Both the position numbers and the translations under genes were made by a program. Below, one piece after another: positions 1 to 64,000 of a DNA stretch of 64,000 bases. The number at the start of each line of letters is the position of its first letter. Position 1 is the first letter of the stretch. The notes below the pieces were generated by a model. That model was not told where the DNA came from. It did no database searches and saw only the letters and a program-made list of their open reading frames with translations. This DNA comes from a virus: positions 8,015 through 72,014 of IMG/VR virus record IMGVR_UViG_3300043313_001040, one strand, 5' to 3'.

Positions 1-26
1 TCTGCAGATGAGCCGGTGGCTTTTTT

Positions 27-491
27 TTAGACTTCTTCATTTTGCCTTTCGTTGTTGTTGTCCCAGCGAGCTACGGCCCTTCGGCCTTCTTCGTTGTCCC
101 ACAGCTTCGCTAGGTCATAGTTGCTGGGACACGTTTCGTTTTTCTCCATCTGGCAGCCATATGCCAGACGACATTGAGTCGGCTTATGGTCGTGAATCTC
201 GCACAGACCATTTTGTAGGAATGTGCATTGACCTTTCGACCATGGTTTCATGGTGAAGATTGCCTCAAATGGCATATCAGGTGCCTCCTGGCCTTCGTAG
301 CCGATTGAGGCTGGCGCTAATGTCCAAATACGATGATCATTGCCAACTTGCTTACATGGCTCCAGCCAGTCTTTCATGAGCCTCGGTGCTAACCCGAGAT
401 CCATGAGATGATTCGCTTCTTGGGGCGTCATCCACCCAGGATTCTGCTTGCACAGCTTTACGCATTTAGCGCACGTGCATGATTCGCTCAT
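27..491 (-). CDS. YkgJ/CxxCxxCC-family cysteine-cluster protein
   Basis: CTCAKCVKLC at N-term, CTFL..GLCEIH..KPTQCR at C-term. Confidence 0.75.
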   Translation of the reverse strand: MSESCTCAKCVKLCKQNPGWMTPQEANHLMDLGLAPRLMKDWLEPCKQVGNDHRIWTLAPASIGYEGQEAPDMPFEAIFTMKPWSKGQCTFLQNGLCEIHDHKPTQCRLAYGCQMEKNETCPSNYDLAKLWDNEEGRRAVARWDNNNERQNEEV

Positions 492-494
492 TTT

Positions 495-665
495 TTACCT
501 TTTGTTGTTGTTGTTTGGCAGACCAAAAGCCCATATCTCAGCAGCAGTGGCGCACACAATATATGTTAGCCAAAAGCTGAATCCTGGATGAGCTTCTACC
601 ATCCATGTTGCTCCCGCAGCGCTCAGAGCGATACGGCATGTCCATCTCATTTTTTCACCTTTCAT
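495..665 (-). CDS. Small membrane protein
   Basis: Two hydrophobic stretches; tight packing; start chosen at MKGEK. Confidence 0.45.
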   Translation of the reverse strand: MKGEKMRWTCRIALSAAGATWMVEAHPGFSFWLTYIVCATAAEIWAFGLPNNNNKR

Positions 666-843
666 AGTTGTGTGGATAGGCCCAGTAGGATAGGGCCACG
701 CATCCAATACCTATTGTTAGTAGTGTTGCTGTTTGTGCTATAAGGCTCCAATCCATGAAGCCCAATTTGCCCATATTCATGCCTATGCTGGCACTGAGGA
801 GAATTTGGATGATTGTTCTCAATAGCTCCTCTCTACGAGCCAA
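655..843 (-). CDS. Small membrane protein
   Basis: Two hydrophobic helices, overlaps neighbours. Confidence 0.55.
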   Translation of the reverse strand: MARREELLRTIIQILLSASIGMNMGKLGFMDWSLIAQTATLLTIGIGCVALSYWAYPHNYER

Positions 844-1010
844 CGCAGGTTATCCACGAGCTTGAGCGCATCCTCCTTGTTTAGGTCAGACCTGATCTGC
901 ACTGCACCCAGGGTGCCAGTGCGTAGCTCGAACTCAAGGTCATCGAGCACGTGCTCGTGCTCAGCCCCCATCTCATAGTCGTTGTTGGCTTGATATGTGT
1001 TGTATTGCAT
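819..1010 (-). CDS. Hypothetical protein
   Basis: (CAA)n leader directly before ATG. Confidence 0.65.
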   Translation of the reverse strand: MQYNTYQANNDYEMGAEHEHVLDDLEFELRTGTLGAVQIRSDLNKEDALKLVDNLRWLVERSY

Positions 1011-1028
1011 ATGTTGTTGTTGTGTGTT

Positions 1029-1301
1029 TTATAATATGGCTACCCAATCCCCCTCTGGCCCAAGGCTCTGAATACCCTCGTTGTCCAGTGGGTATATCGA
1101 ATGGCCTGACTGGTCATCGCCCAGGTATGGGCCACCATCATCAGGCAGTAATGGCACGTCCTCTGAGGATATGCGATACAGCCTGCCGCCTGCTCTCAAC
1201 TGTCGGTAGTGGGCCTTGATCCCTCTACGTCTCAGCTCATTATCGAGATCATCGAACTCAGGTGCATTGCCACCAGGTAGGATGCAGTATTGATATATCA
1301 T
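1029..1301 (-). CDS. Hypothetical protein
   Basis: Start MIYQY after (CAA)n leader. Confidence 0.6.
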   Translation of the reverse strand: MIYQYCILPGGNAPEFDDLDNELRRRGIKAHYRQLRAGGRLYRISSEDVPLLPDDGGPYLGDDQSGHSIYPLDNEGIQSLGPEGDWVAIL

Positions 1302-1320
1302 GTTGTTGTTGTGTGTGTTG

Positions 1321-1806
1321 TTATTTGTGCTTAGGAAGGAATCGGCCATCAGGCCCATGACCTTCACGTGGGCGCTTCTTGTAGCGTTCTGGGTGCTTAG
1401 CGTTATAACGCTGGTTGTATTCACGCCTCTTTTCAGGATGTGCGCGCATGAACGCTTTGTGGCGTTCAGCACGTATGGCTCGTTGTTCAGGGCTCATGTT
1501 GGCATAGATACGCCTTGCACGAACCCTGTTGGCTTCAGCCAGCTTATCCTTATTGGCATAGTAATAATCTAATGCCTTCTTCTTACGCAGGGCATGACGC
1601 TCTGCTATCTTCTCTGGTGTGAGCACTGGCTTTGGCTTGGGTGCTGGTGGTAGCTTGGGTTCAAATGGTTTGAACTCAGGCCATGCACCATCACGCTGAA
1701 TCATCTCCTCGTAGACAGGCCCACGTGCACGCTTACGCATGCTCTTACGCAGCCTGTGGCCTTGCTTGGGTGGCTCATGCCACTCATCCAGTGTGTATTC
1801 TTTCAT
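1321..1806 (-). CDS. Basic helical protein with YYxxN/REYN-type repeats (probable nucleic-acid binding)
   Basis: K/R-rich, YYYANKDK and REYNQRYNAKHPE segments as in HNH-associated N-termini; no nuclease motif. Confidence 0.65.
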   Translation of the reverse strand: MKEYTLDEWHEPPKQGHRLRKSMRKRARGPVYEEMIQRDGAWPEFKPFEPKLPPAPKPKPVLTPEKIAERHALRKKKALDYYYANKDKLAEANRVRARRIYANMSPEQRAIRAERHKAFMRAHPEKRREYNQRYNAKHPERYKKRPREGHGPDGRFLPKHK

Positions 1807-1830
1807 AAGTATAACAACCGCCGCGGTTTA

Positions 1831-1880
1831 CAAGGAATCTATTCCCGGCTCAGACCCCAGCAGGTCGGCCCCCGTGCTTA
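1831..1880. other. Candidate cos/genome-end site
   Basis: Intergenic AAGGAATCT...AGGTCGGCCCCCGT resembling the reverse complement of lambda cosN; composition switch here. Confidence 0.35.
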
Positions 1881-1911
1881 GTGCCGGAGTTTGAAATCCC
1901 AAAAATGGGAC

Positions 1912-2217
1912 TCACGAATTACCATAACGTTCCACGAATACTAGAAGACTGGGCCGTTGGAGCGTTTCCAGCAGCTCCGGCGACCGGAGCGAAACATTGA
2001 GATCGGCCGGAACTTCCCCCAGGTCGCGAAGTGGTTTCACGGTCCCGTGCGGAGCGCCGGTATCCCAATGATCTTCCTCGTCGAGGTAGCGACACCCGAA
2101 TTTATTCCTGACCCCGATGAAGACTCCTCCTCCTCGGTAAACGGCCAGGCTGAAGTTGCGGGCATCGACCACGTAGAGATGGCGCGGTTCGCAATCTGGA
2201 ATTATGATGTGGCTCAT
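1912..2217 (-). CDS. Hypothetical phage protein
   Basis: SD AGGAGGTGA upstream, ATGA overlap. Confidence 0.75.
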   Translation of the reverse strand: MSHIIIPDCEPRHLYVVDARNFSLAVYRGGGVFIGVRNKFGCRYLDEEDHWDTGAPHGTVKPLRDLGEVPADLNVSLRSPELLETLQRPSLLVFVERYGNS

Positions 2218-2402
2218 ATTCCCATCACCTCCTTCAGCAGATTGTCGATCAACGGCGAAGTCCCCGGAACGTAGTGTGCGCTGTCGCAGATGCTGTCGGC
2301 CAGGCCCATCAGCTCGGAGACTGCCCGCTCCCGCGTGATGAACCCCATGGCCAGCATATTTTTGATGACTGCGATGCAGCCAGCGATTTGTTCAGGTGTC
2401 AT
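2214..2402 (-). CDS. Hypothetical protein
   Basis: SD GGAGG, operon packing. Confidence 0.7.
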   Translation of the reverse strand: MTPEQIAGCIAVIKNMLAMGFITRERAVSELMGLADSICDSAHYVPGTSPLIDNLLKEVMGI

Positions 2403-2403
2403 T

Positions 2404-2628
2404 TTAATTTCCTCCTTCCGGCGAATGAACGCCTTTGTTGTCTTTCTCGATCTGGTCGGCCATAGATCGCAGCATTCTGGGTAGATCTTTGACGACCTCG
2501 ATTGGTGCCTGCACTGAGAAGCCGAACCCCTCAGTTCCGCCCCACACCATTACGGCCGCGCCAAACGCTTTCGTCTGTTCGCGGACGTAGGTGCAGAGCC
2601 CGTCGTATTTGCCAGGGCCAGCAGCCAT
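2404..2628 (-). CDS. Hypothetical phage protein
   Basis: GPGKYD..CT.VRE motif typical of small phage proteins; SD. Confidence 0.75.
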   Translation of the reverse strand: MAAGPGKYDGLCTYVREQTKAFGAAVMVWGGTEGFGFSVQAPIEVVKDLPRMLRSMADQIEKDNKGVHSPEGGN

Positions 2629-2807
2629 TACTCGCCCTCCTTTTTTGCAGCGTGCTGCAAACTATCGTCGTTACCGTCGACTATTGTTATGGCCTCCAAA
2701 AGGGCCTTGAATTTTTCCTCCAGCTCATGAACCCGCTTGTTCAGGTCGAACAATGCGATGAGTGCTATGATGACGAAGGCCAGGAGCAAGATGACGAGGG
2801 CGTCCAT
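2628..2807 (-). CDS. Small single-TM coiled-coil protein (59 aa, not in ORF track)
   Basis: MDALVILLLAFVIIALIALFDLNKRV...SLQHAAKKEGE; fills gap exactly; SD GGAGG. Confidence 0.7.
   Translation of the reverse strand: MDALVILLLAFVIIALIALFDLNKRVHELEEKFKALLEAITIVDGNDDSLQHAAKKEGE
2645..2660. repeat. 16-bp palindrome copy 1 TTGCAGCGTGCTGCAA (within CDS)
   Basis: Exact motif. Confidence 0.9.
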
Positions 2808-2808
2808 G

Positions 2809-3078
2809 TTATGGCTTCCTCCCTGTGATCTTGTCGACAGCCTCCTCGGCGGTCATCTTGGCTTCCATCGTCTCGGCGACCACGAGGTCCTCCGGGTTGT
2901 CGGTAAACGGCAGCGCCCGGATTCTACCGAGCGGGTAGCCGAGCATTTCAGAGCAGATCGTTGCGGCGGCCCGCGCCAGTTGCTCCTCAGTGTAAGTGTT
3001 TGGGTCCGGCCGGTCGCCGTTACTCATCCACCCTTTTTCCTGGGTATCCCAGAGACCGTAGGTTATTGGTTTTTCCAC
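2809..3078 (-). CDS. Hypothetical protein
   Basis: Operon packing, SD. Confidence 0.7.
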   Translation of the reverse strand: MEKPITYGLWDTQEKGWMSNGDRPDPNTYTEEQLARAAATICSEMLGYPLGRIRALPFTDNPEDLVVAETMEAKMTAEEAVDKITGRKP

Positions 3079-3707
3079 TCTTCTCCCTCCTCTCCTTTGA
3101 GTTCGTATTCCCGCATCTTGGCTGCGAGCATGAGCCCGACCCGCATGGGCTCGAAGAACTGACCCCCGAAGTCCATAGCTTTTGAGGCTCTCCAGTTGCT
3201 AAGCACCTGCGGCTTGCCTTCTTCCCGCTTGATGTCGGCCAACACCATCACCGAGCCGTCGTCTGGCCCGCCATGCTGGCAGGACATGATCGAGACTTTT
3301 TCGACTCGGTTGGGATCTTGCGATGGCATGACATGAGGCCCGTCCGGGTCGACAGGTTTACTCATCCAGACTGAACTCAACAAGGCAACGGATGTTGCCC
3401 GCGTTACGACGCATAATCTGAAGATGAGATTCGCGATGTGCGGTTTTGTCTCCGGGTTCATGTCGGCGATCCCGATAACCAGGAGCCCTTTTCCTGGGCC
3501 TGTGCCCTTTTTCAAGAGTGGCGCACTGGCACCTGGGATATAATCTGCGATATTGTCGGGGATTGTTCCCTCGACGAACAGGCACGGCATGAGGTCGTCA
3601 TTCCAGGCAATGCTTTTGACGTTATCCTCGGCTCCCTCTTTGATCATCTCCAGGAACGGCGACCACCGGTCCGGCACTTCGAACGCTTCTTCTAATTCAT
3701 TTTTCAT
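3063..3707 (-). CDS. Hypothetical protein
   Basis: 214 aa, (CAA)n leader. Confidence 0.75.
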   Translation of the reverse strand: MKNELEEAFEVPDRWSPFLEMIKEGAEDNVKSIAWNDDLMPCLFVEGTIPDNIADYIPGASAPLLKKGTGPGKGLLVIGIADMNPETKPHIANLIFRLCVVTRATSVALLSSVWMSKPVDPDGPHVMPSQDPNRVEKVSIMSCQHGGPDDGSVMVLADIKREEGKPQVLSNWRASKAMDFGGQFFEPMRVGLMLAAKMREYELKGEEGEEWKNQ

Positions 3708-3855
3708 ACTTCTGCTTTCTAGTTGTTGTTGTTATTTATTGCTTCTACGATCAGGTATAGCAGTTGCCAAAATCCGATCAGTTTTATTGCCCACCAAATA
3801 ATTGTGGTAATGATGAGGGCTTTGGTGATGTCCCAGCACCATTCTTTGACTGCTC

Positions 3856-4194
3856 TCACAGCTCCTCGACTTTCATGTTAGTCGTGAAGACTGGCACTTT
3901 GTCGCCGTCCCAGAGGACGAAGTAGCCGTAGATGGCCACCCGTTCGTCCACAATGAGCGGCTCCAGGTTTGGCTGAGCGATAGAGCCCAGCACCTTGCCT
4001 TCGCGCCCGTTGGGGGTTCGGTCGCCCTCTTCGCTGTTGACCTTCCTGACGCGCCTGCCGGTGATGATGGCACCGCGCTCCTGACGGCCTATGATGGCCT
4101 TGATAAAACGCTCGGCGCTATCGCCAACGTCACCAACGATGCCTCCTCCTGGCGCTGGATCGCCAGGCTCCAGGTCAGTTTTGAACTCTTCCAC
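3856..4194 (-). CDS. Hypothetical protein (SH3-like beta-rich C-term)
   Basis: Operon packing; GRRVRK..EEGD..P.G.EG.V. Confidence 0.65.
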   Translation of the reverse strand: MEEFKTDLEPGDPAPGGGIVGDVGDSAERFIKAIIGRQERGAIITGRRVRKVNSEEGDRTPNGREGKVLGSIAQPNLEPLIVDERVAIYGYFVLWDGDKVPVFTTNMKVEEL

Positions 4195-4726
4195 CTGGCC
4201 CTCCTTCCTTGTCGCGGGCTATTCCTCGGCTGAGCATGATCTTGGCGAGGTCGTCCAAGGTCAGGCCCGTGTATTTCATGACCTCTTCGACATCGGCCCC
4301 GGCAATTCTCAGCTCAATTTTTTGAGCGTCACCAAGCCTTATGCCATCGCTCATGATCGAGTTTGGCAGGCAGACGAAGCAGAGGAATACAACGCTTCCA
4401 CCTTCTTGCTCGGCAGTAGCAGCCGCATCGGCCTTGGTGCCGTAAGACACCCAGACTTTCCTGCTGCATTTATCGCATTCCTCCTGGGTCGACTCGACTT
4501 CCGGATACTCGCCTTCCCTGACGATGTTGCAGACCACAATGCTGTCGATTCCACGGTAACCGCCGTTGTGGCGGCATTCCTCCTCGACCAATTTGGTCGC
4601 TGTCGGATCGCCCATCTCCGACAGGCAATAGACGCACGTGCCACATTCCAGGCACGGGATATGATCTAAGTCCCGTTCCCTGTGGCAGATATTACATGTT
4701 GCCTTCTCCTGTTTCGCTTCTTCCAT
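4175..4726 (-). CDS. Multi-CxxC zinc-binding protein
   Basis: Five CxxC pairs; SD AAGGAGG with CAA leader. Confidence 0.7.
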   Translation of the reverse strand: MEEAKQEKATCNICHRERDLDHIPCLECGTCVYCLSEMGDPTATKLVEEECRHNGGYRGIDSIVVCNIVREGEYPEVESTQEECDKCSRKVWVSYGTKADAAATAEQEGGSVVFLCFVCLPNSIMSDGIRLGDAQKIELRIAGADVEEVMKYTGLTLDDLAKIMLSRGIARDKEGGPGGRVQN

Positions 4727-4753
4727 AACTTCTCCTCCTTGTGTTGTTGTTTA

Positions 4754-5029
4754 TCATCTGATCCGTTCTACCTCGTCGATTTCGTCCGGGGTCCAGTTTG
4801 AGGGAACTGGCATCCGACCGGACCCAATTTCCACCTGAACAATGCGGATCATCCCGACCAGGTTTTGACATTCCTGTTCGTCATCCCAATGAGCCAGGTC
4901 CTTTTGATCCGCTGCGCGGTTCCTGATGATCCGCATGGCCAGCTCCATCCCGAGGATTAACGAGTGCTTGTCCACGTAATCAAAGGGATGATCCGTCTCG
5001 CAGTCCGGGCAGTCGCACAGACCTCTCAT
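4754..5029 (-). CDS. Hypothetical protein (CxCxxC)
   Basis: Start MRGLCDC overlapping upstream stop. Confidence 0.65.
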   Translation of the reverse strand: MRGLCDCPDCETDHPFDYVDKHSLILGMELAMRIIRNRAADQKDLAHWDDEQECQNLVGMIRIVQVEIGSGRMPVPSNWTPDEIDEVERIR

Positions 5030-5517
5030 TCTTCCTCCTTCCTGCTGTTCCTGATGGCCGCTAACTTCAGGTCGTGCAGTGCCGGTAGGAACTGCGCCAT
5101 GACGAGGTGGCAATCGCATCCTTCTGACCCACACGGCACTGGCTGGCTGGCCAGGATTTGCTCCCAGGTAGCTTTGTCGATGTTCTCCGAGAACGTGCCC
5201 ATGAAGGACGCGATCATCGGGATCTTGTGATCTACCGGAATGCTGGGGTTGTTTAGCATTCCAGCCGCGTCACGCGCCACGTCGATCACGTTGACACCCT
5301 CCAGCGTCTTGCCGGTGGCAGTCTTCACGCCTTTGAGGAGCGCCTTAATGATTTCTGGATGCTCGGTCTCGTCGTCATCGGGGTCGTGGATTTGTCCACA
5401 GCCGGGGCAGACCTCTGGTTCACCGTTATTGCCAGGTTCCCCGGCTCGAATACCTCTTATTTCTTTGAGGAACTCGTCGAAGTCGATCCTCTCAGGTTTT
5501 TCTTCAGGCGCTTCCAT
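5026..5517 (-). CDS. Hypothetical zinc-binding protein
   Basis: CPGCGQIH and C..EGCDCH motifs. Confidence 0.7.
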   Translation of the reverse strand: MEAPEEKPERIDFDEFLKEIRGIRAGEPGNNGEPEVCPGCGQIHDPDDDETEHPEIIKALLKGVKTATGKTLEGVNVIDVARDAAGMLNNPSIPVDHKIPMIASFMGTFSENIDKATWEQILASQPVPCGSEGCDCHLVMAQFLPALHDLKLAAIRNSRKEEE

Positions 5518-5858
5518 TATTTGATGCCTCCTTCCTCATCAGAAACGAGCGGCTTGTCGGCCATCTGCCGGGCCCACTCGCGTTTAATGAGGAAAAACCG
5601 CACCGGGCGCGGATCTTCCCCTTCCTGCCAGGACCGGTAGACCCGGCCGTAGTCGAATTCGTTGTCGCAGACGAGTGCGGCCTCGAATCCTCCGTTATCG
5701 ACCACGCTGACGAGCACCAATCCTTCAGGGATTAGCTCAAACATCGGTGGTTCGTGCAGCTCCTCGTCGCAAAGTGCGATCAGGAACGACGATTTTTCGT
5801 TTTCCAACGGTTCGCCGTTGGGCTTCTTCTTCAAGTAGACGCTATCAGACTTCTTCAT
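5517..5858 (-). CDS. Hypothetical protein
   Basis: VVDNGGFEAA...EF motif; operon packing. Confidence 0.7.
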   Translation of the reverse strand: MKKSDSVYLKKKPNGEPLENEKSSFLIALCDEELHEPPMFELIPEGLVLVSVVDNGGFEAALVCDNEFDYGRVYRSWQEGEDPRPVRFFLIKREWARQMADKPLVSDEEGGIK

Positions 5859-6129
5859 TTTGTTTTTCTCCTTCTTTGCTGTCCGTTCGGCCAGCTATTG
5901 CAATGTCGCGCTCGATAAACGCTTTTTGACGAGCTTCCTCGGCGCTTTTCCCCGCCCCGAATCCTGATGGACCAAGGGTTTCTTTTATCAACGAATCGAG
6001 GACGTGGTGAAAAGCGACTGCTACTTCGTTTTCCACTTTATCCTCGGATTTTGGTGACCATTCTACTTCCAATCGGAACTTAGAGTCCTTCTCATCACCA
6101 TTGATGAATCTTATTGTTACGCTTCTCAC
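5845..6129 (-). CDS. Hypothetical protein
   Basis: GTG start overlapping upstream stop. Confidence 0.6.
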   Translation of the reverse strand: MRSVTIRFINGDEKDSKFRLEVEWSPKSEDKVENEVAVAFHHVLDSLIKETLGPSGFGAGKSAEEARQKAFIERDIAIAGRTDSKEGEKQNEEV

Positions 6130-6347
6130 TTCTCCTCCTTTGCTATTGCCACGACAGCGACGGGAGATTCGCATTCGTGACACTCGATATGGAGCGTTCC
6201 GTCCTCATGGTAGAAGGCGTCGACTCCAGCACCAGGATGACATCTCTGGGCCATGGCTAATGGCCCTCCGGAGCACGTGCATCCGGGAGCCTGACATCCC
6301 TGTGTCATCATCTTATCCATATCAGTTCTTGTTAGGACTTTACTCAT
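6126..6347 (-). CDS. Small zinc-ribbon protein
   Basis: CQAPGC, RCHP, CHEC. Confidence 0.7.
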   Translation of the reverse strand: MSKVLTRTDMDKMMTQGCQAPGCTCSGGPLAMAQRCHPGAGVDAFYHEDGTLHIECHECESPVAVVAIAKEEK

Positions 6348-6994
6348 TGGTTTACTTCTCCTGTTGTTGTTGGTTGAAAGCCGCTGCCGGTGTCGACTTC
6401 GATTTTATCTACCGATGCTCCCATGAGAACCAGTTGATACGGCATACCGATTACGGTGTAACCTGCGTCCCGCAGGGCAACTCGGTGATCAAGGGTTCCT
6501 CTTTGACTGCCCTCTAGTTCGCCGCCGTTCTTCCAGTTGCCGAACTTATCGCAAGGGAAGATGTAAGTCTCGACTTCGAACGGATATGAGTGTCGAAACA
6601 GAGCTTCACCTTCTTTATCGCCTTTCTCTTGCATGATTTTAACCATGCGCTGGCGCGATGCTTCCATGAATATCTTAAGGTCCGATGCAGACACCAGGAC
6701 GTAGGACGTGTAATGCGTCCTTTGTCGGTGTCTGTAGATCGGGTCCGGCTTATGGGTAAGCCAGTCGATTCCACTAATCTCGCGCCCGGTCTTGCGGTCA
6801 ACCCGCATTCGGCGTAACCAGGCTCGATTTTTATCTTTTAGCAGCTTCCCGCGCCGGTAGGTTGCGCTTTCAGTCCACTCCATCGGTGGAGAGACTCTGA
6901 ACACGTGTTGAATTACGTGCGGCCTTTCGTTCTCTCTGGGTGGATCATGTTTAATCTCTTTGATCCAGCGAGCTATTTTGTGTTGTTGTGACAT
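6344..6994 (-). CDS. Hypothetical protein
   Basis: 216 aa, SD AAAGGAG. Confidence 0.7.
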   Translation of the reverse strand: MSQQHKIARWIKEIKHDPPRENERPHVIQHVFRVSPPMEWTESATYRRGKLLKDKNRAWLRRMRVDRKTGREISGIDWLTHKPDPIYRHRQRTHYTSYVLVSASDLKIFMEASRQRMVKIMQEKGDKEGEALFRHSYPFEVETYIFPCDKFGNWKNGGELEGSQRGTLDHRVALRDAGYTVIGMPYQLVLMGASVDKIEVDTGSGFQPTTTGEVNQ

Positions 6995-7054
6995 CCGCTC
7001 CTTTCAAAAGGGAAAAGGGCCGCCCAGGTTCGCTACGCCTGGACGGCCACCCTC

Positions 7055-7333
7055 CTATTTTTTCGACTTATCCGATTTCTCGGGTTTTTTTTCCGCTGCT
7101 ACTGTTGCAGTAGCTGGCGCTTGCTCTCCGTGGAATAACGGGAGCCGCACACTGGCTGTAGCTACCCGCACGTCGTCGTAGTTGGCAATCTCGTATGTCG
7201 AGGTTATGCCGAACTCGATTTCTATGCTGGTTGGCTCGCCCACCCTGGCTTTACCGGCAAGCTCTTTATTAGCCGCTGATACGCCATGGAGGACTTCTTC
7301 AACTACGCTGGCTATTACCTGGTGAATGTCCAA
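7055..7333 (-). CDS. Hypothetical protein
   Basis: Operon packing. Confidence 0.65.
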   Translation of the reverse strand: MDIHQVIASVVEEVLHGVSAANKELAGKARVGEPTSIEIEFGITSTYEIANYDDVRVATASVRLPLFHGEQAPATATVAAEKKPEKSDKSKK

Positions 7334-7566
7334 GTTTTATCTCCTTTCACCTTTTCGACGGCCGCCACGAAGGCGTCAGCCATTTGGCTTGGGACCACGA
7401 TAGTATCGCGCTTCCCGCCGCAGGCTTCCGTGATCTTTATAAACGTGCCGTCGCTGTTCTTCTTGAGGTCAATGTAATAGACCTTCCTCTTTCTGCGGTT
7501 GAATAACCGCTCCGACCTGATGGTGAGAGTTCCGTCTCCCCATCGCTCACTTCTTGGCTGTGCCAT
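7315..7566 (-). CDS. PurA/DUF3276-like ssDNA/RNA-binding protein
   Basis: SERL....KVYYIDLKKNSDGTFIKITE..GGKRDTIVVP....AF is the PUR repeat signature. Confidence 0.8.
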   Translation of the reverse strand: MAQPRSERWGDGTLTIRSERLFNRRKRKVYYIDLKKNSDGTFIKITEACGGKRDTIVVPSQMADAFVAAVEKVKGDKTWTFTR

Positions 7567-7573
7567 AGTGGTG

Positions 7574-7861
7574 TTATCCTTTCACGTGCTGCCGCAAATG
7601 GGCAAGTAGCGCCTTTCGCGCAAACCCGCTCGCGGCATTGTCGATGTATCCCGCAATCGGCCCCTCGCCGTTACGGTAATCCATTCTACTAATCTCGAAC
7701 TTTCTCAACCGATAGGTGATCATGCCCGGACTGTAGTTGGTTTCGCTGATAATCGCTTTATTCGAACGACCCAGCATAGCCAGGACCAAACATCGAAAGT
7801 CCTCGCTGTTGTTCACCGGGTCTACAGGACGCGGTGTTCGTTTCTGCTTCTTTTTTGGCAT
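7574..7861 (-). CDS. HTH DNA-binding protein
   Basis: GRSNKAIISETNYSPGMITYRLRK, HTH-like. Confidence 0.6.
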   Translation of the reverse strand: MPKKKQKRTPRPVDPVNNSEDFRCLVLAMLGRSNKAIISETNYSPGMITYRLRKFEISRMDYRNGEGPIAGYIDNAASGFARKALLAHLRQHVKG

Positions 7862-8223
7862 TACATGCCCTTTCTGGCTGCGAAGACCATCGCTACAGTA
7901 ATGGCCTCCAGGTTACACCCGCACCCAGGACAGAAGCGGACTTGAGTATTTGCAGCGTGCTGCAAACTGGTCCGCTTGTTTGACCGCCTTTTCAGGCTGC
8001 CCCACGGTGCGCGTTTCTTCTTCGGCTCAGGAAGCACGTCGTTGGGTGCCGCATGTAGCTTGGCTCTCCTGGCGAGCAGAGACTTTTTCCTAGCCTCCGG
8101 ACTGTTCATCCTTGCGGCCGCTTCTTTTGCCAGCTTCCGGCCACGGGCCGTGTGTTTCCGAAACACGTGGATCTGAAGACCCGCTGGACTTTTCGCTTCG
8201 TAATCGCATTGATTACACCTCAT
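7861..8223 (-). CDS. C2H2 zinc-finger protein with C-terminal CxxC
   Basis: CNQCDYEAKSPAGLQIHVFRKH; FCPGCG. Confidence 0.75.
   Translation of the reverse strand: MRCNQCDYEAKSPAGLQIHVFRKHTARGRKLAKEAAARMNSPEARKKSLLARRAKLHAAPNDVLPEPKKKRAPWGSLKRRSNKRTSLQHAANTQVRFCPGCGCNLEAITVAMVFAARKGM
7950..7965. repeat. 16-bp palindrome copy 2 (within CDS)
   Basis: TTGCAGCGTGCTGCAA. Confidence 0.9.
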
Positions 8224-8273
8224 ACTTATAACCCTTTCTAGTTGGTTGTTACTTCTGCACTTCTGCCTAACGA

Positions 8274-9176
8274 TCAATCCCAGGTCCGGAAACGCCGTGC
8301 TGCTCGCTTGGCGTCTTCCACCTGTCTCTGAGCCGGGCTGATCTGCATTTGAGTTTCCTCGTTATGCTTCACCCGATGCCAGCTCGTCAGGAAGATCGAC
8401 CGGTGATGCCCACTGCGGTTATCGGTGATATAACCGCGAGCATAGATAATGCCCCCTGGCATACTTATGGCCGTCTTAGCGACGTGTGTTGAATCGCCGA
8501 GGCGCATTGCACGAATGCGACTCGACCTTTCGGTCGCGATCTTGTTCAGATTGGCCGCCATCTTCCGGGTTACTGGAAGAAAGAACCATTCACCCTGGCG
8601 AGTGGCTCCCTTGGGCACCTCTCCGCGCAGGAGTTTGTGGGCCTCCTCTACGGACTTTGCCTGTTTCGGCAATGGCGCGATGAAGTGATGCGTCTCGTCC
8701 ATCCCGATCAGGAAATGGTTGGTGCTCTTGTTGGGGACCGTCGCCGTGACGATGCCTTGGCACTTCCATTCGTATCTTGGAGGATCAGTATAGATCAGCT
8801 TATCGCGTTTTATCTCGACATCACGGACCTCCCAGGTGGTTTCCTTTGGCATTGCCATTGGAAAGTTACCTTTCAATCGAGCTTCGATTGTTATCTGGTT
8901 AGGTCGTTTCTCATCGACGGTATTATACCGAACATTTCGAGTGATCGTCCTCGCCTTTTCGTTTACCGTTACGGCTGCCTGCCGCAACTTGCGCGAGCCG
9001 AACACTTCGACTTTCGCCTGGCCGTGGTTGAGGGTCACGACGCCACGATCATGACCGTGTTTCTTTCGGTTCAGGATCGTGATGGCGAACACTTCTTTAC
9101 CGGCCGGTGGCTTCCTGTATTCGGCTGTTCTGATGTCATAGCGACTAAGCGCTTTTGCTAAGTTTTTAACTACCAT
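8274..9176 (-). CDS. Hypothetical protein (RQGEWFF motif)
   Basis: 300 aa; RQGEWFF..THVA..GHHR..WHRV. Confidence 0.75.
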   Translation of the reverse strand: MVVKNLAKALSRYDIRTAEYRKPPAGKEVFAITILNRKKHGHDRGVVTLNHGQAKVEVFGSRKLRQAAVTVNEKARTITRNVRYNTVDEKRPNQITIEARLKGNFPMAMPKETTWEVRDVEIKRDKLIYTDPPRYEWKCQGIVTATVPNKSTNHFLIGMDETHHFIAPLPKQAKSVEEAHKLLRGEVPKGATRQGEWFFLPVTRKMAANLNKIATERSSRIRAMRLGDSTHVAKTAISMPGGIIYARGYITDNRSGHHRSIFLTSWHRVKHNEETQMQISPAQRQVEDAKRAARRFRTWD

Positions 9177-9210
9177 ACTATTACTTCTTCCTTTCGGTTT
9201 GTTGTTGTTA

Positions 9211-9861
9211 TTAGTTGACTGCTTTTGGATCTTCCCACGGCGCGTCGTCAGCGATCCAGGCTGACTTTTTTACTTCTTCCGTGGCGGGTTCTGGTTTGGG
9301 GATTCTGACGCCTTTTAACTCTTCCGGGCGCTCGTATTTTTTCCTGTTGGCCAGGAAGAGATACTCGGACCCAGGAGAGTTCATGTCCTGAAGGATGTCG
9401 ACGACCATATCGCAGAGGGCCCTGAGCCCTTCTTCGCCTTCTTCTTCGGCTACGTTGACGTAAATATCCGGAGTGGACATTTCATCGAGATCGTGTTCCT
9501 CGCAGTGTTCCGGCCACTTAGCCTTCATCTTTTCCCTGAGATTGCGTCGCAGGCTGCTCTCTCGCAAGGTATTGCTACCAAGCTCGGCGACTGCGAATTC
9601 ACGCAGCCCTTCCGCTCTCGATTGGTCGCTGTCCCAACCAAGAGAGTCATTCAAGTGAATGCCCAGGTTAATAAGCCAGGGCATCACGCAATGTTTCGGC
9701 TGATCGTCTTTGCCCGGCAATCCCGTCGCCAGACTTACTGCTTGCTGGACGCAGAAGGTGTTGTTCTCCTTGCTGCCAGCGCCATGAACAAGCCCCTCCT
9801 TGTTATCTAACAAGCCGAGAAGCTTTAATACTACATCTTTGGTTATACTAAATAACCCCAT
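9211..9861 (-). CDS. Hypothetical protein
   Basis: 216 aa; CVQQAVS..DQPKHCV...LND. Confidence 0.75.
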   Translation of the reverse strand: MGLFSITKDVVLKLLGLLDNKEGLVHGAGSKENNTFCVQQAVSLATGLPGKDDQPKHCVMPWLINLGIHLNDSLGWDSDQSRAEGLREFAVAELGSNTLRESSLRRNLREKMKAKWPEHCEEHDLDEMSTPDIYVNVAEEEGEEGLRALCDMVVDILQDMNSPGSEYLFLANRKKYERPEELKGVRIPKPEPATEEVKKSAWIADDAPWEDPKAVN

Positions 9862-9863
9862 TT

Positions 9864-10136
9864 TTACCTCCTATGTGTTGTTGTTGATTGTCCTGAGGGA
9901 GACATTTCTGTAAGACTACCTTGAGCAGTCTCGAATTGAACGATGATTGGAATACCTTCCTCTTTGGCCATACAGGGTATTGCTACCGGCATAGGCCCTT
10001 CGTTAGGCAGTTCAATCACCCTTTCCCACACAACCTTTCGGTTGTCTTCTCTGAGCATCCGAATCGTGATCGGATAGTCCTCCTTTGGCAGGTTATACTG
10101 ATTCACTGTTAATCGAGGAAGCCGTCTCCAGCCCAC
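9864..10136 (-). CDS. Hypothetical protein
   Basis: Operon packing. Confidence 0.6.
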   Translation of the reverse strand: MGWRRLPRLTVNQYNLPKEDYPITIRMLREDNRKVVWERVIELPNEGPMPVAIPCMAKEEGIPIIVQFETAQGSLTEMSPSGQSTTTHRR

Positions 10137-10276
10137 CGGCTGACTCTTTGCTTCTTCCTCGCCTCATACTCCTTGCGGAGTTTCCTCTCTTTCCACCAGT
10201 ATCGGACCCTCGGAATGATGATTCCGCCCAGCAGAATCAAGAACACGATGATCGCTGCTGCCTGATACCGGTTCAT
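10109..10276 (-). CDS. Small single-TM protein
   Basis: MNRYQAAAIIVFLILLGGIIIP then basic tail. Confidence 0.6.
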   Translation of the reverse strand: MNRYQAAAIIVFLILLGGIIIPRVRYWWKERKLRKEYEARKKQRVSRWAGDGFLD

Positions 10277-10977
10277 TTGACCCCCTTCAGGGTCGCCACC
10301 AGGGCGTCCCGGCGTTGCGCGACGATGTTTCGGTCCTCCGGGTCCTGGCACAGCTCCAGGAGCCGTTCTATGCCCTTATTCAGGGCGTCCGAGACCTCAT
10401 CGACCGTCGCTGTTCGGCCTTCCTTCCACCAGGAGACCTTTTCAGGGTTCCCGATGTCGAACAGCATGCCGCCTTTCCCGTCGTGCCACGGTTTGAGCTT
10501 CTCCGTGGTTTGCCAGACCGCCGTGACCCCAGGATTATGCGTCAGCATCAGCCCGGCGACGTTCTCAACGGCCGTTTTGGTCACTTCGTCCTCGCGCCGC
10601 TTCATTTGCGGCTTCGAAAGGAACGGGCAACCCTTTACCGACCATTCCGCGCAGTCGACGTGGCTCGGTGGCTCGGCCGAGTTGCGGTTAACTGTGCACA
10701 TCGGGCCCACAACGTAGGCTCGGTGCACTCCGAGCGGTTGGCCGCAGACCCAGCAGAGATTTCCGAAGACACAGGCTCTCATGTGGACGGGATCGACGAT
10801 GCGAAAGTCCGGAAACCCTTCTCCAGGCGGCCGTGGCATCATTTTGCCGCCTACTTCCTCCATCCACTGCACAAATGCAGGAACGGGATACCCGCGTTCG
10901 TCGACCGGCAGATTTTTTAATCGCTCGGTCAACTCCGGCAGGTCACTTCTCAGTTTGTGATGCGGACATTCGCTCAT
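10273..10977 (-). CDS. Conserved zinc-binding phage protein
   Basis: DERGYPVP..PDFR..CWVCGQ..GPMC..EPPSH..CA..GCPFL. Confidence 0.8.
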   Translation of the reverse strand: MSECPHHKLRSDLPELTERLKNLPVDERGYPVPAFVQWMEEVGGKMMPRPPGEGFPDFRIVDPVHMRACVFGNLCWVCGQPLGVHRAYVVGPMCTVNRNSAEPPSHVDCAEWSVKGCPFLSKPQMKRREDEVTKTAVENVAGLMLTHNPGVTAVWQTTEKLKPWHDGKGGMLFDIGNPEKVSWWKEGRTATVDEVSDALNKGIERLLELCQDPEDRNIVAQRRDALVATLKGVK

Positions 10978-11317
10978 CAGTTTCCTCCTTTAGTTGCTGC
11001 GCTGCGTCGAGCACCTTCTCGGCTTGCTTTTCGAGCTTGAGAAGGTCACGTTCATTGATGATCGGGCGATGACGGGCCAGCTTCTTTTTCACCGGGGCCT
11101 TCAACGCCTTAACTGACTTAGCTTTCGGACCCGTTACCCTTTTGGTCTTGGGTTTTGAACGCTTCCTTTTCCTCCGGATTTCTTTTTCGGCTTCCATGAT
11201 TGTTACCACCGTGGTAGCAGCCACGCCGAGGATGCTGATTACTCCAGCAACGATCTTCAGGTTCCTGTCGAACTTATGATCTGACTGTTGTTGTTTAATG
11301 TCGTCGTGTTGACTCAT
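10943..11317 (-). CDS. TM-anchored basic protein
   Basis: One hydrophobic helix then K/R-rich segment; SD with CAA leader. Confidence 0.65.
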   Translation of the reverse strand: MSQHDDIKQQQSDHKFDRNLKIVAGVISILGVAATTVVTIMEAEKEIRRKRKRSKPKTKRVTGPKAKSVKALKAPVKKKLARHRPIINERDLLKLEKQAEKVLDAAQQLKEETDERMSASQTEK

Positions 11318-11393
11318 TTACTTCTCCTTGTTGTTGTTAGACTTTCGATTACATAGTTGATCGCGGCGATTACCACCACGATTTTTAGATACT

Positions 11394-11696
11394 TCATTGT
11401 TTGTTGCTTCCTTTCAATCCCCTGGCCTTCTTCTCCCAAGCTTCGTCTGTAGGCGCGTCCAGGAATCCGATCCCACAAAGCACTTGAAGCTGGTAGTTGC
11501 GCGAGCCCCGGCAGATAAGGGGTTCATCCGAGACTCGCTTTGCTCCTTCGATTTTCACCAATATTTCGCCTGTCGAATGACAGATACGAGAGGTTTTGAA
11601 CGAAGCTTCTTCAAGCTCCGCTCGTAGGAATGCTCCAGAACTTCCTTCCCGCCATGGGCAGGTGGAGCACATCTTTTCCGATACCGGGTAGGCCAT
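11394..11696 (-). CDS. DUF6283-like cysteine protein
   Basis: CSTCPWR...ICH...LICRG. Confidence 0.65.
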   Translation of the reverse strand: MAYPVSEKMCSTCPWREGSSGAFLRAELEEASFKTSRICHSTGEILVKIEGAKRVSDEPLICRGSRNYQLQVLCGIGFLDAPTDEAWEKKARGLKGSNKQ

Positions 11697-12026
11697 TTAT
11701 TCTGGTTGCGCTGGTCCGGGGTTTATTTTTCCCGAGCCATCCATGCCGAGCGCGATTTTGAATCGCTTCAGACCTGCGTGTTCCGTTATCGGACTTAAAG
11801 CCTTGTTCACGGCACTAACGTATTTTAGCATCCGCTCCGTGGCATCAAGATCTGCTTGGGTCAGCAAGTTGGCTCCGCATTTCGGGCACGGCCTGTTTAG
11901 CCATTCCCGAAAACCTTCGTTAACCGGCTCGTCATCCTGATGGTAGTCACATCCCGGCGCGTCACATTTGATACCTTTGATTTCTATAGCTGCTGGTGGT
12001 GGTTTCGCTTGACTATTTTCATTCAT
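11697..12026 (-). CDS. Zinc-ribbon protein
   Basis: KCDAPGCDY...WLNRPCPKCGANLLT. Confidence 0.7.
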   Translation of the reverse strand: MNENSQAKPPPAAIEIKGIKCDAPGCDYHQDDEPVNEGFREWLNRPCPKCGANLLTQADLDATERMLKYVSAVNKALSPITEHAGLKRFKIALGMDGSGKINPGPAQPE

Positions 12027-12100
12027 ATGTTTTATCTGTGGTTGTTGTTGTTGCAGGTGTTGGCCGGTGGGGTTTCGCTTCTTCCCCATCGGCCTTTTTA

Positions 12101-12880
12101 TTACTCTTCCAACTTCAGGTGATCTTTGCCTCGCAACCGGTTTAGCCGTTTCTGGACTTCGATTTTGAGGCTAACCAACTGTTCGGGACGGACGCGGTAG
12201 TTGTAGAGGTCCTCGATCAACTCCACGTATTGCATCATGCTGGCGCACTTTACCATCCGACTGCTTTGGCCCTCGATTTTCTTTATCATGCGCTCAGGAT
12301 CGAAGTCCTTAATGTGGAACAAGTGCATGATCGCTACCGCCAACGGCCGATCCGTAGCAAACGGAATCAGCTTTTTGAGGGTAACGATGACGTGCGCCAC
12401 CTTGTAGGCGTGCTGTTCATTCACCACCCTGAACGTGCCGTATCGAATAGATTCGACTCCGCCGCCACTTTGTTTCCCTCCCAAGAGAGACGCGCTCGTC
12501 GTTACCGGGAGATGGAACTCATGGATGAACGCTCGCAGCTTCACGTAGTCCTTCTTGCCCTGCTCGGCGAAGGAATGCACGTAGTCCCGTGGCGACCACG
12601 GGGTTTGAACACTGTTAGCTGCCGATACGTCAACGATTGAGATGCTGTCTCGTTCAATGTAGAATATCGGCGTCCTAAGTGCCTTAGCCGCTTCGAATCG
12701 CGATTGTCCGTCCGCGATTCCCAATTTACCCAAATGCGGTGTCACCAGGATCGGATAATCCGCGAGCTGGTTCTTCCGCTTGATGGCTTTTATCATCTTG
12801 GCGACCCGTTTTGCCGTGGGTCGGTTGCCCTTGATGTAAGTGAACTTATTGTAGTCTGTTGTTGATAATACCTTAATCAT
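12101..12880 (-). CDS. ParB/Srx N-terminal domain protein
   Basis: F..IKGNR...YPILV..IADGQSRFEAAKAL, the ParB-N DG.HR-like motif. Confidence 0.75.
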   Translation of the reverse strand: MIKVLSTTDYNKFTYIKGNRPTAKRVAKMIKAIKRKNQLADYPILVTPHLGKLGIADGQSRFEAAKALRTPIFYIERDSISIVDVSAANSVQTPWSPRDYVHSFAEQGKKDYVKLRAFIHEFHLPVTTSASLLGGKQSGGGVESIRYGTFRVVNEQHAYKVAHVIVTLKKLIPFATDRPLAVAIMHLFHIKDFDPERMIKKIEGQSSRMVKCASMMQYVELIEDLYNYRVRPEQLVSLKIEVQKRLNRLRGKDHLKLEE

Positions 12881-12887
12881 GTTGTTG

Positions 12888-14540
12888 TTACTGACGTTTA
12901 ATGATCTGAATTAGGGAATCCGCTATGTTCTCGATCTCGTTCCTGACAAGAACGCTATCGAACCACTTGTGCAGCTTGTCGCTTCTTGCCCCAGGTTCTC
13001 CGACGTAGAGACCGATGGTGTAGACACCTTTCCGGTGCCACTCCTCCTTTCTGATGTGCTCGTCGGTGATCTCGCCGTCGGTGAAGAAGATCGTTAGATC
13101 GCTATTCACCAGCTCGGCCTCATTACTCCGCATGGTGTTAGCGAAGCCTTCGAAGCCTCCCGGGGTGTGGAGATGATTCAGAATCCTGGGATCGAATGGC
13201 ATCGGGACCTTGGCGTAGTTTCCTCCACTCAGGATCATATTTTTGCACTCGATCTTTCGCATTCTTACCAACTCGTTGAGCACGTAGGCCAGGTAGCACC
13301 CTTGTTCGGCAACTCCGCTCATTGAACCGCTGCAGTCCAGAACGAAGCTGATCTCTTTTACTCCATAGGGATCATCGCCTTTGCGCAGATAGATGTCGTC
13401 CGCGCCGCGCATGAACTTGTTGAAGTCGATCTTATTAGTCGGGTTCCGACTGGTTATAACTCCCTCGCCGCCCTCCAGGAACTTCTCGAACAACCGAATC
13501 AGGCCGTCAGCCTTCTTCGTGTCGATGGTTCTGATTTTGTGGCCGAAGAACTCGTTAAGTGGAAGCACCAGTTTCTTGTCCTTGTGATCTTGCACCTTCA
13601 AGTCCGGACGAGGCGGGTCCTTTTTGAGATGCCCACCTGACGGACTAGCGCCGCTGGTCCTGGCGACTGTTTCCTCGATTTCTTTGTGCTCGCTGCCATC
13701 GGCGGCCTCTGCGCCCTCTGGCATGGCTCCGTCGCCCGGGTCCTGAGGATCTGGCAAGTCGGTTCCATGTGGACCGGCAAACCCTTCTCCAGGCGCTAAA
13801 CCGCCAGATCCTTCCGCGCCGCCCCCGCCTGTCTCGGGAAAGGTTTTAATCCAGCTCTGGACAATAGGAATGATCTCTTCGGTCCCGGCCGCGTGGATTG
13901 CTCGCCGATAATACCACCTTATCAGGTTGCGACGCCCATACTTCGGGTCGCCAGCGCCTTCGAATTGCATCTTTGGGTCAGGATCTTTTTTCACCCAATC
14001 CTCCATCAGCTTTGGGCTGTTCTCCATGCGGGTGCAGTCGAGAAACAGCCTTACTGCTGGTTGCGGTTTGCCTTCCGCTTTTATGGCCTCAAGGGCTGGG
14101 TCGCCCTTCATCTCGTCGATCAGCTTCAGGTAGCGGAGCCACCCAAACCGACGACGAAACATTCGACGCCACTTGGCCTCGATCCGAGCGTCTTCCATCA
14201 GGTTCCACAAGTGGAACGGGATTTTCGCGTCTTTCTGGAGCGTCGCCATCCGTTCATTGGCCCGGTTGGTAAAGAGGCTGTGGGCCCCTTCGTGATCGTA
14301 AACACGTTGAACGAATGCCATCTTGCCCCTCGACCAGAGAGTGCGTTCGGCGCACTTGTCCAGGTCGGAAGCAATGACGATATTGTGGCGGCTAATACGA
14401 TTGTCGTAGCGCCACGATGCCTCTGGCTTGAAGCCCTCAGGCATAAAGGCTAGGTCGTAACCGTCAACGGTTGTCAGTCGCATGAACCGACTTTCGATGT
14501 GGTAATCAACCAGCCTCGTTTTTTCGCGATAGTTTAGCAT
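12888..14540 (-). CDS. vWA (MIDAS) domain protein with N-terminal HExxH region, CobT/MoxR partner
   Basis: HEGAH, NLMEDARIE, FVLDCSGSM, FFTDG. Confidence 0.85.
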   Translation of the reverse strand: MLNYREKTRLVDYHIESRFMRLTTVDGYDLAFMPEGFKPEASWRYDNRISRHNIVIASDLDKCAERTLWSRGKMAFVQRVYDHEGAHSLFTNRANERMATLQKDAKIPFHLWNLMEDARIEAKWRRMFRRRFGWLRYLKLIDEMKGDPALEAIKAEGKPQPAVRLFLDCTRMENSPKLMEDWVKKDPDPKMQFEGAGDPKYGRRNLIRWYYRRAIHAAGTEEIIPIVQSWIKTFPETGGGGAEGSGGLAPGEGFAGPHGTDLPDPQDPGDGAMPEGAEAADGSEHKEIEETVARTSGASPSGGHLKKDPPRPDLKVQDHKDKKLVLPLNEFFGHKIRTIDTKKADGLIRLFEKFLEGGEGVITSRNPTNKIDFNKFMRGADDIYLRKGDDPYGVKEISFVLDCSGSMSGVAEQGCYLAYVLNELVRMRKIECKNMILSGGNYAKVPMPFDPRILNHLHTPGGFEGFANTMRSNEAELVNSDLTIFFTDGEITDEHIRKEEWHRKGVYTIGLYVGEPGARSDKLHKWFDSVLVRNEIENIADSLIQIIKRQ

Positions 14541-14548
14541 ACTTCTCC

Positions 14549-15718
14549 TTAGTTAGGCCGAATCGGGAAGTGGCGAGCGATCAGCTTACGCAACTGATCC
14601 AATTGCTCTGGACTCCGGTGGCCCTGGATATTTCTACCTACCCATACCAGGGCTGAGTCGAGCAACGTATTGCCAATGTCCATCTCGTTCTCGGCCATCT
14701 TGATTCCATCGCAAAGAATACGAACATCCGGCTCCAGCATCAGGAAGTTATCTGCCTTCAGCTTTTTACCTTCAGAGAGTAGCTTCGCGAACTTCGGTGT
14801 AAGCGACACGCTGAACCCGTGATCTTTGAGCACGGTAGCTATGATTCGCTTCACCGATTCCTCCGTGGTCTGCAGATCATACTGCAACCATCTACCAGCT
14901 TCCGCTGGGTCACCTGCTTGAACGTCGAAACCCGCACCGATGTTTGTTGATGCGATGATTGAGATCATGTGACGCGGCGCGAAGATCGTCTCTTGATTGG
15001 TTACGAGACCATCTTCTACGTTAATGATCCGGCCAGTCGAAATCGTGTAATACTCGATCCCGTCTGGCATCCTGAATGGAGATAGACCGCTAATAAGCGG
15101 ACTGCGTTCGCGCACTTTGATCCTATACAACTCGTCGATGTAAAGACAGACTCTCTTGCCCTGGGACGCGAGTCGAAACGCGCGAGCCAGTTCACCATCC
15201 TGCCATACTGCTGTAGTTGCGCCTCCCGATGGAGCCCATGGTCTAGGCCCTCCTTTCATCTGTTGAGCGTCCACGCCTTCATCGCCCTGCATGAGAACGA
15301 CTTCATCGAACGGCTGCGAGTAGGCGAACACCTTCGCTGCCGTCGTTTTGCCCGAACCCTGGTCACCAATGAACAGGACCGGCTTCTTCGCTGCACCCGG
15401 AGGCACATACTTTCGAAGATACTTCATTACGCTGCTCTCATCACTCGCTTCTGGCGAGAGAGCAGCTTTGATTGCTTTCTTCTTCTCTACTGGTAACGGC
15501 TCGACGATCTTGGAGATGATCTCGTGCAGCTCTTTTTCAATCGGCGGGATGATGTCTTCCCGGCCGAGCTTTATTCTTGTTTCGCTGAGAATCTTGTAAA
15601 CATGATCCTCGATTTCCGCTTGCTGTGTGGGGCTAAGCGCCATATACTTCTTCTTCCCTTTCTTCCTGGCCTCCCTCAGCTTCTTACGTTTATGGTAAGC
15701 TGCGTCTCTGGTTGGCAT
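14549..15718 (-). CDS. MoxR/CbbQ-NirQ-type AAA+ ATPase
   Basis: Walker A GDQGSGKT, WQDGEL, Walker B YIDE, STN; next to vWA gene. Confidence 0.88.
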   Translation of the reverse strand: MPTRDAAYHKRKKLREARKKGKKKYMALSPTQQAEIEDHVYKILSETRIKLGREDIIPPIEKELHEIISKIVEPLPVEKKKAIKAALSPEASDESSVMKYLRKYVPPGAAKKPVLFIGDQGSGKTTAAKVFAYSQPFDEVVLMQGDEGVDAQQMKGGPRPWAPSGGATTAVWQDGELARAFRLASQGKRVCLYIDELYRIKVRERSPLISGLSPFRMPDGIEYYTISTGRIINVEDGLVTNQETIFAPRHMISIIASTNIGAGFDVQAGDPAEAGRWLQYDLQTTEESVKRIIATVLKDHGFSVSLTPKFAKLLSEGKKLKADNFLMLEPDVRILCDGIKMAENEMDIGNTLLDSALVWVGRNIQGHRSPEQLDQLRKLIARHFPIRPN

Positions 15719-15729
15719 TGTTGTTGTTT

Positions 15730-15745
15730 TTGCAGCACGCTGCAA
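15730..15745. repeat. 16-bp palindrome copy 3 (intergenic, upstream of MoxR gene)
   Basis: TTGCAGCACGCTGCAA. Confidence 0.9.
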
Positions 15746-15801
15746 AGAGGGTCGGACTCCTTGCAGCGAGGTTGTCAGACTTGTCCTACAGGGTCAAGTC
15801 T

Positions 15802-16002
15802 TTATTTTTCAGTGAAGGCAGCTATTCGCTCACCCAAAATGTCTGAGTATAACGTCATAGCTACCAGTTGCCGTTCGAGGCGTAACTGCTCTGGCCCCTT
15901 TACGGAGCGATATGCCTCGCCCCGAAGAAACGCGGTCAGTTTGTCACGCTTTTCGTCCAGCTCTTTTTTTTCGGTCACCACCCTTTCTTGATGTGGTGCC
16001 AT
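15802..16002 (-). CDS. crAss001_48-like helical hairpin protein
   Basis: PHQERVV.EK.ELD.K..KL.AF...EQ.RL..Q...M..YS.IL.ERI..F. Confidence 0.75.
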   Translation of the reverse strand: MAPHQERVVTEKKELDEKRDKLTAFLRGEAYRSVKGPEQLRLERQLVAMTLYSDILGERIAAFTEK

Positions 16003-16571
16003 TACGCCGCTTTCTTCGGGTTCTTCGGGTTCTCCACGCCTTCCTGGAGATACTCCGACAGCATCAGGTGCCCGAGGATCAGATCGTCGAGCATTTCCGA
16101 TGTTACGTAGTCCGGGATGATTTGCGGCAACGGTGGGCTCATCCCGTCGTCGAACCCAATCCAGTTGTTCTCGCCATCGTCGATGTCCGGCACGAACCGG
16201 GGAGCCGGATGGCCAACGGTGCCCGCACCACTGTTGATACGAGCCGTGAAGATGAAGTCCGGCGAAAACCGGGGATCATCATCTATGTCCATCCAACGTC
16301 CGCGTCCGTCGAACGGAGCGCGACCCGCCTTGAAGGCGTCGTAGTCCATCGGTTTGCGCAGCTTGAAGTAGTAATACCTCCCGTCTGCGTGCACGATGAT
16401 TCCTTCCTGGACGTAGATCGTGTCAGGGTCTACGTCTTCTTCCTTCATGCCTTCCGGCACGTAACCCGGAATGACATCCGGCTTCTTGACTACCGCATAG
16501 CGGTGCTGGTTGGCGTCCAGCAGGTAAACTAGATCCCATTCGGGATCGAATTTGCGTTCTACTCTTGGCAT
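16002..16571 (-). CDS. Hypothetical acidic protein
   Basis: 189 aa, CAA leader. Confidence 0.7.
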   Translation of the reverse strand: MPRVERKFDPEWDLVYLLDANQHRYAVVKKPDVIPGYVPEGMKEEDVDPDTIYVQEGIIVHADGRYYYFKLRKPMDYDAFKAGRAPFDGRGRWMDIDDDPRFSPDFIFTARINSGAGTVGHPAPRFVPDIDDGENNWIGFDDGMSPPLPQIIPDYVTSEMLDDLILGHLMLSEYLQEGVENPKNPKKAA

Positions 16572-16655
16572 AACTGTTGTTGCTTTCTATTTTTGTGGAA
16601 AGGGCGGCCCCGAATCAACCAAGGACCGAGGCCGCCCGACTTCCGTTGTTTCTAA

Positions 16656-18197
16656 TTAGGCTCCGAGCGACTTCTTGATCTTCTTAACGTCGCCTGCCAC
16701 TGCATCGACCTTCGGGCCGATGACTTCTTCGATTGCCACCCGCGAAGGCGACAATATTTGATGTGCTTTCTTGACCAGGCTCAGGTCCTTCTCGGCCTGA
16801 GTCGTGCCATCGCCGCGTGGGCGAGCCTTCTTCTGCATGACCTCGCCAGCGATCACCAACATTTCTGTGGTGACGCGCGCGTCGATCTCTGCACCGAACT
16901 TGCCAATCGCACGCATCTTTGCGCGATTGATGCCGTTCACGATGTCCGCAGGCACCAGGTCCTTGAACGCCTCCCCGATAGCCGTAATGTCCACGTCCGG
17001 CGCAATGAATTGCCCCGCGACATGTTGAACGAAACGACCAGCCGCCTCCGCATCTGGCGGCGTAAGCTCGATGTCGATGTCGACACGGCCGGACCGCATG
17101 AATGCGTCGTTGATCTTCTCAGGGAAGTTGGTCGTGAAGACCGTGATGACTTCCGCGTTTTTGGCACCGACACCATCGAGCGTCTCCAGGATGGAGTTCA
17201 TCTCTTTGGTCCGTTCCCCGCTGAAGATCGCGTCGCAATCCTCAACGAACAGCACCGATGGGCTGTAGAGCTGCGCCAGCTTGTAGGCCGACAGGAACTT
17301 CTCCGGAGTTTTCAGGTAGAAGTAAGTCCACCCGTGCTCCTTCGCGATCTGCGCCGTGTAATACGACGTGAGCGATTTACCGGTTCCGAACTTGCCCTTC
17401 AACAGCACGCCGCGCTTCACGGCGACTCCATTGATTCGGAAGTCCTGCGGACGTTTCATAACGTCCCAGACCTCCGTCTGCAGCTCGAACTCGATGTCTC
17501 GCGGAAGAATGAGCATGACCTCCTTGGTCACGTCCATATACTTCGGCGCACACTGCGTCGGATCGAAGTTCTCCGTTCCGACATAGCTCAGATCAAGTTC
17601 AACCGGCTGACCGCGATAGATGGAGTGTTCCTTCAGGAACCACTTCGCGGTTTCGACGACTTCCTTGATCGAAGGCTCGAATTTGCGTTTCACAACGCCC
17701 GACACTCCCAACGCGAGAGGTGCACTCGCACCCTTCACGAACAGGCTAAGGCTTCCACCTTCCCATGCGGGCGGAGCCATCTCGCCATAAACAACCTGGA
17801 CGCTTTCTTCCAGGCTGACGGCGATGTTGAGACGACGCGGCGGCCGAGGGCCGAAGAACGTCATTCTCTCCTTGGCGTGGGTGAACCCATACACCTTTTC
17901 TAAGGCCCTGTTCACGGCCACGATGCCATCCAGAGGATAGCAGTCGAACTCGAAGGAGATTTCCACTGGCTGCTCCTCCAACTCCTCAGCCTGGAGCAAT
18001 GCCTTGTGCAGCTCCTTGTAGCTGTTGGCCCGGACAAACCGTTGCCCGAACCGTAGGACCTCGAATTGAGGCTCGACTACCGCCGTCCCTTCTTTGACGG
18101 ACGACTCCCTGCCGATCAGCTCCGTTGTTACCAGAGCTTTATCGGATACATCTGCTTTTCGTGTTTTTACCATTTGATACCTACTTCTTCTAAGCAT
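16656..18197 (-). CDS. Classic-clade AAA+ ATPase (CDC48/FtsH-like ATPase domain)
   Basis: RGVLLKGKFGTGKS, VLFVEDCD, TTN.PEKI..AFMRSGRVD. Confidence 0.88.
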   Translation of the reverse strand: MLRRSRYQMVKTRKADVSDKALVTTELIGRESSVKEGTAVVEPQFEVLRFGQRFVRANSYKELHKALLQAEELEEQPVEISFEFDCYPLDGIVAVNRALEKVYGFTHAKERMTFFGPRPPRRLNIAVSLEESVQVVYGEMAPPAWEGGSLSLFVKGASAPLALGVSGVVKRKFEPSIKEVVETAKWFLKEHSIYRGQPVELDLSYVGTENFDPTQCAPKYMDVTKEVMLILPRDIEFELQTEVWDVMKRPQDFRINGVAVKRGVLLKGKFGTGKSLTSYYTAQIAKEHGWTYFYLKTPEKFLSAYKLAQLYSPSVLFVEDCDAIFSGERTKEMNSILETLDGVGAKNAEVITVFTTNFPEKINDAFMRSGRVDIDIELTPPDAEAAGRFVQHVAGQFIAPDVDITAIGEAFKDLVPADIVNGINRAKMRAIGKFGAEIDARVTTEMLVIAGEVMQKKARPRGDGTTQAEKDLSLVKKAHQILSPSRVAIEEVIGPKVDAVAGDVKKIKKSLGA

Positions 18198-18271
18198 GGG
18201 ATTTGTTGTTGTTATTTACCTGACCCACCCACACTAAACTGGCTTCCAGGTAATCTGCTGTAACGTTGGCA

Positions 18272-18320
18272 GCAGACTGGGGGAGAGTCCTTAGCTAAAT
18301 GGACTCTCCCCGGTGTCTGC
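18272..18320 (-). other. Long intergenic RNA hairpin (processing site or terminator)
   Basis: GCAGAC..GGGGAGAGTCC / GGACTCTCCCC..GTCTGC. Confidence 0.6.
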
Positions 18321-18323
18321 AAC

Positions 18324-18578
18324 CTATGCGATTACGGCTTCTGTTTTCTTTTTCATCGCTTTACGCCGGTCTTCCTGGGTAAGTTTGCCCAGTTTGACCC
18401 GAGTCCGTAGCTGAGACGGACTTCCGATTTCAGGATGAATTGAAACTGCGATTAGTCGTTTTTCGCGGTTCGCTTTTCGCCGAAGCAGCTTGACTGGATA
18501 TGTCGCTTTGAAGTTCGCGTAATATCCTTTGTCTGCCGAGTGTCGGCGCATTTTGCTTTTCGATACTCCTTGTGCCAT
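18324..18578 (-). CDS. Small highly basic protein
   Basis: Perfect SD AAGGAGGTGAT; K/R-rich 84 aa. Confidence 0.75.
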   Translation of the reverse strand: MAQGVSKSKMRRHSADKGYYANFKATYPVKLLRRKANREKRLIAVSIHPEIGSPSQLRTRVKLGKLTQEDRRKAMKKKTEAVIA

Positions 18579-18664
18579 TCTTAATCACCTCCTTTCTGGT
18601 TGGCCTAACGAGGGGTTAGTCGTCAGCCAACTGTTTAGCAATTATCTTTCTTTTTGTTGCTGCT

Positions 18665-18886
18665 TTATACTTTCTCCAGAATGCTCCGGTCCGTCAGACC
18701 AGTAGCGAACGCCCACAGCAGGAGCGCCTTTGCAGGCAGCTCGTATGGATGTTCTTTCTGGGCTTGCTCACCAACCGTGAGAAGCTCACCAACTGGCGTC
18801 CCAAACGGCTCAGGATCTGGGTTCAGATGCTGAGGACCGGTGGAGACACACGTTGCGTATTGGTGGATGTTGCTATACTTCTTCAT
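18665..18886 (-). CDS. Hypothetical protein
   Basis: ORF in early operon. Confidence 0.5.
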   Translation of the reverse strand: MKKYSNIHQYATCVSTGPQHLNPDPEPFGTPVGELLTVGEQAQKEHPYELPAKALLLWAFATGLTDRSILEKV

Positions 18887-19004
18887 AGCTATTACTTCTG
18901 CATTGGCCTTTCTAAAGGGCCGACTTGTTGTTGTTGTTACCGAATTGGCTTATGCCAACCGGACTAGAACACCGAAGGATTGAACTTCGATGCTCTGTGT
19001 CCGA

Positions 19005-19289
19005 TCAAGAACCACTTACCGGTAGGATAAATCCTACCGTTACTTCTCCGTCTTTCAGCTCTCTAAATCCGACTGCCAATACCAGGTAACGCTTGTCGTT
19101 GTAACGGATCACGTCACCCATGCTAACTGACGGAAGCTTCTGAGCCTGAATGTCGTTTTGTCCATAGTAATAAATGGTCGACAGGTTTGTTTCGGTCAGG
19201 TCGCTGACCAAGGTTACAGGGACTTCGACCTTTCGGATCTCCCCCTGGGCGAACATGTTGAGTTCGACTTCGTAGGTTATGTTTCTCAT
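19005..19289 (-). CDS. YodL-like domain protein
   Basis: PSVSMGDVI.....YLVLAVGFREL. Confidence 0.7.
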   Translation of the reverse strand: MRNITYEVELNMFAQGEIRKVEVPVTLVSDLTETNLSTIYYYGQNDIQAQKLPSVSMGDVIRYNDKRYLVLAVGFRELKDGEVTVGFILPVSGS

Positions 19290-19630
19290 TACCCGTGCAC
19301 CTCGACTTTGACTCCCGTGATCTTGGTGTAGATCTCCGCGAGGTTTTTGAACTTCTCGATGATGCTCTTGGCGTAGGGACCCGAGCGATGACGTGCCTGG
19401 ATGTAAAGATCTCCTGTGTCCTCATCCGTTTTGAGCCACCAGTCGTTCGTGCCACCGATCACGAGATCGGGACCAACTGAATCGTGATCTTCCCAGTCGG
19501 CCGGATAACAGTTCGGATGATCTGGTGATATGGCCGTCGCGAACAACAAGGCCAAGGTGACCTTGCTGAAATGCATTGCTGCTCTGAATTGCATTTCGGA
19601 AATAATGTTTCCGATTTCATTGTCTTTCAT
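19289..19630 (-). CDS. Hypothetical protein
   Basis: First ORF downstream of ncRNA; coupled to the next gene. Confidence 0.7.
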   Translation of the reverse strand: MKDNEIGNIISEMQFRAAMHFSKVTLALLFATAISPDHPNCYPADWEDHDSVGPDLVIGGTNDWWLKTDEDTGDLYIQARHRSGPYAKSIIEKFKNLAEIYTKITGVKVEVHG

Positions 19631-19657
19631 ACTTCTGCCTTTCTACTTCTGCTTTTT

Positions 19658-19673
19658 TTGCAGCGTGCTGCAA
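19658..19673. repeat. 16-bp palindrome copy 4 (3' end of ncRNA)
   Basis: TTGCAGCGTGCTGCAA. Confidence 0.9.
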
Positions 19674-19689
19674 TCGTATGATTGCATAA

Positions 19690-20430
19690 CGACACCTGCT
19701 CCCAACACACCATTGCTGATGCGCTGGGAGCAAGCGGTCGGGTAGTTGACTGTCACTCAACTCCCGACATTGCTGATCTTGCCTACTACAGTGGGCACTC
19801 ACGGTGCTCTGCGCTTTTGCTTCTCACGCTTCACTGCTCTTCCGAGTCCGGTTGATTACGGCATACCCATACCAGGTTTGGACTGGCTTTGGTGTTGCTG
19901 GCGGTCGGCCCTCCCGGGTGACGATGCTACTCGTCCCGACACAGCTAATCCGTAATTCGGCAAGATTCTTGAATGTAATCTCCTGCACTGACCACGAACC
20001 ACTCGTGGCTGATGTTCTCTTCTGCACTCCATAGTTAACAGTCGCATATTGTTGGCGTTCAGAACTCCGATGGGAGCCAGGAAGTTTCTCTCAGGAAACC
20101 TTATCCTATCTCCATCCCGCATACTGCGGGGGCCCGGCGATGCAGTAACATCACCCGTTTAGTCTGGCCTTCATCTCGTCTGTGTGCCATTTTAGCGGAA
20201 CACTCCACTTCAGAGATTACACTTTTTAGGAACCATCGTCAGCTACAGTCATATGAATTCAGGATGCGCGTCTACTCGCTAAGCGCCTCTCCGTGGAGTC
20301 TCCGGGCGTCTGCCGGTTAGACCTTTATAGGACAAGGTTATGCCTAGCGAAGTGATCCGAGTTACTCCGGGTTCACTTGCTACTCGCTAACATCCTGAAT
20401 GACCATCAATGGTGACGACCATCCCTAATT
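19690..20430 (-). ncRNA. Large ornate structured ncRNA (about 740 nt; GOLLD/ROOL-class candidate or new class)
   Basis: Gene-free gap; nested long-range helices 20413-20428/20226-20241, 20391-20400/20257-20266, 20212-20222/19973-19983, 19950-19956/19855-19861; 18-bp GCAA-capped hairpin 19695-19734 whose G-U pairs fix the minus strand. Confidence 0.8.
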
Positions 20431-20433
20431 AAA

Positions 20434-20466
20434 TTTTCAAAGAACTGGCGATGTCCGAGAACATCG
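20434..20466 (-). promoter_or_regulatory. rrn-like boxB hairpin plus boxA (GTTCTTTGAAAA) antitermination element
   Basis: Hairpin CGATGT/ACATCG followed by GTTCTTTGAAAA just 5' of the ncRNA. Confidence 0.6.
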
Positions 20467-20486
20467 TCTGCTACCTATGCAAAACG

Positions 20487-20513
20487 AAAAAAGGCCAAGG
20501 TTTCCCCTGGCCT
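20487..20513 (-). terminator. Rho-independent terminator downstream of terS
   Basis: AGGCCAGGGG-AAA-CCTTGGCCT followed by T-tract. Confidence 0.65.
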
Positions 20514-20593
20514 ACTCGTATTATGCATACTAAGACAAAATTAAAAAAAATTTTGCCTTGATCCGGCCCAAAAACCGGTCTGAAAAAAACGAC

Positions 20594-21172
20594 CTAAACT
20601 TTGGAGGTCGGCCACTCCTTCTCGTGAATCGCGATTAAAGCTTCGTCGACTGCTTCACGCAGGAGCAGCTCGATCTCTTCCTTGGGACGCATCTCAACAA
20701 CCGGTGCCATCTTTGACGGCAGCGACAGCATGATTGTGCGGACCGCTGTCATCGCCTTGGAGACCCACAGCTTGCAGTCGTCGTTCGTGTGGTATTGGCC
20801 GAGCCGAATCTTTTGCTCCAGCTCCAGGCGCTCGCATACTGCAGTAAGTTTTCGAATCTCCAGCTCTGACTTCATCGGAGACGGCGGCTCGCTTCCGCCT
20901 AACGAACTAACCTTGCCGGTCTCGTCCATCCAGGCTTTCCATGCGAGCACGTTGTAGAGGCCCTTTCTTCGCCCCGGGCATCCGCTCTCACGTGTCCAGC
21001 GATTCACCGTTTCACGCGCGATCCCCAGCGCGTCGGCCAGGTCTTGCTGGGTGCTAACAAAACTTTCCTCATCGTCTTCGCTCTCCGTCATCTTGGCCAA
21101 ATCAGCGTCCGACATCTTCACGTCCTTCATCGCTTTACGAAGGCGCTTGCTTGTTGCTTCTTTTGTGGGCAT
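20594..21172 (-). CDS. terS: Terminase small subunit (Nu1-like)
   Basis: wHTH TQQDLADALGIARETVNRW...GCP, coiled coil, MLSLPSKMAP. Confidence 0.8.
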   Translation of the reverse strand: MPTKEATSKRLRKAMKDVKMSDADLAKMTESEDDEESFVSTQQDLADALGIARETVNRWTRESGCPGRRKGLYNVLAWKAWMDETGKVSSLGGSEPPSPMKSELEIRKLTAVCERLELEQKIRLGQYHTNDDCKLWVSKAMTAVRTIMLSLPSKMAPVVEMRPKEEIELLLREAVDEALIAIHEKEWPTSKV

Positions 21173-21190
21173 ACGTTATGTCTTACGCCA

Positions 21191-22996
21191 ATGGATATTA
21201 TCGAGCAAGCTATTCGTGACGCTTGCACTCCAGCAGATAGACGGCCGCCGTGGAAATGGGCCGAGGATTATTGTTACGTCGCGACCTCACCGTTCCCCGG
21301 CAAATGGCGCTCTGATAACTCGCCCTGGGTAAAGGAACTCATGGAGTCCTTCGCTGATGGTGTCGTTAAAACGATCTCGGTCATGTGCTCTGCTCAGTCG
21401 GCCAAGACTGAGACCATGCTCGTCATGCTGAACTGGATCATCAGCGAAGATCCAGGCCCGACCATGTGGGTCACGAGTAACGACGACGAAGCCCTCAAGT
21501 TCTGCATCGAGCGGCTCATGCCGACTCTCAACTCATGCGACAAAGTTCGCGAGCTGATGCCGAAGAATCTGACCGGCTCCATCGACCGCAGAAAAGCCAA
21601 GGCACAGGAGATTCACTTCCCCCGAATGACGCTGGAAGTTATCGGCTCCAACTCCGAGTCGAAGCTGCAGTCTAAGCCGCGCCGCTGGCTACTGATGGAC
21701 GAGGTTCGCAACTGGCCGGATGGCGCACTGCCGATGGTGCTCAAACGAACCCGCGCCTATTACAACGCCAAGCGCATCATCATCTCGACGCCCAAAGATC
21801 AGCATGATGCGGTGCACCAGAACTTCATCCAGGGCGACCAGAGGCATTGGCACATTTCGTGCCCCAAGTGCGGTCATGATCAGGTAATGACCTGGGAAAA
21901 AATTAAGTGGGACGAAAACGGGGTCACAAGGCCTAACGGATTGTGGGACTTCGATGAGATGGCTAAGACCATCCGCTTCGAATGCGAGAAGAACAAATGC
22001 CAGATTACGGACAACCCCGTCGACCGCCGACACTTCGCTCGTAACGGAAAGTGGGTGCCGCACAACCGGCTGGCTCCAAAACACTATAGGTCCTACTGCT
22101 GGAATGCGCTGATCCCAACCTGGGTTCGCTGGCGCGATCTCGTGGAGGAATTCATCAATGCGAACAAAGCTCTGTCATGGGGGGACCCGGAGCCGCTCAA
22201 GACCTTCGTGAACGAAACACTGGGCGAACCGTGGGAAGATCGTATGCAATGGGGCGATGATTCCGCATACTTGGAAGCTCGCAAGGCCGACTACCGCATG
22301 GGCGAAGCCTGGGCCGATGAGAAGACCCGCTTCATTGGTGTCGACGTTCAGAAGGACTATCTGCGTTACGTGGTCCGCGCATTCGCTGATGGCGGCCGCT
22401 CGCGGCTCATTGACTATGGCACGCTGAAGAATTTCGATGATCTGAAGGGAAAGATCGCCGAGCTGCACGTCGACCCAGATAACGTCATCCTGGATGCGGC
22501 CCACAAGACGCCGGACGTTTATAAAGCTGTCATCGACTCCGGTTACACGTGGAAGCCGTTCTGGGGCGACGACCGCGTTTACTTTACTCTGAAGGGCGTT
22601 AAATCTGTCTGGACGGTCAACACCGTCGATCCGTTCATTGGCACCCGTTACGAGGGGCGCGCCCAGCCGATCCGGTTGTTTCACTGGAGCAATCCGTCGA
22701 TCAAGGACACGCTCATGATGATGATGCAGGGGAAATCTTCCCAGTGGGAGATCCCAAAGCACGTCGGCCAGGATTACGTCCTGGAAGTGACGGCCGAATA
22801 CCGACAGGAAGTCGTCGACCTGCGCGGACAGATTCGTTATAAATACGCCAGGAAGCGTAAGGAAAACCACGCATTCGACTGCGAGTGCATGATCCTCACG
22901 GCGGCCATCATCAACCGCCTCGTCGGTCTACCGGAACCCTTGGAGAGGGCCCCGGTAGAACCGATGGCTAAAGAGGAGACTTTCGCTGCGTTGTGA
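21191..22996 (+). CDS. terL: Terminase large subunit, GpA family
   Basis: WAE..Y..PGKW, SAQSAKTE Walker A, LMDE, ISTP, CPKC, GVDVQ RuvC-like, NHAFDC; start MDIIEQ. Confidence 0.96.
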   Translation: MDIIEQAIRDACTPADRRPPWKWAEDYCYVATSPFPGKWRSDNSPWVKELMESFADGVVKTISVMCSAQSAKTETMLVMLNWIISEDPGPTMWVTSNDDEALKFCIERLMPTLNSCDKVRELMPKNLTGSIDRRKAKAQEIHFPRMTLEVIGSNSESKLQSKPRRWLLMDEVRNWPDGALPMVLKRTRAYYNAKRIIISTPKDQHDAVHQNFIQGDQRHWHISCPKCGHDQVMTWEKIKWDENGVTRPNGLWDFDEMAKTIRFECEKNKCQITDNPVDRRHFARNGKWVPHNRLAPKHYRSYCWNALIPTWVRWRDLVEEFINANKALSWGDPEPLKTFVNETLGEPWEDRMQWGDDSAYLEARKADYRMGEAWADEKTRFIGVDVQKDYLRYVVRAFADGGRSRLIDYGTLKNFDDLKGKIAELHVDPDNVILDAAHKTPDVYKAVIDSGYTWKPFWGDDRVYFTLKGVKSVWTVNTVDPFIGTRYEGRAQPIRLFHWSNPSIKDTLMMMMQGKSSQWEIPKHVGQDYVLEVTAEYRQEVVDLRGQIRYKYARKRKENHAFDCECMILTAAIINRLVGLPEPLERAPVEPMAKEETFAAL

Positions 22997-22998
22997 AT

Positions 22999-23014
22999 TT
23001 GCAGCACGCTGCAA
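22999..23014. repeat. 16-bp palindrome copy 5 (between convergent stops)
   Basis: TTGCAGCACGCTGCAA. Confidence 0.9.
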
Positions 23015-23257
23015 TCAGCCTTCGTCGCCAACGATGTTTGCTAGACTTCGGATGAGTCGGCCGGTGATCAAAACGACGTATTTCTGACCAGCCTCGTTCT
23101 CGAACACCAGGTCAACCGTTGAGAGGTCTTCCGTGGTGCCGTGTCGAACGACATTGGCATGGTCGATCTTCGCCGCCAGGAATTCCGGTGGCCGGAATAT
23201 TGGCGCTTTGGATGGATGATCGAAGACGTTTACTTTGAGATCAGTCTGACCACTCAC
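23015..23257 (-). CDS. Hypothetical protein
   Basis: STVDLVFENEAGQKYV; coupled to upstream gene. Confidence 0.7.
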   Translation of the reverse strand: MSGQTDLKVNVFDHPSKAPIFRPPEFLAAKIDHANVVRHGTTEDLSTVDLVFENEAGQKYVVLITGRLIRSLANIVGDEG

Positions 23258-23847
23258 GAGATCAGCCGGGAGTGGATGTTAGCCACACCTGAGAGCATCC
23301 GAGCACAGGTTTCTTTCCTCTCTGAAGACCAATCTTCGAGCGGTGATTGCTCGAATTCGTCGGCGAAATACCGCTCGATCTTGGCCGCCCAGGTTACGAA
23401 CGATTCCCGTTTCTCGTCCTTCTTCTTCTTCTTGGCTGGGTCGTTGTCGTCGCACAGCTTTAGGACATCGCGAATGCTCTCGCATTTCTCAATTTCCGAT
23501 GCGTGCTTTGCCATCGCCTCGCTGACCTTCATGTAATTGTAGGCCGTGCGCTGCGAGAACTCGAAGGTTTCCGCCAGCCATTCCGTGAAGTTTTTATCCT
23601 TCGGGAGCTGGACTTTCGCTGCTAGGAGAAGCTGTCCGGCGCGGGCAGCGGCGATTACCGCTCTACCCATCTGACCAATCGCCGCTTTGTGGCTCTGCTT
23701 GATTTCTTCCGTAAGGGCTTCGATGCCTTCCGGAACCTCTGAGGAGAGAAGACTTAAGTCGACTGCGGGCGCGTCCTTGGACAACCTGTCCGCTTTGGTG
23801 ATCCGACCTACGGCACCTTTGGTGCCTTTCCTTGTGAATTCTGCCAT
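23254..23847 (-). CDS. DUF3102-like DNA-binding protein
   Basis: AGQLLLAAK...FTEWL.E.FEFSQRTAYNYM. Confidence 0.75.
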   Translation of the reverse strand: MAEFTRKGTKGAVGRITKADRLSKDAPAVDLSLLSSEVPEGIEALTEEIKQSHKAAIGQMGRAVIAAARAGQLLLAAKVQLPKDKNFTEWLAETFEFSQRTAYNYMKVSEAMAKHASEIEKCESIRDVLKLCDDNDPAKKKKKDEKRESFVTWAAKIERYFADEFEQSPLEDWSSERKETCARMLSGVANIHSRLIS

Positions 23848-24284
23848 ACTAATTCTGCCCTTTCTTTTGTTGCTGCTGTTTTTTGTCTGATTCGCTCGAT
23901 CCGCTCTAGCTGGTGCTTCTTATAGCTCAGCCGAGCTTGCGGCGATTTTTGTGCCCTGGTAATGGGGAGCTGAAAGTCTTTCTGGAACTTGAGAACGTGC
24001 TTGTCGAACGCCTGTTTGCTGATCCCGTGCTTGGCGGCAAACTGGGTGTAAGAGCATCCTTGGTATAATGGAATGCCGATAGCCGCTATGGCAACATCAA
24101 TTTTGAGCCGGTAATCAGTGCTGTCGATTACCAGCGCGATGAACTTCAGCAATGCGACTGATGCCTGCATCGGCTCCGAAGAGAAGGATTCTGTCGACGG
24201 CGATTCGTCCAGGGAGTCATAATCGAACCCACAACTCGCCTGCGGATAGTCGGCGGGGTCACCGCCCTGATACGACGAATGCAT
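23808..24284 (-). CDS. HTH protein (sigma region 4-like), candidate transcription regulator
   Basis: SYTQFAAKHGISKQAFDKHV. Confidence 0.6.
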   Translation of the reverse strand: MHSSYQGGDPADYPQASCGFDYDSLDESPSTESFSSEPMQASVALLKFIALVIDSTDYRLKIDVAIAAIGIPLYQGCSYTQFAAKHGISKQAFDKHVLKFQKDFQLPITRAQKSPQARLSYKKHQLERIERIRQKTAATKERAELVWQNSQGKAPKVP

Positions 24285-24372
24285 CCGTTATGATGTTGAC
24301 ATCGCTGCGAGGGCAAGCTATTCACGAGCGATTCCGGTGTGTCAACGATTTTTTTCATAAAGACCACAATAT

Positions 24373-24618
24373 ATGGATGACTGGCTGATCATTTATCGCA
24401 CATATAGTGCCGAGGAGCTGGCCGCCGAGATTCAATTCCTCAAAGAAGAGCTGGCCAATCCTTACTCGGCCCAGGGGCTCGGTAGCCAGTCCGCCCAGCG
24501 TGATCTTAATGCTTTGAAGAACCGATTGTCGTCCGCTCTCCGGGTAGTCAGCGAGCGTGGCGGCGTTCGGCTCATCCAGGATAGTGTGGTTGATTTTAGC
24601 CGGGGACTTAACATCTAA
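24373..24618 (+). CDS. gpW-like head completion protein
   Basis: Small helix-strand-helix ORF directly upstream of a lambda portal. Confidence 0.65.
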   Translation: MDDWLIIYRTYSAEELAAEIQFLKEELANPYSAQGLGSQSAQRDLNALKNRLSSALRVVSERGGVRLIQDSVVDFSRGLNI

Positions 24619-26165
24619 TGCTTACGAAACTCGAAAGATCGGTTCACACCGCAATCGAACGGGTAATCGCTCTCGCCAGTCCGCGCGAGGCCGCTCGACG
24701 ACAATACGAACGCAAGGTTTACGAGTTCGGTTATGACGCGGCCAGTCCCGGCCGAGCCCGCCAATCAAAAGGCAGCGGACTGTGGAATGCCGCATCCGAG
24801 AATCTCCAGAACAACCGTGATCGCGTAAAGATGATGTGGGAGGTCCGCGACCTGGTTCAAAATTATTCGTTCATTAAATCCATACTGCTGAAGGAGGCAA
24901 TGTATGTCTGCGGCAAAATCCAGTATCAAGCCAACACCGGGGACCCCCAGGCCGATAGCGCCATCGAAGAATACTGGAATTACTGGTGCAAAAACTGCGA
25001 CCTCACTGGCCGCCACGTCTTCCGGCAACTCATCCAGCTCATGCACGTCGGGATGCGCCGCGATGGAGATTCCGGTTTCATCCTCGTGGCTCAAGGTCCC
25101 GACCTCAAACTTCAAACCGTCGAAGCCGACCGCATCGGTAATCCGAATCAAGCGGGAACATCTGAGCAAAACTATTTCGGCGGGATCAAGGTCAACGAGC
25201 TAGGCCAGGTTATCTATTACCGAATCTTCACCCGCAACATTCATGGACAATACTCCGATCCCACTGAGGTTCCGCCTGACAGCTTTGTTCACTATTTTGA
25301 TCCTCTCCGGAGTGACCAATACCGGGGCATCACGGCTTTCGACACCGCTATACCTCATGCGCGAGACCTCTACGAACTTCTTCAAATGGAGAAGCTTGCG
25401 GTTAAATGGGCCAGCGCCCAGACCGGCATCATCACCAAACAGGACCCATCCCTTACTGAGTGGAAGACCGGTGACCTCACGGCAAAGGGCACACCTGTCG
25501 AGTCCGTAGAAGCTGGGAAACTTCATCGACTGCTTCCAGGAGAAAATGTTACGCCTTTCCCTGGTTCGAACCGGCCAAGTGCGACATTTAATGGATTCGT
25601 TACCACTCTTGTTCGTGAAATGGCTAATGGACTGAACCTGCCGTTTTCTTTTGTTTGGGACCCAAGCACGCTCGGTGGAGCGACTGCCCGGCTGGAGTCT
25701 GCCCAAACTCAGCGTTGTTTCGCTCGTCACCAAAATCTCCTCACCGAGCAGGTGCTCGATAAGATCAAGAACGCGGTCCTCACCCGGGCTATCGCATTCA
25801 AGCTGATCCCACCAGTTCAAACCTATCGCCAGGGCATGTGGCAGTTCCCGGCGCACATCACCGCTGACGTGGGATACCAGACTCAAGCCGACCTCGCCAT
25901 GCTGTCCCAGGGCCTCAAAACTCGTTCTGACATCTACGGAGAAATGGGCCTCGACTTCGAAGAACAGACGCGCGTTCTCGCCAGCGAGATTCAGTATTAC
26001 CAGCGAATCGCAGCGGAGACCGGTGTGCCCATCGAGCTGCTCACCCAAGGCCTTCCGAATGCTTCGATGATGTTGGCCCAGATGCAGCAGGCACAGGAAG
26101 CAACCATGGCAGGCAAAAAGGCTCCAGTAATTCAGTTCCGACCCGAGTCTTCGAAGACTGGCTAG
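24618..26165 (+). CDS. Portal protein, lambda family
   Basis: YDAA, RDLVQN, CDLTGR, VEADRI, GIKVNELG, R.DQYRGI, LLPGE. Confidence 0.95.
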   Translation: MLTKLERSVHTAIERVIALASPREAARRQYERKVYEFGYDAASPGRARQSKGSGLWNAASENLQNNRDRVKMMWEVRDLVQNYSFIKSILLKEAMYVCGKIQYQANTGDPQADSAIEEYWNYWCKNCDLTGRHVFRQLIQLMHVGMRRDGDSGFILVAQGPDLKLQTVEADRIGNPNQAGTSEQNYFGGIKVNELGQVIYYRIFTRNIHGQYSDPTEVPPDSFVHYFDPLRSDQYRGITAFDTAIPHARDLYELLQMEKLAVKWASAQTGIITKQDPSLTEWKTGDLTAKGTPVESVEAGKLHRLLPGENVTPFPGSNRPSATFNGFVTTLVREMANGLNLPFSFVWDPSTLGGATARLESAQTQRCFARHQNLLTEQVLDKIKNAVLTRAIAFKLIPPVQTYRQGMWQFPAHITADVGYQTQADLAMLSQGLKTRSDIYGEMGLDFEEQTRVLASEIQYYQRIAAETGVPIELLTQGLPNASMMLAQMQQAQEATMAGKKAPVIQFRPESSKTG

Positions 26166-26166
26166 G

Positions 26167-26186
26167 TTGACGCCGTTTACAATAAC
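26167..26186 (+). promoter_or_regulatory. TTGAC[AG]-N14-ATG late element
   Basis: TTGACG ccgtttacaataac ATG. Confidence 0.6.
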
Positions 26187-27134
26187 ATGATGACCTCTGG
26201 CGGCATTCCAATCTCCGGGCCAATCGCAGCCAGGATTTTGAAGCGCGTCAAAGGTCCGCGCAAGGCAGCCAAACGTGTCGCCACCGTTTTGTCGCGCATT
26301 GTCGATCCAATGGAAATGTCGGCTATCCTCAAGACTGTCGAGTTCGCTAAATCCTGGGCAGACACAGATCCCACGAGCTGGGGGGACGTTTACGGATCGG
26401 TTAGCGAAACCGGCCGCCGCAAGCGCGGCATCGTTCATCAGGTCGTTGGTAATGCGGAATATGGTGCTCGCTGGGCCGGTGACCTTTACGACGTGTCCAG
26501 GCGCAACCGGTCCGAAAGCGGCCGAGCCGGGAAGTTTAAGATTACCGAGAACTCACCGAATACCGCCCGTATTACCGTGGGTCCTGACCAACGCGAACGT
26601 CGGAAGAAATACGTCTGGGAGCGCGTGGGGGTGCAACGGCAGATTGCAGCCGTTGGGCTGGCCGCTACTCTGGTTGGGGGTGCAAAGCTGCATCAGGTTT
26701 TAACAAAAGCTGGTGAAGGCAGCGCCCTTGTTGGCATAAAAAACATTGCCAAACGGGCGGCTTACGGAGTCCGCAGTGGCGTCAGCAAAGCGGTCGGTGG
26801 CGGCTCTATTTCAGAACCAGTTCTGGAGCATGGCCCACAGCATGTCGCTGCCCAAATGGCTGCTGATTTGGCCAGTCAAAAAGAGAAAAAATCACAGTCC
26901 GCAGCGAAGAGCATAGCTACAAAATTGACCAGGTATGGTGAAGGGTCAAAGAAGGTTCTACCCTTCAAGACTGCTACCGGGGACGTCGTTCCATCTGGAC
27001 ATCCTGAAGCCGTTGAGCCCCACTTGACACCCGATCCTAAAACTGGAGAACTGAAGCACCGTAAGAAAACTTTCCGCAAAGAAGCGTTCGACTTTCCAGG
27101 AGGCAATCCGATTCCATTTAGAAAATCCAACTAA
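26187..27134 (+). CDS. Putative internal virion protein (basic, TM-like helix, EMSA..VEF motif)
   Basis: Between portal and protease; EMSAILKTVEFAK. Confidence 0.65.
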   Translation: MMTSGGIPISGPIAARILKRVKGPRKAAKRVATVLSRIVDPMEMSAILKTVEFAKSWADTDPTSWGDVYGSVSETGRRKRGIVHQVVGNAEYGARWAGDLYDVSRRNRSESGRAGKFKITENSPNTARITVGPDQRERRKKYVWERVGVQRQIAAVGLAATLVGGAKLHQVLTKAGEGSALVGIKNIAKRAAYGVRSGVSKAVGGGSISEPVLEHGPQHVAAQMAADLASQKEKKSQSAAKSIATKLTRYGEGSKKVLPFKTATGDVVPSGHPEAVEPHLTPDPKTGELKHRKKTFRKEAFDFPGGNPIPFRKSN

Positions 27135-27135
27135 C

Positions 27136-27555
27136 ATGAACCTTACACCCAATCAGCAGAAACGTGTCGTAACTGAATTTTCGGTCCTGGAGCAACGCCT
27201 GGACATGGTGCTGTTCGCCAAACGAGACGACGACGATGATGATGGCTTTCCTTACGTGAAAACTGGCCTGGCCGGAGCTGGAGCTGCAGGTTTGGGATAC
27301 GGTGGATATGCAGTTGCCCAGCGCGGCGCTCGCGTCAATGGTGCTCCTTTACCAGGAACCGTCATGGGACCAGGCATCGGCTATGGCATGAATTCGATTC
27401 CTGGGCCAATAGGTCCTTCGGCACCAAAGGGATTTTTCAATAATCTCGGCACGGGCGCTAAAGCCGTAGGAACCGACATCGCGGAATCACCCGTGATTCG
27501 CAACCTTCGTGCCCTGCTGAAAGGCGGAGTCAGAAAAGCAGCCAAGGCCCTGTAA
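27136..27555 (+). CDS. Putative internal virion protein with Gly/Ala-rich helix
   Basis: TEFSVLEQRLDMVLFAK then GLAGAGAAGLGYGGYA. Confidence 0.65.
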   Translation: MNLTPNQQKRVVTEFSVLEQRLDMVLFAKRDDDDDDGFPYVKTGLAGAGAAGLGYGGYAVAQRGARVNGAPLPGTVMGPGIGYGMNSIPGPIGPSAPKGFFNNLGTGAKAVGTDIAESPVIRNLRALLKGGVRKAAKAL

Positions 27556-29760
27556 ATGGTCATCACCTCCGTAGCTGGCAGAAAAGATCCCGAGCAGAAG
27601 ACGCACCGCACGGCCTGGCTGGCTGGCGGAGCTGCTGCTGCCGTGGTCGGCGGTGTCCTTTATGGTGGGATTAAAGGTTACCGTTTGCCCGGAGGTGGTC
27701 GAGGGCACTTGATTGACGCAATTAAGGCTTCTGGCGTCCGAGAAGAGGCAGCCAAAAAAGCTGCCATTACTTCAGCCGAACGTTTGCAGCACGCTGCAAA
27801 AATTGATGAGCTGGTGCCGCACATTGCTGCCGAAGTGGCCGAACACGGCCCTGCTCATCACATGAAGACGGCCCGCGAGATCACGAAGCTGCCGGAGCCA
27901 GGCATTGCGCCGACGCACGCCGACTTCGAAAATATTACCAAGGCTCGCCGATACGCAGTCGATGCGGCCAGGAAACATGGCACCCTGGCCCTGACTGACC
28001 CGACCAAAAGAGATTGGGTCTACTGGGCCAAGCCGTTACATGGCGATAAGCCGACGCGCGGTCATTTCTTTCCGCCAGAGACGGCGCGCGAGCTTGATCA
28101 AAAGTGGATTAAGAAAGAGGCCAAGAACCGGATAACTCAAGATCCGGAATACGTTCATCCACGGGCTGTTCAAAAGGCACTGGAAACCCGTGGCCTTAGG
28201 CAAGCAGGCGTGCGGGACCGTCGCGGCCCTGAGCATCTCCGCTCTGATGCTACCGAATGGCGTCCAGTCATTGACCCAAAGACCGGCCGCCAACAAGGCA
28301 AAGGAAAGCCCAAGGAGCTAATGGCGCTCTTCAAGCGAATTGAGTTCGATGTTTCGCTAAAGGAAGGTCGTGGTGCCAACGGTAAGTTCACGTCCAACAA
28401 CGGGATGCCGCCACTATCGCCGCGCGACCTCCAGTATGCGTATCACGCGCCTCTGATTCGGCAGCACAACGAGCGCGAGCAGCCAAAGGGAATTTCGACT
28501 GGCAAGAAGCTGGCCATCGCGGGCGTGGGAGCAGCCGTGGGTGTAGGAGCACTCGTGCTGGGGAACAAAGCTTTCCGGAACAAGATCATAGGTAAGGCGG
28601 CAGAGGAGGCTGGGGTTGCCACGGAAGCGGCCAGTTCTAAACTGCCTAAGGGAACACGAGAGGCTGTCGAGTCGGCATTTACCCAGCGCAATGATGCCAA
28701 TGTTAAGGCCCTTCGCGCTGAAGCAGAACGCAAACTTTATGCGCAAGAGCTACGGCACTCAGAGGAAGTAGCCGGGCTGAAATCAACCATTGAGGCTCAT
28801 GCTCCAGCTTTGGCCGCGCGAGATGCACTGAAAGACAAGCACGAGAAGACTATCGAACATCTTCATGGCGAGTTGAGCAAGCTGCGGACTATCCTTAAAA
28901 CCGACCCGGCTGGTCCTAAACCGGTCTTTACTCCGGTAGATCGGTTCAATCGTCCAATTCATCAGCGTGCGGCATACACCCATGATAAAGCCATCACCGA
29001 GTTGCACAATGAAGCTGATCGTCATATCGAAGACGCCAAGACAACTCTCGGCGGTGTTGGGTTACGCCTGGAGAAAGCCCATGCTGATCCGAAGACGAGT
29101 CCGCTGCAAAAAGCCAAGCTTATAATCGAAGAGCGACACCGCCGAGCACAACTCGACCAGCATCTTCAGCACAAACAGAAGATCTACGAAATCGACAAAG
29201 TTGGCGACCTGGATGCCAAGGCTCAAGAGATCAACTCGCTGTATAAGTCGATGCTTGGGGTTCGAGGAACTACCAGGGCGAACATTGATGCTGATCACGC
29301 AAAGTTGAGCGCTGAAAATCGCGCAGCTAGGGCGGCGGGCAAGAAGGCGGAGATGCCATTTGGCGACGTAATTTCAATCAGTCAACGAGGCATTGCAGCC
29401 GTTGAAGGCACCGGCGTTAAAGGCCACGGCGGAAAAAAGAAGAACACCAAGAACTATATGTCCGATCAGCGCCTGGCGACTCGACTCTGCCGCGCATTGA
29501 CCAAACCCGCGTTCGAACTCGTTCGGCTAACTCCGCGTATGATCGAGCTGGGCATTGGTGGAGAGCCAGCTCTCACCAGGGATGTGTTCTCCGGAATTGA
29601 AGAATTCCTCGCCAACAAACGAGCCAGGCTGGGCAAATTGAATCTGACTCCCAGGAAAAAATTGACTGCAGCTAATTCAATGGCTGATCTACCCGCCCAC
29701 GAACGTTCGTTCAAATATTCAGCAGGCATGGTTCCCATTCGCAAGTCGCAGCTCGGTTGA
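27556..29760 (+). CDS. Large putative internal/ejection polyprotein
   Basis: Two Gly/Ala TM-like helices, coiled coil, ELMALFKRIEF, RGANGKF motif. Confidence 0.65.
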   Translation: MVITSVAGRKDPEQKTHRTAWLAGGAAAAVVGGVLYGGIKGYRLPGGGRGHLIDAIKASGVREEAAKKAAITSAERLQHAAKIDELVPHIAAEVAEHGPAHHMKTAREITKLPEPGIAPTHADFENITKARRYAVDAARKHGTLALTDPTKRDWVYWAKPLHGDKPTRGHFFPPETARELDQKWIKKEAKNRITQDPEYVHPRAVQKALETRGLRQAGVRDRRGPEHLRSDATEWRPVIDPKTGRQQGKGKPKELMALFKRIEFDVSLKEGRGANGKFTSNNGMPPLSPRDLQYAYHAPLIRQHNEREQPKGISTGKKLAIAGVGAAVGVGALVLGNKAFRNKIIGKAAEEAGVATEAASSKLPKGTREAVESAFTQRNDANVKALRAEAERKLYAQELRHSEEVAGLKSTIEAHAPALAARDALKDKHEKTIEHLHGELSKLRTILKTDPAGPKPVFTPVDRFNRPIHQRAAYTHDKAITELHNEADRHIEDAKTTLGGVGLRLEKAHADPKTSPLQKAKLIIEERHRRAQLDQHLQHKQKIYEIDKVGDLDAKAQEINSLYKSMLGVRGTTRANIDADHAKLSAENRAARAAGKKAEMPFGDVISISQRGIAAVEGTGVKGHGGKKKNTKNYMSDQRLATRLCRALTKPAFELVRLTPRMIELGIGGEPALTRDVFSGIEEFLANKRARLGKLNLTPRKKLTAANSMADLPAHERSFKYSAGMVPIRKSQLG
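27784..27799. repeat. 16-bp palindrome copy 6 (within CDS)
   Basis: TTGCAGCACGCTGCAA. Confidence 0.9.
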
Positions 29761-29775
29761 CACCCTTGCTTCGGT
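29757..29775 (+). promoter_or_regulatory. TTGACA-N13-GTG late element
   Basis: TTGACA cccttgcttcggt GTG. Confidence 0.65.
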
Positions 29776-31017
29776 GTGAACGAAGTTAAGGTTACCTATT
29801 TCTCCGACATCCTCGGTCGATTCGACAAGGACTCGGGCAAAATCTACGGTGTATCAGTTATCACCGAAGGCAAAGCGAAGGGGCACGATCTGATCGTCGA
29901 TTCCCAGACGCTTATGGAGATCAAGGAGGCGGCTGAATCCTGCCCAGACGGTCGACTGAAGACCAAGCTCAACCACCGCAGCGGTGTGGAATCTGTCTTC
30001 GGTTACCTGGAGAACTTCCGGGTCGACGGTCCAAAACTTCTGGCAGATCTGAAGATGCTGAAAAGTCACAAAGATTTCGAACAAACCTTCGAACAAATCG
30101 AGTCGCTTCCGAACGCCATCGGGCTCTCTGTTGCCTTCGTTGGCAAAGAAGAAAAGAACCGGTCTGGTCAGAAACTCGCTCGTTGCCGAGAGATTCTTTC
30201 CGCCGATCTGGTGCCTGAACCAGCGGCCAATCCGACCGGCATGTTTGAAGCAAAAGGAGCTGCCGTGGTTGACACCGAAAAAATAGATAACATGAGCAAA
30301 CCAAATGATCCGGCCGGACCGGCTAACGAGCCGGAAATCACGAACGCGCAAATCATGGCTTTCCTCCAGGAACAAGTCATGCCGCGTATCGAGGCGACTG
30401 AACAATTTCAAAAGGCCATCCAGGACGAACTGGAAGCCGCCGCTGGTGATCCGGAAGGCGCTGAAGATCCAGTGCCCGGTGCTGGCGATCCCGCCAACGC
30501 CAGTGCTCACAAGCCAGGTGCCGGTGGTGACACAAACGAAGGCGGAACTCGCGGTGGAGGGCCTGAGGGCAGCTCCATGCAGCGTGCCGCCGCTCGCCAG
30601 GGTGACCCCAATGCTCAGCCTGAGCCTGTCGCCGCTGAGATGTCCGCGCTGCGTGATGCGGTTATCAATCTGGAACGTAAAATCGCTGACAAGGAAAACG
30701 CAGAGCGTGAAGTCCAGTTCGAACAAGCACTGAAGGTCATCAAGGACAAGACCGAGGCCGTGGTTGAGTATGCGGCCCAGCTCGAACAGGACAACACTGT
30801 TTTGCTCGAAGCTCTGAAGACTGGCACCATGCCGGTCAAAAACCACAAGAGCGAGATTCTGCTCGATACCGGCAACGAAGCCGATTTCCAAACCCGCGTG
30901 AAGAAACACGTGGATGCTGGCAAGACCAAAAGCGAGGCAGTCATGCTGGCTCGGAAAGAAGATCCTGCAGCGCACACCAAATGGCTTGAGAGCCAGGGAG
31001 TCGTCACCACTCTGTAA
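29776..31017 (+). CDS. Prohead protease fused to scaffold
   Basis: GVSVITEGKAKGH, KLNH, IGLS, SADLVPEPAANPTG; acidic linker and coiled-coil C-term. Confidence 0.85.
   Translation: MNEVKVTYFSDILGRFDKDSGKIYGVSVITEGKAKGHDLIVDSQTLMEIKEAAESCPDGRLKTKLNHRSGVESVFGYLENFRVDGPKLLADLKMLKSHKDFEQTFEQIESLPNAIGLSVAFVGKEEKNRSGQKLARCREILSADLVPEPAANPTGMFEAKGAAVVDTEKIDNMSKPNDPAGPANEPEITNAQIMAFLQEQVMPRIEATEQFQKAIQDELEAAAGDPEGAEDPVPGAGDPANASAHKPGAGGDTNEGGTRGGGPEGSSMQRAAARQGDPNAQPEPVAAEMSALRDAVINLERKIADKENAEREVQFEQALKVIKDKTEAVVEYAAQLEQDNTVLLEALKTGTMPVKNHKSEILLDTGNEADFQTRVKKHVDAGKTKSEAVMLARKEDPAAHTKWLESQGVVTTL
30292..31017 (+). CDS. Nested in-frame scaffold protein (internal start)
   Basis: TTGACA at 30269 and A-rich leader before MSKPND at the domain boundary. 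Confidence 0.6.
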   Translation: MSKPNDPAGPANEPEITNAQIMAFLQEQVMPRIEATEQFQKAIQDELEAAAGDPEGAEDPVPGAGDPANASAHKPGAGGDTNEGGTRGGGPEGSSMQRAAARQGDPNAQPEPVAAEMSALRDAVINLERKIADKENAEREVQFEQALKVIKDKTEAVVEYAAQLEQDNTVLLEALKTGTMPVKNHKSEILLDTGNEADFQTRVKKHVDAGKTKSEAVMLARKEDPAAHTKWLESQGVVTTL

Positions 31018-31034
31018 AAACCAGACCCAAACAT

Positions 31035-31403
31035 ATGAACCACAATAACGTAATTTCTCTCCCAGTCGGTGCTTCAGCGTTGGTCGCGCATCAGCGCGTC
31101 CGGCTGGCTGCTGGTCTGGTGGTGGCTGCCGGAGCTTCTGACAAGGATTGCCTCGGTCACGTCCTTCAGGACACCGTGGCTGGCGGCACTGCTGACATCG
31201 CGATCAAATTCGCGTCAGGAATGCACTATGCAATCGCTTCTGCCGCAATCAACAACGGCGATGCGGTAACCGGCGCGGCCGGTGGCAAAATCGTGGCAGG
31301 TGCTGCCGGAGTCGGCGGCGACGTAGCCGTGGCCCTCAGCGGTGCTACCGGAGACGGTTCGATCATTCGGATCATCTACGTGGGCAGCAACGCCGGAACC
31401 TAA
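31035..31403 (+). CDS. Capsid decoration/cement protein (DUF2190-like)
   Basis: Ala/Gly-rich, ASAAINNGDAV..AAGGK; precedes MCP. Confidence 0.8.
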   Translation: MNHNNVISLPVGASALVAHQRVRLAAGLVVAAGASDKDCLGHVLQDTVAGGTADIAIKFASGMHYAIASAAINNGDAVTGAAGGKIVAGAAGVGGDVAVALSGATGDGSIIRIIYVGSNAGT

Positions 31404-31428
31404 TTTCAACTAACCAGAACCACACACT

Positions 31429-32385
31429 ATGTATTCCAACTCCGCAGCAGTAATCCGCCAGGACCTCAGCGTATTCGCAGAAGAAGCGGCTGGAGTAGAC
31501 AACTACTTTATCGCCAGCAAGATCATGCCGGTGATCGAGTCGCCCGTGAAAGCGGGTGTCTACCCACGCATCCGCATCGCAGGAGGCCAGCTCATGAAGG
31601 CTGAGTCCACGCGGCGCGGTCCGACCGGCACCTACAACGAGATCGACCGTAAGATCGAGACGGATACCTTCGACTGCGTGGATCGCGGTCTTGAGGAACG
31701 TATCGACGACGTGATCGCTCGTGACCTGGAGCGCTTCTTCGACGTGGAGGTTCTGACGACGAAGTTGATCACGCGCCAGATCATGATGGACTACGAGATT
31801 CGGGTCGCTGCGGCGATCATGAACACCTCGACGTTCAACACGACTGCGTTCACGACGCCGCTGACAGAAGCGAACGTCGGAACAATCGACGTGGTGGCCG
31901 ACATTTTTGCAGCCAAAGAGCGCCTCACCCGGCGCGGCATCGTCCCGAACACGATGATCATGACCGACTCGGTGTTCAACCGAATCCGTCGGACCATCAA
32001 ACTCCAGACGTTCCTGTATGGAACGCTCGGAGCGGGCACCGGTTACCGCCTGGTCAACGCGCAAGACATCGGCAATGCCCTGGGCATCCCGAACGTCTTC
32101 ATCGCGGCGGCGACCTACGACCGTGCGGATAAGGGCCAGGCCCCAATCCTCACTCCAGTCTGGGGCAACGAAACAATCTGGATCGGCTACGTGGCCGGTG
32201 GCGACTTCAGCGCGATGGGCGCGGGCCGAACAATCGTGTGGAGCGCAGACGCCCCCGGGATGTTCGTGACCGAGACCTACCGTTCGGAGCCACGGCGTGG
32301 TGACATGGTTCGGGTGCGTATGCACTCAGCCGAGAAGATCATCGACGCGACGGCGGGCGAACTGCTCACGACCGGATGGGCGTAA
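31429..32385 (+). CDS. Major capsid protein (HK97 fold, lambda gpE-like)
   Basis: FIASKIMP, CVDRGLEERIDD, YEIRVA, YRSEPRRGDMVRVR; biased codon usage. Confidence 0.9.
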   Translation: MYSNSAAVIRQDLSVFAEEAAGVDNYFIASKIMPVIESPVKAGVYPRIRIAGGQLMKAESTRRGPTGTYNEIDRKIETDTFDCVDRGLEERIDDVIARDLERFFDVEVLTTKLITRQIMMDYEIRVAAAIMNTSTFNTTAFTTPLTEANVGTIDVVADIFAAKERLTRRGIVPNTMIMTDSVFNRIRRTIKLQTFLYGTLGAGTGYRLVNAQDIGNALGIPNVFIAAATYDRADKGQAPILTPVWGNETIWIGYVAGGDFSAMGAGRTIVWSADAPGMFVTETYRSEPRRGDMVRVRMHSAEKIIDATAGELLTTGWA

Positions 32386-32398
32386 TTGGTAACTGACT

Positions 32399-32818
32399 AT
32401 GGCAACACTCGTAATCGTCCCAGCTAACGTAATCGCCAGTCCCAGTGCCACCAAAGGAACTGGGGTAGCTGGAGTTACGATCACGGCAGGCCAGGTCCTC
32501 TACAAAGATGCGGCCGACTCGAACAAGCTGAAACTGTCCGACGCCAACGGCGCAGCCGCGCTGCGTGTCGTCGACGGCATCGCTCTTCACGGGGCGTCAG
32601 CCGGTCAGCCGATTACCTACGTTACGCGCGATCCGCTTCTGGTGCTGGGCACCACCCTGGTTGCTGGAACGTCGTATATGCTGGCGTCTGATACCCCTGG
32701 CGGTATCGCTCCCATCGCAGATGCGGCTGCAGGTGATTACGTGACTTCCTTGGGAGTCGCTCATAGCACGACCGAGCTGAATTTTCAGCCTGTCGCTTCA
32801 GGAGCAGTTAAAGTCTAA
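32399..32818 (+). CDS. Head-associated structural protein
   Basis: AGVTITAGQVLY..GIALHGA..GQPI, cement-like. Confidence 0.7.
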   Translation: MATLVIVPANVIASPSATKGTGVAGVTITAGQVLYKDAADSNKLKLSDANGAAALRVVDGIALHGASAGQPITYVTRDPLLVLGTTLVAGTSYMLASDTPGGIAPIADAAAGDYVTSLGVAHSTTELNFQPVASGAVKV

Positions 32819-32843
32819 TTTCTCATAGGGCAAGCGCGAACAC

Positions 32844-32882
32844 GGCCGCTCCGGGCGCATACGGAGCGGCCTTTTCGTTTTT
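32844..32882 (+). terminator. Rho-independent terminator after capsid genes
   Basis: GGCCGCTCCG/CGGAGCGGCC followed by TTTTCGTTTTT. Confidence 0.85.
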
Positions 32883-32893
32883 ACTCCTTGGCG

Positions 32894-33496
32894 TTAGCTC
32901 CGCATTCCTGTGTGGTCGCCAAGTTGCCCCTCTTGGAAAGAGGGAGGACTGGCGTTAGCTGAATCCGTTACGTGCGAGGGGAGAAGACGCTTTGGAACAA
33001 ACATGCCGCAAGGGTCTTGCTCGATGTGACCGATTTCCATTAGGTGCTCGACCCACGACTTATCTAGATGCGGGGCCCACGGAATCAGGAAACGAATGAT
33101 GCCGTTCTGAGCGATGTAGAACGCTTTCTTTTCGGTAAGCTCGTTCTGGCCTTGAGTGGTGCCTGTGGTTACATCCGCCTCTTTTAATCCTGAAACTCGG
33201 TCGATGGCGTTCACGAACTGCTTCATTGCTTGACGCAGACTTTGATTGTCACCAGTAGTTGACCAACAATCAGCCTGTTCACGAATGAACATCAACACCT
33301 TGTCCTTCTCCTCGGTGGCTTGTTGGAGGGCTGAGAGGATGATGGGAATTACTTCCTGATACTGCGCTTCCTGTTTAGCTTGGAACTCGCTCGGAGTGTA
33401 AAACTCAATGTCCGCTAAAAGGTTCTCGACGCACAGCTTTTCAGCCGCGTTCCTTGCAATCTCCTCTAGTTTCGGTGTGATTTTTTGTTGGTTCAT
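32894..33496 (-). CDS. Hypothetical moron-like gene, antisense within structural operon
   Basis: 200 aa ORF with (CAA)n leader. Confidence 0.65.
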   Translation of the reverse strand: MNQQKITPKLEEIARNAAEKLCVENLLADIEFYTPSEFQAKQEAQYQEVIPIILSALQQATEEKDKVLMFIREQADCWSTTGDNQSLRQAMKQFVNAIDRVSGLKEADVTTGTTQGQNELTEKKAFYIAQNGIIRFLIPWAPHLDKSWVEHLMEIGHIEQDPCGMFVPKRLLPSHVTDSANASPPSFQEGQLGDHTGMRS

Positions 33497-33524
33497 GTTT
33501 TACTTTTTATTGTTGTTGGTTTAC

Positions 33525-33544
33525 TTGACACTGAAATCTTAGGT
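33525..33544 (+). promoter_or_regulatory. TTGACA-N14-ATG late element
   Basis: TTGACA ctgaaatcttaggt ATG. Confidence 0.65.
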
Positions 33545-33865
33545 ATGGCCGATCCGACCAGGTTCATCAAAGGCATGGAGCGAGCCAACCTGAAGTCGCT
33601 CATGATCATGAGCGAGCCTGCCACGCTGAATGGCCACACGATCCGCGTTGCCATTGACGATCTCTCAGCCACTTCTTATGCTCGATCCGGTGGCATCAGC
33701 GCCGGTGTGGAATCAGCCGTGTTCGTTGGCGACGAAGAGTTCCACGCGGCCGGTGGCAAGAAGGGTTCCGCTATCACTTTCCAGAATGGCAAAACCTCAA
33801 TCGTCCAAAAGATCAGCGACTTCGAAGGCGTGCTTTACCTGCAGCTCGCACCCTTCAGGCCGTAA
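33545..33865 (+). CDS. Head-tail joining protein (gpFII-like)
   Basis: Position, size, beta-rich; start MADPTRF. Confidence 0.6.
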   Translation: MADPTRFIKGMERANLKSLMIMSEPATLNGHTIRVAIDDLSATSYARSGGISAGVESAVFVGDEEFHAAGGKKGSAITFQNGKTSIVQKISDFEGVLYLQLAPFRP

Positions 33866-33868
33866 TCT

Positions 33869-33884
33869 TTGCAGCACGCTGCAA
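33869..33884. repeat. 16-bp palindrome copy 7 (intergenic)
   Basis: TTGCAGCACGCTGCAA. Confidence 0.9.
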
Positions 33885-33885
33885 T

Positions 33886-34299
33886 ATGGCTACTGACCCG
33901 AACACGTCGATGAAGACCAGGGCCGGAGAATTCTTCCGGAAGAACCTGGACATGAATGAGATCAAGTTCTTTCAGAACAATGCGGACACGGACGCAGCGC
34001 CACCCTACGGCGTCGTCACCGTCACCAGGATGCAGGAAATCGTTCCTAATACGCACGTGTTCAACGCCGAGGTCAAAATTGCCGTAGTGACCTCCATCGA
34101 CATTTCATCCTCGGAACAGCACGATACGCTCCTGGAACTGGTGCAGGATAAGCTGGCTCAGATCCCCAAGCGCGTCACCGATGACGACATTGGTATCCGG
34201 ATCTTTGGCTGGGTCGAACTCTACAGCGAGAGCGTCACCAAAGATGAATCGCAATCATTCTCGGACGTTATTACGATCAAGCTGGGGTGCGGCGGTTGA
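33886..34299 (+). CDS. Tail terminator/completion protein
   Basis: PPYGVV motif, position before tail tube. Confidence 0.6.
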   Translation: MATDPNTSMKTRAGEFFRKNLDMNEIKFFQNNADTDAAPPYGVVTVTRMQEIVPNTHVFNAEVKIAVVTSIDISSSEQHDTLLELVQDKLAQIPKRVTDDDIGIRIFGWVELYSESVTKDESQSFSDVITIKLGCGG

Positions 34300-34314
34300 C
34301 ACGCGAAATAGGGT
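34296..34314 (+). promoter_or_regulatory. TTGACA-N13-ATG late element
   Basis: TTGACA cgcgaaatagggt ATG. Confidence 0.7.
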
Positions 34315-34674
34315 ATGCCTTCCGCTAATTACGATCAGTTCGGTGACCTAAGCTACCAGTTCGGCATCGCCGCTGCCGATACGACAATCGTCGCTGGTAT
34401 GGCGGTCGAACAAATCACCGTTACCGGCACTCCTGAGTTCGAGGCGATGGCGAAGAACTCTGGCGGCATGACTGCCTCCTACGTGCGAGGCAAAGACAAA
34501 TACGAATTCTCCGCGAGTGGCTTCCTAATCGACGAGTCTGCCTTCGACGCGGTTCCAAATTTCACCTACGACGGCCACTTCTTCATCATCAACAAGAGGG
34601 AGAAGGCCGACTCGAACGTTGATTTCCGCAAGTGCAACATCTCTGGTGTAGCATTCGCGCTGATCACCACGTAA
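34315..34674 (+). CDS. Minimal major tail tube protein
   Basis: 119 aa beta-rich ORF before chaperone and TMP; SNVDFRK. Confidence 0.6.
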   Translation: MPSANYDQFGDLSYQFGIAAADTTIVAGMAVEQITVTGTPEFEAMAKNSGGMTASYVRGKDKYEFSASGFLIDESAFDAVPNFTYDGHFFIINKREKADSNVDFRKCNISGVAFALITT

Positions 34675-34683
34675 TCTCAGCAT

Positions 34684-35256
34684 GTGCTGGATGACGGTTT
34701 CGCTGAAGCGTGGGTAAATCGCACCCATCGGGTGCTAGGCAAAACACTCCTTCCATTCAGTCTCTGGCACAGGTTCCAGATGCTGATTCTGGACTCGCCG
34801 TTCCTTAAGAACGAGATTCCGAAACCACTTGAGTTCGAACAAGCGATCCGCGCTTGCCGGTTGACTTATCCGGATACGGTCGACACCAAGATCAATATGT
34901 GGTCGCTGCGGTGGCGGTTGGCTGGCCGCAAATACATCGACGAATGCCTCGCGTTCGACGCTTACATGCGAGACTACTATTCTCCTCCTAAGTTCTTGCC
35001 GCCCACCAAGAAGTATCATCAGAAGGAGGTCAACCACCCGCCACCAGAAGAAATGCGAATCTTCAGTGCCGTAGTCATGCTGACCGGCTGGCCCGAAGAA
35101 AAGATCTGGAACATGCCCATTGGCCAGGCCTACTGGTATGCGGCCGGGCACTGGTATCAGCAGGGACAAGAACTCGACTTCTTGACACCGGAACATCTAG
35201 TGTTGAAGCAGCGCCTCGATAAAATGAAAGCCGACAAGGAGAACGCAGATGCCTAA
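34684..35256 (+). CDS. Tail assembly chaperone
   Basis: Between tube and TMP; EEKIWNMPIGQAYWY. Confidence 0.65.
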   Translation: MLDDGFAEAWVNRTHRVLGKTLLPFSLWHRFQMLILDSPFLKNEIPKPLEFEQAIRACRLTYPDTVDTKINMWSLRWRLAGRKYIDECLAFDAYMRDYYSPPKFLPPTKKYHQKEVNHPPPEEMRIFSAVVMLTGWPEEKIWNMPIGQAYWYAAGHWYQQGQELDFLTPEHLVLKQRLDKMKADKENADA

Positions 35257-38200
35257 CCCAGCTTTTGTTGGCACCGGTCTTACTGATCTCAAACAGGCAC
35301 TCGCTGGCCTGAACAAGGGTGGAGGCCTGGAGTGGGGTGGCTTTGCTGGCCTCAGCGAATTGGCTACCGGTGCAAGTAAGACTAAGGCAGTTATCGAGTC
35401 GATTAAATGGGCCGCATTCGCCAGGGCTGGTGTTGCGGGGTTCATGTCTATTGTCCCAGCAGCCTACGCTCTGATGTTCGGCATCCGGAAGGCCGTTACT
35501 GAGTCAGGAATCCTTCAGGCTGCGTTGCAGCGACTGGGTGAGACAAAGGTCCTCACCGCTCAGTTCACGCAGTTCTTGGGCAGCGTGCAGCTTGCGCGAC
35601 AGCGTGTAGGAGAGCTTTACGCTTTCGTGGCGAACTCGAAGTTCAACATGGGCGAGGCTGGTAACGCTTCGAAAACCCTTTCCATTCTGACTAATGGAGC
35701 CGAGGGCAGTATCGGCAGCCTTCAAATGCTCGGCCGGGTTGCAACTGCCACGGGCAATAGCCTGGAAGAACTAGCTCTCTATTACGGCAAGTTCAGCCAG
35801 CAAAGCCGCAATGGCGAGGACATCTCCGGCACCGTCCAGGCACTCAGGGAGATGGGCGTTATTACCGAATCGACGGCCGCCTCGCTGATCAACCTACAGA
35901 AATCGGGCGCATCTGCCAGCCAGCTCATGTCGGCGTTCAGGAACGACATCGCCGCCGTCGCCGCCGCTTCGACCGATACCAGCGACTCCATTGAGGAACT
36001 CCAGGATCGAGTTGAAAAGCTCAAGCAATCCGCCGCTGCGGGCTTCGGGAAAGCCTGGATGAAACAGGAAGCTCGTGACCTGGAAGGTCAGGTCAAGCTC
36101 TGGACCGCAATTAGCGGCGCTACCGAGCAGTTTGGCAAGAGCCTGGAGTATGTCACAAGGCCCGCCAACAATCTAAAGAACGCGCTCTACGACATGGCGG
36201 GAACAGACGCGTTCAAGTCATCTCTAAAAACCTTGTCCGACATGGTGTTCATGCTGCCCATAGCCATTGCTGGATACAGCACGTTAAAAACATTGATGGC
36301 CGGGGAGTTACCCGGAAAGGGCTTGATCAAAACAGCGGGTGGCGCACTCAAGACAGTGTTAAATCCTGCTGCTGCCGCTAGGGGACGAGGAACTGCCCTG
36401 GCTGGTGCTGCTGACGATATTCTTGAAGTTGCCTTGGCTACTCAAGCAGCTGGCGGAACAGTCACTCGTGGAACAGTAGCGAAGCTGGCAGGAACCGAAG
36501 CACTAAGTAAGGGTTTCATGGGTCTGGGTAATGTTCTGAGTGCTGCCGGGGCAGGCATGGTTCGCGTCGGCGCGTTATTGGCCCGACTCGCCCCAGTGGG
36601 ACTGCTTGTTACTGCCAGCACAATGCTTTTGGCAAAAGCCTGGGAGACTTATCGTGATCGTCAAGAACGTGCCGCCAGTGCCGCCAGAGATGCGCGAGAC
36701 GCGATGGCAACACGATCCGGTTTAGCTAAAGAGATCGAAAGCGTAAAAACCCTTGATGACAAGACTCGTAAGTTGGCTGAAGCCCGCAAGTTGCTCAATT
36801 CTGCGATAGCCGAGCGTGCCAGAGTTCAATCTGATTCTTCCTCTACCGAGGATGAAGAGTCGGCCGCTATCGCTCTTGTTCATGAACGAGAAAGAGCAGT
36901 GAAGGCTATCTCGGAAATCAATGTAAAAAACCTGGGGATGACCGAGAAGGAATTCTCCTATCGTCTTCGGCAGATCGACGTGGAGAACGAGATTGCCGAC
37001 ATTCAGTATCAGGCGGCCATGAACAGGGCCAATGCGGTTCAGCGAGAGATCATGGCCAACACTCGTTTGGAAATGCTTCATAAAAGAATGGCCGAGCACG
37101 AAGCTATCCGGAAAGAGGAACCAGCGCTTCTCGCAAATCAGCAGGCCATTGATCAAGAACGAGCAGAACGTCGAGGCAAAGCTGCTGGCGCGAAAGGCGA
37201 ATTGTTCAATCTCAGCAGGGAGGCGGTAGAACTTCGTAAGGAGATGAACATGCCATCTCAAAGGAGCGAGACTCGTCAACGCGAGTTGCGCGCCAGGATG
37301 GAGATTAACCTCGCTCGTCAGCAGCAGCTTCAGGGACAAATCGCTGGATTCCAAAATCCAACCGCCAAAGAGGAGCAGTTAAAAGCTGAGCGAAAAAGGA
37401 TGATCGAGCAAGGCTCTTCCGAGCATAACTTGTTAATGCAGCAGGCGGAAAATGAGACCGATCCTCATAGGGCCAAAGAACTCCGACTGGAAGCTGCTCG
37501 CGTTGTGGCGAGAAAAGACGATGCGCTGAAAGAGGAGGCAGCTCAGCTTGAGGCTACTGCCAAAGAACGCAAAGCCGCTGCCGACAAAGAGATTCGAGAT
37601 TACGATACCAGCCGGTATGTTCGCAAGCTCCAGGACAAAGCAACCATGGCTGCCGCAGCCGGTAACTTTGGTCTCGCCGCTGCCTACCAAAAGGCCGCCC
37701 AGGATCGTGAAGACGCCACGAATGACGCGAACCGGTTAGACCAACTGACCCTTGAAATGGGTGGCAAGTTTGCCGCTGCCATGAAACTTTCACAGGAGCA
37801 GGAAGATCGGAAGAGAACCCGCGCCGCCACGGCCGAGGCACGCTTTGGACCAGAAGGCACCGCCACCCGCACGTTGCGTGAACGTCAGCTTGCGCTCGCT
37901 GAGCGCGGCCTTGGGATTCCAGGGTTCGCGGGTCCAGGAATCAGGGGAGCTGCAGCCGGTCGCGAGCTGATCAAGATGCAGGACATTGATCAATTCAATC
38001 AGACTCTTCAAGAGCTGATGCAAGGTATCGAGGCGACTCCGGAGAACGTCAAAAACGCCACTCGGACAGCTCAGCAACTCACGGCGGCTGACATTATCGA
38101 AAAGACTGCCGACCTGCAGGGAGTTGGCAGCATGGGTGACAGCCTGACCAGGGTAGGTGGTGGCGGCGGATTTTATGCTGGTGCAGCCGGTGACCCACAG

Positions 38201-38287
38201 CTTGCTGCCACAAAACGGATTGGAGATCTTCTTATCATCACCAACGCTCATCTGGAAGAGATGAAGAAACCGGTTGTAGTAAAATGA
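35249..38287 (+). CDS. Tape measure protein
   Basis: 1012 aa helical, Ala-rich; tape-measure N-domain pattern (F..FLGS...A...EL..F...S.F); DSLTRVGGGG C-term. Confidence 0.9.
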   Translation: MPNPAFVGTGLTDLKQALAGLNKGGGLEWGGFAGLSELATGASKTKAVIESIKWAAFARAGVAGFMSIVPAAYALMFGIRKAVTESGILQAALQRLGETKVLTAQFTQFLGSVQLARQRVGELYAFVANSKFNMGEAGNASKTLSILTNGAEGSIGSLQMLGRVATATGNSLEELALYYGKFSQQSRNGEDISGTVQALREMGVITESTAASLINLQKSGASASQLMSAFRNDIAAVAAASTDTSDSIEELQDRVEKLKQSAAAGFGKAWMKQEARDLEGQVKLWTAISGATEQFGKSLEYVTRPANNLKNALYDMAGTDAFKSSLKTLSDMVFMLPIAIAGYSTLKTLMAGELPGKGLIKTAGGALKTVLNPAAAARGRGTALAGAADDILEVALATQAAGGTVTRGTVAKLAGTEALSKGFMGLGNVLSAAGAGMVRVGALLARLAPVGLLVTASTMLLAKAWETYRDRQERAASAARDARDAMATRSGLAKEIESVKTLDDKTRKLAEARKLLNSAIAERARVQSDSSSTEDEESAAIALVHERERAVKAISEINVKNLGMTEKEFSYRLRQIDVENEIADIQYQAAMNRANAVQREIMANTRLEMLHKRMAEHEAIRKEEPALLANQQAIDQERAERRGKAAGAKGELFNLSREAVELRKEMNMPSQRSETRQRELRARMEINLARQQQLQGQIAGFQNPTAKEEQLKAERKRMIEQGSSEHNLLMQQAENETDPHRAKELRLEAARVVARKDDALKEEAAQLEATAKERKAAADKEIRDYDTSRYVRKLQDKATMAAAAGNFGLAAAYQKAAQDREDATNDANRLDQLTLEMGGKFAAAMKLSQEQEDRKRTRAATAEARFGPEGTATRTLRERQLALAERGLGIPGFAGPGIRGAAAGRELIKMQDIDQFNQTLQELMQGIEATPENVKNATRTAQQLTAADIIEKTADLQGVGSMGDSLTRVGGGGGFYAGAAGDPQLAATKRIGDLLIITNAHLEEMKKPVVVK

Positions 38288-38949
38288 TCGAACTAGCCAC
38301 AGCAGTCAGATACGGTCTCAGTGGACTGTGGGTAGAGAGCTACGGGCAACTCCATACCGACATCTATGGTTTGTCCTCGGCGGTGGCCATCTGGGCTTCC
38401 CCGGCCGATGCGATGAGTTACCCCAGCATGCTGACCCCACATCCGCTGTGGGGCTTTCTCCATCTCGAACGCCGAACCGTCAGTGTTGAGTATGGTCATT
38501 GCCGCACTACGGCTGAGTATGCCGGATTCGAAGGGACACCCGTCCCGGTAATTGAATGGGGCAGCGGAGTAAACGAAGAACCGATCCAGACCCATCCGGA
38601 TTTTGAGTCTTTCGCTGGCAAGCCAAGCGCCCCGCTTAACGGTGCCAGGTTCGTTGATCCAACCACGAACAAAATCACAACCAATGATGATCTTGGAGTC
38701 TTTGATAAATTCTGGTCCAACCCACCTAACAAGTGGGCTGGAGTAACCAGCTATCTTATGCCCGTTGTCATCAAAAAGATAACAACCATCGCTCCATCCC
38801 CCATCGACATTTCCAGGGTAGGCAAACTGGAGGATGGATACCTCATCAGCAACGCGTCGAGCACTCAGCGCGGCATCGTATTCCAGAATGTTATTGAGTT
38901 CCGTGGTCCAGGTCAGCGCGGCTGGAACGAAGAACTGTATCCCGGGTAA
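38284..38949 (+). CDS. Distal tail/baseplate protein
   Basis: Follows TMP; EEPIQTHPDF, GVTSYL, W..ELY. Confidence 0.7.
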   Translation: MIELATAVRYGLSGLWVESYGQLHTDIYGLSSAVAIWASPADAMSYPSMLTPHPLWGFLHLERRTVSVEYGHCRTTAEYAGFEGTPVPVIEWGSGVNEEPIQTHPDFESFAGKPSAPLNGARFVDPTTNKITTNDDLGVFDKFWSNPPNKWAGVTSYLMPVVIKKITTIAPSPIDISRVGKLEDGYLISNASSTQRGIVFQNVIEFRGPGQRGWNEELYPG

Positions 38950-39738
38950 ATGAACACGCCCGAACTCCTAGCTGCCTTAACTGAGGTTAAGCCAGGCATG
39001 TTGGTTTCCGATGTGGCTACCGCCAAACGCATGAACGCGATTAGCCAACTCCTGCGTCACGTTCTTCGCGGAGGCAATATCGTAACTGGACCCAGAATCA
39101 GAAAGCGAAGCGGAGACGGATGGGTTACGTTGGTTGGTGAAGGCGAGGACGGCGGCTTCGGAGGATCATCCGAGTTTCCTTTCCACCTTGAAATTGTCCC
39201 CAGGCCGGATAACCCGAGCCTGTTCGCCGTCCAGATTACCGACGGTAAGGTAAATAACGAATGGCCCGACGTTGGCACCGATACGATGGGATCGCCAACG
39301 AGTCCAGGGTTCTTGTCGCTGGACATTGCAAATGTGGAGAACTGCAATGTGTTCCTCCGAGTGATGTTCAACGCAAAGACCAATGTTATCGCGAGGCTCG
39401 ACATCTATGAGCGGCCTAACGAGACGTTCCCGGTCGATCAAATTACCTTTCTTCCACCTGACGAAGAACCCGATCCAACCGAGGCGGATGCTGCAGATAG
39501 TCCTGACGTGCCGCCCCCTGCTGGCTACGGGGTGGTTCATATTCTCCTCGGTTACACCTTTTTGATTCCACCACCTTTGGAATCTCCGCCAGGCACGCCT
39601 TCAACGACGGCCATCTTCAACATGATCAGGAGCAACATTCAGCTCGATTTTATTTACGGAAGCAAGAATGGGTTGCCAGCCGTGTTGGCGGTTAACACTT
39701 ATTCCAAATTCATCGCGTTCCCTCTTGCCGCACCGTGA
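38950..39738 (+). CDS. Tail tip protein
   Basis: Position; PG..V..A.RMN N-term, FPFHL. Confidence 0.6.
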   Translation: MNTPELLAALTEVKPGMLVSDVATAKRMNAISQLLRHVLRGGNIVTGPRIRKRSGDGWVTLVGEGEDGGFGGSSEFPFHLEIVPRPDNPSLFAVQITDGKVNNEWPDVGTDTMGSPTSPGFLSLDIANVENCNVFLRVMFNAKTNVIARLDIYERPNETFPVDQITFLPPDEEPDPTEADAADSPDVPPPAGYGVVHILLGYTFLIPPPLESPPGTPSTTAIFNMIRSNIQLDFIYGSKNGLPAVLAVNTYSKFIAFPLAAP

Positions 39739-40739
39739 ACGAACTCCTTTGCGGTGATCGCGGCGGCCTTGATCACAGCTATCTGCCTATTCGCCCCAGG
39801 CAACAATGGGATGATAAAATAGAAATCCTTTTTGCTGCGCTGACTGGTTTTAGGACGGAAGAGTTTTTCGAGAATTATTATCGTCTCAGCTTTCCGCTTG
39901 TCCTTAGCCCTGCGACCTACTTCAAGCTTTGCTGGCGAGTAAAGAAGTTTCAGCTAACAGGCACAATAACGACCGACGAGGGCAGCAGAGACTTCGACAC
40001 CGAAGTTGCAATGGTCCGATTACCAGTGGAGGGCGATCCACAGGTTGATGACGAAACCTTTCAGACGATGGCGGCAGCTTCGGAAATGGAGATCATTCGG
40101 TCATCCGACAGAATTTATCTGAAGGACCCTCTGGTATTGAGGCGACCTTATATGGACCCGCCCCCTGCCGAGCCGCCAGTTAAGTCATCCGATGTGCCGA
40201 GACCGTGGCGCGACCTATTCTTCAACCAGCTACGTAATGCTGGGTTTTATATGAGGCAATACGAGGATAGCCCTGTGAATTTCTCTTTGGCAAAACCGTT
40301 TCCAGAGGGTGGCGGCTTGCCGTTTTGTAATGTCGATTTCAATCTTCTGTCCGACGAAGGACGGTATGCCGACGTGTTCTTTCCGGCGTATCCGGAATTT
40401 ATTGGAGCGATCTATGACGAAGACACGAAGATGGTTCACGCTCCGTTGTTTTTCTCGGTTGTTCTTGGTGCTCAGACTTGCCGGTCCACACAGGAGCCGG
40501 TGGCGGGAGACCCTCTTACTGACTACCCTGGGGGCAATATAGCGGCTGGCGAATTGAGCATCGAGGGTCTTCAGGACGATCCAATTATCGTGCCAATGTA
40601 TCGCGGGGACATCGGCTTCGGAACCGCCAGCGTCACTGCCACGCTGACAGCGGCTGAATTTTGGCCCTACCAAAACTCCCAGGGGCTGCCAATTTATGAC
40701 ACCATAACCGGAGAGCAACTGCGCGATCCGTTGACATGA
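39735..40739 (+). CDS. Tail tip protein
   Basis: WRVKKF, AEFWPY...GLPIYDT.TG. Confidence 0.6.
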   Translation: MNELLCGDRGGLDHSYLPIRPRQQWDDKIEILFAALTGFRTEEFFENYYRLSFPLVLSPATYFKLCWRVKKFQLTGTITTDEGSRDFDTEVAMVRLPVEGDPQVDDETFQTMAAASEMEIIRSSDRIYLKDPLVLRRPYMDPPPAEPPVKSSDVPRPWRDLFFNQLRNAGFYMRQYEDSPVNFSLAKPFPEGGGLPFCNVDFNLLSDEGRYADVFFPAYPEFIGAIYDEDTKMVHAPLFFSVVLGAQTCRSTQEPVAGDPLTDYPGGNIAAGELSIEGLQDDPIIVPMYRGDIGFGTASVTATLTAAEFWPYQNSQGLPIYDTITGEQLRDPLT

Positions 40740-40752
40740 TTTCATCAGCAGA
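40731..40752 (+). promoter_or_regulatory. TTGACA-N16-ATG late element
   Basis: TTGACA tgatttcatcagcaga ATG. Confidence 0.5.
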
Positions 40753-41301
40753 ATGAAGCTCTACGTCGACATTGATTCTCAGACGGTAATCTCTTCTCCC
40801 GGGGTGCCGCAGAGACTCGACGCGATTACCCTGAAGCGTGCCGGTCTCGTCGAGCTGTCGATCCAATTCTGTCGTGCCGGGCAGATCGTTGAGCTGGCCC
40901 CTGGGGCGACTGGCATCTTTGAGCTGAAGCCGTCGGGGCAATATGACGCTGATCCAGTTTCAGGAGACGACAACTGGGAGCAGGTCGGCACAGGGACCGG
41001 CACCTCTTATAATTTCCTTTTCTCGCTTCTAACGGAAGCACTGGACGCGCTGCTATTCGTCAACACTGATCCATCTGACGACAAGAAGAGCATCACCTTA
41101 ATGGGCGAACTCCAGTGGTATGACGGAGCGCAACACACCACTCAGACCCTTACAGTTACGATTGAAAACAACGTCATCCGCGTCGGAGACACAATCCCGC
41201 CCGGGGCCGCACCCGTCGACTATTTAGTTGACGACTCCGACCCTGGTATGCCCGAGATTATGTTTGACGAAGAGGGCGGCGAACCTTTGACGGTCTCATA
41301 A
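40753..41301 (+). CDS. BppU-like baseplate/fibre adaptor
   Basis: MKLYVD..KR...L.IQF...LMGELQW..T..TL.V.IEN. Confidence 0.65.
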   Translation: MKLYVDIDSQTVISSPGVPQRLDAITLKRAGLVELSIQFCRAGQIVELAPGATGIFELKPSGQYDADPVSGDDNWEQVGTGTGTSYNFLFSLLTEALDALLFVNTDPSDDKKSITLMGELQWYDGAQHTTQTLTVTIENNVIRVGDTIPPGAAPVDYLVDDSDPGMPEIMFDEEGGEPLTVS

Positions 41302-41302
41302 T

Positions 41303-42127
41303 ATGATCCATTCCAACTCCGTTAAGAACCACAAGATCGAGAACTGGACGTATGCCAATGCGGCAGCACGAACCGGGGCTACAGGTTTCCTCGCGGCCGA
41401 CATCGGCAAGCTGGCCTACCAGACCGACAATCAAACCTACTGGAGGTTAACCGCCGTTACGCCTACCTGGATTCAAGCCATGGCGGGCCCTGCTGGCGCG
41501 GACGGCGCGGATGGCGCAGCCGGACCCGGAGTGCCTACCGGTGGAACTGCTGACCAGATCCTCGCAAAGATCGACGGCACTAATTACAATACCCACTGGA
41601 TCGACGCTCCCAGCGGCGGCGGCGGTGCGCTAACGATGCTTGCCAACATGGACGAAACTGGCGGCACCGTTCCCGCCGATGATCCGGTCGATCACATTGA
41701 TCTGCTCAGCATTCCTGGCACCGGCAAGAACCTCAGGATCGAAGGGTTCTTCCGGGGTTACGATGTCGATTACACCGACACGCTTGGCAATTTGCTGCTC
41801 TACTTCAACGCCAATTACACGGACAGTGATTACTGGTATGCCACCAACGAGGATGCAGTCCACACCGACGCGAATGGCGCTCCGGTAGTCGCCAAATCTG
41901 GGATCTACGGTGCTCACCACATCCTAATCGAGATCCCAATGTATTCTTCCACGACTGGATTCTCGCCAACCGCATTTGTCCGAAGCATATTTGTCGATGC
42001 TTCCGGGATGCACAACCGCGAAAGTATCGTGCGCTTTGCGGCTGTAAGCGGCTCGCCCTTGACTCAGCTTCGCCTCAAAACGTCACTGTCACGCCTGGAG
42101 TTTCACGGTCGAGCATACCTCTTGTAG
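41303..42127 (+). CDS. Tail fibre/spike protein with short collagen-like segment
   Basis: DIGKLAYQTDN..YWRL, GPAGADGADGAAGPG, GGTADQILAK. Confidence 0.75.
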   Translation: MIHSNSVKNHKIENWTYANAAARTGATGFLAADIGKLAYQTDNQTYWRLTAVTPTWIQAMAGPAGADGADGAAGPGVPTGGTADQILAKIDGTNYNTHWIDAPSGGGGALTMLANMDETGGTVPADDPVDHIDLLSIPGTGKNLRIEGFFRGYDVDYTDTLGNLLLYFNANYTDSDYWYATNEDAVHTDANGAPVVAKSGIYGAHHILIEIPMYSSTTGFSPTAFVRSIFVDASGMHNRESIVRFAAVSGSPLTQLRLKTSLSRLEFHGRAYLL

Positions 42128-42128
42128 T

Positions 42129-42144
42129 TTGCAGCACGCTGCAA
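42129..42144. repeat. 16-bp palindrome copy 8 (abuts TTGACA element)
   Basis: TTGCAGCACGCTGCAA. Confidence 0.9.
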
Positions 42145-42145
42145 A

Positions 42146-42164
42146 TTGACACCTGGTCATAGGC
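42146..42164 (+). promoter_or_regulatory. TTGACA-N13-ATG late element
   Basis: TTGACA cctggtcataggc ATG. Confidence 0.7.
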
Positions 42165-42533
42165 ATGGCGTCCATCGTTCGTAATTACACGGTCGAACGT
42201 GGGATTCCGTTCTCCCGTCAGATCACGGTTACTTCAGGTGGCGTCGCGGTCGATCTTACCGGTGCTACCATTGAGGCTCAGGTCCGCCTGGCCAAGCTGC
42301 CAGAAGAATATCGTTATAGGCCGACTGGGACGGGGCCGCTAATCACCAGCTTTGATGTCGACATCCCGATTTATACCGACGGTAAGTTCACCATCAAGTT
42401 GCCGGAAAACAAGACGCTGCTGATGGGTCGCGGTGAATACGACTATGACGTAATTATCACCTTCCCTACTGGAACCAAGAACCGGGTGTTGGCAGGCATT
42501 CTTACTGCCGTGGAGGTTACTACGCATGCCTGA
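42165..42533 (+). CDS. Fibre adaptor (BppU N-like)
   Basis: VDLTGAT..AQVR...G...I.L...T......Y.YDV......RVL.G. Confidence 0.75.
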   Translation: MASIVRNYTVERGIPFSRQITVTSGGVAVDLTGATIEAQVRLAKLPEEYRYRPTGTGPLITSFDVDIPIYTDGKFTIKLPENKTLLMGRGEYDYDVIITFPTGTKNRVLAGILTAVEVTTHA

Positions 42534-43101
42534 CGATCTTACAATCTCCATCGACGAAGGTCCCATCTCGGAGGTGATCGAAGGCCCCAGCCAGGATGTC
42601 ACCGACATCTCCGATCCCATTATTGGGATTGCGGTTGAGAATCCGGCCACCGAAGAGGTCCCCTCTGCGCCACCGGTGGAATCGGTAACTATTGTCGAGA
42701 AAGGCGATCCAGGCCCACCCGGGCCGCCCGGGCCTCCCGGTGGTGGCGGCGGCGGTGGCACAACCGATTACGATACGACGGAGATCGTAGCGCATGAGGC
42801 GATCCCGGCGCTTTCGTTCGTGACCTCGGACGGCAAGATCGCTGATTCGAATAACCCGTTTCATTTCAACAAGGTCATGGGCATTACCTTGGTCAGCGTT
42901 CCAGTTGACACTGTGGCCACGGTTATAACCGAGGGGGAGGTGACGGATCTTTCTTGGAATTGGACCGCGAATCAAAAACTTTTCCTCAATGGCACCGCAC
43001 TCTCACCAATCCCAGTTTCTTCTGGCTTTAGTCAGATGCTCGCTGTGGCCCAGAACTCTCAGACCATCTTTATCCGCGTTCGAACTCCGATCCGTCTCTA
43101 A
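42526..43101 (+). CDS. Collagen-repeat virion protein
   Basis: GDPGPPGPPGPPG then cement-like domain. Confidence 0.7.
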   Translation: MPDDLTISIDEGPISEVIEGPSQDVTDISDPIIGIAVENPATEEVPSAPPVESVTIVEKGDPGPPGPPGPPGGGGGGGTTDYDTTEIVAHEAIPALSFVTSDGKIADSNNPFHFNKVMGITLVSVPVDTVATVITEGEVTDLSWNWTANQKLFLNGTALSPIPVSSGFSQMLAVAQNSQTIFIRVRTPIRL

Positions 43102-43106
43102 CTAAT

Positions 43107-43556
43107 ATGGCCACAAGAAAAGCAATCGTTCTCGTTAACGGCGAATTTCAACAGCTCCAGGCTGGAGATACGCTTGCCGGTCCAATAGCAGAGGTAGATT
43201 TGATTTCGTTGACCAACGGCGAGTCCAGCGCCGCCCTGGCCCTTGGTGACATCGTTTACATTAGCGCGGCCGATACAGTGAAGAAGGCCAAGGCGGATGC
43301 TGCCTCCACTGCTGATGCTTTTGGGATCGCCACGGCTGCCATCGCGGCCGGTGCTGCGGGATACATTCAAACCGCTGGTGTTTTGAGCGGCCTAACTGGT
43401 CTTACGGCTGGCGCAGTCTACTATCTTTCGGCAGCCACGTCCGGATTACTAACGACTACGGCCCCCAGTGCCACAGGGCAAACTGTAACCCGCGTTGGTA
43501 AGGCTATTTCGACGACCGAACTCGAAATCAATATTCAGCGGCCTGTCCTGCTGTAA
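43107..43556 (+). CDS. Cement-like (DUF2190-like) virion protein
   Basis: GDIVYI..KAKADA..GIA..GLTAGAVYYLS. Confidence 0.75.
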   Translation: MATRKAIVLVNGEFQQLQAGDTLAGPIAEVDLISLTNGESSAALALGDIVYISAADTVKKAKADAASTADAFGIATAAIAAGAAGYIQTAGVLSGLTGLTAGAVYYLSAATSGLLTTTAPSATGQTVTRVGKAISTTELEINIQRPVLL

Positions 43557-43565
43557 TCCCAGGTC

Positions 43566-45131
43566 ATGGCGAATTACGCCCCCATCATCATCAAGAATGG
43601 GGAGCTGCAGCAGCTTCAGGCGGCCGACTCGCTTGTTGTTCCAATCCTCAATGCAAATGGTGGAAGCGGCACAAAGACCAATATCCTGTCGGTTTCCGGA
43701 CTAGCTTTAACCGATACCGGAGCTGCTTCCTCTTCAGTTAGTTCTACCTTTTCAGCAAGAGCCGCAACTGCAGGGCCTGTTGGAGGTTTAGTTCTTACCA
43801 CCTACGGTAATTCGGAAGCCACTCATCCCGGCGAAACCACGCTTAACTTTTTTGGGTCCGGAGCTATCTGCTCAGGATTCGTTATCGGGTCAAATGCTTA
43901 TCCCACACACATGCTGGATGTGTATGGGACGGGCTGGTTTCAGAATACTTTGCAGGTAGGGGATGGCACAACCTCTGCCTCGGGCGAGCTACTATTAAAT
44001 GGAGTGGCGGCTACAAATGAAGGTCCGTATATCGGCTTTCAAAAATCTGGGTCAACTAAGTGGTATGTCGGCCTCACTTCAAGGGTGATCGGCGGCACTT
44101 CGAATAGCTTTACCTTCTTTAGCCTAGCTAACGGTGAAGTGATGCGCATTGGTGCTGGCGTCAACATCGGCGGCACAACTGATCCCGGTGCAGGAGGTTT
44201 GATTATCGCTGGTAGTAATAGTTACCCCTGTGATATTTCATCATCGAATGCCACTAATGTTATCTCTCGTGTTACTTCAACTAATTCATCCAGTCTCGCG
44301 GCCTTTGATGCTGTTAATAATACCGGGTCTATAGCAGAATTTGGAGTAAGAGGTTCGGCTAGGTCTGCGTATGGCGTCTTAGTGGCCAACGACGGCTATC
44401 TTTACTCCGGTGGGCATTTAACCTTACTTGCTGATGGCTCTGGCGTTATTAAATTCGCTGCCAACGGCAACACTGAGCGAATGCGGCTTGCCTTGGGACT
44501 AAACATCGGCGGCACAACTGACCCCGGCGTGGCGAATTTATATGTTGGGAATAGTTCATCAGGGACGGGAACAAGTCATGGTATTTTCATGTTTGGTTCA
44601 AACCAATCATTTATCCGAATGTATGGGCAGACTCGCAACTGGGGGTTGCTTCAAAACAGTTTAGGGCAAGGAGATTTTGCCATATGGCAAAGTAACAGTG
44701 CCGGAACGGACACTAACGCAACTGGTTCAGACCCCTTTGCTGGAACTATTCGTTTTTTAATCGGGAGTGCCGGAGCAATTCGGTTTCCTGCTTACGGCGC
44801 AGGCACGCTTGTAACGGATTCCAGCGGTAACATTACTGCATCATCGGATGAAGCACTTAAACGAAATATCCGACCATTTACTCGCGGTCTTAAGTCTCTC
44901 TTGGGTCTCAATCCGATTACCTATCAGTGGACAAAGGAATCAGGTATGGACCCTGAAGGCGACTATACTGGGTTTGGCTCCCGTCATACTCGGACCTGCA
45001 TCCCCGAAGCCGTCAGTGAAGACCTGACATTCTCTGATAGACCAATTATCGCAGCCATGGTAAATGCGATAAAGGAACTCAACAACCGATTGGAAAAATT
45101 TGAACATGCCAACACCAACACCAACGCCTAA
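43566..45131 (+). CDS. Tail fibre with C-terminal Peptidase_S74 intramolecular chaperone
   Basis: SSDEALKRNI, LNPITYQW, MVNAIKEL..RLE; repeated MR....NIGGTTDPG. Confidence 0.88.
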   Translation: MANYAPIIIKNGELQQLQAADSLVVPILNANGGSGTKTNILSVSGLALTDTGAASSSVSSTFSARAATAGPVGGLVLTTYGNSEATHPGETTLNFFGSGAICSGFVIGSNAYPTHMLDVYGTGWFQNTLQVGDGTTSASGELLLNGVAATNEGPYIGFQKSGSTKWYVGLTSRVIGGTSNSFTFFSLANGEVMRIGAGVNIGGTTDPGAGGLIIAGSNSYPCDISSSNATNVISRVTSTNSSSLAAFDAVNNTGSIAEFGVRGSARSAYGVLVANDGYLYSGGHLTLLADGSGVIKFAANGNTERMRLALGLNIGGTTDPGVANLYVGNSSSGTGTSHGIFMFGSNQSFIRMYGQTRNWGLLQNSLGQGDFAIWQSNSAGTDTNATGSDPFAGTIRFLIGSAGAIRFPAYGAGTLVTDSSGNITASSDEALKRNIRPFTRGLKSLLGLNPITYQWTKESGMDPEGDYTGFGSRHTRTCIPEAVSEDLTFSDRPIIAAMVNAIKELNNRLEKFEHANTNTNA

Positions 45132-45330
45132 AAAAGAAGAACCCAAGATCGACTACTCGGACCCAAAGGTTTTGGACGAACAGATCGAGATGGCCACGAA
45201 AGCCCTGCGTGATATGGAGATGGAGAGTTCTTCTCGTCTGAGCTTTCTGAATGGCAATTTAAATGCCCTGAATCAAATTAAAAAAGGCCTGGCTGTTATC
45301 TTTCGAAAATCTGATGTCGACCAAAAATAA
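45106..45330 (+). CDS. Small coiled-coil protein (fibre chaperone-like)
   Basis: Follows S74 fibre; helical. Confidence 0.55.
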   Translation: MPTPTPTPKKEEPKIDYSDPKVLDEQIEMATKALRDMEMESSSRLSFLNGNLNALNQIKKGLAVIFRKSDVDQK

Positions 45331-46123
45331 ATCAGTTCTGGTTATCGAAGATCATCCGGATAGCTGCCAGGTCTTGAAGGAGATGCTGAAGCGGCGCGGG
45401 CTTCATGCCGAGTGCGCCGACACTATCAGAGAAGCCGAGAGCTGCATCATGTTTGCAGAGTCTCAGGGCAAACCGTATTCCTGCATTGTATCAGACCTTG
45501 GCCTGGGTGATTCCAATGCACTCCAGACGGTTGAGTGGCTTAAAAAAGTCTCCAACAAACTGCCGGTCCGCGCAATCTCCGGAATCCAGGACCCGGCAGT
45601 TATTGAAGCGTGCCGCACCGCCCGGATTCCCCTGATCTTGAAGGGGACAAGCGCTGAAGGCATCATGGAATCGGTGCTCTATGCGATTACCGAGCGTGAC
45701 ACGCCTCCAGATAGGGAGATCATAAATATCATAGCTGATAACAGAAAACACCAGCGCGAGGTGCACGATCCTGGGCAACCGGATAGCGGGCACCGGGATA
45801 ATGATGGTGCTTTTTCTAGTTGGTCAAAGACTGGGAAAGCGATCACCAAGTTTGGCGTTATTGTCGGAACTCTCACGGCCACTCTGACCCTCGGAGCGTG
45901 GCTGTATCGAGGACTGGAAGACCGGATTCTCGATGCAGCAAGCACTAAAACCCATCTCGCTTTAATCGACAGCAAAATCTCTGATGGAGCCGAGCAGCGA
46001 AAACAACATGGAGATAAAATCCGCGCCCTGGAAGATAACCGGCTCGAAGTAAATCTGAAGCTGACCTCCATCAACGAAAAGCTTGACCACATAGATAAGA
46101 AGTTGGATGGTCCATCCAGATGA
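45314..46123 (+). CDS. Response-regulator receiver domain fused to TM helix and coiled coil (holin/antiholin-like lysis protein)
   Basis: VLVIEDH (E12-D13), IVSDLGL (D61), ISG (S89), LK (K110); TM about 180-198; heptad C-term; first gene of lysis cassette. Confidence 0.8.
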   Translation: MSTKNKSVLVIEDHPDSCQVLKEMLKRRGLHAECADTIREAESCIMFAESQGKPYSCIVSDLGLGDSNALQTVEWLKKVSNKLPVRAISGIQDPAVIEACRTARIPLILKGTSAEGIMESVLYAITERDTPPDREIINIIADNRKHQREVHDPGQPDSGHRDNDGAFSSWSKTGKAITKFGVIVGTLTATLTLGAWLYRGLEDRILDAASTKTHLALIDSKISDGAEQRKQHGDKIRALEDNRLEVNLKLTSINEKLDHIDKKLDGPSR

Positions 46124-46368
46124 ACTGGCGCGTTAACTGGTTCGTGTTTCTTGTTCTCCCATGGCTGATCATCATTCTCGTCTGTTTGTCGAGCTGCGCT
46201 CCGATCAAGCCAAAGACAAATACGCCAGTCCCCTCGCTGACTAAAGCTACCGAGATCAATCGTTCGGTTCGTTCGAACATCGTCGACTCGAAGGATGCAA
46301 TCGGCCGAGCCCGTCGGTTGAACACGGTTATCGACAACAAGCTGAATCTTCTCCGCGATTACAAATGA
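46120..46368 (+). CDS. Lipoprotein, o-spanin-like
   Basis: Hydrophobic signal then lipobox LSSC. Confidence 0.65.
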   Translation: MNWRVNWFVFLVLPWLIIILVCLSSCAPIKPKTNTPVPSLTKATEINRSVRSNIVDSKDAIGRARRLNTVIDNKLNLLRDYK

Positions 46369-46799
46369 TCCTGAACAAGAAATGGTTTCTTATTGCGGTA
46401 ATCGTCATCGAGCTAATGGCGTTAGCTGCGGCGATGGCGCAGCAGGTTCAGTTGACCAGGGAACAGCTAATCAACCAGATCCAGGATAAAGTCCACGAGC
46501 AGGAAAAGGAGCTGGAGTTCGCTGAGAAGAAAGCCAAAGAGGCTCGCGACAATTCGGATCGCACCCACGAGGAACTCGGCCGCGCCCAGGGGCAGATCGA
46601 CCAGGTTGGCAAAGAGCGAGACGCCTGGCACCAATACGGCGACGATCAGCACGACAAGTGGATGAACGCCGAGACCCGCGTAGCCAAGGAGCAGGCAGCA
46701 GTCCTGCGGCGTAACATCATCATTATCGGATTAGTTTTGCTGATCGGATTATACGTGGTGGCCAAGATCTACTTCAAAGCTCAATTACCATTTCTATAA
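46365..46799 (+). CDS. i-spanin-like coiled-coil protein
   Basis: N-terminal signal/TM, long coiled coil, C-terminal TM. Confidence 0.6.
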   Translation: MILNKKWFLIAVIVIELMALAAAMAQQVQLTREQLINQIQDKVHEQEKELEFAEKKAKEARDNSDRTHEELGRAQGQIDQVGKERDAWHQYGDDQHDKWMNAETRVAKEQAAVLRRNIIIIGLVLLIGLYVVAKIYFKAQLPFL

Positions 46800-46801
46800 C
46801 C

Positions 46802-47131
46802 ATGGACTCAGCACCTACCCCTTCAGTGATGCAGCAGCAGAAGAACGTATTCGAGTTCATCACTGACCAGCTCGGCACTAACCCCACTGAGTCGAAGAAG
46901 TTTCTCATGGCTCTTGTTGGAATCATTGCCATTTTTCTCCAGTTCGTTGTGTCGGCAGTGTTGATGTTCTACCGCACGGACTTGGGCGCGCACTTGGTTG
47001 CGATGTTCACAATCGCCGTCCCATCGCTCGCGGGTATTGTCGCAATCTACCTCGGCGCTCAGGGTGCCGTTGAAGTCAAAGCTAATGGGGTGCTCCAGCA
47101 TCAGGCCCAGGACCTCGCTTCAAAGCTATGA
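46802..47131 (+). CDS. Holin
   Basis: SKKF then two TM helices, YLGAQG; directly before endolysin. Confidence 0.75.
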   Translation: MDSAPTPSVMQQQKNVFEFITDQLGTNPTESKKFLMALVGIIAIFLQFVVSAVLMFYRTDLGAHLVAMFTIAVPSLAGIVAIYLGAQGAVEVKANGVLQHQAQDLASKL

Positions 47132-47760
47132 GCCCATCGGAAGCTAAGGATAAGATTCGCCAGATCCAGCGCATCCTTGAAGTCAAAGATGATGGCGACT
47201 TTGGAGTCAACAGTAAGCTTGCGCTTTCCAATCTCGATAACATCAGTCGTCAGCTCCCTCAGCCATCAATCGTAACACCGCCACCAGGGTCTGGAGAGAC
47301 GCCGGTTGATCCGCGAAGCGAGAAAGCCATCGCCACGTTGCATCCACGGGTCCAGCCAATCGCTCGTCAGTTCGTGAAGCTCACGGCCGCCAATGGCATC
47401 AAGGTTGAGATCACGTCGGGCACCAGGAGTTATGCCGAGCAGCAGGCGCTCTTTGACAAGCACGATGGAACGACCCGTGCTCCGGCTGGTTATTCGAACC
47501 ACAACTTCGGTCTCGCCTTCGATGTCACGATGGATGCCGAACCGGACGACACCCTGCAGCCGGTCTGGGAATCACCGCTCTACAAGAAGCTTGGAGTGCT
47601 CGGCAAAAGCCTGGGGCTGACCTGGGGCGGCGACTGGCAAAGCATCGTGGACGAACCGCACTTTGAAGTGCGCCCTCCGTGGGCCAAAGATTTAAGCGAG
47701 ACCTCAATGATCTCGGAGCTACGACGACGCCATGCCGCAGGAATCGACGCCTTCGCCTGA
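47128..47760 (+). CDS. Endolysin, peptidase M15 (L-Ala-D-Glu, CwlK-like) with N-terminal PG-binding segment
   Basis: SGTRSYAEQ, SNHNFGLAFD, WGGDW, DEPHFE; DGDFG. Confidence 0.92.
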   Translation: MSPSEAKDKIRQIQRILEVKDDGDFGVNSKLALSNLDNISRQLPQPSIVTPPPGSGETPVDPRSEKAIATLHPRVQPIARQFVKLTAANGIKVEITSGTRSYAEQQALFDKHDGTTRAPAGYSNHNFGLAFDVTMDAEPDDTLQPVWESPLYKKLGVLGKSLGLTWGGDWQSIVDEPHFEVRPPWAKDLSETSMISELRRRHAAGIDAFA

Positions 47761-47785
47761 GCCAGTGCCTCAGGAACAGGAAAAG

Positions 47786-47801
47786 TTGCAGCGTGCTGCA
47801 A
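47786..47801. repeat. 16-bp palindrome copy 9 (intergenic, after endolysin)
   Basis: TTGCAGCGTGCTGCAA. Confidence 0.9.
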
Positions 47802-47941
47802 AACACGCCTGCGATCTCTGTGGTGAGCCAGCCCTGGTCCATCAGTTCGGTTGCCACTTCTGCCGGGAGTGCGCGGTGAACAACATCTCAGTAACCGGTG
47901 GATAAGAAAATAAAATTAAAGTTCCCTCTGGCACGGCATGT

Positions 47942-47990
47942 GATTTGTCTTACAGCACCGATGGTGCAATTCTTATAAGTAAGACAAATC
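47942..47990. promoter_or_regulatory. 12-bp inverted repeat operator candidate upstream of replication operon
   Basis: GATTTGTCTTAC-N25-GTAAGACAAATC in an AT-rich gap. Confidence 0.6.
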
Positions 47991-48062
47991 CTACACCGAC
48001 CTAACGACTGGTTCATTGGGTCCGATTTGACGGCCTTTGATGTTTCTGAAAAGGTGTCGGTC

Positions 48063-48302
48063 ATGGCCAAACTCGCGCTCCCCAAGCTTCCAGAGCCACT
48101 GCCGGAGACTCTCACCGTCCGGTTCAAGAAGCCGCTAATGCGGGGGATTCTTACCTACACTATTTACTCGGACGTGACGTATAGCCGTCTCGTCCAGCGT
48201 GCCGTCGAGAAAGAGCTTGATCGACTGGCGCGAAAAGATCCCAAGCTCAAAGCCAAACTAGAAAGGGCAATGCAGAATGGAACTAACGACAACACCGAGT
48301 AA
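48063..48302 (+). CDS. Ribbon-helix-helix-like regulator
   Basis: TLTVRFKKPL...TYSRLVQRAVEKEL. Confidence 0.55.
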   Translation: MAKLALPKLPEPLPETLTVRFKKPLMRGILTYTIYSDVTYSRLVQRAVEKELDRLARKDPKLKAKLERAMQNGTNDNTE

Positions 48303-49089
48303 CCCCCAGGCAGTAGCAATCTATCAACGGATGCAAGACCCGCTCGACGCCATTACCAAGATGGGCGAGATGTTCGCGTCCAGCGGCATGTTCGGCTGCA
48401 CCAAGCGCGAGCAGGGACAGGTGCTCGCACTCGCCTGTCTCGTTCAGGGTAAGGACCCGTTCGAGTTGATGCAGAATTATTACATCATCAACGGCTCGCT
48501 CTCGATGAAGTCCGTTGCGGTCCTGGCCAACTTCATGAAGGCCGGTGGCAAAGTGAAATGGTTCTCGGCGCTCAATGATGCGAGAGAGGCCAAGGCTACT
48601 TTCTCCATCGGCGATAACACGCTGGAGGAAGCCGTCTACACCATCGACGATGCGAAGACCGAGGGTCTGATCAGTGGTCCCAACAAGAACAACTGGGCCG
48701 TGCGCCCGGCTGACATGCTCAGGGCCCGGCTGATCACCAAGGCTGTTCGCATGATTGCTCCCGGCATCATCATGGGCATGCAGGAAGAAACTGACGCTGG
48801 CAACCAGCCGCCAGTAGACCGCACGCCGCTGCGGGCAACTGTTGAAGAACCGAAGCCACAGGAGGAACCCGAGAAGACGCTTGAAGACATCCTGGCGGAG
48901 AATGATGTCTCCGAGCAGGACGCTATCAATCTCTGCGTTGATCTGAAGTTTCTCGATCCGGGTGAAACCCTCCGCAATCTGACGCCTACGGTGCGCAAGC
49001 GCATCATGAAAAAGGTCCCAGAGTTCATCGAGAAGGTGAAAGCCTTCAACCAACCGGAGCTACCCGACAATGAATCCGCCGCAAGTTGA
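48277..49089 (+). CDS. RecT/Red-beta-like single-strand annealing protein
   Basis: YIING.LSMK, YTIDDAK..GL, W..RP..ML.AR....AVR...PG. Confidence 0.8.
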   Translation: MELTTTPSNPQAVAIYQRMQDPLDAITKMGEMFASSGMFGCTKREQGQVLALACLVQGKDPFELMQNYYIINGSLSMKSVAVLANFMKAGGKVKWFSALNDAREAKATFSIGDNTLEEAVYTIDDAKTEGLISGPNKNNWAVRPADMLRARLITKAVRMIAPGIIMGMQEETDAGNQPPVDRTPLRATVEEPKPQEEPEKTLEDILAENDVSEQDAINLCVDLKFLDPGETLRNLTPTVRKRIMKKVPEFIEKVKAFNQPELPDNESAAS

Positions 49090-49234
49090 TGTCGAGGTAA
49101 TCTACCGGCCTAACAAACGTGAACGAAGACTTCAATTCATTGCCGACTCCCAACGAGCCGCCGCCGATATTGCCAAAAAGCGAAGCGCCCGAACCAAAGC
49201 CAACCGCGAGAAATATGCCAAGAAATCCAGATGA
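49070..49234 (+). CDS. Small basic protein (54 aa, not in track)
   Basis: MNPPQVDVEVIYRPNK...KYAKKSR. Confidence 0.4.
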   Translation: MNPPQVDVEVIYRPNKRERRLQFIADSQRAAADIAKKRSARTKANREKYAKKSR

Positions 49235-49343
49235 TGAGGAACCCGTGAAAGGTTGCTTCATTCTTTGTCTGACCTGCCTGCTTCTCTCGCTCGGCGTCTG
49301 GAAGCTCGTCGAGTTGATAATAATTTTCTGCCACTGGGTTTAA
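49119..49343 (+). CDS. Small membrane protein
   Basis: C-terminal hydrophobic helix; true start may be internal. Confidence 0.45.
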   Translation: MNEDFNSLPTPNEPPPILPKSEAPEPKPTARNMPRNPDDEEPVKGCFILCLTCLLLSLGVWKLVELIIIFCHWV

Positions 49344-49345
49344 CC

Positions 49346-50377
49346 ATGGCTGACCACCATTCCACCTTTGCACCGTCGTCTCTGCCGATGTTGGAGCAGT
49401 GTCCCTGCTTCGAACGGGCAGAGGACACTTCGTCGACCATTTATCGTGACCGAGGCGTAGAGTTACATCTGGCATTCGAACATCGGCTGCGCGGCTTCCC
49501 GCTCCCACCTGAGACTGTGCTTACCCCGTCCGAGAAGGAGCAGATCGAGTGGGCGGTCGATCACGTGCTTGTAAACATGTCGTCGGAATTCCCGCTGGAG
49601 ATCGAGCAGAAGCTCGTCCTCCTGGATGATAACTTCAACGTTATCACCTTCGGGACCGGTGACGTATTAAATGGGCCACAGTTATTCGATCTGAAGACCG
49701 GAGATTACCACAACTACTGGCTGCAGGTTGCCTGCTACGCCCTCATGCAGATGGACCGTATCGAGGCTGATCGAGCCAAGGTCAACCTTCTCTTTGTCCG
49801 GCATAAGAACGTTCATCAGATCGACGTTACCCGGGAAGAAGCAACCCGGCGCATCAATAAAGTCGTGGCTGCCGTGCTTGACCCGGACAAGAAACCCCGG
49901 GCTAACCCTTACTGTCGCTGGTGCCGCAAGGTCATGACATGCGAAGCAGTCGTGCACCTTGTCAGTGGAGTCGAGGCTGAGCACTACGAGATTCGCGACC
50001 CGGAAGCACTCTCCGCTGCGCTGATGGCTGCTAAGACCGTCAAGGAATGGGCCGAGCGCGTGGAGGCCTACGCCAAAGAGTCCGCGCTGGCCGGGATGGA
50101 GATTCCTTTCTTCTATCTCAAGAGTCGGGCCGGTGCCCGAGAGATCATGGACGTAAACAAAGCGTTCGCTCTCTCAGAGTTGCCTGCCGATTTGTTCCTA
50201 ACCCTTTGCAACCTGCCGGTCGGTAAGCTGGAGGATGCGATTGCTCAGCATGAAGGAGTAAAGAAATCTGCTGCCAGCAAGATAGTTAACACACGGCTAA
50301 GTGAAGTGATCAAGCGGCGACCGCCGACCGTTCACCTGGCTCCAACCAAAAACGAAGACGAACCAACGGAAAAATAA
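49346..50377 (+). CDS. PD-(D/E)XK Cas4-like exonuclease (DUF2800-like)
   Basis: HSTFAPSS, RG..LH, GTGD, FDLKTG, Q...YAL, CRWC. Confidence 0.85.
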   Translation: MADHHSTFAPSSLPMLEQCPCFERAEDTSSTIYRDRGVELHLAFEHRLRGFPLPPETVLTPSEKEQIEWAVDHVLVNMSSEFPLEIEQKLVLLDDNFNVITFGTGDVLNGPQLFDLKTGDYHNYWLQVACYALMQMDRIEADRAKVNLLFVRHKNVHQIDVTREEATRRINKVVAAVLDPDKKPRANPYCRWCRKVMTCEAVVHLVSGVEAEHYEIRDPEALSAALMAAKTVKEWAERVEAYAKESALAGMEIPFFYLKSRAGAREIMDVNKAFALSELPADLFLTLCNLPVGKLEDAIAQHEGVKKSAASKIVNTRLSEVIKRRPPTVHLAPTKNEDEPTEK

Positions 50378-50378
50378 T

Positions 50379-50918
50379 ATGCCATCATTCAAATACGACG
50401 ATACCCCGCGCAAGCCTTACGAGGAACCGGGTGAATACCAGGTAAAGGTGGAGACTGCCGAATGGCAGACTGCACGCGGAAGCGGGAACACCATGATCAA
50501 GCTCCAGCTCAGGACGATTCCTGGCGGCGCGGTGGTGTTCGATAACCTCGTGTTCGTGGACAAAGCCTTCTGGAAGGTCAGCTCCGCGTTCGCTGCTTTC
50601 TTCCCGAGCAAGGGAATCAAGGCACCAGCCAAGGACGAGAACGTGGATTACGAAGAGCGTCAGGATTGGCTCGACGAGCACCTGGTCGGTGCGACCGGCT
50701 GGGCGCTGCTCTCAAAAGGCACCAGCACCAGCGGCAAGCTGCGGAACGAAGTGGAGGCTTACCTGTTGCCGAAGAAAGGCGACAAGCCGGTGTCAGGTCC
50801 AACAACTAAACCGACACCGGCCGTCGCCACTTCTGCTTCAGCAACAAAAACGAAAACCAAGGAAGCCCCGAAGTCGACCTTCCCGAAATCTGACGATGAC
50901 GACGAAATCCCGTTCTAA
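50379..50918 (+). CDS. ssDNA-binding protein (DUF669-like)
   Basis: PGEY.V.V..AE...SGN.MIKL, FDNL, acidic DDDDEIPF tail. Confidence 0.85.
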   Translation: MPSFKYDDTPRKPYEEPGEYQVKVETAEWQTARGSGNTMIKLQLRTIPGGAVVFDNLVFVDKAFWKVSSAFAAFFPSKGIKAPAKDENVDYEERQDWLDEHLVGATGWALLSKGTSTSGKLRNEVEAYLLPKKGDKPVSGPTTKPTPAVATSASATKTKTKEAPKSTFPKSDDDDEIPF

Positions 50919-51069
50919 GCCTAACAAGCCGCCGTTTGAAGTAACCTACGTCGACAACCTACCGTTTGTTGTTCGTGATGGGTCAGTAGGTTTGGAGCCG
51001 ACCACAACCGAGGTCGCGCTACTGTGGGAGATTCTCCAGTCTATCAAGCGGGTAACAAAGAGTGGCTGA
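50896..51069 (+). CDS. Hypothetical protein
   Basis: Fills gap, overlaps neighbours. Confidence 0.45.
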   Translation: MTTKSRSKPNKPPFEVTYVDNLPFVVRDGSVGLEPTTTEVALLWEILQSIKRVTKSG

Positions 51070-52594
51070 ACTTCGACCATACCAACGGGACGCCGCTAAT
51101 GCGGTCTGGCGCGGGTTCAGGGAGCACCGCAAGCAGTTAGCGGTGCTCCCCACTGGCGCTGGCAAGACCATCATCTTCACAAAGATGGTGGCCCACCCAG
51201 CATTACAACCTGCGCTCATCCTCGCGCACCGGGATGAGCTGGTGCAACAGGCGAGCGATAAGGTGAAGGACGCCTTAGGTAAGGTCCCCGGAATCGAGAA
51301 GGCCCATCGTAGCTGCCATGTCGAGAAACCGCCCATAGTGGTCGGGTCCGTGCAGTCGCTCAGCAATCTCGAACGGCTTGCCAGGTGGAACCCCGACCAC
51401 TTCAAGTTCATAGTGGTAGACGAAGCGCACCACGCGCTCTCGAAAAGCTGGCAGACCGTCCTCGATCATTTCCCGAGCGCCAAGATACTTGGTGTCACCG
51501 CTACGCCCCATCGTGGTGATAAGAAAAACCTCGGCAAGTTCTTTGAGAACCTCGCCTACGAGATCAGCCTTCTTGACCTGGTGAAAGCTGGCTTTCTTTC
51601 GCCGATCAAGGTCAGGACGGTGCCGCTCAAGATCGACCTGACCCCGATCTCCAAGAAAGCTGGCGACTTCAGCGAGGCCGACAGTGGCGCACTCCTCGAA
51701 CCGATGCTGGAGCTGATCGGCGAGGCTATCCGCGAATTCGCGGATGACCGCAAAAGTCTCATTTTCGTTCCCCTTCGTCAAACCTCCAGGAAGCTTTGCA
51801 GCGTGCTGCAGAAACTGGGCCTGGCCGCCGAGCACGTTGACGGCGACGACCCTGATAGAGCCAAGAAACTGAGGGACTTCAAAGATGGGAAAATCACTCA
51901 TTTGTGTAACGCCATGCTGCTCACGGAAGGCTACGACGAGCCATCCATTGAATGCGTCATACCACTTCGACCGACCGCCTCCCAACCATTATACGCTCAG
52001 ATGGTGGGACGTGGGACTCGGACTTTTCCGGGTAAAGATCACCTTCTGCTTCTCGATTTCCTTTGGCTCCACGAAAAGCACAGTCTCATACGGCCCGCCC
52101 ATCTCGTCGCCGCCTCCGACGAAATAGCCAGGTTGATGACTGAGCCCATGACGGGCGAAGCCGAGAAGGGTCTCGTAGCTACGTTCGATCTTGCAGAGAA
52201 TCACGACGCGGCCCTCCACGAACGCGAAGAATCGCTCCGTCGCGAGTTGGCAGCCAAGGCATCAAGGAAGTCGAAGCTGGTCGACGCCCTAGAATACTCG
52301 CTCGACATCGGCAGCGTGGCGCTCGCGGATTACGAACCTGTCATGCCGTGGGAAGGGGAGAAGCCGACTGAACGCCAACTCGAACTGCTATCGAAGTTCG
52401 GCCTCAAACCGGAATCCATCAAATCCCGAGGTCACGCCGCAAAGATCATGGTCACAATGTTCGATAGGTCGAAGATGAAGTTGGCCACGGCGAAGCAGGT
52501 CTTTTGGTTAACTAAGTTCAGGCATCCCAGTCCGCATACTGCCAGCGAGAAGGAGGCAGCCGCGTTTCTGGACAAGAGGTTCAGAAAACGATGA
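51062..52594 (+). CDS. SF2 DEAH-box helicase (ResIII-like)
   Basis: LRPYQ, PTGAGKT, DEAHH, TATP, LTEGYD, QMVGRGTR. Confidence 0.95.
   Translation: MAELRPYQRDAANAVWRGFREHRKQLAVLPTGAGKTIIFTKMVAHPALQPALILAHRDELVQQASDKVKDALGKVPGIEKAHRSCHVEKPPIVVGSVQSLSNLERLARWNPDHFKFIVVDEAHHALSKSWQTVLDHFPSAKILGVTATPHRGDKKNLGKFFENLAYEISLLDLVKAGFLSPIKVRTVPLKIDLTPISKKAGDFSEADSGALLEPMLELIGEAIREFADDRKSLIFVPLRQTSRKLCSVLQKLGLAAEHVDGDDPDRAKKLRDFKDGKITHLCNAMLLTEGYDEPSIECVIPLRPTASQPLYAQMVGRGTRTFPGKDHLLLLDFLWLHEKHSLIRPAHLVAASDEIARLMTEPMTGEAEKGLVATFDLAENHDAALHEREESLRRELAAKASRKSKLVDALEYSLDIGSVALADYEPVMPWEGEKPTERQLELLSKFGLKPESIKSRGHAAKIMVTMFDRSKMKLATAKQVFWLTKFRHPSPHTASEKEAAAFLDKRFRKR
51796..51811. repeat. 16-bp palindrome copy 10 (1 mismatch, within helicase)
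   Basis: TTGCAGCGTGCTGCAG. Confidence 0.8.
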
Positions 52595-52755
52595 TCTGCG
52601 CCAAACGCTCCTACCCCGATAAGAAGGCCGTGACCACCGCGATCAAAGTCATCGAACGTCGACGGAAGAACCGGCCGAAACAACTTCGCAGTTACTACTG
52701 CTTCCGGTGCCATGGCTGGCATCTGACGCATCAACCAGAAAGGGTTTTTCAATAA
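52591..52755 (+). CDS. Small zinc-finger protein (54 aa, not in track)
   Basis: MIC.KR.Y...YYCFRCHGWHLT; ATGA and TAATG overlaps. Confidence 0.75.
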   Translation: MICAKRSYPDKKAVTTAIKVIERRRKNRPKQLRSYYCFRCHGWHLTHQPERVFQ

Positions 52756-53231
52756 TGAATTCTTACGCATCCGGCACATCCGTCTCGGTCGAGAAGACCA
52801 AGGGCGAGATCGAGGGCCTCGTTACTCGCGCTGGCGCTGATGCCTTCGCTTCCGCTTTCGCCAACGGCCAGGCCCAGCTCCAGTTCAAACTCAAAGAGCG
52901 CATCATTAGATTCCGGCTCCCGCTCCCCAAGCGCGATGATCCGCGTTTCATGAAGCGAAAGAAATACAATTACATGGTCAACAACACCGACGAGCAGGCT
53001 TACCGGCTCTGGGAGCAGGCGTGCCGGGAGAAGTGGCGCGCCCTCTTCCTTTCGATCAAGGCCAAACTCTACTCCATCGAGAGCGGCATCGAGTCGTTCG
53101 ACTCCGCGTTCATGGCCCAGGTTGTCATGCCCAACGGAAAGACGATGGAGGAACTCGCTGTCCCCATGATCGAACAGGCTTACGAGCGCGGCGCGATGCC
53201 CGATATGAACGTGCTGGCGTTGACATATTGA
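52755..53231 (+). CDS. Conserved hypothetical phage protein
   Basis: YA.GTSVSVEK...EI, WRAL.L.IKAKL..IE.GI..F..AF. Confidence 0.8.
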   Translation: MNSYASGTSVSVEKTKGEIEGLVTRAGADAFASAFANGQAQLQFKLKERIIRFRLPLPKRDDPRFMKRKKYNYMVNNTDEQAYRLWEQACREKWRALFLSIKAKLYSIESGIESFDSAFMAQVVMPNGKTMEELAVPMIEQAYERGAMPDMNVLALTY

Positions 53232-53233
53232 CC

Positions 53234-53602
53234 ATGAATATGACACCAAATATGATCCCGGTCGCCGACTGGGTTCCTTGCGCCCAGGGTCTGCCTGAGC
53301 CGGGGAAGTTCGTCTGGATTGTCGTGGGTCGCATCGTCGGCGCTGGCCTGGCCCGCCGTTACGTCAAAGAGGTTCACATGGGCACTTGGGACTCCGAGAA
53401 AGAGTGCTTCAAGATCTACCCTTACCGGCTGCCCATGGTCTCCAATCAGGTCTGGGCATGGGCCCAGATGATTCCGCCCTCCGCGCCGCTTACGCGCTCG
53501 ACAGAAGCCGTTCACCAGGGCGAAGAGTGGAAAGACGAGCCACAGCCACAGCCGGACGAGGAAGAGTTTGACGTTGACGACAGCTTTGATGAGGACGAGT
53601 AA
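53234..53602 (+). CDS. DUF551-like protein
   Basis: WVPC..GLPE.G..V, V.AW. Confidence 0.55.
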   Translation: MNMTPNMIPVADWVPCAQGLPEPGKFVWIVVGRIVGAGLARRYVKEVHMGTWDSEKECFKIYPYRLPMVSNQVWAWAQMIPPSAPLTRSTEAVHQGEEWKDEPQPQPDEEEFDVDDSFDEDE

Positions 53603-53613
53603 CAACGCCGCCG

Positions 53614-53817
53614 ATGACCAACTGGACCCGGGAATTCATCGAAGGACGAGTCGTCTACGTGATTCACGCCGAGGCCGGGGACACTATCGGCGCGGCTAAC
53701 GCCGTTTTCCAGCTTCTCCCAACCCTCCTGACAGGCGAAGAAATTCGCATCAGGCCCGCTGTCAGGCCCCCGGAACCACCCGACCCCTTCACCGAGTTCC
53801 TGCCTCAAAGCTTATGA
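53614..53817 (+). CDS. Hypothetical protein
   Basis: Operon packing. Confidence 0.55.
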   Translation: MTNWTREFIEGRVVYVIHAEAGDTIGAANAVFQLLPTLLTGEEIRIRPAVRPPEPPDPFTEFLPQSL

Positions 53818-54125
53818 TTGATCTGTTTTGGACGCTCGTCACCGAAGGGAAAGGCAAGGGCCTGTTTCTGAAGATGCCAGTTGAAGAGGGCGAGTCCATT
53901 TTCGGGACGCACCAAGTCGCTCTGTTCGCGCTGATCAACCATTCCTGCGAGCCTACCTGCAAATTACGAAAGTCAATGTATCTCCATTGGGTCACGGCCA
54001 GGCATGATCTTGCGCCAATGACCGAGCTGACCATCGACTACAACCAGATCCCGTTTCCCTGCTACTTTCTCGAATTTGATTGCCGGTGCGGTTCACCAAA
54101 CTGCCGAGGGCATATCAAGCTGTGA
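53814..54125 (+). CDS. Minimal SET-domain lysine methyltransferase with post-SET
   Basis: GKGKGLF, INHSCEP, ELTIDY, CRCGSPNCRG. Confidence 0.88.
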   Translation: MIDLFWTLVTEGKGKGLFLKMPVEEGESIFGTHQVALFALINHSCEPTCKLRKSMYLHWVTARHDLAPMTELTIDYNQIPFPCYFLEFDCRCGSPNCRGHIKL

Positions 54126-54601
54126 GCGATGTCATAGAGTTCTTTGTCCCGGGCATTCCTAAGGCTCAGGGACGACCGCGCACGCGCGTCATCAGGCGAG
54201 GAAAAGCTGCCTGGGCCCAAATCTACAACCCGCATAACGCGGACGACTGGAAAGCTCGTATCCAGATCATTGCCCGCCCACACGCGCCGCGCGCGCCGAT
54301 TCTTGGCCCCGTCAGGCTGTCGCTGACCTTCCTGCTCCCGCGACCTCAGACCCACTTTAAAAGGCGCGTGCTGCGCCCAGACGCCCCGCAGTGGCATGCA
54401 ATCAAGCCGGACATGGATAACTTCGAGAAAGCTATCCTCGACGCGATCACGGTCGTTAAAATTTGGCACGACGATTCCCAGATCGCCGATAAGCGCACAC
54501 GCAAAATTTACATACCCGAAGCAGACGATCCGCCAGGTTGCTTCGTGAGTCTGCAGGCAATCGAAACCGACCCACTTATTTCCGAGTTATGCCCACCTTA
54601 A
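54122..54601 (+). CDS. rusA: RusA Holliday junction resolvase
   Basis: PKAQGRPR, KPDMDN..K...D, W.DDSQI. Confidence 0.9.
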   Translation: MSDVIEFFVPGIPKAQGRPRTRVIRRGKAAWAQIYNPHNADDWKARIQIIARPHAPRAPILGPVRLSLTFLLPRPQTHFKRRVLRPDAPQWHAIKPDMDNFEKAILDAITVVKIWHDDSQIADKRTRKIYIPEADDPPGCFVSLQAIETDPLISELCPP

Positions 54602-56778
54602 GACCGCCAGAAGAACCATTCAAAATAGTCAAGCTGCCCAAGCCGCTTCAGGATTACATTGAGTTTCCACAGCCGTCCGGCACTCGCAACGACGCCCTTC
54701 TCGCCGCCTCCTGCCAGGCACGCGATGTGCGCTGGACAGAGACTGAAACCATGTCGCGCCTTCTCGCGCTCGCCACCGAGCGTGACGGCCTGCCGGAGAA
54801 CGAAGCACGTGCCACTATCCACTCGGCTTACACCCGCGACCCGCGAGATGTTCCACGTGGAACAATGACCATTCCGGGTGGCCCAATGGGCACATGGCGA
54901 CCCTCGGCACCATCACCAGCCAAGAAAGAGATCGCGCCGGTCGAATACGAACTCGACCCCGAGTTCAAGCTCCCCGCGCCAATCGCGAACCCGGTTATCC
55001 CCCTCCTCGAAGCCCTCTACAAGCCGGGAGAGTATGTCTTCTTCATGGGAGCCACCTACGACGCTGCCGTGGACGCCAAGGAGAAACCCGACCGCTACGA
55101 CACCAACAACATCTGGAACCGCGACGCGCTTCTCAAGGTCCTCAGGGAGAAGACGGGCGGCACACTCAAGGGCATCGAGGGATTCGACATCGACAAGGGT
55201 CTCTACTTCAACATCAACCCCTTGAGCAAGACCGCCAAGGGCCGGACAAAAGAGGAAGTCCAGGAGTTCCGCTATGGCCTGATCGAGTTCGATCATATCC
55301 CGAGGGAACAGCAGTATCAGGTTCTCGTTAAATCCAACCTGCCCATCTGCGCCTTGATCGACTCCGGCCGCAACTCCATCCATGCCATTGTCAAGATCGA
55401 CGCAGGCCGCGACGAGCCGCTGTTTAAGGCCCGGATGAATGCGATCCTCCATCATTTCAAGAAATACGATGTCGACCCCAAAAACAACGACGTTACCAGA
55501 CTCTCCAGATTCCCTGGAGTTACCAGGTCGGACAGCAAGGGAGCACAATTACTCCTCTCGCTCGCCACCGGTCTTCCCACCTACGAGGAATGGGAACGTG
55601 CCATGGTCGTCGAGGAAGACGGGCTCCCGGCTATTGAGGACATGTTCGATCTGCTGGAGGATTACCGGGCAGGCAAGTTGATCGAGCCCCAGGAAGTCAT
55701 CCAGGGCGTTGCGCACGTCGGCTGCAAGCTCGTCTTCGGCGGCGCGTCCAAGGCTCGCAAAACGTGGGCCCTGGCCGATCTCGCGGCCTCAGTCATGTCG
55801 GGTGGCAAGTGGTTCGACTTCCTTCAGTGCAATCAGGGGAACGTCCTTTATCTCAACATGGAGCTGCCTAAATACTTCATGGTCAAGCGCGTAGACATGA
55901 TATTAAAAGCCAAGGGAATCGACCTCAAAGAACGTGGGCGATTCAAGATGATCAATCTCCGGGGCTTCTCGGCTAGTTTGACGCTGCTGCGACCGAAGCT
56001 CGAACAGGCAATCGAGGGGATTAACTTTTCCCTCATACTCCTCGACCCCACCTACAAGCTCATGCCCGGTGGCGATGAGAACGGCACCAGCGATTCGAGT
56101 ATTCTTCTCAACGAAATCGAGCGGCTCGCCGTAAAGAGTGGCGCGTTGTGCGCGTTTGGGAGCCATTTTTCCAAAGGTAACCAAAGCCTCAAGAAGTCAA
56201 TGGACAGGATTAGCGGCTCCGGTGTATTCGCCCGCGACCCCGACTCGATCATCACCATGACCGAGCATTCCGCCACCGACGCCCTCAGCGTGGAATGCAA
56301 CCTCAGGAACCACGCGCCCATGCCTGACTTCGTGGTGCGCTGGGAGACGCCCCTTTTCAAGATCGACAGAGATCTCGACCCAACAGCACTGGCCGAAGCA
56401 CCTGTGCCGAGCAAAGGCGGCGGCCGACCAAAGAAGACCGTGGAAGTTACCGAATCGAAGCGGAACGAGATTCTGAAGTTCGTCGACGAGAACCCAGGCT
56501 GCTCAACCGCCCAACTCGTAACGACCATTCAGCGTTTCTTCAAAGAAGACAATGGCACCGCTCGACAGGTTTTGAAGCAATTAGTGGAAGAAGAAATCCT
56601 TGTTAAACAGGAACCGGAAAAGAACGGATTGCCAGCCAAATTCTGGCTTCCAGATCAGGACCAAACCGTTGAAAAGCTAACCCCTACCCTACCCCTACCT
56701 AAATCCACCCCTACGTTCACCCCTCTGACCACCCCTACCCTGAATACCCCCCCCCAAAGGGGGGGAGGGGGTATTTAG
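54589..56778 (+). CDS. Primase-helicase (PriCT + primase/RepB-like + AAA_25 RepA-type helicase)
   Basis: GTRND.L..E...TIHSA, LIEFD, DSGRNSIH, D.TRLSRFPG, GGASKARKT, LDP.YK, H.SKG. Confidence 0.88.
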   Translation: MPTLRPPEEPFKIVKLPKPLQDYIEFPQPSGTRNDALLAASCQARDVRWTETETMSRLLALATERDGLPENEARATIHSAYTRDPRDVPRGTMTIPGGPMGTWRPSAPSPAKKEIAPVEYELDPEFKLPAPIANPVIPLLEALYKPGEYVFFMGATYDAAVDAKEKPDRYDTNNIWNRDALLKVLREKTGGTLKGIEGFDIDKGLYFNINPLSKTAKGRTKEEVQEFRYGLIEFDHIPREQQYQVLVKSNLPICALIDSGRNSIHAIVKIDAGRDEPLFKARMNAILHHFKKYDVDPKNNDVTRLSRFPGVTRSDSKGAQLLLSLATGLPTYEEWERAMVVEEDGLPAIEDMFDLLEDYRAGKLIEPQEVIQGVAHVGCKLVFGGASKARKTWALADLAASVMSGGKWFDFLQCNQGNVLYLNMELPKYFMVKRVDMILKAKGIDLKERGRFKMINLRGFSASLTLLRPKLEQAIEGINFSLILLDPTYKLMPGGDENGTSDSSILLNEIERLAVKSGALCAFGSHFSKGNQSLKKSMDRISGSGVFARDPDSIITMTEHSATDALSVECNLRNHAPMPDFVVRWETPLFKIDRDLDPTALAEAPVPSKGGGRPKKTVEVTESKRNEILKFVDENPGCSTAQLVTTIQRFFKEDNGTARQVLKQLVEEEILVKQEPEKNGLPAKFWLPDQDQTVEKLTPTLPLPKSTPTFTPLTTPTLNTPPQRGGGGI
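54849..54864. promoter_or_regulatory. parS: Canonical bacterial parS site
   Basis: TGTTCCACGTGGAACA, perfect 16-bp palindrome matching the chromosomal parS consensus. Confidence 0.75.
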
Positions 56779-56790
56779 GGGTGGGTCAGG
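56680..56790. repeat. ACCCCTAC iteron-like repeats plus C-run/G-run inverted repeat; candidate replication origin
   Basis: Copies at 56680, 56691, 56707, 56719, 56731; imperfect dyad centred near 56757. Confidence 0.55.
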
Positions 56791-56808
56791 TGGAACACGC
56801 GCGTTGGG

Positions 56809-57099
56809 GTGGGGGTTACCGAAGGGTTCGAAGATTTGCAGCGTGATGCAAAAATGAATAAAGAAAAAATGAGCGAGCAAAAATTCAATCGGCTGACGGC
56901 CGCCCTCGCCATTGCTGAGGAATTTTCTGTGCCACAAAAAATCGAACTCCGCGAAGACGGCCGCATCGTCGCCGTCATCCACGAGCATTGGCTTCCAGAA
57001 CTCGAACTACGCTTGCGCCAAATCCATTGGCGCTTCATCCACGTCAGCCCAAGGGTTGGCCCGTTCCGCGTCCTGGCCTTGGTTGACAGTTGGCGATAA
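56809..57099 (+). CDS. Hypothetical protein
   Basis: ORF after primase; start uncertain (probably an internal ATG). Confidence 0.5.
   Translation: MGVTEGFEDLQRDAKMNKEKMSEQKFNRLTAALAIAEEFSVPQKIELREDGRIVAVIHEHWLPELELRLRQIHWRFIHVSPRVGPFRVLALVDSWR
56836..56851. repeat. 16-bp palindrome copy 11 (1 mismatch)
   Basis: TTGCAGCGTGATGCAA. Confidence 0.75.
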
Positions 57100-57104
57100 C
57101 TGAG
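57083..57104 (+). promoter_or_regulatory. TTGACA-N16-ATG late element
   Basis: TTGACA gttggcgataactgag ATG. Confidence 0.55.
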
Positions 57105-58655
57105 ATGATCGAATTCGACCAATCCTCAGGCTCAACCGCCGTTCGCAAAGATCCCAGCCACGTCCACGACATCATCACGGGCGGCCTTGAGGGCGCAGTT
57201 GGCTCGATTGCGATTGATCCCGTTGTTCATCGTATCGAGGAAGGTGCCTGGCGTAGCCCGTTCCGGGCAGGCTTGGGGAAACGTGCCGCTCTCTACGGCG
57301 CTACCGGAGCCGTTACTACCGGCATCATCGGTGCCCTCGTGTCCATGGGAACCAAGAAGGCCAGATCCCGTAGAAACTCAGATCAGGAAATGGCCGCGAT
57401 TCAGGAGATCGTGGAGTTCGCAAAAAGCCTGGATGACCACCTGCCACGCGCTAAACGCTCCGCAGTCGCCAAAGTCGCCACCGGTGCTGGTATCGGTGCT
57501 GCAGCACTTGGTCTTACGACTCTGCCAGGGGCCTCCAAGTTCTTCGGTATTCGTGGCCGTATTGCCGGGAAGGGATTCATCGGAAGTGAGATCAAGAACT
57601 CTGGCGGCAAGATGGTGGCCGATTACATCGAAGGTGCACAAAAGCTCCTCAATACCGGCATCAAGGGAAAGGTAGCTGGAGCTTTTATCCAGGAAAATCT
57701 TCAGAACCCCGGATCAGTTGTTTCTCGTGTAACCCGCAAAGCTTTCGGAGGCTCCGGCGAGATGGGTGCACGCATGACCGGCGAGCATTTCGGAAGGTTT
57801 CGCGCAGGCCCCAAAGAGGCTCTCAGCTTCTGGGATTACGAGCACGGCCAAAACGTAGCGAACAGAATCGCCAAGCAAGACGCGGCCGCCAAAGCCGCAG
57901 GCCGCGAAATCAGCCCACGACTTCAAGCAATGCGGCTACGCGCTCAAGATGAGATGCATTACGGCCGTGAAGAAGCCCATCGACAGATCAACGAGCAGAT
58001 TCAAATTCACGGGAAGTCCGAGATGGAAGCCATCAAACACGTAGGCTACAACTCGGATCACCCGCAGGTTCAGCATTATTTCACCGAGCTGGCCAAGCAC
58101 AAGGCTCGCGCCGCCCAGGGGTATGCGATCAAATCGCTCGCCTCGCCAGCCTTGCTTGCTGCAGGCACAGGTGGCATCGTCTATGGCCGTAAGAAGAACC
58201 AAAGCCCGCATTCGGCCATCGTGGACAAGACGCCGCTTCGAAACTTTGATCGCCTGGCCGAACTCATTGAGCTGGACGTTTATAACCCGCACAGCGAGCG
58301 TCAGCTCAAGTCCGGAGTTCGACTCGATAAATACGAAAAAGGCATCCGGGCCCACGAGATCGACCGCCACATCCACGATTATCTCCGGTCAACAGCAATC
58401 GGAGCCGTTGCAGGAGCGGTCATTCCCGCGCCCCTGCGCCTCAGGAACCGCGCTTTGATCGGCGCGGGTGTCGGAGCCGCCACGGCAGGCTTCCTGCATT
58501 CTACGGGGCACGTAGACGCTTACGGCGAGCAATCCGAGGATGCCAAAATCTTGCAACGTAATGCGCCCAAGTATGTCGGGGGTGCCGCCATCGTGGGCGG
58601 GCTCATCGCCCGTTATCGCAATCGCAAGGCCGCCATGCTTAGTATCGTCAAATGA
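57105..58655 (+). CDS. Putative internal/ejection polyprotein with multiple Gly/Ala TM-like helices
   Basis: MIEFD, EMAAIQEIVEFAK, LAELIELD; several GxxxG helices. Confidence 0.65.
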   Translation: MIEFDQSSGSTAVRKDPSHVHDIITGGLEGAVGSIAIDPVVHRIEEGAWRSPFRAGLGKRAALYGATGAVTTGIIGALVSMGTKKARSRRNSDQEMAAIQEIVEFAKSLDDHLPRAKRSAVAKVATGAGIGAAALGLTTLPGASKFFGIRGRIAGKGFIGSEIKNSGGKMVADYIEGAQKLLNTGIKGKVAGAFIQENLQNPGSVVSRVTRKAFGGSGEMGARMTGEHFGRFRAGPKEALSFWDYEHGQNVANRIAKQDAAAKAAGREISPRLQAMRLRAQDEMHYGREEAHRQINEQIQIHGKSEMEAIKHVGYNSDHPQVQHYFTELAKHKARAAQGYAIKSLASPALLAAGTGGIVYGRKKNQSPHSAIVDKTPLRNFDRLAELIELDVYNPHSERQLKSGVRLDKYEKGIRAHEIDRHIHDYLRSTAIGAVAGAVIPAPLRLRNRALIGAGVGAATAGFLHSTGHVDAYGEQSEDAKILQRNAPKYVGGAAIVGGLIARYRNRKAAMLSIVK

Positions 58656-59101
58656 ACGCCGCTTACTTCATCGAATTCAAACGAGGCGACCAGCTTCTTC
58701 GCGCCATCCCGGAACTAACCGGTGTCGGTTATGCCGAGAACGCTTTCCGAGTCGCCCCCAAAGAGGCCGTTGCTGTTGCCAGGGCGGCCGTGTCGAAGCG
58801 ATCTGTCGCCGGGGACCCCATCCATGGTCAATGGGTCAACGACCTCGCCAAGAGGCTCCTGGGCCGTCGTGGCGAGTTTTTGCAATACAAGCGGGCGCGG
58901 ATCAACACCACCCTGGAGTCGATTCAGGATCTTGTTGAATTGGCCTCCCTCCTTCCGGAGGTCGATGCGGCAGCTCACGCAAAAGCCATGCATGCGGCCT
59001 TATCAAAGGCCCTCCAAGGTAAGGTGCCAACCGAAGCAGAGAAAAAATGGCTGAAGCGATTTGCCGAACGAGCCGGTTTGCAGCACGCTGCAAAGTCTTA
59101 A
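58652..59101 (+). CDS. Putative internal virion protein
   Basis: YFIEFKRGDQLLR, IQDLVELA. Confidence 0.6.
   Translation: MNAAYFIEFKRGDQLLRAIPELTGVGYAENAFRVAPKEAVAVARAAVSKRSVAGDPIHGQWVNDLAKRLLGRRGEFLQYKRARINTTLESIQDLVELASLLPEVDAAAHAKAMHAALSKALQGKVPTEAEKKWLKRFAERAGLQHAAKS
59078..59093. repeat. 16-bp palindrome copy 12 (within CDS)
   Basis: TTGCAGCACGCTGCAA. Confidence 0.9.
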
Positions 59102-59233
59102 CCCATGTCCCGATTGGATCGGCTCCGGCATTCCCAGGCGGGTCCGTCCTGGCCAGCACACGGAGGAAAAACAGTGCTGGACCCTTTCAGGTGTGTTGAC
59201 CGAGCGCCAGACGGACCATCGGTTGTCCCCCGG

Positions 59234-59253
59234 TTGACATCCAGGGATCAGAT
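59234..59253 (+). promoter_or_regulatory. TTGACA-N14-ATG late element
   Basis: TTGACA tccagggatcagat ATG. Confidence 0.7.
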
Positions 59254-60270
59254 ATGCCAGCCGGTTACGAAAAACTCCGCGATGCCCTGAAGCGCAAGGG
59301 TAAGTCCGACGAGGAAGCCAAAACGATGGCCGCTCGGATCTGGAATTCCAAGCACAAGGATAACCCGGTGACGAACAAGAAGCACGAGATGTCCAGGATC
59401 GAGTTTCGTGTGCCGAGCGAGTTGCTCAAAAAACTCGTCAAGCCCGTCGAGGAGACGGCCGAAGAGGCTGCTGAGAAATATTTCCCGAAACTGCTCAAGA
59501 AGAAATCAGTAGCAGGTGCGATCAAGCCGAAAGGTTGGTATCCGGAACGCTCAGCCGATTCTGCTGCTCTCGAAGCTCGCCTCGATCTCCTGCATGAGAT
59601 GGGCCTTGGCACCCAGGTTACTCCGGGCGGGATGCTCGGCAATACTTACGTCAAAGGCTACCAGGGTGACGATACCAAGGGCGCTCAGTCCGGTCACGGC
59701 AAGACCGCCTATCGTCAAAAAAAGAAAGATCTCAAGAAAGCCGTCGCCTTATCCAAGGAGGGCCTCTGGCCATCAGGTGAGCCCACCTTCATGTTCGACA
59801 ACCCTTTCGGTGCCATTCTCCTCGGTATCCCTGCAGTCGACTTCGATGAAGCCGAGGCGCTCCTCGCCAAAAAACTCGGCCGTAAGGTCCCGAATCTTTT
59901 CCAGCCCAAACCTCAGGTCCAAGCCCAGGTTGAGTCCCAGGTTAAGACCGGCCTGGCTGCTCCTCTCCAAAAATATAGGACCAACCCCAACCCGAATCCT
60001 AATGCGACCTCAGAGCCACAAACACTCCCGGATGCACTTGCCGAATTGCTCCGACGTAGGCAGGCGAATAATACAAAGCCTCTGGAGTTTGCTCGTGGCG
60101 ATATACTGCGTAAGACAATGGATCGGCTGCCTTCTAATTCCAGTTCGGTAATTCAAACATGGGCCAGCAAACAGCGAATTGTTAATCCCCGAAATAGTGC
60201 GGAAGCCATAGAACAGGCGAAAATGCTCAAGGTGCTTAAGAGGTTGCTGGGCACGCCGAAGGTCGGTTGA
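59254..60270 (+). CDS. Putative internal virion polyprotein (basic)
   Basis: MPAGYEKLRD...AARIWN N-domain; EMSRIEF, LEARLDLLHEM, PLEFARGDILR. Confidence 0.65.
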   Translation: MPAGYEKLRDALKRKGKSDEEAKTMAARIWNSKHKDNPVTNKKHEMSRIEFRVPSELLKKLVKPVEETAEEAAEKYFPKLLKKKSVAGAIKPKGWYPERSADSAALEARLDLLHEMGLGTQVTPGGMLGNTYVKGYQGDDTKGAQSGHGKTAYRQKKKDLKKAVALSKEGLWPSGEPTFMFDNPFGAILLGIPAVDFDEAEALLAKKLGRKVPNLFQPKPQVQAQVESQVKTGLAAPLQKYRTNPNPNPNATSEPQTLPDALAELLRRRQANNTKPLEFARGDILRKTMDRLPSNSSSVIQTWASKQRIVNPRNSAEAIEQAKMLKVLKRLLGTPKVG

Positions 60271-60286
60271 CACGTAAAGCATCATT
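60267..60286 (+). promoter_or_regulatory. TTGACA-N14-ATG late element
   Basis: TTGACA cgtaaagcatcatt ATG. Confidence 0.7.
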
Positions 60287-61300
60287 ATGGTCCTTAGACT
60301 TTCGGGTCTGCTGTCAAATCGGCCTGCAGCAAATACTGCTGTGGGCGCTTTCTATCTGGCGACTGATACGGCAAAGGTTTTCGTCAGCAGTGGTAACGAG
60401 TGGTCTGAACGGCCCATTCTTGATAATGCCGATGTAGTTGGAATCAAATCCGGCCGTGACGCTGATAAGCCATACCCCAACACCCTCGTTGGATGGGTCT
60501 ATCATGCCACTGATACCGACGTTCGGTATGAAGCTTTCCCTACGGCGTGGTTTAACCTGATCACGCCTAGTTCGCCAAAACTTTTCGGAAATGAACAAAT
60601 CGAAATTTATCCTGGCGATGGATTGCCCACGAAACTGAACTTGAGCCAGCTACGTCGCTGGGTAACTGGCGCGGGCAAATACACAATTATGCGCCAATCC
60701 GCAGGCCCTTATGCGGATAGCGCTGAGTCGCACATAATTCTGGAGACTATTGGTGCAAGCCCGCAAAATCCCTACCTGCTGCAATTTAGTCAAAACATTA
60801 TTGAGCCATTTACGGGAGCGGGCGAGTTCTCTCTTGACGAACGCGATGTCGACCAAGACCCGGAAAGTATTGTAATACTTGGAACAAAAGACGGACTTAT
60901 CGCAGGTTACATTCCAGGAACCAACAGGGTCATCACCAGTGATAAAATTTATACCATCTCCTTTACCCCCGGGGATACAGGCTGTGGAATTTATGTCCTG
61001 GATGTTTTTGGCATAGGGAACCCAGCTATTGCTAAGCCTCCACTGCCACTCCCACCGCCGCCTCCGCCACCTCCTCCACCTCCACCTCCGCCTCCAGACC
61101 CAATCAATCCACCACCCGATATTGATCCCGTTCTGCCGCCACCCACTGTTAATCCTCCACTTCCTAGACCGTTACCGCCTGTCTATCCTCCTCCTCCAGA
61201 GGAGCCGCCACCAGTTGTCTTTCCGCCGCCGCCAGTAATACCGCCGAAAACTCCACCACCTGATCAAGAACCACCCGCTATCATTCCGATAGACGACTAA
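60287..61300 (+). CDS. Virion surface/fibre-like protein with polyproline tail
   Basis: Two G...RP.....G..Y.ATDT repeats; about 90-aa Pro-rich C-term. Confidence 0.7.
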   Translation: MVLRLSGLLSNRPAANTAVGAFYLATDTAKVFVSSGNEWSERPILDNADVVGIKSGRDADKPYPNTLVGWVYHATDTDVRYEAFPTAWFNLITPSSPKLFGNEQIEIYPGDGLPTKLNLSQLRRWVTGAGKYTIMRQSAGPYADSAESHIILETIGASPQNPYLLQFSQNIIEPFTGAGEFSLDERDVDQDPESIVILGTKDGLIAGYIPGTNRVITSDKIYTISFTPGDTGCGIYVLDVFGIGNPAIAKPPLPLPPPPPPPPPPPPPPPDPINPPPDIDPVLPPPTVNPPLPRPLPPVYPPPPEEPPPVVFPPPPVIPPKTPPPDQEPPAIIPIDD

Positions 61301-61312
61301 CCGTAAACTATT

Positions 61313-61843
61313 ATGCCTGTAGAAATAGGACCTGAATGGGACCCGGCAGCTCATGACTATGGTGATGGTAACTTTTTCCCATCAACTGAGCCAGGTAGAG
61401 ATATGGCCGCTATGATGGGATTAGTTACACTTGGAGCCATTTCGGCCGGAGTAGGCTTGGCTGGCTTTATTGCGTATGAAGCGGCTGGAGCACTAGCGGG
61501 GGCATGTATTCCCGACATCGCAATCGGTGCCGTAGAAGGTTCAGGCGCAGCCGAAGAAATAATAGCTACAAGTATTTTACGATCAGGTGCCACCACTAGT
61601 GCTGAACAGGCCTCACTGGAAGCTAATGAGTTCCTAGTTCAGATGGCTTATCGAAGGAACATCCAGGCGCTTATGACTGAGGAAGCAGCGCTGACTGCAG
61701 CACAAGACGAGGCCGCACAAATAATGGTTGCGGCGGCACTGAGCTTGGCGACAATAGGCATAGCCCTTGACCTAGCTATTTCGAAAGTTAACGAACAAGA
61801 ATCGTTAAATATGTTTTTTACTTCTGGACTTGGACATTTTTAG
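61313..61843 (+). CDS. Hypothetical Ala-rich membrane-associated protein
   Basis: Hydrophobic Gly/Ala helices. Confidence 0.65.
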   Translation: MPVEIGPEWDPAAHDYGDGNFFPSTEPGRDMAAMMGLVTLGAISAGVGLAGFIAYEAAGALAGACIPDIAIGAVEGSGAAEEIIATSILRSGATTSAEQASLEANEFLVQMAYRRNIQALMTEEAALTAAQDEAAQIMVAAALSLATIGIALDLAISKVNEQESLNMFFTSGLGHF

Positions 61844-61845
61844 TC

Positions 61846-62577
61846 ATGGAAATTATTGACATACTACTTAAAGACACGGTTGCTCGTGCTGGTCGAACTT
61901 TGACCAGTGAAAAGCGGATGTATATTGCTGATAGACAACAAATCCGTGAGGATTATCTGGTTAATGTTTTCACGAAAGCGCCAAGGGAGCTTCAGGTTGC
62001 AATCAGAGATCTGGCACGAGCTAACTCATCAATTCCAACACATGAAGCACAGGGTCAACTCGCATTGATCCTGGATGCGCTCCTATCTCCTCCGTATGAT
62101 TTTACGTCATCTAATCCTAATGAAGGCGGGCCAACTATTTCGCCCCCCTCGAATACCACAGGCCGAGAAACGACATCATCGGAATCATCGCCATCGCCAG
62201 ATTCACCAATACGCCCCGGGGATGCGGTTTCCATCCATATCGACTTAGATAAGCCGCCTCCGCCGTTCGGCACGGTCATTAGGTATGAGTATGGCTTTAA
62301 CAGCCTGGAGTCAGTTCCGAATGTAACAGCTTTCTCTCCTGTCTGGGATCACATTGCTCTTCGACTACCACAAGGGAATGCTCCTTTTATTGTTAAGACT
62401 CGATATTTCACGGGCTTTAATCCGTCGGGTAAACAGTCTTTGGCGGTGTATCGGCTTGATCCCGCTCCTGCCAGAGCTAAGTTCGTAGAATCTTTTGTAA
62501 GACGCTCTCAGAACTCCATCAAGGCTCTAAATTATATTAACGAAGCGCACATCTTCCAATGGCGGGACCCGCACTAA
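61846..62577 (+). CDS. Hypothetical protein
   Basis: 243 aa with Ser/Pro linker. Confidence 0.65.
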   Translation: MEIIDILLKDTVARAGRTLTSEKRMYIADRQQIREDYLVNVFTKAPRELQVAIRDLARANSSIPTHEAQGQLALILDALLSPPYDFTSSNPNEGGPTISPPSNTTGRETTSSESSPSPDSPIRPGDAVSIHIDLDKPPPPFGTVIRYEYGFNSLESVPNVTAFSPVWDHIALRLPQGNAPFIVKTRYFTGFNPSGKQSLAVYRLDPAPARAKFVESFVRRSQNSIKALNYINEAHIFQWRDPH

Positions 62578-62873
62578 TACTTATCGCCCTGGCGGTCTAT
62601 CGACTATCCCTTTTTGCAGATGATCCACGGCTTCTCAAGAAGCTTAAAAAAATCCATGAATCATTTGCGTCCCCGGCGTTCGCATCGCTCTGGATAGCTG
62701 CTCTCCTATTGTTGCTGAATACCTGGCTTCAGGACAACTCCGTGTTCAAATTTTTAATAGGCGTTTTCGCTCTTTCCGGAGTAACCTGTCTACTCAGTCA
62801 GCTTCGAGGTAAGCCACAGTTCATTCTTCCGCTGCCTCAACCTAAGCCGCCAGGCGACAAACCAAAGTTGTGA
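62559..62873 (+). CDS. Membrane protein (DUF1360-like)
   Basis: LAVYRLS....D, S.WIA, ALSG. Confidence 0.55.
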   Translation: MAGPALILIALAVYRLSLFADDPRLLKKLKKIHESFASPAFASLWIAALLLLLNTWLQDNSVFKFLIGVFALSGVTCLLSQLRGKPQFILPLPQPKPPGDKPKL

Positions 62874-63262
62874 CGCTTTATACAGGCCGAGGACTGTGCC
62901 TGCCTTTAAGTAAAAAATCCAAGGCATCTATCAACTGTCATGCGGCCATTCTTCCGCGCCTTGTCCAAATAGGAGTTGATTGTGGTTATGCCATAGCCGC
63001 ACACGGATCGCTCCGCAGAGATCTTGACATCATCGCTGCCCCGTGGATTAAATCGGCCGTTCCAGCAAAGGAACTTGTTGAGTTGCTCGCGCAAGCCTTC
63101 GGGGGAAAAGTCAGTGGAGAACCTGGACGGCATCCGCATGGCAGGTTGTCGTTTCAGATTCATCTGGGAGAACTCGTTCAAGGACCCTACAACAGCGATT
63201 CGTATATCGACATCAGTGTCTTTCAACCATGGGAGCAACCTGACGACCAATCCCGCAGTTGA
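62870..63262 (+). CDS. Minimal Pol-beta-like nucleotidyltransferase
   Basis: GYAIAAHGSLRRDLDIIAAPW, PHGR, YIDIS. Confidence 0.7.
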   Translation: MTLYTGRGLCLPLSKKSKASINCHAAILPRLVQIGVDCGYAIAAHGSLRRDLDIIAAPWIKSAVPAKELVELLAQAFGGKVSGEPGRHPHGRLSFQIHLGELVQGPYNSDSYIDISVFQPWEQPDDQSRS

Positions 63263-63279
63263 CACGATTCATCAGACAT
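63259..63279 (+). promoter_or_regulatory. TTGACA-N15-ATG late element
   Basis: TTGACA cgattcatcagacat ATG. Confidence 0.65.
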
Positions 63280-63510
63280 ATGGCTACCAAATCTGAAAAC
63301 GAAAAAGACGAAACGAAAGATCCTGTAAAGGATTCCAAGGATGGGGGCGTCTCTGGAGCCGCGATGCTCCGTGAAGCCGAGGAATACGTGAAGAACCCCA
63401 CACGAATGAAGGAGTTCACCAAGAAGCGCGAAGAGCGCACGGCCGACGCCAAGAAAAAGGCGGACGAAAAGAGGGCCAAGGCCAAAGAGGACGCCGACAA
63501 GAATAAGTAA
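63280..63510 (+). CDS. Small highly charged protein
   Basis: K/E/D-rich; start MATKSE. Confidence 0.7.
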   Translation: MATKSENEKDETKDPVKDSKDGGVSGAAMLREAEEYVKNPTRMKEFTKKREERTADAKKKADEKRAKAKEDADKNK

Positions 63511-63531
63511 CTTTCACCGAGACAAAACATC

Positions 63532-63822
63532 ATGACTAAATCCGACAAAAAAGATTCCGATAACAAGAACACCGAAGGCCAGGCCACCGACGCCCAGGGG
63601 AACGTGCTTCCTCCAGGCTCCGTTGTGCCGAATCCTTCCACAGCTCAGGACCCCAAACTCGCCGAGAAGGGCATCTATCAGCCCGCTGATCAGGCCGCCA
63701 ACGCTCCCCAGGTTGACGATCCAGTTGACGAGGAAGGTGTCCACGCCGAGCATCGTGAGAATCTGACGAAGCTGCCACCAGTGCCCGCTGAGCGCGCCGG
63801 AGCTGCCAGTCAGGCCAAGTAA
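63532..63822 (+). CDS. Small disordered acidic protein
   Basis: 96 aa low complexity, followed by terminator. Confidence 0.7.
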   Translation: MTKSDKKDSDNKNTEGQATDAQGNVLPPGSVVPNPSTAQDPKLAEKGIYQPADQAANAPQVDDPVDEEGVHAEHRENLTKLPPVPAERAGAASQAK

Positions 63823-63846
63823 CTTTCTGCCTGGTGCATTCGGGGG

Positions 63847-63880
63847 AAGGCCGAGGTCTTTAACACGCCTCGGTCTTTTC
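63847..63880 (+). terminator. Rho-independent terminator
   Basis: AAGGCCGAGG / CCTCGGTCTT then TT. Confidence 0.6.
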
Positions 63881-63905
63881 CGTTTCACGGGGAACCAGCG
63901 GCTTG

Positions 63906-63925
63906 TTGACACGCCCATTACAGGT
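63906..63925 (+). promoter_or_regulatory. TTGACA-N14-ATG late element
   Basis: TTGACA cgcccattacaggt ATG. Confidence 0.65.
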
Positions 63926-64000
63926 ATGCCAACAGCCGCCGATAAACCAGCATCCAGACTACATGAGTCTCAATACCTCAGCGAGTCTCGCAAGTCTCTC
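63926..64000 (+). CDS. Partial ORF running off the window
   Basis: MPTAADKTSIQTT... after late element. Confidence 0.5.
   Translation, partial: MPTAADKPASRLHESQYLSESRKSL

What the first reader, a model, noticed from the sequence alone, without database searches (positions are those of the whole stretch)
19690..20466. About 740-nt ornate non-coding RNA with an rrn-type boxA, heading the early operon
Seen: the only large gene-free gap folds on the minus strand into nested domains. Domain 1 is closed by UUAGGGAUGGUCGUCA/UGACGAUGGUUCCUAA (20428-20413 with 20241-20226, 15 of 16 pairs) and contains AUUCAGGAUG/CAUCCUGAAU. Domain 2 is closed by GUGUAAUCUCU/GGAGAUUACAU (20222-20212 with 19983-19973). 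Domain 3 is closed by AUUACGG/CCGUAAU. Then come GUCGGGAGUUGA/UCAACUACCCGAC and an 18-bp stem with a GCAA tetraloop and 4 G-U pairs (19734-19695) that only pairs fully on the minus strand. Several GAGUAG (loop-E-like) segments recur. Just 5' is a hairpin followed by GTTCTTTGAAAA. Known: that 12-mer resembles the rRNA-operon boxA used by Nus factors, and phage-borne giant RNAs (GOLLD, ROOL) have this size and style. Inference: an abundant, Nus-antiterminated structural RNA, either a divergent GOLLD/ROOL relative or a new class. I cannot assign the family by eye.
Basis: partly seen in the sequence, partly recalled or inferred. Interest (0 to 1): 0.9.

Follow-up and report, generated by a model that had tools for sequence, protein, structure and literature searches.

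The report
Large folded leader RNA in phage
The gene-free gap in this uncultured soil phage encodes a real, densely folded non-coding RNA of about 770 bases that matches no catalogued RNA family; only its two ends are kept in the one relative I could fetch, so what the large fold does is still unknown.

Summary
The minus strand folds far better than shuffles (z -7.5, 0 of 20), the plus strand does not (z -1.8). No ORF in the gap is conserved. Soil metatranscriptome contigs cover the stretch, and those of three RNA runs stop at 20457-20459, where a DNA contig runs on.

It matches none of the 4227 Rfam 15 families, GOLLD, ROOL and introns included.

Only one relative could be fetched (L004). It has a syntenic gap that folds equally well (z -9.4). 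Only the ends are alike:
- a 5' module of a 15-nt motif, a hairpin and a U-rich boxA-like box (z 4.3);
- a 3' pair of hairpins, with 11 of 32 pairs changed on both sides.

The ~650-nt interior cannot be aligned (z 1.2) and my structure models find no counterpart.

Best reading: an rrn-style, boxA-led, untranslated structured leader RNA that starts the leftward operon behind the terS terminator. The Nus role is inferred and the interior's function is unknown.

This scan has noted similar boxA-led phage leader RNAs on other DNA. None resembles this one in sequence.

The parts
19693..20459 (-). The structured non-coding leader RNA as best delimited: 5' end about 20459, last conserved hairpin ends at 19693
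   Evidence: Fold z -7.5 on the minus strand against -1.8 on the plus strand. RNA-run contigs of X1, X2 and X5 stop at 20459, 20459 and 20457, while DNA-run contig X3 spans 20417-20567. No Rfam family. The 3' border is inferred from the last conserved hairpin; no terminator follows it.
20482..20513 (-). Intrinsic-terminator-like hairpin plus T-run that closes the terS-like gene's unit, just upstream of the RNA
   Evidence: 9-pair stem with 6 G-C pairs, followed by a T-run.
20519..20532 (.). TATGCATA-centred palindrome, also present upstream of the L004 gap; possible operator or promoter element
   Evidence: Unique in the window; seen in the L004 sequence. Function inferred.
20466..20480 (-). 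Conserved 15-nt motif at -21 to -7 of the RNA-contig 5' end; promoter-like or processing signal
   Evidence: A second copy with 1 mismatch lies at 18329-18315 on the minus strand, also followed by a hairpin. A related form stands before the L004 hairpin. No sigma-70-type promoter lies in 19200-21400.
20449..20466 (-). 7-bp hairpin (the 'boxB-like' position)
   Evidence: L004 has a hairpin of different sequence at the same place. The RNA contigs start in its loop, so it is uncertain whether it is whole in the RNA.
20434..20445 (-). boxA-like 12-mer GUUCUUUGAAAA
   Evidence: Exact fit to GYTCTTTRAMAA. It contains the UCUUUGAAA core of the B. subtilis rrn boxA-like consensus printed in PMC13753749. 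Most of it is unpaired in the fold.
20226..20428 (-). Domain 1, closed by a 15-pair long-range helix, with two copies of UUAGCGAGUAG
   Evidence: z -4.25 sense against -2.81 antisense. 11-nt repeat. No counterpart in L004 with model R1.
19972..20223 (-). Domain 2, multi-branched, closed by a 12-pair helix
   Evidence: z -3.65 sense against -2.49 antisense.
19776..19966 (-). Domain 3, multi-branched
   Evidence: z -2.38, 1 of 100 shuffles as good. Skipped in L004 by model R3.
19737..19768 (-). Conserved hairpin A (GUCGGG...CCCGAC)
   Evidence: Model R2 finds it in L004. Of its 12 pairs, 5 changed on both sides and 1 is unpaired in L004.
19693..19736 (-). Conserved 20-bp hairpin B with GCAA loop; candidate double-strand-specific processing or stability site
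   Evidence: Of 20 pairs, 6 changed on both sides, 3 on one side, 11 unchanged, none broken. G-U and U-G are kept at pairs 2 and 4. The RNase III role is inferred.
19657..19673 (-). One of 12 copies of the genome-wide palindrome, between the RNA and the next start codon
   Evidence: Kept at the same place in L004.
20594..21172 (-). Upstream Nu1-like small terminase / HTH gene
   Evidence: phrog_57, E 3.2e-21. HTH families. Two of 30 relatives are named terminase Nu1 subunit by their source.
19289..19630 (-). First ORF downstream (113 aa, no family), reached without a terminator
   Evidence: RNA run X5 contigs cover 19396-19683.

Best explanation
The gap encodes a transcribed, non-coding, densely base-paired RNA of about 770 nt (about 20459 to 19693, minus strand). 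It opens the phage's long leftward operon, directly behind the terminator of the terS-like gene.

It has a conserved frame:
- at the 5' end, a 15-nt promoter-like motif, a hairpin and a single-stranded U-rich boxA-like box, laid out like a bacterial rrn leader;
- at the 3' end, two covarying hairpins, the second a 20-bp duplex;
- then a copy of the phage's genome-wide palindrome and the ribosome-binding site of the next gene.

Most likely mechanism (inferred):
- The boxA-like box loads the host NusB/S10-type antitermination complex. RNA polymerase can then cross about 770 untranslated nucleotides without Rho-dependent or hairpin-induced termination, while the RNA folds co-transcriptionally.
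- The long 3' duplex then acts as a processing or stability site that separates a stable folded RNA from the downstream mRNA.

The ~650-nt interior is kept long, ORF-free and strongly folded in both phages, but not in sequence. Its job is not known. A multi-site binding platform or decoy is possible, given the four CGAGUAG copies.
For: Shown:
- Fold far better than shuffles, and strand-asymmetric.
- 0 of 4227 Rfam families at gathering score, and nothing relevant at E <= 10.
- tblastx between the two gaps gives at best E 0.059, and all frames hold 10-19 stops.
- The 88-aa ORF has no homologue among 5.8 billion proteins.
- 10 of the 24 listed soil runs holding the stretch are metatranscriptomes, and the two best holders are RNA runs.
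- RNA-run contigs cover 19763-20459. In three runs they stop at 20457-20459, where a DNA contig runs on.
- A terminator-like hairpin lies upstream and none lies at the 3' end.
- L004 has a syntenic gap of about 840 nt with z -9.35.
- The 5' module and the 3' module are significantly alike between the two phages (z 4.26 and 5.97, 0 of 150 shuffles each).
- Model R2 finds the 3' module in L004 at 31.5 bits, E 2.4e-5.
- Of 32 pairs there, 11 changed on both sides and 98.4% of cells are paired, against 33-46% for slid controls.
- The boxA-like 12-mer fits the pattern exactly and follows a small hairpin, as described for rrn leaders (passages of PMC13753749; PMC8632103).
- CGAGUAG is clustered.

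Inferred: Nus loading, Rho evasion, and processing at hairpin B.
Against: - The interior is not alike between the two phages (global alignment z 1.21, 16 of 150 shuffles as high).
- Models built from window domains 1 and 3 with their predicted folds find no counterpart in L004.
- In L004 the interior folds as well antisense (z -5.35) as sense (z -5.83).
- Blind 250-nt windows inside the RNA are no more structured than many coding windows.
- L004 has GUUUUUUAGAAAA in place of the boxA-like box, which fails the pattern.
- The degenerate pattern is not enriched in the window (4 matches with <= 1 mismatch against 2.06 expected). A second exact copy sits inside a plus-strand gene at 47448.
- The RNA contigs begin in the loop of the 'boxB' hairpin.
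- Contigs cannot give strand, level or true ends, and the runs were chosen because they hold this stretch.
- Covariation rests on 2 sequences, and the alignment was fitted to the structure.
Confidence: 0.55

Rival explanations
1. It is only a long 5' untranslated leader. The conserved ends carry ordinary signals: a promoter or start-site motif, and an mRNA-stabilising hairpin with translation control in front of the next gene. The interior is a fast-drifting spacer whose base pairing is generic, for instance to avoid Rho and RNases. The boxA likeness is a coincidence.
For: - The interior cannot be aligned and models R1 and R3 find no counterpart.
- No terminator separates the fold from the next gene, and RNA run X5 covers the downstream ORF too.
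- The boxA-like box is degenerate in L004 and the pattern is not enriched.
- Many coding windows of the operon also give negative z-scores.
- A check of a similar claim on other DNA raised the same objection (note e1-172887).
Against: - Two phages whose neighbouring proteins are only 63-78% identical both keep 650-700 ORF-free nucleotides with z -5.3 and -5.8. A neutral spacer should shrink or lose its fold.
- CGAGUAG is clustered (4 of the window's 6 copies).
- The hairpin followed by a U-rich box is kept in position.
Confidence: 0.25
2. It is a discrete ornate RNA with one defined three-dimensional fold: a new class in the style of GOLLD or ROOL. On this reading L004 carries a member too diverged for my single-sequence models, or a different class in the same slot.
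For: - The size, the nested multi-branched domains, many GNRA-type and GUR-rich hairpin loops and the recurring CGAGUAG.
- RNA-run contigs are continuous over 19763-20459 and sparse on the flanks in X1 and X2.
- Models built from a predicted fold of one sequence are weak detectors.
Against: - No Rfam hit to GOLLD, ROOL or any family.
- There is no residual sequence likeness in the interior. Known large RNAs keep conserved junctions and loops over far larger distances (established knowledge, not tested here).
- No terminator defines a separate gene.
Confidence: 0.12
3. It is a DNA-level element beside the terminase genes, such as a packaging site, a replication origin or a regulatory region with protein-binding inverted repeats. 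Transcription through it would be incidental.
For: - The gap lies next to the divergent Nu1-like terS and gpA-type terL genes.
- It contains a palindrome shared with L004 and one copy of the 12-copy palindrome.
- In L004 the two strands fold equally well.
Against: - In the window the fold is strand-specific (interior -5.31 against -1.44).
- G-U and U-G pairs are kept in both phages in hairpin B; on the other strand they would be mismatches.
- No iterons or tandem repeats lie inside the RNA; the only array is at 19624-19656.
- Composition is ordinary.
- The stretch is assembled from RNA libraries.
Confidence: 0.05
4. The gap hides one or more small protein genes.
For: Open frames of 61-88 aa with start codons exist on the minus strand.
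Against: - No conserved translation between the two gaps.
- The 88-aa ORF has no relative and was not itself on record as a called gene.
- 11-19 stops per sense frame.
- By eye I see no Shine-Dalgarno sequence before its ATG (sequence).
Confidence: 0.03

Closest known systems
Bacterial rrn operon leader: nut-like boxB hairpin, boxA, boxC and the Nus/SuhB/S4 antitermination complex
   Same: A small hairpin near the 5' end is followed directly by a single-stranded U-rich box. That box contains the B. subtilis consensus core UCUUUGAAA and fits the E. coli pattern G-UCUUU-A-A (passages of PMC13753749). It precedes a long, untranslated, highly folded RNA, the situation in which the rrn complex prevents Rho termination and chaperones folding (passages of PMC8632103). 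A long duplex at the end recalls rRNA processing stems (recalled).
   Different: It is a phage transcript that leads into protein genes. No boxC was sought. The box is degenerate in the only relative. The RNA-run contigs start inside the hairpin. No binding or antitermination test was possible.
GOLLD and ROOL large ornate RNAs, often phage-borne
   Same: The size class (600-800 nt), multi-domain nested helices, phage location and unknown function (bioRxiv 10.1101/2024.12.08.627333: I saw only the search listing and the start of the abstract).
   Different: No match to either Rfam model even at E 10. No terminator of its own. The interior is not conserved in the one relative. No neighbouring tRNAs.
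Phage nut/put-type processive antitermination sites (lambda nut, HK022 put)
   Same: An RNA signal at the head of a long early operon that would make the host polymerase termination-resistant (passages on lambda N and boxA in PMC8632103).
   Different: The order is hairpin then box, which is the rrn order, not lambda's. No N-like protein was identified. The element is ten times longer than nut or put (their sizes recalled).
boxA-led large phage leader RNAs noted earlier in this scan (e1-172887, e1-5787140, e1-5911450, e1-5874228, e1-5595844, e1-6111450)
   Same: The same layout is described: a gene-free 0.45-1.3 kb at the head of an early operon, a strong fold, no Rfam family and a boxA-like box at the start. 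Two are from uncultured soil phages.
   Different: These are unchecked AI notes on other DNA. None shares sequence words with this stretch, and I could not see their sequences. Here the interior is not conserved in the relative.

Membership tests
GOLLD (Rfam) | Match to the family covariance model | tested here: not met
   No hit at gathering score over the whole window, and none among the 9 hits at E <= 10 in 19300-20900.
ROOL (Rfam) | Match to the family covariance model | tested here: not met
   as above.
Group I / group II introns, OLE, HEARO, raiA and all other Rfam 15 families | Match to a family covariance model | tested here: not met
   0 of 4227 families at gathering score. The only intron row is a 13.2-bit plus-strand hit inside the terS gene, against a cut-off of 55.2.
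rrn-type boxA antitermination site | boxA consensus sequence | tested here: met
   GUUCUUUGAAAA at 20445-20434 fits GYTCTTTRAMAA with 0 mismatches. The consensus strings are from PMC13753749; the degenerate pattern is my own merge of the two.
rrn-type boxA antitermination site | Position in the leader, just after a small 5' hairpin and single-stranded | tested here: inconclusive
   The hairpin at 20466-20449 lies 3 nt upstream and most of the box is unpaired in the fold. However, the RNA-run contigs begin at 20459, in the hairpin loop.
rrn-type boxA antitermination site | Conservation of the box in relatives | tested here: inconclusive
   L004 keeps a hairpin followed by a U-rich box at the same place (5' module z 4.26), but its box reads GUUUUUUAGAAAA and fails the pattern. 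n = 1 relative.
rrn-type boxA antitermination site | Binding of NusB/S10 and Nus-dependent read-through | not testable with these tools
   Needs biochemistry or genetics; the host is unknown.
RNase III processing stem | A duplex of about two helical turns | tested here: met
   Hairpin B has 20 pairs in the window and 19 aligned pairs plus a longer tip in L004.
RNase III processing stem | Cleavage in the stem | not testable with these tools
   Contigs cannot show ends there.
Protein-coding gene | Conserved open frame or a homologue | tested here: not met

The most novel reading that the evidence does not exclude
This is one instance of an unrecognised, widespread phage strategy. Unrelated phages place a host rrn-style hairpin and boxA in front of a giant, fast-evolving folded RNA at the head of an operon. 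The conserved frame recruits the host's rRNA transcription machinery. The variable, motif-studded interior (here four CGAGUAG copies) acts as a host-specific multi-site decoy or scaffold, released by cleavage at the 3' duplex.
Probability: 0.25. Interest if true: 0.8.

Novelty: new variant of a known kind. Interest (0 to 1): 0.55.

Why it matters
If the reading holds, a soil phage with no cultured relative spends about 1% of its genome on an untranslated, elaborately folded RNA. Its large terminase is under 27% identical to that of any isolate. The RNA would be made in the way bacteria make ribosomal RNA.

Together with the similar, unchecked cases this scan noted in other phages, it would point to a general use of host rRNA-type antitermination for large phage RNAs of unknown function. 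Six full-text searches found no such description.

The conserved-frame, variable-interior pattern gives a concrete experimental handle. The ends can be mutated separately from the core.

If instead it is only a structured 5' UTR, it is of modest interest.

Tried and rejected
**Homologue hunting**
- blastn of the gap against INPHARED phages found nothing.
- tblastn of the terS-like protein against the same collection found nothing. terL gave only distant hits under 27% identity.
- The search for related loci with the terS-like protein, with terL, and with the 30-protein alignment A2 in viral contigs returned only the L004/L007 contig.
- A2 in metagenome contigs and genome contigs found no relative.
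- The pattern from the 3' module gave 6 chance hits in viral contigs.
- The 17-mer palindrome gave 11 stretches in viral contigs, one of them the L004 contig itself (L007). The other 10 lack the terS, terL and downstream-ORF proteins, and five of their whole records lack the terS-like protein.
- The 17-mer gave 119 metagenome stretches. None has the locus; L105 holds only a terL C-terminus.
- A gapped 3'-module pattern gave 120 stretches in genome contigs. Model R2 found nothing in the 80 I searched; 40 were not searched.
- R2 over L005-L140 found only L007.

**Structure and sequence tests**
- The MAFFT alignment of the two gaps is unreliable.
- Models R1 and R3 found no interior counterpart in L004.
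- GGA motifs are not enriched, so nothing supports a CsrA-type sponge.
- Internal direct repeats of 10-20 nt are near chance level, apart from the CGAGUAG cluster.
- No sigma-70-type promoter was found.
- By eye, sigma-54, Bacteroidota-type and ECF-type promoter readings of the 15-nt motif did not fit.

**Read layout**
- Depth differences between the RNA and its flanks are likewise not usable.

**Not seen**
- Supplements of PMC13753749 (its rrn alignments) were not opened.
- The 'nearest in print' items for T7 and phiEco32 come from an earlier scan note, and I did not verify them.
Full report
**Setting**

The window is bases 8015-72014 of a 72,014-bp IMG/VR virus record with direct terminal repeats, rated complete.
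- Genes from about 24.3 kb down to 1 run on the minus strand. The structural genes, with the portal at 24618, run on the plus strand.
- A gpA-type large terminase gene lies on the plus strand within the 21044-22996 ORF. It diverges from a 192-aa HTH protein on the minus strand (20594-21172).
- That HTH protein hits the small-terminase family phrog_57 (E 3.2e-21). The sources of two of its 30 relatives call it a terminase Nu1 subunit.
- The large terminase is under 27% identical to that of any phage in the INPHARED collection, so the lineage is uncultured.
- The finding lies in the gap between that gene and the next minus-strand ORF (19289-19630, no family).

- Stretch 19690-20466 folds at -297.6 kcal/mol against -249.7 +/- 6.4 for dinucleotide shuffles (z -7.5, 0 of 20). 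The plus strand gives z -1.8 (1 of 20).
- With exact domain borders and 100 shuffles each, the sense z-scores are: domain 1 -4.25, domain 2 -3.65, domain 3 -2.38, the two 3' hairpins -9.05.
- The 653-nt interior alone gives -5.31 sense against -1.44 antisense.

Two cautions apply.
- The borders came from the fold itself.
- In blind 250-nt windows the interior is unremarkable (z +0.6 to -3.5), and several coding windows of the same operon reach -4 to -6.8 with 12 shuffles. The excess stability therefore lies in long-range closing helices and the terminal hairpins.

CGAGUAG occurs 6 times in the window counting both strands. Four of these lie on the minus strand at 19927, 20272, 20380 and 20512. 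By my own estimate, a 7-mer recurring four times in about 880 nt has a chance of roughly 0.006 after allowing for all 7-mers.

**It is not coding and not a catalogued RNA**

- tblastx between this gap and the syntenic gap of the relative gives nothing better than E 0.059, and every frame holds 10-19 stops.
- The longest ATG ORF (88 aa, 19856-20122) has no homologue among 5.8 billion proteins and was not itself on record as a called gene.
- cmscan against all 4227 Rfam 15 families gives no hit at gathering score in the 64-kb window.
- Permissive scanning of 19300-20900 gives 9 rows with E from 0.48 to 9.3, all far below their cut-offs. None is GOLLD, ROOL, OLE or HEARO, and none is a credible intron.
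- There are no tRNAs.

**It is transcribed**

- Twenty-four soil runs hold part of the stretch. Ten are metatranscriptomes, and the two best holders (0.69 and 0.50 of the sampled words) are RNA runs.
- Laid on 16500-23500, the RNA-run contigs cover 19763-20327 and 20299-20459 (X1), 19834-20180 and 20266-20459 (X2), and, among others, 20307-20457 (X5). All are identical to the window.
- All three runs stop at 20457-20459, while a DNA-run contig (X3) spans 20417-20567. The tool rates this kind of pattern a weak hint of an RNA end.
- X5 also covers 19396-19683, so transcripts reach the next gene.
- Contigs give no strand, level or true ends, and the runs were selected for holding this stretch. 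I therefore do not claim abundance.

**Boundaries**

- Upstream, the terS-like gene is followed by a terminator-like hairpin at 20513-20492 with a T-run.
- No sigma-70-type promoter is found in 19200-21400.
- A 15-nt motif at 20480-20466 lies at -21 to -7 of the contig end. It recurs with one mismatch at 18329-18315 on the same strand, again followed by a hairpin (z -4.1). A related form precedes the hairpin in the relative. It may be a promoter of unknown type or a processing signal.
- Downstream of the last hairpin there is no terminator. A copy of the phage's palindrome (12 sites in the window against 0.26 matches expected) and a purine-rich tract lead to the ATG at 19630.

**Comparison with the only relative I could fetch**

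- L004 is a 4751-bp IMG/VR contig. It encodes the terS-like protein at 63% identity, terL at 78%, and a homologue of window ORF 19005-19289 at 47%.
- Between terS and that ORF it has an ORF-poor gap of about 840 nt, which folds with z -9.35 (0 of 20).
- The 5' module (motif, hairpin, U-rich box) aligns with z 4.26 and the 3' module with z 5.97. In both cases 0 of 150 shuffles score as high.
- The interiors score z 1.21, with 16 of 150 shuffles as high.
- A covariance model of the two window 3' hairpins finds the L004 counterpart at 31.5 bits, E 2.4e-5, and nothing else in the window except its own antisense.
- On that alignment, 11 of 32 pairs are changed on both sides and 98.4% of cells are paired. 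Partners slid by 1-3 columns give 33-46% paired and 0-2 double changes. One of 500 shuffles reaches the observed covariation.
- In the 20-bp hairpin the G-U and U-G pairs at positions 2 and 4 are kept. This argues for selection at the RNA level on this strand.
- These counts rest on two sequences, and the alignment was fitted to the model.
- Models built from window domain 1, and from domain 3 plus the hairpins, find no interior counterpart. R1 gives only generic hairpins, and R3 aligns the hairpins but skips 185 positions of domain 3.
- In L004 the interior folds as well antisense (z -5.35) as sense (z -5.83).

So what is shown to be conserved is a frame. The interior is kept in length, in lack of ORFs and in strong folding, but not in sequence or in a fold I can detect.

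**The boxA question**

- GUUCUUUGAAAA (20445-20434) fits a pattern merged from the E. coli (UGCUCUUUAACA) and B. subtilis (AUGAUCUUUGAAA) rrn consensus strings printed in PMC13753749 (passages), with no mismatch. It contains the B. subtilis core UCUUUGAAA.
[quoted passage not shown] PMC8632103 (passages) states that rrn sites have the order boxB-boxA-boxC, that boxA is the dominant element, and that the complex forms an RNA chaperone ring.
- The layout here is the same, and most of the box is unpaired in the fold.
- Against it:
  - L004 has GUUUUUUAGAAAA.
  - The pattern is not enriched in the window (4 matches with up to 1 mismatch against 2.06 expected; 15 of 100 shuffles reach 4).
  - A second exact match sits in a plus-strand gene at 47448.
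  - The RNA contigs begin in the hairpin loop.
- I put the Nus role at roughly even odds.

**How it most likely works**

- Shown: a transcribed, non-coding, strongly folded RNA of about 770 nt. It has conserved end modules, lies behind a terminator, and runs into the next gene.
- Inferred:
  - The box loads NusB/S10-type factors, so that polymerase crosses the untranslated stretch without Rho termination and the RNA folds as it emerges.
  - The 20-bp hairpin serves as a double-strand-specific processing or stability site. This would give a discrete RNA and a hairpin-capped mRNA.
  - The interior, with its clustered CGAGUAG and many GUR-rich hairpin loops, could be a multi-site platform or decoy.
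- GGA motifs are not enriched, so nothing points to a CsrA-type sponge.

**Comparison with known systems, and novelty**

- It is not a member of GOLLD, ROOL or any other Rfam family.
- It works most like an rrn leader joined to a large structured RNA. Phage use of boxA in nut sites is textbook knowledge (PMC8632103 passages).
- Six full-text searches returned no paper describing a boxA-led large structured leader RNA in phages. That is not proof of absence.
- This scan has already noted the same layout in other phages: phiEco32-like, T4-like, freshwater, Paraburkholderia and two soil phages. None shares sequence with this stretch.
- One check of such a claim objected that it may be only the message's untranslated front end. 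My data leave that rival alive.
- I rate it a new variant of a known kind, with interest 0.55.

**Limits**

The DNA of the 29 closer relatives, which would decide the covariation question, could not be fetched.
- Only one relative was compared.

Noticed in passing
window 2645, 7950, 15730, 19658, 22999, 27784, 33869, 42129, 47786, 51796, 56836, 59078: Twelve dispersed copies of a 16-17-bp palindrome (TTGCAGC-ACG-CTGCAA type). That is 24 matches counting both strands, against 0.26 expected. Exact copies also occur in 11 IMG/VR contigs and at least 119 metagenome contigs, so it is probably the site of a dimeric DNA-binding protein. One copy sits between the RNA and the next gene in both phages.
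   Followed up: partly
window 18315-18329 (-) and 18198-18330: A second copy, with 1 mismatch, of the 15-nt motif that precedes the RNA. It overlaps the stop codon of the 84-aa ORF and is followed by an 11-bp hairpin, in front of the AAA+ ATPase gene. The 133-nt intergenic stretch folds with z -4.1. It may be a phage-specific promoter or a processing signal.
   Followed up: partly
window 47448-47459 (+): A second exact match to the degenerate boxA pattern (GCTCTTTGACAA), inside a plus-strand ORF (47128-47760). It may be chance.
   Followed up: no
window 20594-21172 (-) and 21044-22996 (+): The Nu1-like small terminase gene and the gpA-type large terminase gene are divergent, and their listed ORFs overlap at the 5' ends. 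L004 has the same arrangement.
   Followed up: partly
window 20519-20532; L004 about 1975-1995: A TATGCATA-centred palindrome lies about 60-70 nt upstream of the RNA's 5' hairpin in both phages. In the window it sits just before the terS terminator hairpin. It could be an operator for the adjacent HTH protein.
   Followed up: no
window 14000-19000 (-): Several 250-nt windows of the early coding region fold well below shuffles on the sense strand (z down to -6.8 at 18251, -5.9 at 15751, -5.1 at 14001; 12 shuffles each). This may point to further structured elements or to a general bias.
   Followed up: no
window 12101-12880 (-): A ParB-like protein (phrog_12305, E 1.1e-35) is encoded in the early operon. 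Most other early proteins have no family.
   Followed up: no

What the first reader, a model, noticed from the sequence alone, without database searches (positions are those of the whole stretch)
45314..47760. Lysis cassette headed by a phosphorylatable receiver domain fused to a holin-like membrane segment
Seen: ORF 45314-46123 has a full CheY-like receiver (E12-D13 acidic pocket, phospho-acceptor D61 in IVSDLGL, S89, K110), a linker, one TM helix (about aa 180-198) and a C-terminal coiled coil. It overlaps the lipoprotein gene (ATGA) and runs into spanin-like, holin and M15 endolysin genes. No histidine kinase is present in the window. Known: single-TM plus coiled-coil proteins at this position are holin/antiholin-type (XhlA-like, T4 T topology), and receivers switch oligomeric state on Asp phosphorylation. 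Inference: lysis timing may be wired to a host two-component kinase or to acetyl-phosphate, giving a signal-gated holin or antiholin. I know of no described example.
Basis: partly seen in the sequence, partly recalled or inferred. Interest (0 to 1): 0.88.

Follow-up and report, generated by a model that had tools for sequence, protein, structure and literature searches.

The report
Phage lysis-cassette membrane protein with phospho-receiver
A soil phage fuses a bacterial-type phosphorylation switch to a membrane-spanning helical protein at the head of its host-bursting genes, which suggests, without proof, that the host's signalling state helps decide when the cell is burst.

Summary
ORF 45314-46123 encodes a 269-aa protein. 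It has a genuine CheY-like receiver (Pfam PF00072 above cut-off; AlphaFold2 and Foldseek give a receiver fold), a partly disordered linker, one transmembrane helix rich in small residues, and a 70-aa coiled coil.

Stop/start overlaps or a 2-nt gap join it to a lipoprotein gene, a TM-coil-TM gene, a 2-TM holin-like gene and an M15 endolysin. The complete 72-kb phage encodes no kinase or Hpt.

The fusion is a real, rare family known only from metagenomes. In 44 full-length members (18-66% identity to the window protein), D13, D61 and K110 are invariant, E/D12 is 44/44 and T/S89 is 43/44.

The only other context I could fetch (28% identical) also lies among small membrane or lipoprotein genes and an M15 endolysin. 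Cultured Alteromonas phages V22 and A5, and uncultured phages, carry a split analogue in or near lysis genes: a free receiver beside a small membrane-anchored helical protein.

The function is untested. It is not a recognisable holin, antiholin or spanin by sequence. My best reading (0.4) is a phosphorylation-controlled regulator of lysis. The main rival is a receiver-bearing i-spanin.

This scan has noted the same theme on other DNA. I found no printed description.

The parts
43566..45131 (+). Tail-fibre gene (521 aa) that ends the structural block just upstream of the cassette.
   Evidence: PF13884 Peptidase_S74 at E 5.7e-7; phrog_5668 'tail fiber' at E 2.8e-9.
45100..45330 (+). Small ORF (76 aa, no TM segment). 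It overlaps the tail-fibre stop and the receiver gene start. Function unknown.
   Evidence: ORF list; sequence; no Pfam or PHROG match.
45314..46123 (+). Gene for the receiver-linker-TM-coiled-coil protein (269 aa).
45332..45691 (+). Receiver (REC) domain, aa 7-126. E12 and D13 form the acidic pocket, D61 (45494-45496) is the phospho-acceptor, then S89 and K110.
   Evidence: PF00072 above cut-off. AF2 fold with block pLDDT 85-96 to aa 110 and 66-69 over aa 111-130. Foldseek PDB hits to receiver domains. Conservation is 44/44 for D13, D61, K110 and E/D12, and 43/44 for T/S89.
45713..45826 (+). Linker, aa 134-171. It has a short helix with the family motif I..NR...RE, then a low-confidence stretch of variable length that ends at the conserved W170.
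   Evidence: helix 134-146; pLDDT < 50 at 135-171. (N143 26/44, R144 27/44, R148 26/44, W170 38/44).
45851..45907 (+). Transmembrane helix, aa 180-198 (FGVIVGTLTATLTLGAWLY). It is rich in small residues, with conserved G194 and Y198.
   Evidence: 44/44 members have a 19-aa window with mean KD >= 1.2, 41/44 >= 1.5, 39/44 without a charge, and a median of 10 of 19 small residues. G194 30/44, Y198 25/44.
45908..46120 (+). C-terminal coiled-coil tail, aa 199-269, predicted to be periplasmic. It carries the motifs R237-x-L-E-D-x-R243 and L257-x-R/H-I-E/D-x-K-L-D265.
   Evidence: Long helix 172-264; column counts; flank charges favour N-in.
46120..46368 (+). Lipoprotein gene (82 aa; lipobox LSSC, Cys26; 56-aa mature part). 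An o-spanin candidate.
   Evidence: Its 3 homologues all keep a lipobox and a conserved C-terminal helix.
46365..46799 (+). 144-aa protein with an N-terminal signal or TM segment, a coiled coil, and a C-terminal TM. A second candidate for the inner-membrane spanin partner, or another lysis factor.
   Evidence: TM 5-28 and 111-139. Only weak family matches. No relative found in viral contigs.
46802..47131 (+). 109-aa protein with two TM segments, overlapping the endolysin gene start. A holin candidate by position and topology only.
   Evidence: TM 32-58 and 61-86. No significant family match.
47128..47760 (+). Endolysin, an M15 peptidase (CwlK-like L-alanyl-D-glutamate endopeptidase). It has no signal or TM segment.
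   Evidence: PF13539 at 1.3e-13, PF02557 at 1e-10, phrog_2649 at 7.5e-27; names given by sources.
47786..47801 (.). 16-bp palindrome TTGCAGCGTGCTGCAA, 26 nt after the endolysin stop. It marks the end of the cassette.
   Evidence: It is one copy of a dispersed palindrome noted elsewhere in this genome.

Best explanation
The protein is a late-expressed, bitopic inner-membrane protein of a lytic soil phage. It has a cytoplasmic, phosphorylation-competent receiver, one TM helix built for helix-helix packing, and a periplasmic coiled coil.

I read it as a regulator of the lysis pathway, working like an antiholin or holin modulator rather than as the hole-former itself.

Proposed mechanism (all inferred):
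1. A host histidine kinase, a host phosphorelay protein or acetyl-phosphate phosphorylates D61.
2. The receiver dimerises through its conserved alpha4-beta5-alpha5 face.
3. Because the linker is flexible, this acts by proximity. It changes the association state of the TM and coiled-coil module.
4. That module then holds back or releases a neighbouring lysis component, either the 2-TM holin candidate or the spanin-type proteins.
5. The moment of lysis therefore depends on the host's phospho-signalling state.

Shown: the fold, the conserved phospho-acceptor site, the architecture, the family, and the place in the cassette.

Inferred: the topology, phosphorylation, the partner, and the direction of control.
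For: 1. The receiver is real and under selection as a phospho-switch. PF00072 scores above its cut-off and the model has a receiver fold. In 44 members at 18-66% identity to the window protein, D13, D61 and K110 are invariant, E/D12 is 44/44, T/S89 is 43/44 and G90 is 43/44. Alpha5 is the best-conserved helix, with a mean column conservation of 0.55 against 0.39-0.47 for alpha1 to alpha4.

2. The complete phage has no kinase or Hpt.

3. The protein is built into a five-gene lysis run coupled by ATGA overlaps and ending in an M15 endolysin.

4. The only other fetchable context is L004, which is 28% identical. Its homologue is followed by a 95-aa protein with a hydrophobic N-terminus and a Cys, then a 44-aa 2-TM protein, a 47-aa lipoprotein and a Peptidase_M15_3 gene within 2.7 kb.

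5. The linker-TM-coil module is a unit of its own. It occurs free-standing (P0089, 111 aa, E 3.2e-20 against the module HMM) and behind a different N-terminus (P0033, E 2.4e-33). In viral contig L045 a 78-aa relative (E 5.3e-7) lies between a tail-fibre-like gene and a 3-TM gene.

6. The TM is as conserved as the C-terminal half of the coil and more than the N-terminal half (0.40 against 0.41 and 0.29). It also has a conserved small-residue face. This argues for a specific TM contact rather than a plain anchor.

7. A split analogue exists in lysis regions.
   - Cultured Alteromonas phages V22 and A5 have, after the tail-fibre genes, a small hydrophobic-N-terminus plus coil protein. This is followed by a free receiver, an N-TM plus coil protein with an overlapping unannotated lipoprotein ORF, and a 2-TM protein. 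An amidase or endolysin gene lies in the same run.
   - V22's receiver is the top hit of my model among predicted viral structures (E 5.9e-7).
   - In 7 of 7 short-receiver viral loci that I examined, a one-TM helical ORF overlaps or abuts the receiver gene. A peptidoglycan hydrolase lies next to the pair in 2 of those 7.

8. A separate 2-TM holin candidate exists both here and in L004. A regulator role therefore fits better than a holin role.
Against: - There is no sequence or profile link to any characterised holin or antiholin.
- A contig-length cross-check gave no co-occurrence. None of the 12 contigs that carry close homologues appears among the contigs of the best 120 of 801 endolysin homologues, or of the 3 lipoprotein homologues.
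- In the split systems the partner's coil is predicted to be cytoplasmic, beside the receiver. In the fusion, coil and receiver are predicted to lie on opposite sides of the membrane.
- The fused module is not demonstrably homologous to the V22/A5 partner (hhalign probability 13%). The analogy therefore rests on the cassette layout only.
- The topology prediction is soft. K+R counts are equal on both flanks, and only the net charge favours N-in (+1.7 against +0.16).
- The position directly in front of a lipoprotein gene fits an i-spanin equally well.
- No experiment exists.
Confidence: 0.4

Rival explanations
1. It is the i-spanin of a two-component spanin that carries an extra cytoplasmic receiver. 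The TM anchors it in the inner membrane, and the periplasmic coiled coil binds the 82-aa outer-membrane lipoprotein encoded by the overlapping next gene. The pair fuses the membranes after the wall is degraded. The receiver would license or block this last step.
For: - The predicted N-in/C-out single-TM topology with a helical periplasmic tail matches the definition of Rz-type i-spanins in PMC6139136 (passages).
- The gene lies directly upstream of a lipobox lipoprotein gene and overlaps it by 4 bp. This is the i-spanin position in all three published gene arrangements (and section 8).
- The combined periplasmic length is about 126 residues (70 + 56). This is within the published range of 62-300.
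- In L004 the next gene (1-bp overlap) also starts with a hydrophobic segment followed by Cys and ends Pro-rich.
- There are weak Rz-like spanin PHROG hits in a few members: phrog_739 in 3, phrog_214 in 2 and phrog_312 in 2 of 44, best E 0.001.
Against: - The L004 downstream protein has the non-canonical 'LTFC' in place of a lipobox.
- A second candidate for the inner-membrane partner follows the lipoprotein gene, the 144-aa TM-coil-TM protein. [quoted passage not shown]
- In V22 and A5 the receiver module and an ordinary overlapped spanin-type pair are separate genes.
- The paper says i-spanin TMDs are the unconserved part. Here the TM is conserved.
- The spanin PHROG hits are no stronger than the XhlA or holin hits.
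- The 3 lipoprotein homologues are not on contigs of the lengths that carry the receiver homologues.
Confidence: 0.2
2. It is not a lysis protein. It is a membrane-tethered decoy receiver, or phosphate sink, that drains or diverts a host membrane kinase or phosphorelay, for example an envelope-stress or defence pathway. It merely sits at the end of the late operon.
For: - It is an orphan receiver with an intact phospho-site and no phage kinase.
- The nearest non-family matches listed are receiver stretches inside much longer multi-stretch proteins in the representative search, and NtrC-, RpfC- and Sln1-type receivers in the PDB.
- A membrane tether would raise its local concentration near membrane kinases (inference).
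- The V22 paper files its free receiver under 'class II AMG, signalling' (passage).
Against: - It does not explain the conserved periplasmic coiled coil and TM face.
- It does not explain the free-standing TM-coil relatives that lack a receiver.
- It does not explain the repeated placement of receiver modules in or beside lysis genes in unrelated phages.
- It does not explain the tight translational coupling to the lysis genes here.
Confidence: 0.15
3. It is itself the holin, a one-TM, N-in/C-out (class III, T4 T-like) hole-former. Triggering is gated by phosphorylation of its cytoplasmic domain.
For: - It has a one-TM N-in/C-out layout with a sizeable periplasmic part.
- The TM is rich in small and hydroxylated residues.
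- It sits at the head of the cassette.
- In contig L029 a small TM-coil protein, picked only by the shared C-terminal motif, lies directly in front of an M15 endolysin.
- A cytoplasmic regulatory segment on a class III pinholin has been proposed for N4 gp63, although that segment is not CheY-like (passages).
Against: - It has no homology to any holin family. Only 1 of 44 members gives a weak holin PHROG hit.
- Separate 2-TM holin candidates abut or lie near the endolysin here and in L004.
- The L029 protein matches the module HMM only through the motif it was selected by (E 0.009).
Confidence: 0.1
4. The receiver fold is used without phosphorylation, as a constitutive dimerisation or docking domain of a structural membrane protein.
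For: Phosphorylation-independent receivers are known in cellular regulators (recalled, not tested here). No phosphodonor has been identified.
Against: Such receivers usually lose parts of the acidic pocket or the T or K residues (recalled). Here all five positions are kept in 43-44 of 44 members across 18-66% identity to the window protein.
Confidence: 0.1

Closest known systems
Free receiver plus membrane-anchored helical protein in the lysis regions of cultured Alteromonas phages: vB_AmeM_PT11-V22 ORF29/ORF30 (MN877442) and vB_AemP_PT15-A5 gp10/gp11 'CheY-like protein' (OP481051).
   Same: - An orphan CheY-type receiver with no phage kinase annotated in the stretch.
- It lies after the tail-fibre genes, in one run with a spanin-type pair, a 2-TM protein and a wall hydrolase.
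- V22 ORF30 is the best structural match of my model among viral proteins and matches the family HMM at E 9.5e-11.
   Different: - Two genes there, one fused gene here.
- The partner's coil is predicted to be cytoplasmic there and periplasmic here.
- No demonstrable homology of the membrane parts (hhalign 13%).
- No BLAST-level similarity of the receivers.
- Their function is untested as well. The V22 paper lists the receiver only as a signalling AMG.
Phage T4 holin T with antiholins RI and RIII (lysis inhibition), and phage N4 pinholin gp63 with regulator gp62.
   Same: A one-TM, N-in/C-out lysis protein whose timing is set by regulatory inputs on its soluble parts. For N4, a cytoplasmic regulatory segment has been proposed (passages of PMC12642591). 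The T4 details are partly recalled.
   Different: - No sequence relation.
- The N4 'Receiver domain' is a name for a short segment, not a CheY-like fold.
- No phosphotransfer is involved in either system.
Lambda Rz/Rz1-type two-component spanins.
   Same: - Class II inner-membrane protein with a helical periplasmic domain.
- It is encoded directly upstream of an outer-membrane lipoprotein gene in the lysis cassette.
- The combined periplasmic length is in range.
   Different: - The TMD is not N-terminal, because a 170-aa cytoplasmic receiver and linker precede it.
- The TM is conserved.
- There are only weak PHROG hits.
- Binding to the lipoprotein is unknown.
Single-domain response regulators and receiver domains (CheY, DivK, Spo0F; NtrC1 and Sln1 receivers).
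   Same: The fold and all five phospho-chemistry residues.
   Different: The output is a TM helix plus an extracytoplasmic coiled coil. It is virus-encoded and has no cognate kinase gene.
Transcriptional control of lysis cassettes by response regulators, for example the PhoB-like regulator of the Yersinia entomophaga lysis cassette (PMC10101115; seen as search listing and start of abstract only).
   Same: Two-component signalling tied to a holin, endolysin and spanin cassette.
   Different: There the regulator is a DNA-binding protein acting on transcription. Here the receiver is part of a membrane protein of the cassette itself.

Membership tests
CheY-like receiver (Pfam PF00072, Response_reg) | Profile match above the curated cut-off. 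| tested here: met
   39.4 bits against 30.2, E 7.7e-10, aa 8-111. 41.4 bits in the six-frame search of the whole phage.
CheY-like receiver (Pfam PF00072, Response_reg) | (beta-alpha)5 fold. | tested here: met
   AF2 gives strands 7-11, 31-35, 57-61, 85-89 and 107-109 with five helices. Block pLDDT is 85-96 up to aa 110 and 66-69 over aa 111-130. The Foldseek PDB hits listed are receiver-domain entries, with target-normalised TM-scores up to 0.78.
CheY-like receiver (Pfam PF00072, Response_reg) | Acidic pair, phospho-acceptor Asp, Thr/Ser and Lys. | tested here: met
   E/D12 44/44, D13 44/44, D61 44/44, T/S89 43/44, K110 44/44.
CheY-like receiver (Pfam PF00072, Response_reg) | Phosphorylation on the Asp. 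| not testable with these tools
   This needs a Phos-tag or radiolabel assay with acetyl-phosphate or a kinase.
i-spanin of a two-component spanin (as defined in PMC6139136) | Class II (N-in, C-out) inner-membrane protein anchored by an N-terminal TMD. | tested here: inconclusive
   There is one TM with predicted N-in/C-out orientation. The TM starts at aa 180, after a cytoplasmic domain, so it is not N-terminal.
i-spanin of a two-component spanin (as defined in PMC6139136) | Periplasmic domain that is mainly helical or coiled coil. | tested here: met
   A continuous helix at 172-264, with a heptad pattern of hydrophobic columns at 236-264.
i-spanin of a two-component spanin (as defined in PMC6139136) | [quoted passage not shown] | tested here: met
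   A 4-bp overlap with the lipobox protein gene 46120-46368. In L004 the next gene has only a non-canonical Cys motif.
i-spanin of a two-component spanin (as defined in PMC6139136) | Sequence relation to a known i-spanin family. | tested here: not met
   The window protein has no Pfam or PHROG spanin hit. Three Rz-like spanin PHROGs are hit weakly by 3, 2 and 2 of the 44 members, best E 0.001.
i-spanin of a two-component spanin (as defined in PMC6139136) | Complex with the o-spanin, and outer-membrane disruption. | not testable with these tools
   This needs pull-down and complementation experiments.
Holin (class III, T4 T type) or XhlA-type lysis protein | Sequence or profile relation to a holin or XhlA family. 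| tested here: not met
   The window protein has no such Pfam or PHROG hit at E <= 0.1. Across the family, two XhlA-type 'hemolysin' PHROGs are hit by 2 and 1 of the 44 members and a holin PHROG by 1 of 44, all weak.
Holin (class III, T4 T type) or XhlA-type lysis protein | One TM with N-in/C-out orientation, encoded in the lysis cassette. | tested here: met
   (prediction only).
Holin (class III, T4 T type) or XhlA-type lysis protein | Forms the lethal membrane lesion that releases the endolysin. | not testable with these tools
   This needs a lysis assay. A separate 2-TM candidate (46802-47131) makes this role less likely.
Antiholin or lysis regulator (functional class) | Binds a holin or another lysis protein and shifts lysis timing. 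| not testable with these tools
   This class is defined by function only. Place and architecture are compatible with it.

The most novel reading that the evidence does not exclude
This family is the fused 'Rosetta stone' form of a widespread but undescribed phage device. In that device a CheY-type receiver, phosphorylated by host kinases or acetyl-phosphate, acts directly and post-translationally on a membrane-embedded lysis-cassette protein, so the phage reads the host's signalling or energy state to time lysis. It would be the first two-component input into a phage lysis effector, and a new output class for response regulators (TM plus extracytoplasmic coiled coil).
Probability: 0.35. Interest if true: 0.85.

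Novelty: new variant of a known kind. Interest (0 to 1): 0.68.

Why it matters
Lysis timing is the main life-history decision of a lytic phage. The known controls are the holin clock, antiholins, and lysis inhibition on superinfection.

A phosphorylatable receiver wired into the cassette would add a new kind of input, the host's two-component or acetyl-phosphate state. It would also add a new kind of response-regulator output.

The idea can be tested directly with one small protein and three point mutants. Split versions exist in cultured Alteromonas phages, so a laboratory system is already at hand.

The recurrence of receiver plus membrane-helix modules in unrelated phages (scan notes) suggests a general mechanism rather than a curiosity.

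Tried and rejected
**1. Neighbourhoods of the close homologues.** The contexts of the 12 close homologues and of the further representatives therefore stayed unseen. I used the search for related loci and the DNA search instead.

**2. Family members in public collections.**
- Viral contigs with A1 gave none, with A8 none, with A4 two receiver-only hits, and with the 144-aa protein none.
- Genome contigs with A1 gave 3 receiver-only hits in cellular kinases or regulators.
- Metagenome contigs with A1 gave 14 loci, of which only L004 is a full-length member.
- GenBank phages by tblastn gave no hit for the whole protein or for P0089. The receiver part alone gave nothing better than E 0.1.

**3. 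Alignments too diverse for pattern search.** I then used smaller alignments (A4, A6-A8) and one degenerate DNA pattern.

**4. Motif scan for RLERIEDKLD.** It returned 37 loci with small TM/coil proteins in two orientations, none of them receiver-fused. Apart from L045 (E 5.3e-7), they match the module HMM mainly through the motif they were chosen by. I do not count them as homologues.

**5. Contig-length cross-check.** No shared contig lengths turned up. The power is low, because only the best 120 of 801 endolysin homologues were listed.

**6. Complex prediction.** I submitted coiled-coil tail 196-269 with mature lipoprotein 27-82. The result was no verdict (score 0.06, mark 0.32). It counts neither for nor against binding.

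**7. Pairwise and profile comparisons.**
- The window's tail against the 144-aa protein showed no similarity.
- BLAST of the cassette proteins against V22, A5 and L004 neighbours gave nothing below E 0.1.
- hhalign of the module gave 13% against V22 ORF29/A5 gp10, 1.6% against the i-spanin-like proteins and 2.2% against the 144-aa protein.

**8. Protein atlas on aa 160-269.** The nearest clusters are small unnamed viral proteins at a score of 0.90. This is a lead only.

**9. Other checks.**
- An internal start that could make a free TM-coil form: the only in-frame start-like codons are GTG at aa 121 and aa 150, and I did not pursue them.
- Reads: a 457-nt contig of an RNA library lies on 46323-46779. 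Such libraries can hold DNA, so it is not taken as evidence of expression. Parts without cover mean nothing.

**10. Literature.**
- 'receiver domain' + holin + phage; response regulator + spanin + receiver; 'phage-encoded response regulator'; 'receiver domain' + 'lysis cassette'; response regulator/bacteriophage/acetyl phosphate/lysis timing. None describes a CheY-type receiver in a lysis protein.
- The N4 preprint's 'Receiver domain' is only a label.
Tables S1-S4 of PMC6139136 could bear on whether any listed i-spanin has a long cytoplasmic domain.

Full report
**What is in the sequence**

The window is bases 8015-72014 of a complete 72,014-base virus record with direct terminal repeats. It is a tailed phage, with a portal (phrog_21, E 2.6e-47), a major head protein (phrog_1005, E 7.2e-38), a helicase and a primase.

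At the end of the structural block, a tail-fibre gene (43566-45131) is followed by a tightly packed run on the + strand:

| Coordinates | Product |
|---|---|
| 45100-45330 | 76-aa ORF |
| 45314-46123 | the 269-aa protein in question |
| 46120-46368 | 82-aa lipoprotein (lipobox LSSC, Cys26) |
| 46365-46799 | 144-aa protein with a TM segment at each end and a coiled coil between |
| 46802-47131 | 109-aa 2-TM protein |
| 47128-47760 | M15 endolysin |

Three of the junctions are ATGA overlaps and one is a 2-nt gap. A 16-bp palindrome follows the endolysin, and a RecT-like gene starts the next block.

**The receiver is real**

- Pfam PF00072 matches aa 8-111 above its curated cut-off (39.4 against 30.2 bits).
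- AlphaFold2 with a 13-row alignment gives a (beta-alpha)5 fold. Block pLDDT is 85-96 up to residue 110 and drops to 69 and 66 over aa 111-130. A short helix lies at 134-146, a low-confidence stretch at 135-171, and one long helix at 172-264.
- The Foldseek hits listed in the PDB are receiver-domain entries. A profile search of PDB sequences gives the NtrC1, RpfC, Sln1 and DivK receivers.
- The whole phage has no HATPase_c, HisKA or Hpt match at E <= 1, and this is its only receiver.

**The fusion is a family, not an accident**

The word-indexed search found 12 full-length homologues (258-306 aa, 32-66% identity, 94-99% coverage), all from metagenome assemblies.

The exhaustive profile search found 16 representatives below E 1e-30 and 325 below 1e-10. 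Below the family, the list turns into receiver stretches inside much longer proteins.

From the 150 listed I fetched 35 whose match covered most of the profile or only its C-terminal part. I aligned 31 full-length ones with the first 13 to give A2, with 44 rows. I left out:
- P0023 (159 aa, cut after the linker);
- P0086 (lacks its N-terminus);
- P0033 and P0089 (no receiver);
- the fragments P0027 and P0050, which I did not fetch.

In A2 the invariant columns are L9, D13, D61 and K110. Position 12 is E or D in 44 of 44, position 89 is T or S in 43 of 44, and G90 is kept in 43 of 44.

All 44 have a hydrophobic 19-aa window after the receiver. Mean Kyte-Doolittle is >= 1.2 in 44, >= 1.5 in 41, and 39 have no charged residue. 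The median is 10 of 19 small residues. A tail of 70-128 aa follows.

Identical short contigs from other soil-metagenome runs bridge receiver, linker and TM without indels. The best holder may be the source sample.

**The output module**

The linker-TM-coil part has its own conserved features:
- I..NR...RE in the linker helix;
- W170 (38/44);
- G194 (30/44), G/A195 and Y198 in the TM;
- R237, L239, D241, D242 and R243 in the coil;
- a terminal L-x-R-I-E-x-K-L-D motif.

The TM is as conserved as the distal coil and more than the proximal coil (0.40, 0.41, 0.29). The module also occurs without a receiver. P0089 (111 aa) scores E 3.2e-20 and P0033 (186 aa, with another hydrophobic N-terminus) scores E 2.4e-33 against a module HMM. 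A 78-aa protein of viral contig L045 scores E 5.3e-7, and it lies between a tail-fibre-like gene and a 3-TM gene.

The net charge of the flanks (+1.7 on the N side, +0.16 on the C side, with equal K+R counts) mildly favours receiver-in, coil-out.

**Context elsewhere**

In L004 the homologue (P0028, 28% identity) is followed in order by:
- a 95-aa protein with a hydrophobic N-terminus and a Cys (1-bp overlap);
- a 44-aa 2-TM protein;
- a 449-aa repeat protein;
- a 47-aa lipoprotein;
- a Peptidase_M15_3 gene.

So 2 of 2 visible contexts hold lysis-type genes.

**A split analogue in other phages**

Notes of this scan pointed to cultured Alteromonas phages, and I checked two.

| Position | V22 (MN877442) | A5 (OP481051) |
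|---|---|---|
| Upstream | tail fibre, chaperone | tail fibre, chaperone |
| Wall hydrolase | amidase ORF28, before the pair | endolysin gp14, at the end of the run |
| Hydrophobic N-terminus plus coil | ORF29, 125 aa | gp10 |
| Receiver | ORF30, 149 aa | gp11 'CheY-like' |
| N-TM plus coil | ORF31 | gp12 |
| Overlapping lipobox ORF, not annotated | present | present |
| 2-TM protein | ORF32 | gp13 |

ORF30 matches the family HMM at E 9.5e-11. Independently of the notes, it is the top match of my model among predicted viral structures. The V22 paper lists it only as a signalling AMG (passage).

I also looked at a sample of phage receiver genes drawn by receiver motifs alone: 39 loci.
- None has the family's module (0 of 39).
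- Of the 11 short receiver ORFs (134-184 aa) I examined 7. Three of the other four look like duplicates by length, and one was not examined.
- In all 7, a one-TM helical ORF overlaps the receiver gene or lies within 41 nt of it.
- In 2 of the 7, a GH19 or SLT wall hydrolase is the next gene beside the pair. The 8 other neighbours that I scanned gave no lysin family.

**Limits of the analogy**

The fused module is not demonstrably homologous to the V22/A5 partner (hhalign 13%). In the split pairs, the residues after the partner's TM are strongly basic, which puts the coil in the cytoplasm beside the receiver. In the fusion, coil and receiver should lie on opposite sides of the membrane.

**What it does**

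No sequence method assigns the membrane part to a known lysis family. The window protein has no holin, XhlA or spanin hit. Among the 44 members, weak hits scatter over:
- unnamed TM-coil PHROGs (phrog_1009 in 6, phrog_12015 in 5);
- phrog_462 'lipoprotein' (4);
- three Rz-like spanin PHROGs (3, 2, 2);
- XhlA-type 'hemolysin' PHROGs (2, 1);
- one holin PHROG (1).

Two readings compete.

*By gene order it could be an i-spanin.* It is a predicted class II membrane protein with a helical periplasmic tail, directly in front of a lipoprotein gene. The combined periplasmic length is about 126 residues, within the published 62-300 (PMC6139136). Four points count against this:
- the conserved TM, whereas the paper describes i-spanin TMDs as the unconserved part;
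- a second candidate partner, the 144-aa protein, since the same paper allows a C-terminally anchored i-spanin;
- the separate spanin-type pair beside the receiver module in V22 and A5;
- the non-canonical Cys motif in L004.

*I therefore prefer a regulator of lysis, at 0.4.* D61 phosphorylation by a host donor would drive receiver dimerisation through the conserved alpha5 face. Across a flexible linker, that would change the association of the TM-coil module with a neighbouring lysis protein.

The i-spanin reading (0.2), a signalling decoy (0.15), a phosphorylation-gated holin (0.1) and a phosphorylation-independent use of the fold (0.1) remain open.

**Novelty**

Five full-text searches found no description of a CheY-type receiver in a phage lysis protein. 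The 'Receiver domain' of N4 gp63 is only a label.

The nearest things in print are the uncharacterised annotations in the Alteromonas phages and transcriptional control of a lysis cassette by a PhoB-like regulator (listing only).

This scan has noted split and fused receiver modules in lysis cassettes on other DNA several times. This locus is therefore one more member of a recurring, still unpublished theme, and a clean fused one. I rate it a new variant of known kinds, namely response regulators and lysis regulators, with interest 0.68.

Noticed in passing
window 46365-46799: This 144-aa protein has an N-terminal signal-like or TM segment (a possible AMA-QQ cleavage site), a coiled coil, and a C-terminal TM. 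Its gene lies after the lipoprotein gene. It could be a C-terminally anchored i-spanin of the kind that PMC6139136 only speculates about. No relatives were found in viral contigs.
   Followed up: partly
window 47786-47801: The 16-bp palindrome TTGCAGCGTGCTGCAA lies 26 nt after the endolysin stop. Other notes on this genome report about a dozen dispersed copies. Here it closes the lysis cassette.
   Followed up: no
window 45100-45330: A 76-aa ORF with no TM segment bridges the tail-fibre stop and the receiver gene start, overlapping both. It has no family match.
   Followed up: no
L059 4493-4792 (V22) and L060 4223-4555 (A5): Unannotated lipobox ORFs of 99 and 110 aa overlap the 3' ends of ORF31 and gp12, which are N-TM plus coil proteins. 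They look like overlapped two-component spanin pairs that are missing from the GenBank annotation.
   Followed up: partly
L062 7001-7645: An IMG/VR contig encodes a 214-aa protein with an N-terminal receiver followed by three predicted TM segments. This is another receiver-membrane fusion, of a different design.
   Followed up: no
L022-L058 (viral contigs): The ten-residue string RLERIEDKLD recurs in many small phage membrane proteins in two mirror layouts. One is an N-terminal TM with the motif at the C-terminus. The other has the motif at the N-terminus with a C-terminal TM, resembling XhlA or phrog_937 'hemolysin' proteins. Several lie next to endolysin or holin-type genes, as in L029 and L046.
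   Followed up: partly
L004 9218-10567: A 449-aa protein with many tandem copies of a V-S-V-S-N-F-P-A-T-Q-P-V-S-G-like unit is inserted between the small membrane genes and the lipoprotein and endolysin genes.
   Followed up: no
window 46323-46779: A 457-nt contig from a soil metatranscriptome library is identical to the 3' end of the lipoprotein gene plus most of the 144-aa gene. DNA carry-over cannot be excluded.
   Followed up: no
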